From Sphaerimonospora mesophila NBRC 14179 = JCM 3151 (GTDB taxonomy: Bacteria; Actinomycetota; Actinomycetes; Streptosporangiales; Streptosporangiaceae): 24,000 bases of DNA. Positions 1-24,000 of the stretch are shown here, piece by piece. Both the position numbers and the translations under genes were made by a program. Below the pieces are notes generated by a model. It had not been told where the DNA came from. It saw only the letters and a list, made by a program, of their open reading frames with translations, and did not search any database. The first letter of the stretch is position 1; each line of letters starts with the position of its first letter. The stretch covers positions 70,884 through 94,883 of the forward strand of contig BCRI01000004.1 in assembly GCA_001552515.1 (NCBI GenBank), read 5' to 3'.

Positions 1-1130
1 CGGTGGTTCACCGTCGCGGCGGCCACCGGGGCGCCGTCTCGGGTCCACTGGATGAGCGCACTGCGTTCTTCGAGAGATCCGGTGAGGATGTTCAGCGTGG
101 AGCCCGGCATGATCTCGCCGCAGACCTTGATGTCGAGTCCCCACTGTTCGGTCCAGTAGTACGGTGACGGGCGGTAGGCGGGAGCCTCGTCGCCCATCAG
201 CAGCGCCATGGCGGCGGCACGCGCCTGGGCTATGGCGCTCCCCCAGTGGGGTGAGCGCCGGGGCCGGCCGGTGCGCTCGCTCACGCGGGCCACGACGTCA
301 CCGGCCGCGACGATGCCCGGGGCGACCCGGCAGCGTTCGTCGACGAGCAGGCCCGCCGGCCCGCCGAGCCCGGCGTCCGCCAGCCACTCGACGTTGGGCA
401 GGTCGCCCACGGCGCTGACCACCACGTCGGCTTCCAGGAGCTCCCCTTCGGAGGTCCGCACGGCCGTCGGGCGGCCGTCGCCCGGCAGTTCCACGCCACC
501 GGGCGCGCGGACCAGCCGCACGCCCTCGTCCAGAGCGGCGCGGGTCATGTGCTCGGCCAGGAAGGCGCCGAACTGCCGCACCAGCGGAGGGTCCTGGTCG
601 ACGACGGTGACGTCGAGCCCGAGCCCGCGCGCCGTCGAGGCGATCTCCATGCCGAGGAACCCCCCGCCGACGACGATCAGCGAGGCCGCCTCGGCGAAGA
701 TCGCGCGCAGCCGGACAGCGTCGTCCAGGTCGCGCACCACCAGCTCACCGGCGTCGCCCGCCTGCGGGTCGTACGGCCGCAGCCGCCGGGCCCGCGCGCC
801 GGAGGCCACCACCAGGCCGTCGTACGGCAGTTCCTCCCCGCCGTCGAGCAGCACCCGGCGACGGGCGCGGTCCAGGCCGACGGCGCGTGACCCGGTGCGG
901 AAGTCGATATCGGCGCGCAGCGGCGATATGAAGACGGACTCCGGCGTCTCCGTGCCCTTGAGCATCCCCTTGGACAGCGGCGGCCGGACGTAGGGTGCGT
1001 GACGCTCCTCGCCGACCACGGTGATCGAGCCCTCGTGACCGTGCTGGCGCAGGGCGTCCGCGGCGGTGACGGCGGCCACCGAGCCGCCGACCACGACGAT
1101 GTCGCCGCCGGTCCCGATGCCACCCGTCAC
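1..1130 (-). CDS. FAD-dependent ferredoxin--NAD(P)+ reductase (pyridine nucleotide-disulfide oxidoreductase family); 3' end runs off the window
   Basis: Manual minus-strand translation from GTG at 1130..1128 gives VTGGIGTGGDIVVVGGSVAAVTAADALRQHGHEGSITVVGEERHAPYVRPPLSKG... This has the N-terminal GxGxxG/A FAD fold and the PYxRPPLSK motif of putidaredoxin-reductase-type enzymes. A second Rossmann motif, LIVVGGGFLGMEIA, follows. The frame is absent from the ORF track because it has no stop in the window. Its GTG overlaps the ferredoxin stop (GTGA). Confidence 0.85.
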   Translation of the reverse strand, partial: MTGGIGTGGDIVVVGGSVAAVTAADALRQHGHEGSITVVGEERHAPYVRPPLSKGMLKGTETPESVFISPLRADIDFRTGSRAVGLDRARRRVLLDGGEELPYDGLVVASGARARRLRPYDPQAGDAGELVVRDLDDAVRLRAIFAEAASLIVVGGGFLGMEIASTARGLGLDVTVVDQDPPLVRQFGAFLAEHMTRAALDEGVRLVRAPGGVELPGDGRPTAVRTSEGELLEADVVVSAVGDLPNVEWLADAGLGGPAGLLVDERCRVAPGIVAAGDVVARVSERTGRPRRSPHWGSAIAQARAAAMALLMGDEAPAYRPSPYYWTEQWGLDIKVCGEIMPGSTLNILTGSLEERSALIQWTRDGAPVAAATVNH

Positions 1131-1318
1131 GGCTCCAACCTCAGCGCCGCGACCGGGCACACCCGCACGGCGGCCTCGGCATTGGCTGCGTCGCCGGGCG
1201 CGACCTCCTCCGACAGGACCTTCAGGTCACCCTCGTCATCGAGCTCAAGCAGGTGGGGCGCGGCCTCGGCGCAGAATCCGTAGCCCTCGCAGCGCGCCTC
1301 ATCGACGGTGATCCTCAT
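1127..1318 (-). CDS. small single-cluster (3Fe-4S type) ferredoxin
   Basis: 63-aa ORF MRITVDEARCEGYGFCAEAAP...VRVCPVAAL with a CxxxxxC...CP cysteine pattern, typical of actinobacterial P450/oxygenase-associated ferredoxins. It is translationally coupled (4-bp GTGA overlap) to the reductase. Confidence 0.85.
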   Translation of the reverse strand: MRITVDEARCEGYGFCAEAAPHLLELDDEGDLKVLSEEVAPGDAANAEAAVRVCPVAALRLEP

Positions 1319-1350
1319 GTCAGCACCTCAGTAAGCGAATATCCGGAAAA

Positions 1351-2811
1351 TCAGACGGGGTAGGTGGGCGGGGTGGGCCGTGCCGTGACCCACTGCCAGA
1401 AGGTGAACTCGTCCAGGTTCCAGTGGCCGCCGTAACGGCCTCCGTTCCCGGACGCGCCCATGCCGCCCATGGGGATGTGCGCGGCGTCGTTGATGGTCTG
1501 CCCGTTGATGTGGACCATGCCGGTGTGCAGCCGCTCGGCCAGGGCGAGTCCACGCGAAACGGACCCGGTGTGGATCGCCGCGGACAGGCCGTACTCGGTC
1601 TGTCCGGCCAGTTCGACCGCCTCGGCGTCCGAGGAGAACCTGGTCACCGGGATCACCGGACCGAAGATCTCCTCACGGAACGCGCGCACGCCGGGCGTGA
1701 CCCGGTCGAGCACGGTGGGCTTGTAGAAGGGCCCGTCATGGGAGCCGCCGGTGCGCAGCACCGCGCCCGCCTCGACCGAGCCGGTGACGATGTCGTGGAC
1801 GCGCAGCGCCTGGCGCGCGTCGATGAGCGGGCCGACCCGCACCTCCGGGCGGCGCGGATCGCCCACGACGAGGGACCGGGCGTGCGCGGTGAGCCGCTCG
1901 ACGTACTCGTCCGCGATGCTCTCGTGCACGAGGTGGCGGCCGGTCGCCATGCATATTTGGCCCTGGTGCAGCAGCGAACCCCAGGCCGCGTTGTTGACCG
2001 CAGCGTCCAGGTCCGCGTCGTCCAGGACGATGAGCGCGTTGTTCCCGCCCAGTTCGAGGACGACCCGCTTGAGCAGGCCACCGGCGATCTCGCCGACCCG
2101 GCGTCCGGTCGCGGACGACCCGGTGAACGAGATCACCCGCGTGTGCGGCGAGCGGACGACGGCCTCGCCGGCCTCGGGTCCGCCGGGCAGCACGTGCAGC
2201 AGTCCGGATGGCAGGCCCGCTGCCTCGAACACCCGGGCCAGCGCGACGCCGCCGCTCAGCGTGGTCTTCACATCCGGCTTGAGCAGGACGGCGTTACCGA
2301 GGGCGAGCGCGGGGGCCACCGACCTGACGGCGAGCATGAGCGGAGCGTTCCACGGCGCGATCACACCGACGACGCCGGCAGGAACCCGCCGGGCCATGCT
2401 CAGCACGGACGTGTCGTCGTGCGGCAGCAACTGCCCGTACGGCTGGTCCGTCAGGCCGGCCGCCGAGCGCAGCTCGTCGAGGGCCTTGGTCACCTCCTGC
2501 TCGGCCTTGGCCCTGATGCCTCCGGTCTCCCTGATCATCATCTCGACGATGTCGGCCCGCATGGACTCGAGGGCGAGCGACGCCCTGGCCATCACGTCGG
2601 CGCGCTCCTTGTAGGAGGCACGGGCCCATTCACGCTGGGCCTCGGCCGCGACCGCGCCGGCCCGCTCGACGTCCGCCTCGTCGGCGAGACCGATCTCACC
2701 GATGCGCTCACCGGTCGCGACCTCCACCACGTCAGCGGTCCCGCCGCCACCACGACGCCATCCGGCCGAGAACAGGTGTCCGGAGACCGAGGCGAAGTCA
2801 CATCGACTCAC
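1351..2811 (-). CDS. NAD(P)+-dependent aldehyde dehydrogenase (benzaldehyde/vanillin dehydrogenase-like)
   Basis: 486-aa ORF with ALDH hallmarks: VIAPWNAPL, FTGSSATGRRV, the glutamate motif LELGGNN, the catalytic Cys motif QGQICMA and EEIFGPV. Confidence 0.92.
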   Translation of the reverse strand: MSRCDFASVSGHLFSAGWRRGGGGTADVVEVATGERIGEIGLADEADVERAGAVAAEAQREWARASYKERADVMARASLALESMRADIVEMMIRETGGIRAKAEQEVTKALDELRSAAGLTDQPYGQLLPHDDTSVLSMARRVPAGVVGVIAPWNAPLMLAVRSVAPALALGNAVLLKPDVKTTLSGGVALARVFEAAGLPSGLLHVLPGGPEAGEAVVRSPHTRVISFTGSSATGRRVGEIAGGLLKRVVLELGGNNALIVLDDADLDAAVNNAAWGSLLHQGQICMATGRHLVHESIADEYVERLTAHARSLVVGDPRRPEVRVGPLIDARQALRVHDIVTGSVEAGAVLRTGGSHDGPFYKPTVLDRVTPGVRAFREEIFGPVIPVTRFSSDAEAVELAGQTEYGLSAAIHTGSVSRGLALAERLHTGMVHINGQTINDAAHIPMGGMGASGNGGRYGGHWNLDEFTFWQWVTARPTPPTYPV

Positions 2812-2960
2812 TGAAAACGCTCCAATCGGTGGGGGCGAACCGGAAAAAGCCCGGTTACGTCGGCGTTTTCAGGAGATTACGCCGCACGATCCGGCGTCAC
2901 CTCGCTACGAGTGAACTAATCTGCGTGCGGAAACTTCGACACGGTGTCGCAACGGGAGGG

Positions 2961-4145
2961 ATGGGCGTGAGCCTCGACGACATGGTCCAGACGCTCGCGG
3001 AGCAACTCGGCGGCCCGGTCGTCCTGTACGACGCCGACCTGAACCTCGTGGCGTTCAGCGTCCACGGAGACGACGTCGACGAGGCCCGCCGGTCGGTGAT
3101 CCTCTCCCGCAGGGCGAGCGTCCGCGCCCAGGAGATGATCGCGGCCTACCAGGTGCGCAAGGCCCGATCCCTGGTCCGGCTGCCTCCGCACGGGGAAACG
3201 CCTGCCCGGATCGTCTACCCGGTGTGGCACGCGGGCCACGTCCTCGGCTATGTCGCCTATATCGACAAAGGGCCAGACAAAGAGCCAAGGCCCCAACACC
3301 AGCGGTTCCTGTCCAAGGCGGAGCCGGAGATCGGGGCGATGCTGGCGCTGCGCGCCCTGCAGCGCCGCCAGTCGTCGGACGAGCCGCGCCGTCTGCTGTC
3401 CGAGCTCCTCTCCGAGGTCTCCGCCACCCGCGAGGCCGCGGCGGCCGAGCTGCTCGAAACCGGTCTGGTGAGCTCTGCCGCCCGCTACTCCGCAATGGTC
3501 TTCCGGCCGGCCCAGCAGCCGACCCGTACGTCGGGCGCCGTGAGACTAGCGATCGAACAGGCACTGTCGATGATCGTCAGGTCGACGTCGCTGAAGGCGT
3601 GCGGAGCGGTGCTCGGCGACGAGGGCGTGCTGGTGATCCCCCGGCCGGTGAACCCCGAACGGCTGGCCAACCTGCTCAGCCGGCCGGGACTGGAGTCCCT
3701 GCGGGCCGGAGCCGGCGGGCCGCGTGAGTCCCTGGCGCTGGTGCGCGAGTCGCACCGCGAGGCGGTCATGGCCTGGCGTGCGGCGACGGCAGACCCGGCC
3801 AGCTACGGTACGTCGGCGCGCTGGGAGGATCTCGGGATCGACCGCCTGCTCATCCAACTGCCGCTCGACTCGCTCGCCATGGAGGACCTGCCGGTCGCCG
3901 TACGGCGGCTGCTGCAGGCCCGCTCCGGCGGGAAGCTCGCCGACACCCTGGAGGCATACCTCGACCACGGGGCCGATGCCCAGGCCACTGCCCGCCATCT
4001 CGTCATCCATCGCAGCACGCTGTACTACCGGCTCGGCCGGATCAACGACATCATCCGGTGCGACCTGGCAGACGGCCGGGTACGGCGTGAGCTGCACACC
4101 GGGCTCCGCGTCGCCACCCTCGCCGGACTTCGCGCCACGACGTGA
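2961..4145 (+). CDS. PucR/CdaR-family transcriptional regulator, divergent from the ALDH operon
   Basis: C-terminal PucR-type HTH (TLEAYLDHGADAQATARHLVIHRSTLYYRLGRINDI). The track ORF starts at 2829, but GGGAGGG at 2954-2960 precedes ATG 2961 / GTG 2967 (MGVSLDDMVQTL...). The longer form would nearly abut the divergent ALDH start, so the exact start is uncertain. Confidence 0.8.
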   Translation: MGVSLDDMVQTLAEQLGGPVVLYDADLNLVAFSVHGDDVDEARRSVILSRRASVRAQEMIAAYQVRKARSLVRLPPHGETPARIVYPVWHAGHVLGYVAYIDKGPDKEPRPQHQRFLSKAEPEIGAMLALRALQRRQSSDEPRRLLSELLSEVSATREAAAAELLETGLVSSAARYSAMVFRPAQQPTRTSGAVRLAIEQALSMIVRSTSLKACGAVLGDEGVLVIPRPVNPERLANLLSRPGLESLRAGAGGPRESLALVRESHREAVMAWRAATADPASYGTSARWEDLGIDRLLIQLPLDSLAMEDLPVAVRRLLQARSGGKLADTLEAYLDHGADAQATARHLVIHRSTLYYRLGRINDIIRCDLADGRVRRELHTGLRVATLAGLRATT

Positions 4146-4520
4146 AGTCGCGCAGGCGTGCCCGAAGCCCATCGTGACCACGACGTTTCCGGGTCGATCC
4201 GGACGGCAACGGCGGATCACCGCTTCCCGGCAGGAGTGACCTACCTGCTCCGGGGAGGTACGGGCCGAGCCGACACAGCCCCGCGCCCGGGACACCCGTG
4301 ACGGCGTCGTGGACGCGTCGTCCCGCGCCATCCCCTCCTCGTCGGACACGGTGTCGCATCGTCCGGACTGTGATTAGTACACCGAGGCGAGGTGCTCTGT
4401 GGTCCGTGGCACGTAGCATCGGCGGGCACAGCCGGCGGCACCTGGCGCGTTAGCACGCTCGCCGTGCCCCTTCCGCGTATCGGAGGCGGCATCGGTGCCG
4501 CTGTCGAAGGAAGTGATCTC

Positions 4521-5702
4521 ATGACGAATTCCCCCACGTCCTCCTGCTGTCCGACGTCCGGATCGGGCAGCTCGCGACGCGGCGTGCTCAAGGGCATCGG
4601 TGCGCTCGGCGGAATGGGTGTGGCCTCTTTGGCCGGGGCCGTGCTCACCCCCACCGCGGCGAATGCGGAATCGGCCAGGCCAGGGCCGGGCAGGCAGGAT
4701 TGGTCGGGTACGAGCGTGGTGCTGCTGGGCACCGGCGGTGGTCCGGTACCCATGACGGACCGGCAGATGACCTCGCAGGTCGTGGTGGTCGACGGTGCGG
4801 CGTACATGGTCGACTGCGGTAGCGGCGTGGTCCGGCAAATGTACGCGGCCGGGGTGACCCATGCGATGCTGCGGGCGTTGTTCGTGACCCACTTCCACGC
4901 CGACCACTTCTGCGACTACCTCCCGCTGATCCTGTTCGGACGGTCACTGCCCGGACACGAGTACGGCTATCCCGGTCAGTTGCATGTCTACGGTCCACCG
5001 TCGCTGGGCCTGCCGCCCGGGGTGCCGATGCCGGGGGTGGAGTTGATCCAACCGGACGACCCGCACCCGGGCATGACCGACGTCCACAACGGAGTGCTGG
5101 CCGGATTCGCCCCCACGACGAACAGCCAGGGAATCCGAGCCCGGCTCGGACCGGATATCCGGGACATCGTCGTGCCACACGACCTTCGGGTGAACGCCTC
5201 GGCCGATCTTCCGGCGCCGCCCCGGATGCGTCCTTTCAAGGTGTACGAGGACGATCGCGTGCGAGTGAGCGCCACCCTGGTCAACCACTACTGGCCCTTC
5301 CCGGCGTTCGGCTTCCGGTTCGACACCGACCACGGCAGCGTCACGTTCTCGGGCGACACCACGCCGAGCGACAACCTCGTGGAGCTGGCCCGGAACACCG
5401 ACGTGCTGGTGCACGAGATCATGGACGGCCAGAGCATGCTGGACCACGGCATGGCGGAATTCATGGTGACCGGTTTGCGTGGCTGTCACACCGATATCAC
5501 CGAGATCGGGGGCATTGCCGCGACGGCCGGAGCGCGCACCCTCGCCCTGTCGCATATCGTGCCGCTCTCGATCACCTCTCCGACGCCGCCGAAGCTCCCG
5601 GTCGGGCACTGGCGGTCGACGATCAGGCGGGACTACGACGGCACGGTCGTGATCGGACGAGATCTGCAGCGCGTGCGACTGGGCCGGCCATCGGGACGAT
5701 GA
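4521..5702 (+). CDS. Tat-signal MBL-fold metallo-hydrolase (RNase Z / lactonase-like fold)
   Basis: Internal ATG 4521 is preceded by GAAGGAAG. The N-terminus MTNSPTSS..GSSRRGVLKGIGALGGMGVASLAGAVLTPTAANA carries a twin-arginine motif (SRRGVLK) plus an h-region and AxA. The metallo-beta-lactamase motif is THFHADH, with later HE..D and SH residues. Confidence 0.8.
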   Translation: MTNSPTSSCCPTSGSGSSRRGVLKGIGALGGMGVASLAGAVLTPTAANAESARPGPGRQDWSGTSVVLLGTGGGPVPMTDRQMTSQVVVVDGAAYMVDCGSGVVRQMYAAGVTHAMLRALFVTHFHADHFCDYLPLILFGRSLPGHEYGYPGQLHVYGPPSLGLPPGVPMPGVELIQPDDPHPGMTDVHNGVLAGFAPTTNSQGIRARLGPDIRDIVVPHDLRVNASADLPAPPRMRPFKVYEDDRVRVSATLVNHYWPFPAFGFRFDTDHGSVTFSGDTTPSDNLVELARNTDVLVHEIMDGQSMLDHGMAEFMVTGLRGCHTDITEIGGIAATAGARTLALSHIVPLSITSPTPPKLPVGHWRSTIRRDYDGTVVIGRDLQRVRLGRPSGR

Positions 5703-5794
5703 AGTCTCGATCGCCTGTCCGACACCGTTGGCGGTTCCCCTCCGACCCGCGCGAACCGCTGCAGGAGGCGCGGCCGAGCCCGTGATCCCGCGGC

Positions 5795-6340
5795 TCAGCC
5801 GGGCCAGGCGCCGGCGATGAGATCGCGGGTGTCGCGCAGGAGCTGGGGCAGGACCCGGGTGTGCCCCACCACGGGCATGAAGTTGGTGTCGCCGCCCCAC
5901 CTGGGCACGACGTGCTGGTGCAGGTGGGCGGCGATGCCCGCGCCCGCGACGCCGCCCAGGTTCATCCCCACGTTGAACCCCTGCGCGCCGCTCGCCTTGC
6001 GCAGCGCCAGGGTCGACCGCTTGGTGAACTCCGCCAGCTCCATGGTCTCGGCGTCGTCCAGGTCCGCGTAGTCGGCCACGTGGCGGTACGGGCAGACCAT
6101 CAGGTGGCCGGAGTTGTACGGATAGAGGTTGAGCAGGGCGAAAACGGCGGAGCCGCGGGCGATGATCAGCCCGTCCTCGTCGGAGAGCTTCGGGATCTCG
6201 CAGAAGGGGCAGCCGTCGTCCTTTCCCGACCCGGTGGGCTTGTTCTCGCCCTTGATGTAGGCCATGCGGTGGGGAGTCCACAACCGCTGGAAGTTGTCGG
6301 GATCCCCCGCACCGGCCTGCTCGATCGGCTCTGAATCCAC
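5795..6340 (-). CDS. HIT-family nucleotide phosphorylase/hydrolase (Ap4A phosphorylase-like, the actinobacterial thrS-neighbour HIT protein)
   Basis: Histidine-triad motif HLHQHVVPRWGGD, plus NLYPYNSGHLMV and FQRLWTPHRMAYI. The track ORF starts at 6358 (GTG) but has no spacing to an SD. GTG 6340 follows GGAGGAGAGGG with normal spacing, so 6340 is preferred and 6358 remains possible. Confidence 0.85.
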   Translation of the reverse strand: MDSEPIEQAGAGDPDNFQRLWTPHRMAYIKGENKPTGSGKDDGCPFCEIPKLSDEDGLIIARGSAVFALLNLYPYNSGHLMVCPYRHVADYADLDDAETMELAEFTKRSTLALRKASGAQGFNVGMNLGGVAGAGIAAHLHQHVVPRWGGDTNFMPVVGHTRVLPQLLRDTRDLIAGAWPG

Positions 6341-6375
6341 GGTCGCCCTCTCCTCCACTCCCGGTGCGCGTTTTT

Positions 6376-6600
6376 GCAGCCGTTGGCAGCAGCATTTGAC
6401 TTTCTCCCCCTCCTGAAGGAGGGGATTCCTACAGCTCGCGCCGTAGGGCTTTCTGCTTCATCGCCGGCTGCCCGCCCGGAGGTCTCCGTTGAGGTCTTAC
6501 ACCGGCTCCACAGACCGACACCGCCAGCCCGGCGGCCAGAAGGTTCTTCGCCGCGTTCACATCCCGGTCATGGGTCGCCCCGCAAGCACACGTCCAGACG
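6376..6600 (-). ncRNA. predicted TnpB omega-RNA (reRNA) spanning the tnpB 3' end, the right-end hairpin and the flanking guide
   Basis: By analogy with characterised TnpB systems, the guide RNA covers the tnpB 3' end plus the RE. A 7-bp stem with tetraloop (CCCCUCC-UUCA-GGAGGGG, 6407-6424) sits 5 nt after the TAG stop, followed by GAGAAAGUCAA. Both the 5' and 3' extents are guesses. Confidence 0.4.
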
Positions 6601-7819
6601 CGGACGTGCAACGGCATCTTCTCCTGCACGGCGCCGCAGACCGAGCACAGCTCGGAGGAGGGGAAGAAGCGGTCGACCGCGACGACTTCCCGCCCGTACC
6701 AGGCGGCTTTGTACTCCAGAAGGCCCCGGAACTGCGACCATGCCGCGTCCGAGATGGCGCGGGCCGGGCTCCGGTCCTTGACCATGTTGCGGACGGTCAG
6801 GTCCTCGATCACGAGCGTTTGGTTTTCGCGCACGAGTCGAGTGGTCAGCTTGTGCAGGTGGTCACGCCTGCGGTCGGTGATGCGGGCGTAGATCCGCGCG
6901 ACCTTGCGCCGGGCCTTGGCCCGGTTGGCCCCCTCGCCCCTGGCCTTGCGGGCGAGGTTCCGCTGGGCGCGGGCCAGACGTTCCCGGTCGGCCCGCTCAT
7001 GCGGGGGGTTGGTGACCTTCTCCCCGGTCGACAGGACGACCAGGTGGTCGAGTCCGGCGTCGATGCCGACGGCGTTCCCGTTCGCCGGCAGAGGCGTGAC
7101 GGTCGGGTCCTCCACCAGCAGGGACACAAACCAGCGGCCCGTGCTGTCGCGGGACACCGTCACCGTGGTCGGCTTCGCCCCCTCAGGCAGCGGGCGAGAC
7201 CACACAATAGTCAGCGGCTCGGCCATCTTCGCCAGGGTGAGCCGACCGTTCCGGAACCGGAACGCGCTGGTGGTGTACTCCGCCGAGTCACGCGACTTCT
7301 TCCGGGATTTGAAACGCGGGTACCTGGCCCGCTTGGCGAAGAAGTTGGTGAACGCGGTCTGCAGGTGCCGAAGCGCCTGCTGGAGCGGAACGCTGGACAC
7401 CTCGTTCAGGTAGGCCAGTTCCTCGGTCTTCTTCCACGCCGTCAACATGGCCGAGGTCGCGTTGTAGGTGACCCGCTCCTGCCGCAGTGCCCACGCCTCT
7501 GTCCGGGCGGACAGCGCCATGTTGTAGACCTTCCGCACGCACCCGAACGTCCGGGCAAGCTCGGCGGCCTGCTCCGGCGTCGGGTAGAAGCGGTACTTGA
7601 ACGCCCGCTTCACAACGGAGGTCACATCTCACAATCTACCATGTCAGCTTGTGAAGCACTGCGGCGTATTCGGCCGGCAGACCACGAATCGCCCAGCGGC
7701 GATTCGTCTTTCCCTGCCCTGCTCCGCAGGAGTCCGATTCCTCCCTCGACTGAAGGCGGGGAGGGCCGGAGGTTTCCGATGACCCACGATCCCGCATGCG
7801 GCCGCCGGTACGGCCTCCC
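6396..7819 (-). mobile_element. non-autonomous IS200/IS605-family (IS1341-like) element carrying only tnpB; boundaries approximate
   Basis: tnpB is flanked by subterminal hairpins. RE hairpin: 6407-6424. LE side: a perfect 10-bp stem with 4-nt loop (ACGAATCGCC-CAGC-GGCGATTCGT, 7684-7707) and CCTCCC..GGGAGG at 7740-7764. In element orientation the latter shares the CCUUCAG core with the RE hairpin. On the minus strand, TCAA tetranucleotides lie just outside the proposed LE (7823-7820) and at the proposed RE end (6399-6396). No Y1 tnpA and no inverted terminal repeats, as expected for this family. Confidence 0.55.
6429..7625 (-). CDS. tnpB: TnpB (IS200/IS605-family OrfB, RNA-guided RuvC nuclease)
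   Basis: 398 aa. N-terminal KRAFKYRFYPTPEQAAELARTFGCVRKVYN (OrfB N-terminal HTH). RuvC-I is GIDAGLD, RuvC-II is LVIEDL, and RuvC-III is HDRDVNAAKN. The zinc finger is CSVCG...CACG. Confidence 0.93.
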   Translation of the reverse strand: MTSVVKRAFKYRFYPTPEQAAELARTFGCVRKVYNMALSARTEAWALRQERVTYNATSAMLTAWKKTEELAYLNEVSSVPLQQALRHLQTAFTNFFAKRARYPRFKSRKKSRDSAEYTTSAFRFRNGRLTLAKMAEPLTIVWSRPLPEGAKPTTVTVSRDSTGRWFVSLLVEDPTVTPLPANGNAVGIDAGLDHLVVLSTGEKVTNPPHERADRERLARAQRNLARKARGEGANRAKARRKVARIYARITDRRRDHLHKLTTRLVRENQTLVIEDLTVRNMVKDRSPARAISDAAWSQFRGLLEYKAAWYGREVVAVDRFFPSSELCSVCGAVQEKMPLHVRVWTCACGATHDRDVNAAKNLLAAGLAVSVCGAGVRPQRRPPGGQPAMKQKALRREL

Positions 7820-7837
7820 TTGACGCAGAGTGGAACC

Positions 7838-8524
7838 GTGACTCTACCGACGCCGTACCACGGCAGCGGTCCGGGGCCGATCACCCCGGACGGCTGCGCG
7901 GTGGACTACTACGCCATGCTCACTCCCAACGGCGAACCCGAGATCATCCACGCGGCGGCACCGGCCGGGGCGTCCATCCTGGAGCTCGGGGCCGGAGCGG
8001 GCCGGATCACCCGCGGTCTCCTGGCTCTCGGACACGAGGTCGTCGCCGTGGACGAGTCGCCCGAGATGCTCGCACACATCGAAGACACCGAGACGATCTG
8101 CTCCCCGATCCAGTCCCTGTCCGCCGGCCGGGCGTTCGACGTGGTCCTGCTCATGTCGTTCGTGATCGAGACCGCCGACGACGAACTCCGCCGGGCGTTT
8201 CTGCGCACCTGCAGAAGGCACGTGGCCGAGGACGGGTGCGTGATCCTGCAGCGCAAGCCCCCGGAGTGGTACGACACGATCCAGCCGTTCGAGCGGATCA
8301 CCGAAGCCGGCCACGTCGTCCGGATGACGGAGGTCAGCCGCCCCGCGCCCGATCTTCTGTACGCCACCATGGAGTACACCGTCGGCGACCGGCGCTGGAC
8401 CCATTCCTTCCTCAGCCGGCGCCTCGACGACGACTTCCTCCGCAGTTCCCTGGAGGAAGAGGGCCTGACGATGGCGGGTTTCCTCGGCGGAGATCGCGAG
8501 TGGGTGCGCGCGCTACCGGTCTGA
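7838..8524 (+). CDS. class I SAM-dependent methyltransferase
   Basis: SAM-binding motif I: ILELGAGAGRITRGLLALGHEVVAVDESPEML. Start is uncertain: the track gives 7796, and GTG 7838 (VTLPTPYHG...) lies outside the proposed IS left end. Confidence 0.75.
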   Translation: MTLPTPYHGSGPGPITPDGCAVDYYAMLTPNGEPEIIHAAAPAGASILELGAGAGRITRGLLALGHEVVAVDESPEMLAHIEDTETICSPIQSLSAGRAFDVVLLMSFVIETADDELRRAFLRTCRRHVAEDGCVILQRKPPEWYDTIQPFERITEAGHVVRMTEVSRPAPDLLYATMEYTVGDRRWTHSFLSRRLDDDFLRSSLEEEGLTMAGFLGGDREWVRALPV

Positions 8525-8536
8525 GTCCCCCGCCGC

Positions 8537-8572
8537 CCTCGTGGTACGGCCGAGCGGAGCCGTACCACGAGG
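8537..8572. terminator. bidirectional hairpin between the convergent methyltransferase and thrS genes
   Basis: Perfect 14-bp stem CCTCGTGGTACGGC / GCCGTACCACGAGG with an 8-nt loop, lying between the stop codons at 8524 and 8582. Confidence 0.7.
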
Positions 8573-8581
8573 ACCCGAGGG

Positions 8582-10558
8582 TCAGACCTGGATGCGGCGC
8601 TCGACGGCGTCGACGATCTCGGCGACGGCCTGGTCGATCGGGACGCCGTTCTTCTGCTCGCCGTTGCGGTAGCGGAAGGACACCGCGCCCGCCGCGATGT
8701 CGTCGTCGCCGGCCAGCAGCATGAACGGCACCTTGGCCTTCTGCGCGTTGCGGATCTTCTTCTGCATCCGGTCGTCCGAGGCGTCCACCTCCACCCGGAT
8801 GCCCCGCTCGCGCAGCCGCTTGGCCACGTCCTGCAGGTACGGCACGTGCGCGTCGGAGATCGGAATGCCGACGACCTGCACCGGCGCCAGCCACGGGGGG
8901 AAGGCGCCGGCGTAGTGCTCGACCAGGACGCCGAAGAAGCGCTCGATCGACCCGAACAGCGCGCGGTGGATCTTGACGGGCCGCTTCCTGGTGCCGTCCG
9001 CCGCCTGGTATTCCAGCTCGAACAGCTCGGGCAGGTTGAAGTCGAGCTGGATGGTGGACATCTGCCAGGTCCTGCCGATGGCGTCACGCGCCTGCACGGA
9101 GATCTTCGGACCGTAGAAGGCCGCGCCGCCCGGGTCGAGCACCAGGTCCAGCTTCTCGGACTCGGCGACCTCGCGCAGGGTCTCGGTCGCCTGCTCCCAC
9201 ACCTCGTCGGAGCCGACGTACTTCTCCGGGTCCTTGGTGGACAGCTCCAGGTAGAAGTCGTCGAGGCCGTAGTCGCGGAGCAGGTCGAGCACGAACCGCA
9301 GCAGCGACTTGAGCTCGTCGCGCATCTGCTCCTGGGTGCAGTAGATGTGCGCGTCGTCCTGGGTGAGGCCGCGCACCCGGGTCAGGCCGTGCACCACACC
9401 GGACTTCTCGTACCGGTAGACCGTGCCGAACTCGAACAGCCGCAGCGGCAGCTCACGGTAGGACCGCCCGCGCGACCTGTAGATCAGGTTGTGCATCGGG
9501 CAGTTCATCGGCTTCAGGTAGTAGCGCGCGCCCTCCAGCTCCATGGGCGGGAACATGCCGTCGGCGTACCAGTCCAGGTGGCCGGAGATCTTGTAGAGGT
9601 TCTCCTTGGTGATGTGCGGGGTGTTGACGAACGAGTAGCCCGCCTCCTCGTGCCTGCGGCGCGAGTAGTCCTCCATCACCCGGCGGATGATGCCGCCCTT
9701 GGGGTGGAAGACCGGCAGGCCGGAGCCCAGCTCGTCGGGGAAGGAGAACAGGTCGAGCTCGGCGCCGAGCTTGCGGTGGTCGCGCTTCTCTGCCTCCGCC
9801 AGGAAGTTCAGGTACTCGTCCTGCTTCTCGCGCGACTCCCAGGCGGTGCCGTAGATCCGCTGGAGCTGCGGGTTCTTCTCGCTGCCCCGCCAGTAGGCCC
9901 CGCCCGACCGCATGAGCTTGAACGCCGGAATGACCCGGGTGCTCGGCAGGTGCGGCCCGCGGCACAGGTCCTTCCAGCACAGCTCGCCCGACTTCGGGTC
10001 GAGGTTGTCGTAGATGGTGAGCTGCCCGGCGCCCACCTCCACGTCAGCGCCCTCGGCCGACTCGGCCGCGCCGCCCTTCAGCCCGATCAGCTCCAGCTTG
10101 TACGGCTCGGCCGCCAGCTCCTCGCGGGCGTCCTCGTCGCTCACCGGCCGCCGCCGGAAGGTCTGGGCCTGCTTGACGATCTCGCGCATCCGCTTCTCGA
10201 TGCGCTTGAGGTCGTCGGGGGTGAACGGCTCGGCCACGTCGAAGTCGTAGTAGAAGCCGTTCTCCACGGGCGGGCCGATGCCGAGCCTGGCCTCCGGGAA
10301 GATCTCCTGTACGGCCTGGGCCATGACGTGGGCGGTCGAGTGGCGCAGGATCGCCCGGCCGTCGGGGCTGTCGATGGCGATCGGCTCGACGACGTCGCCG
10401 TCGGCGACCTCGGCGGCCAGGTCACGCGGCTCGCCGTTGATCTTCGCGGCGATGACCGACCGGCCGTCGGCGCCGAGCGCCTCCCCGGCCGTCGTGCCCG
10501 CCGCCACCACACGCTCGGCTCCGGCGAGGGTGATGCGTATTTCGAGGGCGGCAGACAC
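8582..10558 (-). CDS. thrS: threonine--tRNA ligase
   Basis: Full-length class II ThrS: TGS domain, editing-domain [11 protein letters not shown], and catalytic core motifs (FRRRPV.., [24 protein letters not shown]). The track start is ATG 10579. GTG 10558 is preceded by GAAGGAG with 5-nt spacing and is preferred. Confidence 0.95.
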
Positions 10559-10865
10559 GGTGGCTCCTTCGGCTGGCATTCATGCGCGTTCGCGCGAAAA
10601 CGGATTCGCGGACTCATCCCGTCCGGCACCTCGGCCTCCGGGAGATCCAGGGCCGACGGGACTCCAGGCTTCGATGCTACCGGTGCCGCCGCCCCGATTT
10701 CGCGCGCTATTCGACGCGGCGGGAACGGATGCTGCTCGCCGTGATGGTTGTGGTCCGGTGCATGAGGCCTCCGGCCTCCCCGGGCGCGATGGTCTCGGGC
10801 ACGGTCTCACGCCGACCGGAGCACCACCCGCGCCCGCCGCTTCCCACTCGTCATAGGTGGTGGCA

Positions 10866-11843
10866 CTACCAGCGGTGATGCACCTGGGGGCGGATCAGCT
10901 CGTCGTAGATCCGGCGGACGGCGGCGTGCGCCTCGGCCGGCAGAGCCGGCAGATCGGCGGCCGCGACGTTGGCCCGGGCCTGCTGCGGATTGCGCGCACC
11001 CGGGATCACCACGCTCACCCCGGCCTGATCGATGATCCAGCGCAGCGCGAACTGGGCCATCGTCATGCCGGCGGGGACCAGTTCCCTGATCCGGTCGACG
11101 GCCTGCAGGCCCACGCCGTACTCCACCCCGGAGAAGGTCTCGCCGACGTCGAAGGCCTCGCCCTGCCGGTTGAAGTTGCGGTGGTCGGTCTCGGCGAAGA
11201 CCGTCTGCGGGCCGTACCGTCCCGTCAGCAGGCCGCTGGCGAGCGGGACCCGGGCGATGATGCCGACGCCGGCCTTCTCAGCCGCCGGGAGCACCTCGTC
11301 GAGCGGCTTGAGCCGGAACGCGTTGAGGATGATCTGCACGCTGGCCACGCCGGGCCGGGAGATCGCGGTGAGCGCCTCCCCCGCGGTCTCCACGCTGACG
11401 CCGTAGGCCGCGATCGAGCCCTCGGCCACCAGCGTGTCGAGGCCGTCGAACACCTCGTCGTCGTCGAACACCGCGGTGGGCGGGCAGTGGAGCTGGACCA
11501 GGTCGAGCGTGTCCACGCCCAGGTTGGCCCGGGATCGGTCGGTCCAGGCGCGGAAGTCGCCCAGTTTGTACGCCTCGGGCGTCTGGAGCACCCGCCGCCC
11601 CATCTTGGTGGCCACGGTCAGGCCGGAACGCTCCCTGAGCAGTTTTCCGATGATCTTCTCGCTGCGGCCGTCGCCGTAGACGTCGGCCGTGTCGATGAAG
11701 TTCACCCCGGCGTCGACGGCCGCGTTCAGGGTGGCCAGCGCGTCGACCTCGCTGACCTCACCCCAGTCCGCTCCGAGTTGCCAGGCTCCCAGCCCGACGA
11801 CGCCCACCTGCCTGCCCGTCCTGCCCAACACGCGCTGTTCCAT
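10866..11843 (-). CDS. aldo/keto reductase family oxidoreductase
   Basis: 325 aa: MEQRVLGRTGRQVGVVGLGAWQLG...DAGVNFIDTADVYGDGRSE...LDLVQLH...VIPGARN, the canonical AKR motifs. Confidence 0.9.
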   Translation of the reverse strand: MEQRVLGRTGRQVGVVGLGAWQLGADWGEVSEVDALATLNAAVDAGVNFIDTADVYGDGRSEKIIGKLLRERSGLTVATKMGRRVLQTPEAYKLGDFRAWTDRSRANLGVDTLDLVQLHCPPTAVFDDDEVFDGLDTLVAEGSIAAYGVSVETAGEALTAISRPGVASVQIILNAFRLKPLDEVLPAAEKAGVGIIARVPLASGLLTGRYGPQTVFAETDHRNFNRQGEAFDVGETFSGVEYGVGLQAVDRIRELVPAGMTMAQFALRWIIDQAGVSVVIPGARNPQQARANVAAADLPALPAEAHAAVRRIYDELIRPQVHHRW

Positions 11844-11870
11844 GACGGATGATCCTAATGCGGACCGTCA

Positions 11871-12521
11871 TCAGGACAGATGGCGGTCGAACCAGCCGCG
11901 GGCGAGGTCGGCGACCGACTCGAGCGTCCCCGGCTCCTCGAACAGATGGGAGGCGCCCGGGACGATCTCCAGCCGGGTCTCGGCGGTGAGCCTGCCCATC
12001 GCCTCCATGTTGAGCTCGATGACGATCGGGTCGCGTTCGCCGACGATCAGCAGCGTCGGCTGCCTGACCGAGGCCAGGTACTCCCCGGCCAGATCGGGCC
12101 GTCCGCCCCGTGAGACGACGGCGCGCACCGCGTCGGGACGGGCCGCCGCTGCCACCAGGGCGGCGGCCGCGCCCGTGCTCGCGCCGAACAGGCCGATGCC
12201 GAGCCCGCCGACCGGCACGTCCAGCGGCACCCGGTCGGTCAGCGCCGCCACCCGCCGGGCGAGCAGGCCGATGTCGAACCGCAGGTGACCGGTGTGGGCG
12301 TCGGCACGCTCCTCCTCGGCCGTGAGCAGGTCGGCCAGCACGGTGGCCAGCCCGGCGCGCTGCAGCTCACGGGCCACGTACCGGTTGCGCGGGCTGTGCC
12401 GCCCGCTGCCGCTCCCGTGCGCGAACAGCACCACTCCGTGCGCCGGCCGCGGCACCACGACATCGGCGTCGAGCACGACCTCTCCGGCCGGGATCCGGAC
12501 GCTCACCTCGACAGCGTTCAT
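11871..12521 (-). CDS. dienelactone-hydrolase-like alpha/beta hydrolase
   Basis: 216 aa: VVLFAHGSGSGRHSPRN, nucleophile elbow GASTG, and C-terminal GASHLFEEPG. It lies 27 bp upstream of the AKR gene on the same strand. Confidence 0.8.
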   Translation of the reverse strand: MNAVEVSVRIPAGEVVLDADVVVPRPAHGVVLFAHGSGSGRHSPRNRYVARELQRAGLATVLADLLTAEEERADAHTGHLRFDIGLLARRVAALTDRVPLDVPVGGLGIGLFGASTGAAAALVAAAARPDAVRAVVSRGGRPDLAGEYLASVRQPTLLIVGERDPIVIELNMEAMGRLTAETRLEIVPGASHLFEEPGTLESVADLARGWFDRHLS

Positions 12522-12853
12522 GCTTTCCTTCCCCCCCTTGCCGTCACACGGTCGCCGGGCAGGTCTCCGGCGGTTCTCCGCCCTCCCAGCGGGCCGTACG
12601 CTCCAGCGGCTCGACCGCCCGGGTCTCGGCGATGTGGATCACCGCGCCGAACCGGCCGGCCAGGCGGGTCTGGACGCCTTACCCCGACCGGACCGCGGCA
12701 AACGCTCTCGGCGGCGGGCGGGAACGGGCGGCCGTCAGCATGCCGGAACCACAGGAAGCCTTGGCGGCCATTTGGATCAACCGGACAAATACGGACGATA
12801 AGGACCGTCAAGGATGGGCAGAGATCCCAAAGAGTCAACCGGCAGGGTGAACC

Positions 12854-14524
12854 ATGCACTGGCCAGAGGAGCTGACGGAGACCCCGGATCTGCACGGGGC
12901 CTATCCGCGGCTGAGCCGGGCCCGGATCGAGCGCCTCGCGGCGCGCGGCGAGCGGCGGCCGCTGAGCCGTGACGACGTGCTCTTCACCGAGGGCGAGCTG
13001 TCCGACGACTTCTTCGTCGTGCTCGACGGCAAGGTGGCGATGGTCGAGGAGTACGGCACGGCAGACCGTGTCGTCGGACTCCACGGCCCGGGGCGGTTCC
13101 TCGGCGAGATGAACGTGCTGAGCGGCCTGGCCGGGCGCCGGACGGCGGTGTGCGCCGAGCCCGGCGAGGTGCTCGCCGTGCCGGTGGACGAGCTGCGCCG
13201 GATGATCGGCCGGGACGCCGAGATGGGAGATCTGATCCTCCGGGCGTTCGTCATCCGCCGGTCTATGATCAGCGGACTGGGCACGGGCCTGCGCATCGTC
13301 GGTTCCCGGTTCTCCGCCGACACGCGTCGCCTGCGCGAGTTCGCCGTACGCAACCGTCTGCCGCACAAGTGGATCGACCTGGAGGAGGACTGGGAGACGG
13401 AGTGCTTCCTGCGGGCGATGGGCGTCGCGCCGGAGGAGACGCCCGTGGTGATCCTGCGGTGCGAGACCGTGCTGCGCAACCCGAGCAACGCCGAGCTGGC
13501 CGGGGCCGTCAACCTGCCGGCCCCGCGCACCTGGGAGACGGTGTGCGACCTGCTCGTCGTCGGAGCCGGCCCGGCGGGGCTGGCCGCCGCGGTGTACGGC
13601 GCGGCCGACGGCCTGTCGACGATCGTGGTCGACGGGGGCGCCATCGGCGGTCAGGCCCGCACCTCGCCCCGGATCGAGAGCCACCTGGGGTTCCCGTACG
13701 GAATCTCCGGGGACGAGCTGGTGGACCGGGCGATGACCCAGGCGACCGGGCTCGGCGCCTGCTTCCGCGTCCCGGCGGAGGCCGCCGCGCTCGACGGAAG
13801 CTGTGGTGACCACGTCGTCACCACGCGGGACGGCACGGTGATCCACTCTCGCGCGCTGATCGTCGCCACCGGAATCCGGTACCGCAGACTCCAACTGCCC
13901 GATATGGAGAGGTTCGAGCGGACGAGCGTCTACTACGCGGCGACCATGTTCGAGGCGCGGGAGTGCCGGCGGGATCCGATCGTGGTCGTGGGCGGGGGCG
14001 ACACCGCCGGGCAGGCGGCCCTGTTCCTGGCCGCGCACGCGGCGTGGGTCCGCCTGCTGGCCAGGGAGGGCGACCTGCGGGTGAACATGTCCCGCTATCT
14101 GGCCGTCGAGGTCGAGCGCGACCCGCGGATCCAGGTCATGCTGAACACCGAGGTCAGGGAGCTGACCGGCGGGAAGACGTTGGAGGCCGTGGTGGCCGAG
14201 GACAACGTCACCGGAGAGCGCCGCAGCATCGAGGCCCGCGCGCTGTTCGTCCTGATCGGGGCCGAGCCGCACACCCCCTGGCTGTCGGGCGAGATCTCCC
14301 TCGACCGTCGCGGATATGTCCTCACCGGCGCGCGCGCCGTCCGCTTCCAGGCGACGGCCGAGAGTCGTTCACCCGGCCGGCCGTTCCCGCTGGAGACCAG
14401 CAGGCCCGGCGTGTTCGCGGCGGGTGACGTGCGCAGCGGCTCCACCAAACGGGTCGTCTCAGCGGCCGGAGAGGGCGCGATGGCCGCGCGCCTGGTGCAC
14501 GAGCATCTCCGGTCGGCCTTCTGA
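12854..14524 (+). CDS. cyclic-nucleotide-binding domain fused to a thioredoxin-reductase-like FAD/NAD(P) oxidoreductase
   Basis: N-terminal cNMP-binding fold (LFTEGELSDDFFVVLDGKV...GPGRFLGEMNVLSG..RTAVCAA-like). C-terminal half has LLVVGAGPAGLAAAVY, GGQ, VVVGGGDTAGQAALFL and GVFAAGDVR. The position of the TrxR redox CATC reads AATM (13937-13948). Confidence 0.88.
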   Translation: MHWPEELTETPDLHGAYPRLSRARIERLAARGERRPLSRDDVLFTEGELSDDFFVVLDGKVAMVEEYGTADRVVGLHGPGRFLGEMNVLSGLAGRRTAVCAEPGEVLAVPVDELRRMIGRDAEMGDLILRAFVIRRSMISGLGTGLRIVGSRFSADTRRLREFAVRNRLPHKWIDLEEDWETECFLRAMGVAPEETPVVILRCETVLRNPSNAELAGAVNLPAPRTWETVCDLLVVGAGPAGLAAAVYGAADGLSTIVVDGGAIGGQARTSPRIESHLGFPYGISGDELVDRAMTQATGLGACFRVPAEAAALDGSCGDHVVTTRDGTVIHSRALIVATGIRYRRLQLPDMERFERTSVYYAATMFEARECRRDPIVVVGGGDTAGQAALFLAAHAAWVRLLAREGDLRVNMSRYLAVEVERDPRIQVMLNTEVRELTGGKTLEAVVAEDNVTGERRSIEARALFVLIGAEPHTPWLSGEISLDRRGYVLTGARAVRFQATAESRSPGRPFPLETSRPGVFAAGDVRSGSTKRVVSAAGEGAMAARLVHEHLRSAF

Positions 14525-14530
14525 ACGGCG

Positions 14531-14561
14531 AGGGAGGGGCGAGCCAAGCTCGCCCCTCCCT
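14531..14561. terminator. bidirectional hairpin between convergent genes
   Basis: Perfect 14-bp stem AGGGAGGGGCGAGC / GCTCGCCCCTCCCT around CAA, lying between the stops at 14524 (+) and 14584 (-). Confidence 0.7.
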
Positions 14562-14583
14562 ACCGGCCGGTGGTGCGGCCCGC

Positions 14584-15132
14584 TCAGTCCTCGTCGTCCG
14601 ACGACCACTGGCCGGAGCCGGTCTCACGCATCTGCTGGCCCGGCATCTGCTGGACGAGGTCCTGACCGGACAGCTTCCGCACCATCGGAGAATTGGCCTG
14701 CGGGTGCAGGAAGATGTCCTGCGGCTCCTGGCCCGCGTTCTGGACGATCGGCCCCTGGGGCCCCTGGCCGTCGGCGCCCTGGCCGATCTGCCCGGTCTGG
14801 ACCTCGGGACCGGCCTGGGCCGCCTGCGCGACGGGAGCCGTCTGCGGGGCGACCTGCCCGTTGGGGCCGGTCTGGCCGGTGGGGCCCTGCGCGGCCTGAG
14901 CGGCCGACTCCTGGGTGCCGGCCGCCACGAGGGGGCCGATCTTCTCGTTCTTGTCCCTCAGAAGCTGCTCCATGGCCTTGCTGGCGATGAGATCGGGCTG
15001 GTCCGCGTTCTGCATCGCGAAGGATGCGATCTTCTTGCCCGGGGAGGCGTCGGCGGCGGAGTGCTGGTCCGCTGGTGTGCCGACCGGTCCGGAAAGCAGG
15101 GCGGCCGCGATTATTGCAGTGCAGATAGGCAT
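14584..15132 (-). CDS. hypothetical exported low-complexity protein A (Q/G/P/A-rich, acidic C-terminus)
   Basis: 182 aa: MPICTAIIAAALLSGPVG..., then a short structured-looking segment (PDLIASKAMEQLLRDKNEKIGPL), then GQTGPNGQVAPQTAPVAQAAQAGPEVQTGQIGQGADGQGPQGP, ending SSDDED. A GGGGGA SD lies upstream. The start is fixed by in-frame TAA/TGA stops just upstream and by conservation with paralogue B. Confidence 0.65.
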   Translation of the reverse strand: MPICTAIIAAALLSGPVGTPADQHSAADASPGKKIASFAMQNADQPDLIASKAMEQLLRDKNEKIGPLVAAGTQESAAQAAQGPTGQTGPNGQVAPQTAPVAQAAQAGPEVQTGQIGQGADGQGPQGPIVQNAGQEPQDIFLHPQANSPMVRKLSGQDLVQQMPGQQMRETGSGQWSSDDED

Positions 15133-15224
15133 GAGAATTCCCCCGAAATGGTGGACGGTACATGCAAGACGTTAAGCGCCTCAAGTCGGACGATCACGGA
15201 CCCGATGCCCAGTGTCCGGTCAAA
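15133..15224 (-). promoter_or_regulatory. conserved promoter/5'-leader module, copy A
   Basis: A 92-nt stretch from TTTGACC (15224-15218, minus strand) to the ATG aligns with copy B with only a 2-nt indel. Conserved blocks: TTTGACC, TGATC, CGCTTA, CGTCTTGC, GTACC, TCCAC, CGGGGGA. Confidence 0.5.
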
Positions 15225-15276
15225 GAAGGGAATCCACCATTTCACCCGCGACAGCCGCCGAATGAACCTCGTACGG

Positions 15277-15309
15277 AGAGGGGTGGACCGTGACACGGCC
15301 CACCCCTCT
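15277..15309. terminator. GC-rich hairpin between the 9-bp repeat array and leader A (possible terminator of the fasciclin gene)
   Basis: 10-bp perfect stem AGAGGGGTGG / CCACCCCTCT with an inner CCG/CGG extension. No clear U-tract. Confidence 0.4.
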
Positions 15310-15348
15310 GCGTATTTCCCGACGTCCGCTGAATTCTCTTTTCGCAAA

Positions 15349-15455
15349 GGCCACTTCGGCGGCTCAGGCCGCTTCGGCTGCCTCGGTCAATCGGTCACTT
15401 CGGCCACTTCTGCTATTTCGGCCATTTCGGCCATTTCGACTATTTCGGCATCAGC
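15349..15455. repeat. about 12 tandem units of a 9-bp repeat (plus-strand consensus GGCCAYTTC; minus-strand GAARTGGCC)
   Basis: Read directly: ggccacttc ggcggctca ggccgcttc ggctgcctc ggtcaatc ggtcacttc ggccacttc tgctatttc ggccatttc ggccatttc gactatttc ggcatcagc. The last units overlap the stop and final codons of the fasciclin gene. Confidence 0.8.
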
Positions 15456-16108
15456 ACGCTGTCGATCATGTAGACGGTGGCGTTGCGGGTGACCACGTCA
15501 CCGCAGACCACGTTCGCATCGTTGATTTTGAAGCTCTGCCCGGAACCGCTGGTGGTCAGCTCGCCGCCCTGCACGGTCTTCAGCTTGCCGCGACGAAGGT
15601 CGGCCGGCGTCTTACGCCCCTTGACCACGTGATAGGCCATGAGGGCGCTGAGCGCCTGCTTGTTCCCCATGAGGCGGTCGAGCTTCTTCTTCGGGACCTT
15701 GGTGAAGGCTTCGTTCGTGGGCGCGAACAGCGTGAAGTCCTTGCCCTTGTTGAGCGTACGGGCCAGACCCGCGGTCCGCACCACTCCGGAAAGCGTCGAA
15801 AGCGACGGAATGCCGGAGATGGCCTTGCCGACCGGTTCACCCGTCACGGATGCCGGAACATCCGAGCAGGCGGCGCCGAACGGCGAGGCGGACGCGGACG
15901 GGGACGCCGAAGCGGATGGCGAGGCGGTGGCCGACTCCGTCTCCGAGGCGCTCGCCTCGACCTCCGGCGTCGCCGTGTCCGTCACCGTCTCATTCACCGC
16001 GGCCGGGGCCGCGGCGTCGCTCCCGCCTCCGCTGCCATCGCTGCCGCAGGCCGCGGTGAGCGACAGCACCGTGGCCAGAGCGGAAAAGGCGAGAAGTCGC
16101 GTCTTCAT
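15440..16108 (-). CDS. fasciclin (FAS1) domain lipoprotein, MPT70/MPT83-like
   Basis: 222 aa. Signal peptide with lipobox (MKTRLLAFSALATVLSLTAAC), a Ser/Ala/Pro/Glu-rich linker, then the FAS1 domain (FTLFAPTNEAF...L.YHVV...NATVYMIDSVLMP). An AGGGAG SD lies upstream. Confidence 0.9.
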   Translation of the reverse strand: MKTRLLAFSALATVLSLTAACGSDGSGGGSDAAAPAAVNETVTDTATPEVEASASETESATASPSASASPSASASPFGAACSDVPASVTGEPVGKAISGIPSLSTLSGVVRTAGLARTLNKGKDFTLFAPTNEAFTKVPKKKLDRLMGNKQALSALMAYHVVKGRKTPADLRRGKLKTVQGGELTTSGSGQSFKINDANVVCGDVVTRNATVYMIDSVLMPK

Positions 16109-16241
16109 CGAATCTCCCTGTGGTGGAGGTGGCGCCCGCCGGCCCGCGGGTGACAGGCGTAAGGGTGCGGAGAGGAACCGGAGATGCCTGCCGCCCGCGG
16201 GCCGTGGAACTCACGCGTCGATCAGCTGATCGGCAGGTGGA

Positions 16242-17114
16242 TCAACGCGATGTCCGGTGGTGTGCGCCCTTGCGTGCGCCCCAGCCGAACGAAGGCCACG
16301 ACTTCGCCTCCTGGTGCCCCTTGGCCTTGGGCAGCTGGACCGACTGCTTGCCCGCCTTCGACATGTCGGCCGTCGGGTTGATGACGAGGTCCTGCCCCTT
16401 CGCGTCGCGCCCGCTCCGGCCCCACTCGGCGGGGAAGGTGAAGCGCCCCGGGAAGAAGTCGTCGTCGGACTTCTCCTTCACCGCCGCCTGCGGTCCCTCG
16501 GCGGCGGCGGGCGCCGCGTTGGAGGTGTTGGCGGGCGGCTGGAACATGAAGGCCGGCCCGTCGTCCTCCGCGTCCTCCTGCTGCTGCGGCGCCTGCTGCT
16601 GACCCCCTTGCTGCTGGGGCTGCTGCGACTGCTGCTGGGGCTGCTGGGGCTGCTGCTGCATCCCGGCCTCCTGCAGCCACGGCGGCTGCATCGGCTGGAA
16701 CATCGCAGGCTGCATCGCTCCCGGCTGCTGGGCGGTACCGGGCGGCATCATGCCCGGCTGCTGGCCCATACCGGGCGGCATCATGCCGGGCTGCTGCATC
16801 ATGTCGGGCTGCTGGGTGATGCCGGGCTGGGTGATACCGGACGGCATCATGTCCGGTTGCATCGTGCCCGGCTGGGTCATGCCGGGCTGCATCATGCCCG
16901 GCTGCTGCATCGTGCTCTGGTTCTCCTGCGGCTGCTGCGCGCCGGCCTGCTGCAGCCACGGCGGCTGCATCCCGAACTGCGGCGCCCCGTACATCTGGCT
17001 GCTGTAGGGGTCGGTGTTGCTGGTGACGTCGCCCGGACCCGCTTCCTGTGGTGTGGCGGCGGCGGCCGGGCCGGCGAACAGGGCGGCGGCGAGTATGGCA
17101 GTGCAGATAGGCAT
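16242..17114 (-). CDS. hypothetical exported Gln/Pro/Met/Gly-rich protein B
   Basis: 290 aa from ATG 17114: MPICTAILAAALFAGPAAAATPQ..., then QPGMM/QPGMT/QQPGMMPPG repeats and a poly-Q/P tract (QQQPQQPQQQSQQPQQQGGQQQAPQQQ). It ends in a basic, non-repetitive ~100-aa C-terminal region. The start is chosen by conservation with protein A. The track's 365-aa version extends over the non-coding leader. Confidence 0.65.
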   Translation of the reverse strand: MPICTAILAAALFAGPAAAATPQEAGPGDVTSNTDPYSSQMYGAPQFGMQPPWLQQAGAQQPQENQSTMQQPGMMQPGMTQPGTMQPDMMPSGITQPGITQQPDMMQQPGMMPPGMGQQPGMMPPGTAQQPGAMQPAMFQPMQPPWLQEAGMQQQPQQPQQQSQQPQQQGGQQQAPQQQEDAEDDGPAFMFQPPANTSNAAPAAAEGPQAAVKEKSDDDFFPGRFTFPAEWGRSGRDAKGQDLVINPTADMSKAGKQSVQLPKAKGHQEAKSWPSFGWGARKGAHHRTSR

Positions 17115-17204
17115 GGACTCCCCCGATGTCGTGGAAGGTACGAGCAAGACGCTAAGCGGCCCACGGTGGATGATCATGTGTCCGACGCTCAATGTCGGGT
17201 CAAA
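17115..17204 (-). promoter_or_regulatory. conserved promoter/5'-leader module, copy B
   Basis: 90-nt counterpart of 15133-15224, from TTTGACC at 17204-17198 (minus strand) to the ATG. It lies in the 203-bp divergent intergenic region shared with the P450 gene. Confidence 0.5.
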
Positions 17205-17317
17205 CCTGAGGATCAGGCGCTTCATCTCGCAAAGATCTACAAACCGCGGTGCCCCACCTGGTTCGCGCACGCCGAGCCCGCCGTTTCCTCCCGGTATCGG
17301 CCGGGCAGGCCCGACGT

Positions 17318-18598
17318 ATGCCACTGCTCGACAACACACTGCCGCTCCTGCTCAGCGGATACGCCTGGCTGCCCGGCCTGCGCCGCCGTGCCGGGTCGGA
17401 CATCGTCCACACGAGGGTGCTCGGGCAGCGGGCGGTCGGCCTGTGCGGGCCGGACGCGGCGCGGTTCTTCTATGACGAGGACCATGTGGAGCGGCGCACG
17501 GCCCTGCCCGGCCCGGTCAAGAGCACGCTGTTCGGTCACGGCGCCGTGCACACGCTCGACGGCCCGGCCCACCGGCTGCGCAAAGCGATGTTCATGTCGC
17601 TGATGACCGAGGACGGCATCGGCGCCCTGGCCGATCGCACGCTCGCCGCCTGGGACGAGACGGTCTCCTCGTGGCCGGCCGGGCGGGACGTCGTGCTCTT
17701 CGACGAGGCGTCCCGGCTGCTGACCCGCGCCGTGTGCGGGTGGGCGGGCGTCCCCCTGCCCGCCGCCGACGTGCCGGCCATGGCGTCCGACCTGGTCGCG
17801 ATGGTCGACGGATTCGGCTCGGTGGGGCGACGGCACTGGCGGGCGCGAACGGCCCGGAGGCGGCGCGAGGCGTGGCTGGCCGCTCTGATAACGGCTGTTC
17901 GCCGGCGCACCCTGACCACGCCGTCCGGCTCGGCCATCGACGTGGTGGCGCATCACGAGGGCACCGACGGCAAACGGCTCGAACCGCGCGTGGCAGCGGT
18001 CGACCTGCTCAACGTCCTGCGCCCCACGGTGGCCATCTGCTGGTTCGTCACCTTCATGGCCCACGCGCTGCATCGATGGCCCGAGCATCGTGCCCGCCTG
18101 ACCGGCGCGGCCGACAGCGGGTCGAAGGCGTTCCCCGACGCCTTCACCGAGGCGTTCGTCGAGGAGGTGCGCCGCTTCTATCCGTTCACGCCGTTCGTCG
18201 GCGGCCGGGCCGTACGGGACCTGTCCTGGCAGGGGGAGCCGATTCCGGCCGGCGCGCTCGTACTCCTCGACGTCTACGGGCAGAACCACGACGCCCGGCT
18301 CTGGGCCGAGCCGTACCGCTTCGAGCCGGAGCGGTTCTTCGGCCGCCGGATCGGCGCGTTCGATCTGATCCCCCAGGGCGGCGGCGACGCGAACACCGGC
18401 CACCGCTGCCCCGGCGAGGCCATCACGACCACGCTGATGCGGGTCCTGGCGGGCCGCCTGGCCGGGCTGGACCACCACGTGCCCGAACAGGATCTGACGA
18501 TCTCCCTGCGCCGGGTGCCGGCGCGTACGGCGAGCGGGTTCGTCCTCAGGCCCGAGCGCGTCCGGGTCAGTCCGGCAGCTGGATCTCGACCGGCATGA
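17318..18598 (+). CDS. CYP152-family cytochrome P450 peroxygenase (fatty-acid hydroxylase/decarboxylase type)
   Basis: 426 aa from ATG 17318: DNTLPLLLSGYAWL, LFGHGAVHTLDGPAHRLRKAMFMSLMT, I-helix LNVLRPTVAI (the Arg-Pro pair characteristic of CYP152), EVRRFYPF, FRPERF, and heme ligand loop IPQGGGDANTGHRCPGE. From memory it is collinear with P450BSbeta/OleT. Confidence 0.9.
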   Translation: MPLLDNTLPLLLSGYAWLPGLRRRAGSDIVHTRVLGQRAVGLCGPDAARFFYDEDHVERRTALPGPVKSTLFGHGAVHTLDGPAHRLRKAMFMSLMTEDGIGALADRTLAAWDETVSSWPAGRDVVLFDEASRLLTRAVCGWAGVPLPAADVPAMASDLVAMVDGFGSVGRRHWRARTARRRREAWLAALITAVRRRTLTTPSGSAIDVVAHHEGTDGKRLEPRVAAVDLLNVLRPTVAICWFVTFMAHALHRWPEHRARLTGAADSGSKAFPDAFTEAFVEEVRRFYPFTPFVGGRAVRDLSWQGEPIPAGALVLLDVYGQNHDARLWAEPYRFEPERFFGRRIGAFDLIPQGGGDANTGHRCPGEAITTTLMRVLAGRLAGLDHHVPEQDLTISLRRVPARTASGFVLRPERVRVSPAAGSRPA

Positions 18599-18791
18599 CG
18601 ATCGGCGGCCGGGACGGGACCTCGGGCAGGGGGCGGTGCCGGAAGTACGACACGAGCGCCTCGCGCAACCGGGCGAGGGCCTCGTCGACCGTGCCGCCCT
18701 CCGCCGCGACCTCCACCTGCACGCATCGCGCGCAGTACAGGCCCTTGTCGTCGGCGGTGACGGTCGCGGTCAACCTGACGGTGCCCCCCAT
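18567..18791 (-). CDS. small HicB-like (UPF0150 fold) protein, possible orphan antitoxin
   Basis: 74 aa: MGGTVRLTATVTADDKGLYCARCVQVEVAAEGGTVDEALARLREALVSYF... This matches the HicB N-terminal pattern (beta strands, then G.T.eEAl..l.eAl). No DNA-binding domain is present. The 3' 32 nt overlap the convergent P450 gene end. Confidence 0.5.
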   Translation of the reverse strand: MGGTVRLTATVTADDKGLYCARCVQVEVAAEGGTVDEALARLREALVSYFRHRPLPEVPSRPPIVMPVEIQLPD

Positions 18792-18973
18792 GGTCGTCAG
18801 CGTACGCTCAGGACGGTCGTGACCGCTCAGGCGCGACGACCGCTCCGTGGAGATCCTCTGCCCGCAGTCTCCCGACCACGCCAAGTCCCATCGACCCTTG
18901 GCGATTCGATCACCAACAGCGGTGACTCCCGGCGGCGTCCGGGGCTGATTCGCTCCGGGCGCCGCCGGGTGCG

Positions 18974-20218
18974 TCACGACCTGCGCTCGTCCCCGGAAAC
19001 CGCGCCGGCCAGCGGCTTGCCGGTCTCGATGAGCGACTTCAGCCGCATCAGGTCCTGCTGCAGCTTCCGGGCCGGGTCGGCCCCGAGCAGCGTCGCCATC
19101 GCGTGCCCGACCGCGCCGATCACCGGGTTGTAGGCGAGCCGTACCTCGATCCGGCAGTGGTCGGCCCCCTCGGGCGTCAGACGCAGCGTGCCCGTGTGGG
19201 CGATGAGCCTGCCCTCGGTGGTCCGCCAGGAGATCTCCCGGCCCTCCTCGCGGTTGATCTCGGTCGCCTCGAAACCGACGGGCACCCCGGCCGGTCCCGA
19301 GATCACCCACTGGGAGCGCTGCCCGTCGGCGGAGCGCCGTACCTCCAAGACGTCGGGCATGCATTTGGCGAAGACGCTGTAATCGCTCAGCAGCGGCCAC
19401 ACGTCCTCGGCCGGGGCGGCGACCGAGATCGCGTCCTCGATGTCGACGGCGCGCCGGCCGGCCCCGATCCCGCTGAGCCGCTTCAGCGGGAGATTCGTGG
19501 CCGCGCGGGCGGCCAGGACGGCGCAGCCGGTCCGTACCGTCCAGGCCAGCGGCTTCGGCAGCCGCCCCGCCATCCCCCAGGTGGCAGCGGCCGCCGCCCC
19601 GGCGAGGAACCTGGCCGTCGGCGACCAGCACTGCTGGAAGATCTCGGGCACGCGCTCCCTGGGCCGGCCTCCCCCCTGAAGCTGGATCACTCCCTCGGTG
19701 TCGTGGTGCGCGGTCCAGCTCGCCTCGACGCCCTTGACACCGGGAATCCGCGCCACCGCCCGGCAGGCCCGGCGGGTCTCCCGTTCGAGCACGTGCCCGG
19801 CGAGGGTCACGTGGCCCCCATCGACGTGGACCTCCACCGCGTGCGGATGGCTGACATGCCGGCCCAACTCGGCGCGCACACGTTCCGACAGCACCCGGTC
19901 GTCGACGTTCCTGCCCAGGAAGCGGTAGCGGACGCCCGCGATCGCGCCCCGGCTCCGATTGCTGAGATCCCGGCCGAGGATGCCGATGCCGCCCCTCGAC
20001 CGGTGCACGACGTGCACGCCCTTGTCGCGGACGCGGGCGCGGCGGGTCCGGCCGAGGTCCGGATCGAGCAGGTACTCGGCCAGCGCCCCGGCGCACGCGC
20101 CCAGACCGGCCGCGCCGACGGTACGCGACAGCGACGGCCCCCGTTCGATCACCGTGACCTGCCCGTCCAGCCGCCCATGTCCTGGTCGATCACCCATGCG
20201 CATGGTAATCACCCCCAT
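18974..20218 (-). CDS. BON-domain plus SRPBCC (START/polyketide-cyclase-like) domain protein
   Basis: The N-terminal half contains a BON-like segment (DDRVLSERVRAELGRHVSHPHAVEVHVDGGHVTLAGHV..RETRRACRAVARIPGVKGV). The C-terminal half is SRPBCC-like (ISVAAPAEDVWPLLSDYSVFAKCMPDVLEV...RLAYNP). The start may be ATG 20203, with GGGGG upstream. Confidence 0.7.
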   Translation of the reverse strand: MGVITMRMGDRPGHGRLDGQVTVIERGPSLSRTVGAAGLGACAGALAEYLLDPDLGRTRRARVRDKGVHVVHRSRGGIGILGRDLSNRSRGAIAGVRYRFLGRNVDDRVLSERVRAELGRHVSHPHAVEVHVDGGHVTLAGHVLERETRRACRAVARIPGVKGVEASWTAHHDTEGVIQLQGGGRPRERVPEIFQQCWSPTARFLAGAAAAATWGMAGRLPKPLAWTVRTGCAVLAARAATNLPLKRLSGIGAGRRAVDIEDAISVAAPAEDVWPLLSDYSVFAKCMPDVLEVRRSADGQRSQWVISGPAGVPVGFEATEINREEGREISWRTTEGRLIAHTGTLRLTPEGADHCRIEVRLAYNPVIGAVGHAMATLLGADPARKLQQDLMRLKSLIETGKPLAGAVSGDERRS

Positions 20219-20273
20219 GCGCTCGGCCCTACCCAGTGACCGGCGGACGATTCCGGCGGGCGGCCCCGCCCCG

Positions 20274-21032
20274 TCAGCCGCGGGAGCGGATGAACACCTC
20301 TATCCCGTCGAGCACGCGGCGCAGCCCGAACTCGAACGCCCGCTCGGGGTCGTAGGCGGCGTTGTACGCCTCGCCCGCCGCGGCCCCCACCCGGGCGGCC
20401 GTGGGATAGCGCCGGGCATCGAACACCTTCGCCAGGAACGGCGCGTGCGCCCACCACCACTGCTCGTCGGTCAGCCCGGTCTGCTTCTCCGCCTGCGCCG
20501 CCTCGACCGCGCCGCGTGCGGCGCCGTGGACGTACCCGTTGATCAGGGTGACCACCAGGTCCATCTCGATCTCGTCGAGGCCCAGGCCGTCGACCGCGCG
20601 CAGCTCGAAGTCGTACTTGGCCATCACGTTCGGGCCGAGCGGGGGCCGGCCGGTCGCCACCTGCAGCAGCCAGGGGTGCCTGCGGCACAGCGCCAGGTTC
20701 TCTCTGGCGATCAGTTCCAGCCTGGCCCGCCATCCGCCGGGCACGTCCTGCGGCGTCGGCAGCTCGCCGTAGACGGTGTCGACCATCACGTCGATCAGCT
20801 CCGCCTTGCCGGGGATGTAGGTGTAGAGCGACATGGTCCCGACGCCCAGCCGCTCGGCCACCTTCCGCATGGACAGCGCCGTCAGCCCCTCGGCGTCGGC
20901 GACCTCGATCGCGGCCCGCACGATCCCGTCGACGCCCAGGTCGGGCCGGCCCTTCCGGCTCGGCCGTTCACCCGTCCGCCACAGGATCGCCAGGCTCCGC
21001 GCCGGGTCTCCCGTGCCGCCGTACTCCGTCAT
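20274..21032 (-). CDS. TetR/AcrR-family transcriptional regulator
   Basis: 252 aa. TetR HTH: IVRAAIEVADAEGLTALSMRKVAERLGVGTMSLYTYIPGKAELI. It also has a long C-terminal ligand-binding domain. Confidence 0.9.
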   Translation of the reverse strand: MTEYGGTGDPARSLAILWRTGERPSRKGRPDLGVDGIVRAAIEVADAEGLTALSMRKVAERLGVGTMSLYTYIPGKAELIDVMVDTVYGELPTPQDVPGGWRARLELIARENLALCRRHPWLLQVATGRPPLGPNVMAKYDFELRAVDGLGLDEIEMDLVVTLINGYVHGAARGAVEAAQAEKQTGLTDEQWWWAHAPFLAKVFDARRYPTAARVGAAAGEAYNAAYDPERAFEFGLRRVLDGIEVFIRSRG

Positions 21033-21140
21033 CTCGCCCCTCGGCCCCTCTTCGTGCGTCCTGTACGCCGTACCGTACGGGAAACATTCTCGGGGACGGC
21101 GTGCCGACGGGGCGCCGGGCGGATCGCGGACCCGGCCGGG

Positions 21141-21977
21141 TCAGCGGCTCAGACCACGCCACTTGGCCACCGAGAGCGGGAAGAAGATCAGCAGTAGCAC
21201 GACCGGCCAGACGACGGCCATGGGCAGGGCGTGCTCGGTGATCCAGGAGTGACCGGCTGCGCCGGGATTGCCGAGCAGCTCGCGCACCGCCGTGACGGTC
21301 GACGAGATCGGGTTCCAGTCGGCGATCGCGCCGAGCCACCCCGGCATGGTGGTGGTCGCCACGAACGCGCTGGACAGGAAGCCGACGGGGAACTCCAGCA
21401 CCTGCACGCCGGTGACCGCCTCGGCGCCGGACAGGGTCAGCCCGAGATAGACGCCGACCCAGACGAGCGCGAGACGCAGCAGGAGGATCAGGCCGAGCGC
21501 GGCGAGGAACCCGCCCGCCGAGCCGTACGGCCGCCAGCCGACCGCCAGGGCGGTGACGATCATGACGGTCAGCGTGAGAACCGACAGCAGCATGTCGGCC
21601 GCGGCGCGCCCGGCCAGCATCGCCCCGGCGGACATGGGCATCGAACGGAACCTGTCGGTGATCCCGCGTTCGACGTCGGCCGCCACCGCCTGCGTGGTGG
21701 CCGCGATGCCGAACAGCATGGTCATCGCGAACATGCCGGGCATCAGGAAGTCGCGGTAGTCGCCGCCGCCCGGCACCCGCATCGCGCCGCCGATCAGATA
21801 CACGAACATCAAGACGATGAGGACGTCGAAGGCGAGCGCGAAGATCACCGGGGCGGGGTCGCGCACCCAGTGCGAGACGCCGCGGAGGGTGAGGGTCCAG
21901 CCGTCCGCCAGGGCCCAGCGCAGGCTTCTCGGTGAGCCGGGCGAACCGGTCGGCGGCAGATGGGCGGCGACGGTCAT
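21141..21977 (-). CDS. ABC-2 type transporter permease (DrrB-like)
   Basis: Last 279 codons of the 584-aa track ORF: MTVAAHLPPTG...WTLTLRGVSHWVRDPAPVIFALAFDVLIVLMFVYLIGG..., with about 6 hydrophobic spans. Its ATG overlaps the ATPase stop (ATGA at 21974-21977). Confidence 0.88.
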   Translation of the reverse strand: MTVAAHLPPTGSPGSPRSLRWALADGWTLTLRGVSHWVRDPAPVIFALAFDVLIVLMFVYLIGGAMRVPGGGDYRDFLMPGMFAMTMLFGIAATTQAVAADVERGITDRFRSMPMSAGAMLAGRAAADMLLSVLTLTVMIVTALAVGWRPYGSAGGFLAALGLILLLRLALVWVGVYLGLTLSGAEAVTGVQVLEFPVGFLSSAFVATTTMPGWLGAIADWNPISSTVTAVRELLGNPGAAGHSWITEHALPMAVVWPVVLLLIFFPLSVAKWRGLSR

Positions 21978-22843
21978 GCGTTGACTTCCTTCCCGGGCTC
22001 GGCGGCCCGCTCGGACCGCGCGGAACGGCCCCCGGTGAGGTGCAGGAACACCTCGTCGAGCGTGGGACGGCGCAGCGTGAGATCGTCGACGGCGACACCG
22101 GCCCGGTCGAGCGCCCGCACCGTCTCCTGGAGCGTGCCGGTCCCGTCGGACACCTGGACGCTCACGCGGCCGGCGTCGGGGTCGACGGCCGGATCCGTCA
22201 CGCCGATCGGCGCGACGGCCCGGGCGGCCGTGCCGATCAGGGCCCGGTCGTGCACGACGAACTCGATCCGGTCTCCGCCGAGCCGCGACTTGAGCTCGCC
22301 CGGGGAGCCCTCGGCGATGACCCTGCCGTGGTCCATCACGTTGATCTGCGTGGCCAGCTGATCGGCCTCGTCGAGGTACTGCGTGGTCAGCAGCACGGTC
22401 GTGCCCCGGGCGGCCAGGTCGCGGATCGCCTGCCACACCTCGCCCCGGCCGCGCGGGTCGAGGCCCACGGTCGGCTCGTCGAGGAAGAGCACCTGGGGCG
22501 CGAGGATCACGCCGACCGCGAGGTCGAGCCTGCGCCGCATGCCGCCGGAGTACGCGCTGACCGGTTTCGCGCCGGTGCCGGACAGGCCGAACTCGGCCAG
22601 CAGCTCGTCGGCCCTGGCCGCGGCGGCCCGCCTGCCGAGGTGATGCAGCCGGCCGAACATGACGAGGTTCTGCCGCCCGCTGAGCACCTCGTCCACCGCG
22701 GCGTTCTGCCCGACCAGGCCGATGCGCCGGCGGACCTCGGCGGCCTGTTCCGTCACGTCGAATCCCCCGACCAGGGCCCGGCCGCCGTCGAGCCGCAGCA
22801 GCGTCGCGAGGATCCGTACCGACGTCGTCTTCCCGGCTACCGG
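21974..22843 (-). pseudogene. DrrA-like ABC transporter ATP-binding protein, 5'-truncated inside the Walker A codons
   Basis: Q-loop, signature YSGGMRRRLDLA, Walker B VLFLDEPTVGLD and the DrrA C-terminal domain are intact. Upstream in frame I read ...PTDKVSPEIRPRPVAGKTTSVRILATLL. Only AGKTT of G-x-x-G-x-GKT(T) remains, there is no start codon upstream of it, and an in-frame TGA lies at 22882-22880. Confidence 0.8.
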
Positions 22844-24000
22844 TCTGGGGCGTATCTCCGGGCTTACCTTGTCTGTAGGTCAAGCAAAACGCCACGAACG
22901 GGCAGGGGAAGCGCCATGGGGCTCACGGTCGATTACTGCCGGATCTCGCTCGACAAGTCCGGCGCGGCTCAAGGGGTCGAGAGTCAGCACACGGAGAACG
23001 AGGACTTCGCCGGAGAGCTGGGCCGGACGATCGAAGCGACCTACACCGACAACGACCGGAGCGCCTTCTCTGGGGTCGAGCGGCCGGAGTACCGGCGCAT
23101 GCTCGCGGACATCGCCTCCGGGCTGATCGAGTGCGTCATCATCTGGCACGCCAACCGGCTTCACCGGTCGGTGGACGAGGTCGGAGCGTTCATCCGGCTC
23201 GCTCGCGCGCACGGCGTCCGGCTCTTCTCCGTCTCGAAGGCCGGGGAGTACCGGTTGGACAAGGCGGCCGGTCGCAAGGAGCTTCTGACGGACACGGTCG
23301 AAGCCGAATACGAGAGCGGCCACCGTGGCGAGCGCGTGGCGCTCGCGCGCAAGCGGCAGGCGCGGCAAGGTGCCTACGGCGGAGGGGTCCGGCCGTTCGG
23401 CTGGGGCGTGGACACGGGACGAGTCCGGTCGGTGTGCGTCAACCCGAAGGCTCCCCCGATGGAACGCCGGTATGAGGACCGGCCGGTCCTGGACATGACC
23501 CGGCACAGCGAGGCGGAGGCGGCGGAGATCCGCCGTTGGGCGGACGATCTCCTGTCCGGCGTCTCCATGAACCAGATCCTCCGGGACCTCGCGGCGCGCG
23601 GCGTGCCCACCGTGAACGGCTCGCAGTGGAACAGCAAGACGATTCATCAGATCCTCACGCACCCCCGGACCTCCGGGCATGCCGTCTACCGTGGCGAGAT
23701 CATGACCCGGAACGCCTTCCCCGCGATCCTCCCCGACGACACCCGGGAGGCGCTGATCACGCTCTTCACGGACCCCAAGCGGAAGACCTCCCCGGGCAAC
23801 ACTCCGAAGTGGCTGGGCTCGCTCGTCTACCGGTGCGGAGTCTGTGACGACGGATCGACCATGACCGTCCGGCGAGCCAACGGCGGGGACATCGTCTATC
23901 GGTGCCGGGAGCGCGGGCACTGCCAGCGCAAACAATCCGACGTGGACGGCTTCGTGACGAGCGTCATCGTGGCGCGGCTCTCCCGGAGCGACCTTGCGGA
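22844..24000 (+). mobile_element. left edge of an integrated element (prophage/ICE/other serine-integrase island) with its att junction at about 22835-22915
   Basis: ABC ATPase homology breaks off abruptly at the Walker A codons. A lower-GC ~70-bp spacer follows (ggcttaccttgtctgtaggtcaagcaaaacgcc), and the serine recombinase gene starts immediately after, pointing inward. Confidence 0.65.
22916..24000 (+). CDS. large serine recombinase (phage/ICE integrase type); 3' end runs off the window
   Basis: Manual translation from ATG 22916 (AGGGGAA SD) gives MGLTVDYCRISLDKSG... (catalytic Ser in YCRIS) and VIIWHANRLHRSVDE (resolvase domain). It also gives GGGVRPFGWG, SQWNSKTIHQILTHPRTSGHAVYRGE (recombinase domain) and the zinc ribbon YRCGVCDDGSTMTV...YRCRERGHC. 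It is absent from the ORF track because it has no stop in the window. Confidence 0.9.
   Translation, partial: MGLTVDYCRISLDKSGAAQGVESQHTENEDFAGELGRTIEATYTDNDRSAFSGVERPEYRRMLADIASGLIECVIIWHANRLHRSVDEVGAFIRLARAHGVRLFSVSKAGEYRLDKAAGRKELLTDTVEAEYESGHRGERVALARKRQARQGAYGGGVRPFGWGVDTGRVRSVCVNPKAPPMERRYEDRPVLDMTRHSEAEAAEIRRWADDLLSGVSMNQILRDLAARGVPTVNGSQWNSKTIHQILTHPRTSGHAVYRGEIMTRNAFPAILPDDTREALITLFTDPKRKTSPGNTPKWLGSLVYRCGVCDDGSTMTVRRANGGDIVYRCRERGHCQRKQSDVDGFVTSVIVARLSRSDLA

What the first reader, a model, noticed from the sequence alone, without database searches (positions are those of the whole stretch)
15085..17204. Duplicated ~140-bp promoter/leader/signal-peptide cassette heads two otherwise unrelated low-complexity exported proteins that bracket a fasciclin lipoprotein
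Seen in sequence:
- On the minus strand, 15224-15085 and 17204-17067 align end to end with a single 2-nt indel. By eye, about three quarters of positions are identical.
- The match starts exactly at TTTGACC. It runs through the blocks TGATC, CGCTTA, CGTCTTGC, GTACC, TCCAC and the SD CGGGGGA, then through the first ~16 codons (ATGCCTATCTGCACTGC..., MPICTAI[I/L]AAAL[L/F]xGP).
- Similarity then stops. The mature proteins are unrelated: A is Q/G/P/A-rich with an acidic tail, and B is Q/P/M/G-rich with a basic tail.
- The two genes flank an MPT70-like fasciclin lipoprotein gene on the same strand.

Inference: a shared regulatory and export module has been grafted onto different disordered cargo. 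This suggests co-regulation (shared sigma factor, regulator or leader RNA) of a small cell-envelope or surface gene set. The N-terminus is also odd for a Sec signal, with no basic n-region and a Cys at position 4. I know of no described family matching this arrangement.
Basis: partly seen in the sequence, partly recalled or inferred. Interest (0 to 1): 0.7.

Follow-up and report, generated by a model that had tools for sequence, protein, structure and literature searches.

The report
Shared promoter and signal-peptide cassette of paralogues
Two genes for exported, mostly disordered proteins that flank a fasciclin lipoprotein gene carry the same ~140-165 bp promoter, short leader and signal-peptide start because they are ancient duplicates kept under common control in a few related actinomycete genera; the feature is real and strongly conserved, but of an ordinary kind.

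Summary
The repeat is real. 15224-15085 and 17204-17067 (minus strand) share 109 of 140 positions with one 2-nt indel, against about 53% for unrelated segments. The window comes from Sphaerimonospora. The same cassette heads two genes, A-type and B-type, in every Microbispora, Sphaerimonospora and Planotetraspora genome hit by a pattern scan, nearly always in the order B, fasciclin lipoprotein, A. Similarity is confined to the cassette, and leaders group by type across genera. This points to an ancient duplication kept by purifying selection, not a recent duplication or gene conversion.

No RNA structure is supported: no Rfam match, a consensus fold of -2 kcal/mol, and folding weaker than shuffled controls. 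A TAnCnT hexamer is invariant in all copies. I read it as the -10 element, with TTGACCsGACAyTG as an upstream regulator site, a 27-29 nt unstructured 5' UTR with a GGGGGA Shine-Dalgarno, and MP[IL]CTA..AAALLSGP as an uncharged signal peptide.

The cargos are not unrelated. An A-family profile matches the window's B protein well above shuffles, on PGxFTxPA...QD[IL][FV][LI]xPT. Whole-gene duplication with divergence of the disordered regions fits better than grafting. The regulator, transcription start and export are untested.

The parts
15232..15244 (-). Cassette A, distal upstream box (TGAAAT GGT GGAT; family consensus TGAAGC-N3-TGATC)
   Evidence: Conserved in Microbispora, Sphaerimonospora, L038, L039 and L037-B. 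Not conserved in Planotetraspora or in the third cargo type.
15210..15223 (-). Cassette A, box TTGACCGGACACTG (family TTGACCsGACAyTG). Proposed regulator site about 50-60 nt upstream of the predicted start.
   Evidence: Twelve specified positions are invariant in the 35 distinct leaders of alignment A3, but those loci were retrieved with this block as the search pattern. The independently retrieved L037-A copy has AG instead of TG at the 3' end. Only 2 matches in the window, against 0.31 expected. No orphan copy in 345 kb of loci.
15192..15197 (-). Cassette A, GTGATC, a weak -35-like hexamer 17 nt upstream of the TAnCnT hexamer
   Evidence: T, A and mostly G and T conserved. Replaced by CAGACC in L037-B and by GTCATC in Planotetraspora. 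Its role as a -35 is inferred.
15169..15174 (-). Cassette A, TAACGT, proposed -10 hexamer (family TAnCnT, which fits the actinobacterial TANNNT)
   Evidence: Retained in every copy seen, including variants whose flanking GCT changed (L016, L032, L037-A, L038, L039-A).
15133..15161 (-). Cassette A, predicted 5' UTR of 29 nt. It starts at the invariant G of GTACC and includes TCCAC and the Shine-Dalgarno GGGGGA (15139-15144).
   Evidence: An invariant G lies 8 nt after the hexamer. The Shine-Dalgarno-to-ATG spacer varies by 1-3 nt among copies, so the region is not coding. It folds no better than shuffles, z = +1.2. The transcription start is inferred.
15085..15132 (-). Gene A codons 1-16, MPICTAIIAAALLSGP: conserved N-terminal hydrophobic signal with no basic residue
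   Evidence: Amino acids are conserved with free synonymous change from codon 8 on. Codons 2-7 nearly always end in A or T. GC3 is 33% here, against 92% for the rest of the gene.
14584..15132 (-). Gene A (182 aa), A-type exported and mostly disordered protein: helical hairpin at residues 31-64, QDIFLHP motif at residues 137-146 (14695-14724), acidic tail
   Evidence: Orthologues found. AlphaFold2 gives pLDDT about 80 only for residues 31-64. No Pfam or NCBIfam match.
15271..15315 (-). Terminator-like hairpin between the fasciclin gene and cassette A
   Evidence: 15-bp stem, -38.3 kcal/mol, z = -6.0. This implies that gene A has its own promoter.
15440..16108 (-). Fasciclin-domain lipoprotein gene (MPT83-like), the conserved centre of the three-gene unit
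   Evidence: PF02469, E = 4e-33. Lipobox signal. Lies between the two cassettes in all Microbispora and Sphaerimonospora loci.
16242..17114 (-). Gene B (290 aa), B-type exported Q/P/M/G-rich protein: motif FFPGRFTFPAEWGRSGRDAKGQDLVINPTA at residues 220-249 (16368-16457), basic tail
   Evidence: Translation. Orthologues. No family match. Motif shared with the A family.
17067..17114 (-). Gene B codons 1-16, MPICTAILAAALFAGP
   Evidence: 85% identical in DNA to the same codons of gene A.
17115..17141 (-). Cassette B, predicted 5' UTR of 27 nt, with TCCAC and the Shine-Dalgarno GGGGGA (17119-17124)
   Evidence: z = +0.84.
17149..17154 (-). Cassette B, TAGCGT, proposed -10 hexamer
17172..17177 (-). 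Cassette B, ATGATC (part of the palindrome ATGATCAT), -35-like
   Evidence: The palindrome covaries with GTGATCAC in Microbispora B-type leaders.
17190..17203 (-). Cassette B, box TTGACCCGACATTG
17211..17224 (-). Cassette B, distal upstream box TGAAGCGCCTGATC

Best explanation
Genes A and B are ancient paralogues of a lineage-specific family of exported, mostly disordered proteins. The family is found in Microbispora, Sphaerimonospora, Planotetraspora and a few relatives.

After duplication the low-complexity bodies diverged almost beyond recognition. Purifying selection kept four things:
1. About 110 bp of promoter DNA.
2. A short, unstructured 5' UTR with a strong GGGGGA Shine-Dalgarno.
3. 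The first 16 codons.
4. One short C-proximal motif.

Proposed working, all inferred. RNA polymerase uses the invariant TAnCnT hexamer as the -10 element, with a weak GTGATC as the -35, and starts at or beside the invariant G of GTACC. The invariant box TTGACCsGACAyTG (about -50 to -60) and the distal TGAAGC-N3-TGATC box are sites for one shared transcription factor, so both genes switch on together. The A/T-ending codons 2-7 and the structure-poor leader keep the initiation region open. MP[IL]CTA[VI]LAAALLSGP acts as a Sec-type signal, or a signal anchor, that lacks the usual basic n-region. It places both proteins in the envelope next to the fasciclin lipoprotein encoded between them.
For: Shown:
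- The repeat is real and confined to the cassette.
- A scan of 185,579 species genomes found the cassette in 26 stretches, all from three genera. Each copy sits directly upstream of an ORF starting MP[IL]C.. or MLIC... A metagenome scan added only Microbispora-like contigs.
- The A-type family has only 12 representative clusters among 1.84 billion proteins.
- Leaders group by type across genera: 74-82% identity in the cassette, with flanks at background.
- The order B, fasciclin, A is conserved.
- TAnCnT is retained in every copy, even where neighbouring bases changed.
- Indels of 1-3 nt lie in the Shine-Dalgarno-to-ATG spacer.
- The signal peptide shows synonymous variation with conserved residues, and codons 2-7 are A/T-biased.
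- There is no RNA structure.
- A terminator-like hairpin precedes cassette A.
- The A profile matches Sphaerimonospora B proteins at z = 4.1-5.8, with 0 of 100 shuffles as high, on PGxFTxPA..QDxxxxPT. hhalign picks the same region as its top hit.
Against: - No transcription start, regulator or export data exist.
- TTGACC is a perfect -35 hexamer, yet it lies 43 nt from the proposed -10. It may instead belong to a separate upstream promoter whose -10 I cannot recognise.
- GTGATC is a poor -35 and is lost in L037-B.
- The strict sigma-70 scan found no promoter in the leader.
- The A/B motif match is weak for Microbispora B proteins (z = -1 to 2.6). The hhalign P of 0.007 is only modestly better than the reversed controls, 0.04 and 0.08. 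Shuffles also destroy local repeats, which may inflate z.
- A signal peptide with no basic n-region is unusual. The unusually high conservation of these 16 residues hints at a more specific role than generic Sec targeting.
Confidence: 0.62

Rival explanations
1. Long-leader variant. TTGACC is the true -35 of the main promoter. Transcription starts about 30 nt downstream, and the conserved GTGATC..GCTTAnCnTC..GTACC..TCCAC blocks lie in a 5' UTR of about 60 nt. There they are read as primary sequence by an RNA-binding protein or a small RNA.
For: TTGACC is invariant in all 35 distinct copies and matches the actinobacterial -35 consensus. The sharp 5' edge of strong conservation falls exactly at this hexamer in Planotetraspora and in the third cargo type. 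Low predicted structure is compatible with a single-stranded binding platform.
Against: No TANNNT or other conserved hexamer lies 16-19 nt downstream. The columns there vary: GGGTCC, GGATGC, GGACAC, AGGTGC. The only invariant TANNNT is 43 nt away. Conservation continues upstream of TTGACC in most genera, which fits promoter DNA better than a transcript.
Confidence: 0.2
2. Module grafting. A promoter, leader and signal cassette was recombined onto two unrelated cargo genes.
For: Outside the cassette, DNA identity is at background. BLASTP between the A and B mature parts is at best E = 0.007 over a low-complexity stretch.
Against: A and B share a collinear C-proximal motif scoring above shuffles. 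Both types occur in all three genera, and leaders group by type, so any such event would be very old and single. There are only 2-3 copies per genome, no terminal repeats and no copy heading any other kind of gene in 345 kb. Disordered low-complexity sequence is expected to diverge this fast after an ordinary duplication.
Confidence: 0.1
3. Structured cis-regulatory RNA: a riboswitch, attenuator or thermometer in the leader.
For: The noncoding conservation is unusually high. A short hairpin between GTGATC and GCTTA shows a few compensatory changes (L005-A, L007-A, L025). Only 10 of 500 shuffles reach the observed covariation score.
Against: No Rfam match, even at E <= 10. The RNAalifold consensus is -2.15 kcal/mol over 35 sequences. 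Only 67% of cells in the candidate helix are paired. Minimum free energies are weaker than shuffles, z = +0.7 to +2.05.
Confidence: 0.05
4. Recent segmental duplication or ongoing gene conversion keeps the two copies alike.
For: The two copies lie 2 kb apart on the same strand.
Against: Flanks and gene bodies are at background identity. Type-specific substitutions are shared across genera: ACACTG against ACATTG, GGGGGAA against GGGGGAG, and the spacer length. Each copy is therefore closer to its orthologue (74-93%) than to its paralogue (64-75%).
Confidence: 0.03

Closest known systems
Mycobacterial mpt83/mpt70 fasciclin loci and the SigK-RskA regulon (PMC7509140, which cites Veyrier et al. 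2008)
   Same: A fasciclin-domain lipoprotein (MPT83-like) sits at the centre of a small, co-regulated envelope gene set. Neighbouring genes share a promoter type. The function of the fasciclin protein is unknown.
   Different: No sigma or anti-sigma gene lies within about 6 kb in any locus examined (gene tables). The shared promoter heads the flanking A and B genes, not the fasciclin gene. I could not retrieve the SigK site consensus, so a match to it is untested. A and B have no mycobacterial counterpart that I found.
Chaplin and rodlin gene sets of Streptomyces (my own knowledge, not tested here)
   Same: Several paralogous genes for small secreted surface proteins keep similar signal peptides and a common promoter type, so that they are expressed together.
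   Different: Chaplins have a conserved hydrophobic amyloid domain and canonical basic signal peptides. A and B are hydrophilic, Q/P/G-rich and mostly disordered. No sigma-BldN-like motif was recognised here.
Canonical Sec (SPase I) signal peptides
   Same: A hydrophobic core of 12-13 residues is followed by Gly-Pro and small residues. In B this reads ...AGPAAAA/TPQ. Acidic residues follow the core.
   Different: There is no Lys or Arg in the n-region, which is only Met-Pro. The 16 residues are far more conserved than signal peptides normally are. They are the best-conserved part of both families.
Cis-regulatory leader RNAs of actinobacterial envelope genes, such as the ydaO-type c-di-AMP riboswitch upstream of cell-wall hydrolase genes (my own knowledge)
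   Same: A conserved noncoding block upstream of exported-protein genes, repeated within a genome.
   Different: No Rfam match and no conserved fold. The conservation is in primary sequence and probably lies mostly upstream of the transcription start.

Membership tests
Sec-type (SPase I) signal peptide, genes A and B | Positively charged n-region | tested here: not met
   The N-terminus is Met-Pro followed directly by the hydrophobic core. None of the 35 distinct copies has K or R in residues 1-16.
Sec-type (SPase I) signal peptide, genes A and B | Hydrophobic h-region of about 7-15 residues, then a helix breaker | tested here: met
   I/L3 to L13 followed by (S/A)-G-P. A9, A10, L12 and P16 are invariant and A11, L13 and G15 nearly so. 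AlphaFold2 gives a short N-terminal helix. At 12-13 residues the core is too short for a typical membrane span.
Sec-type (SPase I) signal peptide, genes A and B | c-region with small residues at -3 and -1, and actual cleavage and export | tested here: inconclusive
   B has GPAAAA/TPQ, a plausible AxA site. A has GPVG/TPAD, which is weaker. No predictor such as SignalP was available. Export needs an experiment.
Bacterial lipoprotein signal (lipobox), genes A and B | [LVI][ASTVI][GAS]-C at the end of a signal of about 15-25 residues; invariant Cys | tested here: not met
   The Cys is residue 4, before the hydrophobic core. It is replaced by V or A in 3 of 35 distinct copies and by S in L037. By contrast the fasciclin gene has MKTRLL...LTAAC.
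Tat signal peptide, genes A and B | Twin-arginine motif (S/T-R-R-x-F-L-K) in the n-region | tested here: not met
   No Arg in the first 16 residues of any of the 35 distinct copies.
Fasciclin (FAS1) domain protein, MPT83-like lipoprotein (central gene) | Match to the PF02469 domain plus a lipoprotein signal | tested here: met
   PF02469, E = 4.2e-33, covering profile positions 2-123 of 123. Lipobox-type N-terminus conserved in 20 orthologues.
Known cis-regulatory RNA family (Rfam 15) | Covariance-model match at or near the gathering score | tested here: not met
   No match at gathering threshold in the whole window. At E <= 10 there are only chance-level hits to eukaryotic miRNA and snoRNA models, none on the leader in sense.
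Structured leader RNA (any, new) | A conserved secondary structure supported by covariation, and stability above background | tested here: not met
   RNAalifold gives -2.15 kcal/mol. The candidate helix is 67% paired. z-scores are +0.7 to +2.05.
Housekeeping-sigma (HrdB/SigA-type) actinobacterial promoter | -10 hexamer TANNNT | tested here: met
   TA[ACG]C[GT]T is retained in every copy, including variants with changed flanks.
Housekeeping-sigma (HrdB/SigA-type) actinobacterial promoter | -35 hexamer TTGACN 16-19 nt upstream of the -10 | tested here: inconclusive
   The perfect TTGACC lies 43 nt upstream. At 17-18 nt there is only GTGATC, matching 3 of 6 positions. The strict scan found nothing. 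Many actinobacterial promoters lack a -35 (my own knowledge).
Housekeeping-sigma (HrdB/SigA-type) actinobacterial promoter | Mapped transcription start 6-8 nt downstream of the -10 | not testable with these tools
   Needs 5'-RACE or dRNA-seq. An invariant G lies 8 nt downstream.
SigK (ECF19) regulon / mpt83-sigK-rskA cassette | sigK and rskA genes adjacent to the fasciclin gene | tested here: not met
   No sigma or anti-sigma Pfam family among the called genes within about 4-6 kb in L001, L002, L004, L005, L036 and L039.
SigK (ECF19) regulon / mpt83-sigK-rskA cassette | SigK-type promoter motif upstream of the genes | not tested
   The paper giving the consensus (PMC2258859) is not held. The texts I could read give no sequence.
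One paralogous protein family comprising A-type and B-type | Sequence similarity beyond composition outside the signal peptide | tested here: met
   The A profile against Sphaerimonospora B proteins gives z = 4.1-5.8, with 0 of 100 shuffles as high, on PGxFTxPA..QDxxxxPT. The match is weak for Microbispora B (z = -1 to 2.6). hhalign gives P = 0.007 against 0.04 and 0.08 for the reversed controls. Overall this is met, but not strongly.

The most novel reading that the evidence does not exclude
The 16-residue N-terminus MP[IL]CTA[VI]LAAALLSGP may be more than a generic Sec signal. It could be a dedicated sorting or anchoring tag read by lineage-specific machinery. The invariant TTGACCsGACAyTG box would then be the operator of a dedicated regulator. 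Together they would define a previously undescribed envelope module, in which two tethered disordered proteins work with an MPT83-like fasciclin lipoprotein. That would give a genetic handle on the still unknown function of MPT70/MPT83-type proteins.
Probability: 0.12. Interest if true: 0.6.

Novelty: new member of a known kind. Interest (0 to 1): 0.33.

Why it matters
The finding defines an uncharacterised three-gene unit: a B-type disordered protein, a fasciclin lipoprotein and an A-type disordered protein. The unit has been conserved since before Microbispora, Sphaerimonospora and Planotetraspora split.

It also yields an unusually well-delimited promoter region. The invariant boxes can be used directly as bait for the unknown regulator and as a reporter.

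The role of MPT70/MPT83-like fasciclin proteins is still unknown (PMC7509140; PMC4105308). Conserved, co-regulated partner genes in non-pathogenic relatives offer a tractable entry point.

The uncharged but highly conserved signal peptide is a small oddity worth one export experiment. None of this overturns current understanding. It is a tidy example of regulatory and targeting sequence outliving the coding body of duplicated genes for disordered proteins.

Tried and rejected
1. An error of mine. Searches queried gene B as 16242-17115, one base too long, so the translation was out of frame. Those B results are void. They were redone with 16242-17114. There is still no family match, and the homologue search was saturated by Q/P-rich words, returning one hit (P0018).
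2. Upstream ORF or N-terminal extension. In the window, B is open in frame through the leader. But the Shine-Dalgarno-to-ATG spacer differs by 1-3 nt among orthologues, codon usage is un-actinobacterial, and substitutions are not concentrated at third positions. Rejected.
3. Riboswitch or structured leader. Rejected.
4. SigK/ECF19 promoter. This lead came from the literature, but the consensus could not be retrieved. Untested.
5. By eye I compared the boxes with motifs recalled from memory: ECF-type (AAC..CGT), sigma-B/F-type (GTTT..GGGTA), WhiG-type, sigma-54, and the PhoP, BldD, BldM, MtrA, CRP and WhiA (GACAC) sites. None fitted in both sequence and spacing. Only the GACAC resemblance in A-type leaders remains, as a weak lead. 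These are not tests.
6. A shared motif TTCCAYGAC plus Shine-Dalgarno also lies upstream of the fasciclin genes. It occurs before thrS and elsewhere too, so it is probably not specific.
7. The fasciclin upstream regions are not conserved between genera and do not carry the cassette.
8. The simple promoter scan finds nothing in the leader.
9. Mobile-element idea. Rejected: no terminal repeats, 2-3 copies per genome and orthologous positions.

Full report
**1. The observation**

On the minus strand, 15224-15085 and 17204-17067 align end to end. There are 109 identical positions in 140 columns (77.9%) and two gap positions, both in the spacer between GGGGGA and ATG. The local alignment score is 76, against 10.0 +/- 1.8 for shuffles. 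No other part of the window scores comparably. Gene A is 14584-15132 (182 aa). Gene B is 16242-17114 (290 aa). The gene between them, 15440-16108, is a fasciclin-domain protein (PF02469, E = 4e-33) with a lipoprotein-type signal.

**2. Where it occurs**

Gene A is 99% identical to a hypothetical protein of Sphaerimonospora mesophila. I scanned one genome from each of 185,579 species with the pattern TTGACCNGACANTG-N26-40-GCTTANCNTC-N16-34-GGGGGA. This returned 26 stretches, all from Microbispora, Sphaerimonospora or Planotetraspora, and usually two copies 1.5-2.2 kb apart on one strand.

Every copy is followed, 5-10 nt after GGGGGA, by an ATG and an ORF starting MP[IL]C[TS]A[VI]LAAALLSGP. There are a few variants: MPLVTA, MPIATA and MLICTA. 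A looser scan of metagenomes found three contigs from one sample, all Microbispora-like. An exhaustive profile search with the A family found only 12 representative clusters among 1.84 billion proteins. Two of these led to unnamed relatives with the same gene order and a more degenerate cassette (L037 and L039).

**3. What the cassette heads**

The ORFs fall into three groups:
- An A-type, with orthologues in all three genera.
- A B-type, also in all three genera. The Sphaerimonospora, Microbispora and Planotetraspora subgroups are linked at E of about 1e-5.
- A rare third type, in L025 and L028.

In all Microbispora and Sphaerimonospora loci, and in L037 and L039, the order is B, fasciclin, A. 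In Planotetraspora, B lies next to a convergent fasciclin gene and A is elsewhere. No locus has a sigma factor or other regulator consistently nearby (gene tables).

**4. History**

I measured identity by region for seven paralogue pairs. It is 64-75% from TTGACC to ATG and 57-85% in codons 1-16. It is 47-63% in the flanks and the rest of the coding sequence. Unrelated segments give 53 +/- 3%.

Orthologues in different genera keep 74-82% in the cassette while their flanks are at background. Leaders carry type-specific differences that are shared across genera: ACACTG against ACATTG, GGGGGAA against GGGGGAG, and the spacer length. The duplication is therefore older than the three genera. Each copy has been held by purifying selection. 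Recent segmental duplication and gene conversion are both excluded.

**5. Are the cargos unrelated?**

Not entirely.
- hhalign of the A and B mature-part alignments picks FTMPA..PQDIFLHP against YVPV.IDPKTRDVFIQP as its best hit. The score is 24.7 (P = 0.007), against 19.8 and 17.9 for reversed controls.
- An HMM of the A family scores the window's B protein 38.6 bits, against 21.4 +/- 3.8 for 100 composition-matched shuffles. The other Sphaerimonospora B proteins give z = 4.1-5.8.
- The alignment has high posterior support on sqPGsmFTmPAt...PqDiFLhPTa against FFPG-RFTFPAEW...GQDLVINPTA.
- For Microbispora B proteins the signal is weak (z = -1 to 2.6).

I conclude, with moderate confidence, that A and B descend from one gene. 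The 'grafting' reading is less parsimonious.

Neither protein matches Pfam or NCBIfam. AlphaFold2 on A gives only a helical hairpin at residues 31-64 (pLDDT about 80). The rest is low-confidence and coil-like, as expected for disorder.

**6. Is there a leader RNA?**

Nothing supports one.
- There is no Rfam match at gathering scores. At E <= 10 there are only chance-level hits.
- RNAalifold over 35 distinct leaders gives -2.15 kcal/mol.
- The one hairpin I could propose, between GTGATC and GCTTA, is paired in only 67% of cells.
- The leaders fold less well than dinucleotide shuffles, z = +0.7 to +2.05.
- Coding of the leader is excluded by the 1-3 nt length differences in the Shine-Dalgarno-to-ATG spacer.

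**7. Anatomy and proposed mechanism (inferred)**

The conserved blocks are as follows.

| Block | Cassette A | Cassette B |
|---|---|---|
| TGAAGC-N3-TGATC (not in Planotetraspora) | 15244-15232 | 17224-17211 |
| TTGACCsGACAyTG | 15223-15210 | 17203-17190 |
| (C)GTGATC | 15197-15192 | 17177-17172 |
| GCTTAnCnTC | includes 15174-15169 | includes 17154-17149 |
| GTAC | G at 15161 | G at 17141 |
| TCCA, then TCGGGGGA | GGGGGA at 15144-15139 | GGGGGA at 17124-17119 |
| ATGCC | ATG at 15132 | ATG at 17114 |

The hexamer TA[ACG]C[GT]T fits the actinobacterial -10 consensus TANNNT. It is retained in every copy, including variants in which the preceding GCT has changed (L016, L032, L037-A, L038 and L039-A). 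An invariant G lies 8 nt downstream of it.

I therefore place the -10 at 15174-15169 and 17154-17149, and the start near 15161 and 17141. This gives 5' UTRs of 29 and 27 nt. On that reading TTGACCsGACAyTG lies about 50-60 nt upstream of the start, and with the distal box is best explained as the binding region of a shared activator. The cassettes have 54.5% and 59.1% G+C, in a window of 70.5%.

The main rival places the start soon after TTGACC, which is a perfect -35. I could find no conserved -10 at the right spacing for it, so I rate it lower. Only transcription-start mapping can decide.

**8. The N-terminus**

In 35 distinct copies, residues 1-16 are nearly invariant at the protein level. 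Synonymous changes are free from codon 8 on. The coding part of the repeat is therefore kept by selection on the peptide.

Codons 2-7 almost always end in A or T: CCT in 32 of 35, ACT or ACA in 31 of 35, GTA or ATA in 31 of 35. GC3 here is 33-50%, against more than 92% in the rest of the genes. This fits selection for an open initiation region.

The peptide has a 12-13 residue hydrophobic core followed by Gly-Pro and small residues, as in a Sec signal. It has no basic residue and no twin arginine. The Cys at position 4 precedes the core and is replaceable, so it is not a lipobox. Export is likely but unproven. The high conservation of the peptide is the one feature that remains somewhat odd.

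**9. Comparison with what is known**

The nearest known situation is the mycobacterial mpt83/mpt70 locus. There a fasciclin lipoprotein and its neighbours form a small regulon under SigK-RskA (PMC7509140). In the present case no sigK or rskA is nearby, and the shared promoter heads the flanking genes rather than the fasciclin gene. I could not obtain the SigK consensus to test it.

In kind, this is a pair of co-regulated paralogues that have kept their promoter and signal peptide. That makes it a new member of a known kind, belonging to an undescribed, narrowly distributed protein family.

**10. Verdict**

The feature is real, conserved and cleanly delimited. 'Grafting', 'unrelated cargo' and 'leader RNA' are not supported. 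Interest is modest.

Noticed in passing
window 15391-15449: A 9-nt tandem repeat (unit TCGGCCATT on the plus strand, AATGGCCGA on the gene strand) in 6.6 copies. It straddles the stop codon of the fasciclin gene and continues into its 3' region.
   Followed up: no
window 16110-16245 (minus strand): The spacer between B and the fasciclin gene folds into a long imperfect hairpin with arms GGCCCGCGGGCGGCAGGC / GCCUGUCACCCGCGGGCC (-63.9 kcal/mol, z = -3.5). In Microbispora the same spacer holds a different, strong terminator-like hairpin. Whether B and the fasciclin gene are co-transcribed is open.
   Followed up: partly
window 14530-14562 and 15271-15315 (minus strand): Two very stable terminator-like hairpins without U-tails bracket the transcription unit of gene A (-43.5 and -38.3 kcal/mol, z about -6). 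The second is what Rfam weakly matched as 'mir-485' on the opposite strand.
   Followed up: yes
window 16578-16915: Gene B contains nested coding repeats with periods of 15, 18, 33 and 45 nt, encoding the (Q)PGMMQ-type units. Copy number differs among close relatives: B is 244, 249, 255, 279 and 290 aa in L005, L006, L001, L002 and the window.
   Followed up: partly
window 17172-17179; L007 and other Microbispora B-type leaders: In B-type leaders the -35-like box is a perfect 8-nt palindrome whose outer pair covaries: ATGATCAT in Sphaerimonospora and GTGATCAC in Microbispora. This could be a dimer-binding site. A-type leaders are not palindromic here.
   Followed up: no
L025:1835 (Microbispora corallina); L028:2667 (Microbispora sp. 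NPDC049125): A third cargo type carries the cassette. The proteins start MLICTA.., are A/P-rich, and have a ..HE[IY]LVVPIP.. motif and a basic tail. No fasciclin gene lies within the 8-kb loci. In NPDC049125 an A-type copy sits elsewhere, next to a BTAD/AAA regulator gene (L038).
   Followed up: partly
L036 and L037 (ENA assemblies): An unnamed relative is recorded in 121 blocks of the assembly collection. It keeps the order B, fasciclin, A, aldo-keto reductase, ThrRS, with a degenerate cassette. B starts MISTAM and lacks GTGATC. A starts MPLSSA and has TTGACCCGACACAG. Its B cassette fits the scan pattern, yet no genome in the species collection matched it.
   Followed up: partly
Fasciclin upstream regions in L004, L007 and others; L036:6025: A motif TTCCAYGAC followed by the Shine-Dalgarno precedes the fasciclin genes and also thrS, and resembles the cassette's TCCACGAC-Shine-Dalgarno. 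It is probably a general feature of initiation regions in this lineage rather than part of the cassette.
   Followed up: partly
window 12854-14524 (plus strand): The gene convergent with A encodes a fusion of a cyclic-nucleotide-binding domain with a thioredoxin-reductase-like pyridine-nucleotide-disulphide oxidoreductase. It is conserved at this position in Sphaerimonospora.
   Followed up: no

What the first reader, a model, noticed from the sequence alone, without database searches (positions are those of the whole stretch)
22820..24000. Large-serine-recombinase element inserted inside the Walker A codons of a DrrA-like ABC ATPase
Seen in sequence:
- The ATPase reading frame is intact from its stop (21974) up to ...VAGKTTSVRILATLL.
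- Upstream of AGKTT the frame loses all homology (PTDKVSPEIRPRP), has no start codon, and hits a TGA at 22882-22880.
- About 35 bp further, a large serine recombinase gene begins (22916) and reads away from the junction.

Established knowledge: serine integrases sit next to attP and recombine at short specific attB sites, often inside conserved genes.

Inference:
- An integrative element used the P-loop-coding sequence as attB. This splits the gene and disables the TetR/DrrAB-type efflux operon unless the element excises, in the manner of skin/sigK-type regulatory-switch elements.
- The highly conserved Walker A sequence would offer such an element many potential landing sites.
Basis: partly seen in the sequence, partly recalled or inferred. 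Interest (0 to 1): 0.65.

Follow-up and report, generated by a model that had tools for sequence, protein, structure and literature searches.

The report
Integrase family targeting Walker-A codons
A 10.1-kb mobile element has cut a drug-efflux ATPase gene exactly at the lysine codon of its ATP-binding (Walker A) motif. Its integrase belongs to a widespread actinomycete family that inserts at this same codon in many different ABC-transporter genes, so a genome offers it dozens of possible landing sites.

Summary
The DrrA-type ATPase gene loses homology at Walker A, and a large serine recombinase (LSR) gene starts 84 bp further on. The missing 5' part (…GLLGPNGAGK) lies 10.1 kb downstream on the same contig and strand. 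Joining the flanks restores the frame.

The insert is 10,116 bp and has lower GC than its flanks. It carries the LSR, a P4-type primase-helicase, a nuclease-like gene and a GntR regulator.

The main result concerns the LSR clade (about 45-100% identity).
- It sits at the same place in 52 non-duplicate loci, including 23 of 24 species genomes from 14 genera.
- Its targets form at least 15 ABC-ATPase clusters at 50% identity.
- In 16 complete elements the two junctions share only AA, the first two bases of the invariant Walker A lysine codon.
- The reconstructed attP sites are dyad-symmetric about that AA.
- Two metagenome contigs carry the predicted attP form.
- Two congeners of one host have the uninterrupted gene.
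- The clade is carried by AICEs, a prophage-sized element and other backbones.

Nothing supports a skin/sigK-like switch, and several relatives' target genes have decayed. I found no paper describing Walker A as an attB. This scan had already noted serine-recombinase islands splitting ABC ATPase genes in gut Firmicutes, at other codons.

The parts
20274..21032 (-). TetR-family regulator, last gene of the interrupted operon
   Evidence: It matches Pfam TetR_N and TetR_C_1.
21141..21935 (-). DrrB-like ABC-2 permease
   Evidence: It matches PF01061 ABC2_membrane (E=2e-21) and, weakly, TIGR01247 drrB.
21974..22831 (-). 3' part of the DrrA-type ABC ATPase gene, from the Walker A Lys codon AAG (22829-22831) to the stop (21974-21976)
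   Evidence: It matches TIGR01188 drrA profile positions 32-302 (E=8e-86) and carries ABC_tran plus DrrA1-3_C. Paralogues align only from this point on.
22830..22831 (-). Inferred crossover dinucleotide AA, the first two bases of the Lys codon. A second copy lies at the far junction, contig C4:103829-103830, which would be window position 32946-32947.
   Evidence: AA is the only sequence shared by the two junctions in all 16 complete elements. The base to its left differs in 14 of 16 pairs and the base to its right in 2 of 16.
22805..22857 (-). LSR-proximal junction (an attL/attR-type hybrid site): a host half (…GACGACGTCGGTACGGATC) joined to an element half (GATACGCCCCAGACCGGTAGCCGGG)
   Evidence: The element half matches the attP form seen in metagenome contig L025.
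22832..22915 (+). Left end of the element: the attP-derived arm and the region upstream of the LSR gene
   Evidence: Homology to ABC ATPases ends here. Relatives keep a spacing of 78-174 bp between the junction and the LSR start.
22916..24000 (+). Large serine recombinase gene (484 aa). Its 5' 1085 nt lie in the window, and it ends at contig C4:95253, which would be window position 24370.
   Evidence: It matches PF00239 Resolvase (E=6e-19), PF07508 Recombinase (E=5e-12), PF13408 Zn_ribbon_recom (weak, E=0.0018) and phrog_95 integrase (E=3e-70). The rest of the element lies outside the window, up to C4:103830. It holds a 76-aa gene, a P4-family primase-helicase (L004:3971-6196), a nuclease-like gene (L004:6344-7012), small ORFs and a GntR regulator (L004:10333-10641, minus strand). 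The 5' ATPase fragment (C4:103965-103828, minus strand) follows it.

Best explanation
A 10,116-bp integrative element (contig C4:93715-103830; only its first 1.17 kb lies in the window) was inserted by its own large serine recombinase into the Walker A-coding DNA of a DrrA-type ABC ATPase gene.

Mechanism: strand exchange took place at the dinucleotide AA, the first two bases of the invariant Walker A lysine codon (GxxGxG-K-[ST]). The attP site is dyad-symmetric about AA. The attB site is the P-loop coding sequence itself, roughly CTSGGSCCSAACGGSGCSGGS-AA-GWCSACS….

This is the habit of a whole LSR clade (about 45-100% identity to this one) in Streptosporangiales-type actinomycetes and some Streptomyces. 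The clade targets the motif rather than one gene, so any of many ABC-ATPase paralogues can serve as attB.

Consequences for the host: the insertion removes the first ~50 codons and the promoter side from the ATPase. This presumably silences the DrrAB-like exporter. Precise excision would rebuild the gene.

Shown: the anatomy, the two junctions, frame restoration, family-wide site constancy, natural attP forms and an empty site in a relative's congeners.

Inferred: the exact crossover dinucleotide, current activity of this copy, and loss of transporter function.
For: This locus:
- Both gene halves lie on one contig and strand, and the frame is restored when the flanks are joined.
- The insert has 0.61-0.72 GC in 400-bp windows, mostly about 0.65-0.69, against about 0.72-0.76 in the flanks away from the junctions.
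- The LSR domains are intact and the YxRxS catalytic motif is invariant in the alignment.

Family-wide constancy:
- LSR relatives of 69% and 45% identity from other genomes abut ABC ATPases cut at the same codon, and those ATPases are only about 30% identical to this one.
- A 91%-identical LSR sits in an ATPase that is 42% identical, with different neighbouring genes.
- 26 of 32 metagenome loci that hold at least 190 bp upstream of the LSR show the junction, counting four decayed remnants.
- 23 of 24 species genomes, from 14 genera of the order, show it.
- 2 of 3 Streptomyces loci show it.
- In all, 52 non-duplicate junction loci carry AA at the break, and 42 targets of at least 100 aa fall in 15 clusters at 50% identity.
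- One 90%-identity LSR cluster hits at least 3 target clusters.

Crossover and att sites:
- 16 complete elements were resolved (6.6-20 kb, plus one of 42 kb), and only AA is shared between their junctions.
- attP arms match as inverted repeats at 10-19 of 22 positions; my estimate of the chance expectation is about 5.5. In L016, 19 of 22 positions match.
- Contig L025 (LSR 82% identical) carries GATACGCCCTAGACCGGTTGCCGGG-AA-GCCCGATACAGGATTGTGACG. This is the attP predicted by joining the two ends of the element studied here. L055 is a second attP form.

Empty site: for the Sphaerisporangium viridialbum element, the joined flanks (602 bp, including the upstream intergenic DNA) match contiguously in two congeners but are split by 16.3 kb in the host.

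Available sites: this genome has 201 intact GxxGxGK[ST]T-type DNA sites, 33 of them PNGAGK[ST]T, with up to 39 of 48 bases identical to the attB that was used.
Against: - There is no direct evidence that this copy still excises or integrates.
- No close orthologue of this particular drrA-like gene exists among 40 relatives (best 65% identity). There is therefore no empty site for this locus itself.
- Some loci lack a recognisable Walker A junction: L090, L117, L027 and L038.
- The attB left half is known for only 16 elements.
- Some metagenome loci are the same element sampled repeatedly, for example L028, L030, L031 and L059.
- The crossover dinucleotide is inferred from sequence comparison, not measured.
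Confidence: 0.87

Rival explanations
1. Regulatory intervening element. The element would be domesticated, and its programmed excision would rebuild the efflux ATPase gene when the cell needs it.
For: Precise excision would restore an intact in-frame gene. The LSR is intact. The target operon has its own TetR regulator.
Against: - The element carries its own replication genes: a P4-type primase-helicase and a nuclease-like gene.
- Relatives are AICEs, a prophage-like element and Replic_Relax elements.
- The same LSR clade uses at least 15 unrelated ATPase clusters rather than one conserved gene.
- Interrupted targets have decayed in L034, L056 and L040/L041.
- No sporulation- or development-specific context was seen.
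Confidence: 0.04
2. A low-specificity, transposase-like LSR (TnpX/TndX type). On this view insertions are semi-random, and the ABC hits only reflect how abundant ABC genes are.
For: The clade meets part of the 'multi-targeting' definition of PMC10083194, since one 90% LSR cluster hits at least 3 target clusters at 50% identity.
Against: - All 52 junctions are at the same codon and the same dinucleotide of one motif. This is extreme site specificity.
- The clade lacks DUF4368, the domain found in 63% of that paper's multi-targeting clade (Pfam scan; PMC10083194 read).
- The attB left half is a well-conserved sequence of about 20 bp.
Confidence: 0.03
3. One ancient insertion inherited vertically. 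On this view the ATPase and the element diverged together, so the shared position reflects common descent and not target choice.
For: Some metagenome loci do share both the LSR and the target (L028, L030, L031 and L059 are 97-100% identical in both).
Against: - LSRs at least 90% identical sit in ATPases that are 25-42% identical and have different neighbours.
- Two copies lie in two different ABC operons of one genome.
- Congeners have the empty site.
- attP forms exist.
- The element backbones are unrelated to one another.
Confidence: 0.01
4. Assembly artefact or unrelated rearrangement that happens to place an LSR gene next to a truncated ATPase.
For: The genome is a 350-contig draft.
Against: Both junctions lie inside a 129-kb contig. 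The break is at the same base as in dozens of independent assemblies, complete genomes among them.
Confidence: 0.01

Closest known systems
Gene-interrupting elements integrated by large serine recombinases (SPbeta/SprA in spsM, skin/SpoIVCA in sigK, A118 in comK, Bxb1 in groEL1, phiC31 in a pirin-like gene). Named from my own knowledge.
   Same: An LSR with Resolvase, Recombinase and Zn-ribbon domains lies next to the attachment site. The attB is inside a coding sequence, the crossover is 2 bp, and precise excision would rebuild the gene.
   Different: Those systems each use one orthologous gene. Here the site is a motif shared by a whole superfamily, and near-identical LSRs use different paralogue families. 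No developmental control is evident.
LSRs that target Mg-chelatase/ComM-type ATPase genes, and the 'multi-targeting' LSR class of Durrant et al. 2022 (PMC10083194)
   Same: Many diverse LSRs converge on a conserved ATPase gene. The paper also raises the idea that some LSRs evolved to target sequences present at several sites in a host.
   Different: Neither the paper's text nor its held supplements mention ABC transporters, Walker A or P-loops. Of the LSRs in its multi-targeting clade, 63% carry DUF4368, and the clade includes TndX-like LSRs. The one target logo shown in its main figure has a TT core with AT-rich flanks, although the paper notes that some others have more complex motifs. This clade has no DUF4368 and a GC-rich, protein-motif-coding attB of about 45 bp.
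Mycobacteriophage phiRv1 serine integrase, which integrates into the repeated REP13E12 element. From my own knowledge; not checked here.
   Same: A serine integrase whose attB occurs in several copies per genome.
   Different: REP13E12 is a lineage-specific repeat. The Walker A box is a universal, functionally constrained coding motif.
Actinomycete integrative and conjugative elements (AICEs, pSAM2 type; Ghinet et al. 2011, PMC3218068)
   Same: Some relatives (L066, L067, L118) have the AICE gene set: integrase, RepSA and FtsK/SpoIIIE-type Tra. A GntR (Kor-like) regulator is present in this element too.
   Different: Most AICEs use tyrosine integrases and tRNA genes. That survey found 19 of 144 with serine recombinases, some of them 'in protein-encoding genes', with no ABC target named. 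The element in this window has no Tra or RepSA gene.
Serine-recombinase islands splitting ABC ATPase genes in gut Firmicutes. These are earlier notes of this scan (e.g. e1-1098671 at LSGGQ; e1-4520269, e1-2847978, e1-3331351, e1-4605577).
   Same: Small LSR-driven islands sit at one fixed codon of ABC-transporter ATPase genes, and the ORF is restorable.
   Different: They come from a different phylum, use other codons, and the notes compare their recombinases to TnpX/TndX-type LSRs, not to this clade. Those notes do not report use of many ATPase families by one LSR cluster. I did not re-test them.
Inteins and homing endonucleases inserted at P-loops and other catalytic motifs. A conceptual analogue, from my own knowledge.
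   Same: A selfish element homes to DNA that cannot change because it encodes an invariant catalytic motif.
   Different: The machinery is entirely different: protein splicing and a homing nuclease, against conservative site-specific recombination.

Membership tests
Large serine recombinase (serine integrase) | N-terminal resolvase catalytic domain with the nucleophilic serine | tested here: met
   PF00239 matches residues 5-153 (E=6e-19). Y7, R9 and S11 (the YxRxS motif) are invariant in the alignment of three LSRs.
Large serine recombinase (serine integrase) | Recombinase domain followed by a zinc-ribbon and coiled-coil domain | tested here: met
   PF07508 matches (E=5e-12). PF13408 is weak (E=0.0018, below the cut-off), but the Cys pattern YRCGVC…YRCRERGHC is present. 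phrog_95 integrase matches residues 7-475 (E=3e-70).
Large serine recombinase (serine integrase) | Recombination between attP and attB at a 2-bp central dinucleotide, with an attP that is dyad-symmetric | tested here: met
   This is met by sequence inference only. AA is the sole shared sequence in 16 junction pairs, and attP arms match as inverted repeats at 10-19 of 22 positions. Natural attP forms are seen in L025 and L055. Catalysis was not tested.
skin/SPbeta-type developmentally excised intervening element | The same orthologous host gene is interrupted across strains or species, and is kept functional | tested here: not met
   The clade uses at least 15 target clusters. Targets have decayed in L034, L056 and L040/L041.
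skin/SPbeta-type developmentally excised intervening element | Excision timed by a developmental or stress programme that rebuilds the gene | not testable with these tools
No attB or attP form is present in the assembly.
AICE (actinomycete integrative and conjugative element) | FtsK/SpoIIIE-type Tra protein together with a Rep protein and an integrase | tested here: not met
   For the element in this window, no ORF over 160 aa remains besides the LSR, the primase-helicase and the nuclease-like gene, and there is no FtsK_SpoIIIE or RepSA hit. The feature is met in the relatives L066 and L067 (both RepSA and FtsK_SpoIIIE); in L118 only a weak FtsK_SpoIIIE hit was seen.
Multi-targeting LSR in the sense of Durrant et al. 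2022 | One 90%-identity LSR cluster integrates into more than 3 target-gene clusters defined at 50% identity | tested here: inconclusive
   The cluster L034/35/36/46/56/57/70 hits 3 clusters among targets of at least 100 aa. Three more short or decayed targets could not be clustered.
Multi-targeting LSR in the sense of Durrant et al. 2022 | DUF4368 domain or TndX-like clade | tested here: not met
   No DUF4368 hit appears in the Pfam scan.
P4-like / PICI-like phage satellite | Integrase plus a P4-family primase-helicase, no virion genes, and dependence on a helper phage | tested here: inconclusive
   TIGR01613 (P4-family primase C-terminal region) matches at E=1e-45, with D5_N, DUF3854 and Pox_D5. 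No capsid or terminase hits were found. Helper dependence cannot be tested here.
DrrA-type ABC ATPase (the target gene) | Match to TIGR01188 and the DrrA C-terminal domain, with a DrrB-like ABC-2 permease partner | tested here: met
   TIGR01188 scores 288 bits over profile positions 32-302, which is below the 312-bit cut-off because the gene is truncated. PF13732 matches. The permease matches PF01061 and TIGR01247.

The most novel reading that the evidence does not exclude
The clade would be a previously undescribed kind of serine integrase specificity: motif-directed, not gene-directed.
- Its natural attB is the Walker A box of ABC ATPases.
- Strand exchange falls on the AA of the invariant catalytic lysine codon, which functional targets cannot mutate away.
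- The module (LSR plus attP) is shared and swapped among AICEs, prophage-like elements and small replicative islands across Streptosporangiales and Streptomyces.
- Such an enzyme would find tens of candidate landing sites in a high-GC actinomycete genome. It could therefore serve as a landing-pad-free integration tool.
Probability: 0.55. Interest if true: 0.75.

Novelty: new variant of a known kind. Interest (0 to 1): 0.62.

Why it matters
Site-specific integrases are usually described as choosing one gene or one tRNA. Here a whole clade has fixed on the DNA that encodes an abundant and strongly constrained protein motif, and it exchanges strands inside the codon of the catalytic lysine.

This suggests how such elements could keep a target in many hosts, occupy several places in one genome (two copies in one Sphaerisporangium chromosome), and avoid lethal hits, because ABC exporters are redundant.

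It gives a concrete natural case of an idea floated in the large LSR survey (PMC10083194), that some LSRs evolved to target sequences occurring at multiple sites in a host.

In practice, an LSR with a well-defined attB of about 45 bp that already exists many times in actinomycete genomes could allow integration into strains that lack phiC31 or phiBT1 sites.

For this genome the consequence is simple: a TetR-controlled DrrAB-like exporter is most likely switched off.

Tried and rejected
- Empty site for this gene: among 40 relatives the best ATPase match is 65% identical, so there is no orthologue and no direct empty site for this locus. I obtained an empty site for a related element instead.
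The assembly has no attB or attP form.
- Far ends of metagenome loci: those records cannot be reached through handles.
- Class-wide scan: only three distant LSRs (31-39% identity) turned up. Their upstream regions show no ABC P-loop, so the habit is limited to the closer clade.
- Viral contigs, isolated phages and PLSDB plasmids: there is no close relative. The best phage match is 32-33% identical (phiScoe3, phiCAM and some mycobacteriophages), so no characterised integrase belongs to the clade.
- Cargo relatives: the primase-helicase has only three distant homologues (39-42% identity) in 400 genomes of the order. The one that could be checked (G630) lies on a different contig from that genome's LSR; the other two genomes had no LSR hit at E<=1e-90.
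- One false far end was discarded: L077's 'N-terminal' hit is an intact neighbouring ABC gene.
- Literature: five full-text searches and four papers were read for Walker A, P-loop or ABC as an attB. Nothing was found. The library is incomplete, so this is not proof of absence.
- Small ORFs of the element (76, 126, 145, 156, 148, 118, 70 and 75 aa): apart from one weak PHROG hit of unknown function for the 76-aa ORF, no Pfam or PHROG hit. No recombination directionality factor was identified.
Full report
**1. The observation**

The window is contig C4:70884-94883 of a 350-contig, 7.3-Mb actinomycete genome.
- On the minus strand an ABC ATPase frame runs from its stop at 21974 up to …RPRPVAGKTTSVRILATLL. 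Further upstream it reads PTDKVSPEIRPRP with no start codon, and there is a TGA at 22882-22880.
- Every ABC paralogue of the same genome aligns to this protein only from residue 15 onward, the A of AGKTT.
- The fragment matches TIGR01188 (drrA) over profile positions 32-302 of 302 and carries the DrrA C-terminal domain. Downstream lie a DrrB-like ABC-2 permease and a TetR regulator.
- An ORF with Resolvase and Recombinase domains starts at ATG 22916 and reads away from the break.

**2. The other half of the gene**

- Using the N-termini of paralogues as queries, the missing piece …AVIAEGLRKRYG…DLAIPKGTVCGLLGPNGAGK was found at C4:103965-103828, on the same strand and 10.1 kb away.
- In gene orientation the far junction reads GGC GCG GGA AAG|CCC GTT ACG GGA TTG TGG. 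The near junction reads GGT AGC CGG GAA G|AC GAC GTC.
- Joining the flanks at the Lys codon gives one open DrrA-like frame, …GLLGPNGAGKTTSVRILATLL….
- The insert is 10,116 bp. In 400-bp windows its GC is 0.61-0.72, mostly about 0.65-0.69, against about 0.72-0.76 in the flanks away from the junctions.
- Its genes are:
  - the 484-aa LSR;
  - a 76-aa gene;
  - a 741-aa P4-family primase-helicase (DUF3854, D5_N, DUF5906, Pox_D5; TIGR01613);
  - a 222-aa nuclease-like protein;
  - several small ORFs without matches;
  - a GntR regulator.
- There is no FtsK-type Tra, no RepSA and no virion gene. This copy is neither an AICE nor a prophage. It resembles a small replicative island or a satellite-like element.

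**3. Relatives do the same thing, in other ABC genes**

- A scan of species genomes found two related LSRs: 69% identity in an actinomycete MAG, and 45% in Streptomyces sp. SID13726. Each lies about 100-150 bp from an ABC ATPase gene cut at the same codon. Those ATPases (GKTTTMRIILGL…, GKSTLLHCLAGIV…) are only about 30% identical to the one studied here.
- A 91%-identical LSR from four independent assemblies sits at AGK|STSLRMLTSLL of an ATPase that is 42% identical, with different neighbours.
- Of 32 metagenome loci that hold at least 190 bp upstream of the LSR, 26 show the junction, four of them with a decayed remnant. Two are attP forms, two are unclear and two have another context.
- In 401 species genomes of the order, 24 genomes from 14 genera carry a homologue (48-71% identity). 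23 of these 24 loci show the junction.
- Two of three Streptomyces loci also show it.
- In total there are 52 non-duplicate junction loci, all broken at AA. The 42 targets long enough to compare fall into 15 clusters at 50% identity. They include DrrA-like targets, several other KTTT- and KSTT-type clusters that I did not classify further, and several KSTLL types.
- One 90%-identity LSR cluster uses at least three target clusters. L035 and L036 share an identical proximal attP arm but sit in different ATPase families.
- More distant LSRs (31-39% identity) showed no ABC fragment in their 1.5-kb flanks.
- The protein database holds 421 homologues at E<=1e-60. They are named from Nonomuraea, Streptosporangium, Sphaerisporangium, Actinomadura, Nocardiopsis, Microtetraspora and Streptomyces.

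**4. Where the strands are exchanged**

I recovered both junctions for 16 elements. They measure about 6.6-20 kb, plus one of 41.7 kb.
- In every pair the N-side reads GxxGxG-AA followed by element DNA, and the C-side reads element DNA followed by AA-G….
- The base left of AA differs between the two junctions in 14 of 16 pairs. The base right of AA differs in 2 of 16. AA is therefore the only common sequence.
- The reconstructed attP sites are dyad-symmetric about AA, with 10-19 of 22 positions matching; my estimate of the chance expectation is about 5.5. The Streptomyces element is the clearest: GGGCACACAGGCCATGTGTGGGG-AA-CCCCATCCATGACCTGTGTGCCC.
- Contig L025 (LSR 82% identical) carries GATACGCCCTAGACCGGTTGCCGGG-AA-GCCCGATACAGGATTGTGACG. 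This is the attP I had predicted for this element by joining its ends, followed by sequence like this element's right end. L055 is a second attP form.

The crossover is thus placed on the first two bases of the invariant Walker A lysine codon. This is an inference from sequence, not a measurement.

The consensus sites are:
- attB left: CGGcnTcCTcGGcCCgAACGGcGCgGGc
- attB right: GaCcACcacgnTgCGcaTccTc
- attP left: GCCccAaaccagTAgncGGG
- attP right: GcCcattAcgGgatTgtGaC

**5. Empty site and number of targets**

- No orthologue of this genome's gene exists among 40 relatives.
- For one Sphaerisporangium viridialbum element, the joined flanks (602 bp, including the upstream intergenic DNA) match contiguously at 78-79% in two congeners. 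In the host they are split by 16.3 kb.
- The genome studied here has 201 intact DNA sites of the form GGN-N6-GGN-NNN-GGN-AAR-WCN-ACN. Of these, 33 encode PNGAGK[ST]T, and the best are 39 of 48 bases identical to the attB that was used.

**6. What carries the integrase**

- The two S. viridialbum copies are AICEs with RepSA and FtsK/SpoIIIE-type Tra. Their conjugation and replication modules are 96-100% identical, yet their LSRs are only 53% identical and they sit in different ABC operons.
- The 42-kb Streptomyces element has RusA, an exonuclease, a methyltransferase and prim-pol genes, so it looks like a prophage.
- Another relative has a Replic_Relax gene.
- The primase-helicase of this element has only distant relatives (39-42% identity). 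The one that could be checked lies on a different contig from its genome's LSR.
- The LSR with its attP therefore behaves as a portable integration module.

**7. The switch hypothesis**

Precise excision would rebuild the gene, but nothing else points to a skin/sigK-like device.
- The elements are mobile and diverse.
- The targets are not one conserved gene.
- In L034, L056 and L040/L041 the interrupted ATPase has suffered internal deletions or is reduced to ten codons.
The assembly holds no attB or attP form.

**8. Comparison with what is known**

- LSR insertion into coding genes is well known (SPbeta, skin, A118, Bxb1; from my own knowledge).
- The large survey PMC10083194 describes LSRs converging on a Mg-chelatase/ComM-type gene, and a DUF4368-rich 'multi-targeting' clade whose one illustrated target logo has a TT core with AT-rich flanks. 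It mentions that some LSRs may have evolved to target sequences present at several sites. Neither its text nor its held supplements mention ABC transporters, Walker A or P-loops.
- The AICE survey PMC3218068 found 19 of 144 AICEs with serine recombinases, some of them 'in protein-encoding genes', without naming ABC genes.
- No isolated phage or PLSDB plasmid has a close homologue.
- Earlier notes of this scan report serine-recombinase islands splitting ABC ATPase genes in gut Firmicutes at other fixed codons, for example LSGGQ. I did not re-test them. They suggest that ABC ATPase motifs are recurrent LSR targets in other phyla as well.

**9. Verdict**

The single locus is an ordinary LSR insertion. 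The clade-wide, motif-directed choice of the Walker A lysine codon across many ABC families is a new variant of a known kind, as far as the accessible literature shows.

Noticed in passing
L066/L067 with L068/L069 (Sphaerisporangium viridialbum CP187232.1, near 9.57-9.58 Mb and 3.25-3.27 Mb): Two AICEs in one chromosome have 96-100% identical RepSA and FtsK-Tra modules, but their LSRs are only 53% identical and their attP arms differ. Each sits in a different ABC ATPase Walker A. This looks like a swap of the integration module between sister elements.
   Followed up: partly
L034, L056, L040/L041 (metagenome loci): The ABC ATPase remnant next to the LSR has decayed. In L034 and L056 there are internal deletions that join the P-loop to the C-terminal domain. 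In L040/L041 only 10 codons remain before a stop. These insertions appear to be long-lived.
   Followed up: partly
L004:3502-3732 (contig C4:95502-95732, just outside the window); also L019-L021, L025, L053, L063: A 76-aa gene just downstream of the LSR is conserved next to the closest LSRs. It is also conserved next to three distant LSRs (31-37% identity) whose 1.5-kb flanks showed no ABC fragment. It is a candidate directionality factor or regulator. Its only family match is a weak PHROG hit of unknown function.
   Followed up: no
L050/L051 (metagenome loci): An LSR homologue matches only from residue 46 onward. A second recombinase-like ORF rich in zinc-ribbon cysteines abuts it. This may be a nested insertion.
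   Followed up: no
L090 (G468), L117 (Streptomyces echinoruber), L027, L038: These clade members (52-68% identity) have no recognisable Walker A junction upstream of the LSR. They may have other targets or decayed sites.
   Followed up: no
L004:11828-11965 (contig C4:103828-103965, minus strand): In many relatives the orphan 5' ATPase fragment runs into the element arm and stops within 5-8 codons (GK-PVTGL-stop), because the conserved arm GGGATTGTGAC supplies a TGA. In this element's own arm (GGGATTGTGGC) that TGA is absent, and the frame runs on for about 40 more codons before a stop. A stop close to the junction is therefore a frequent feature of the attP right arm, but not a universal one.
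   Followed up: no
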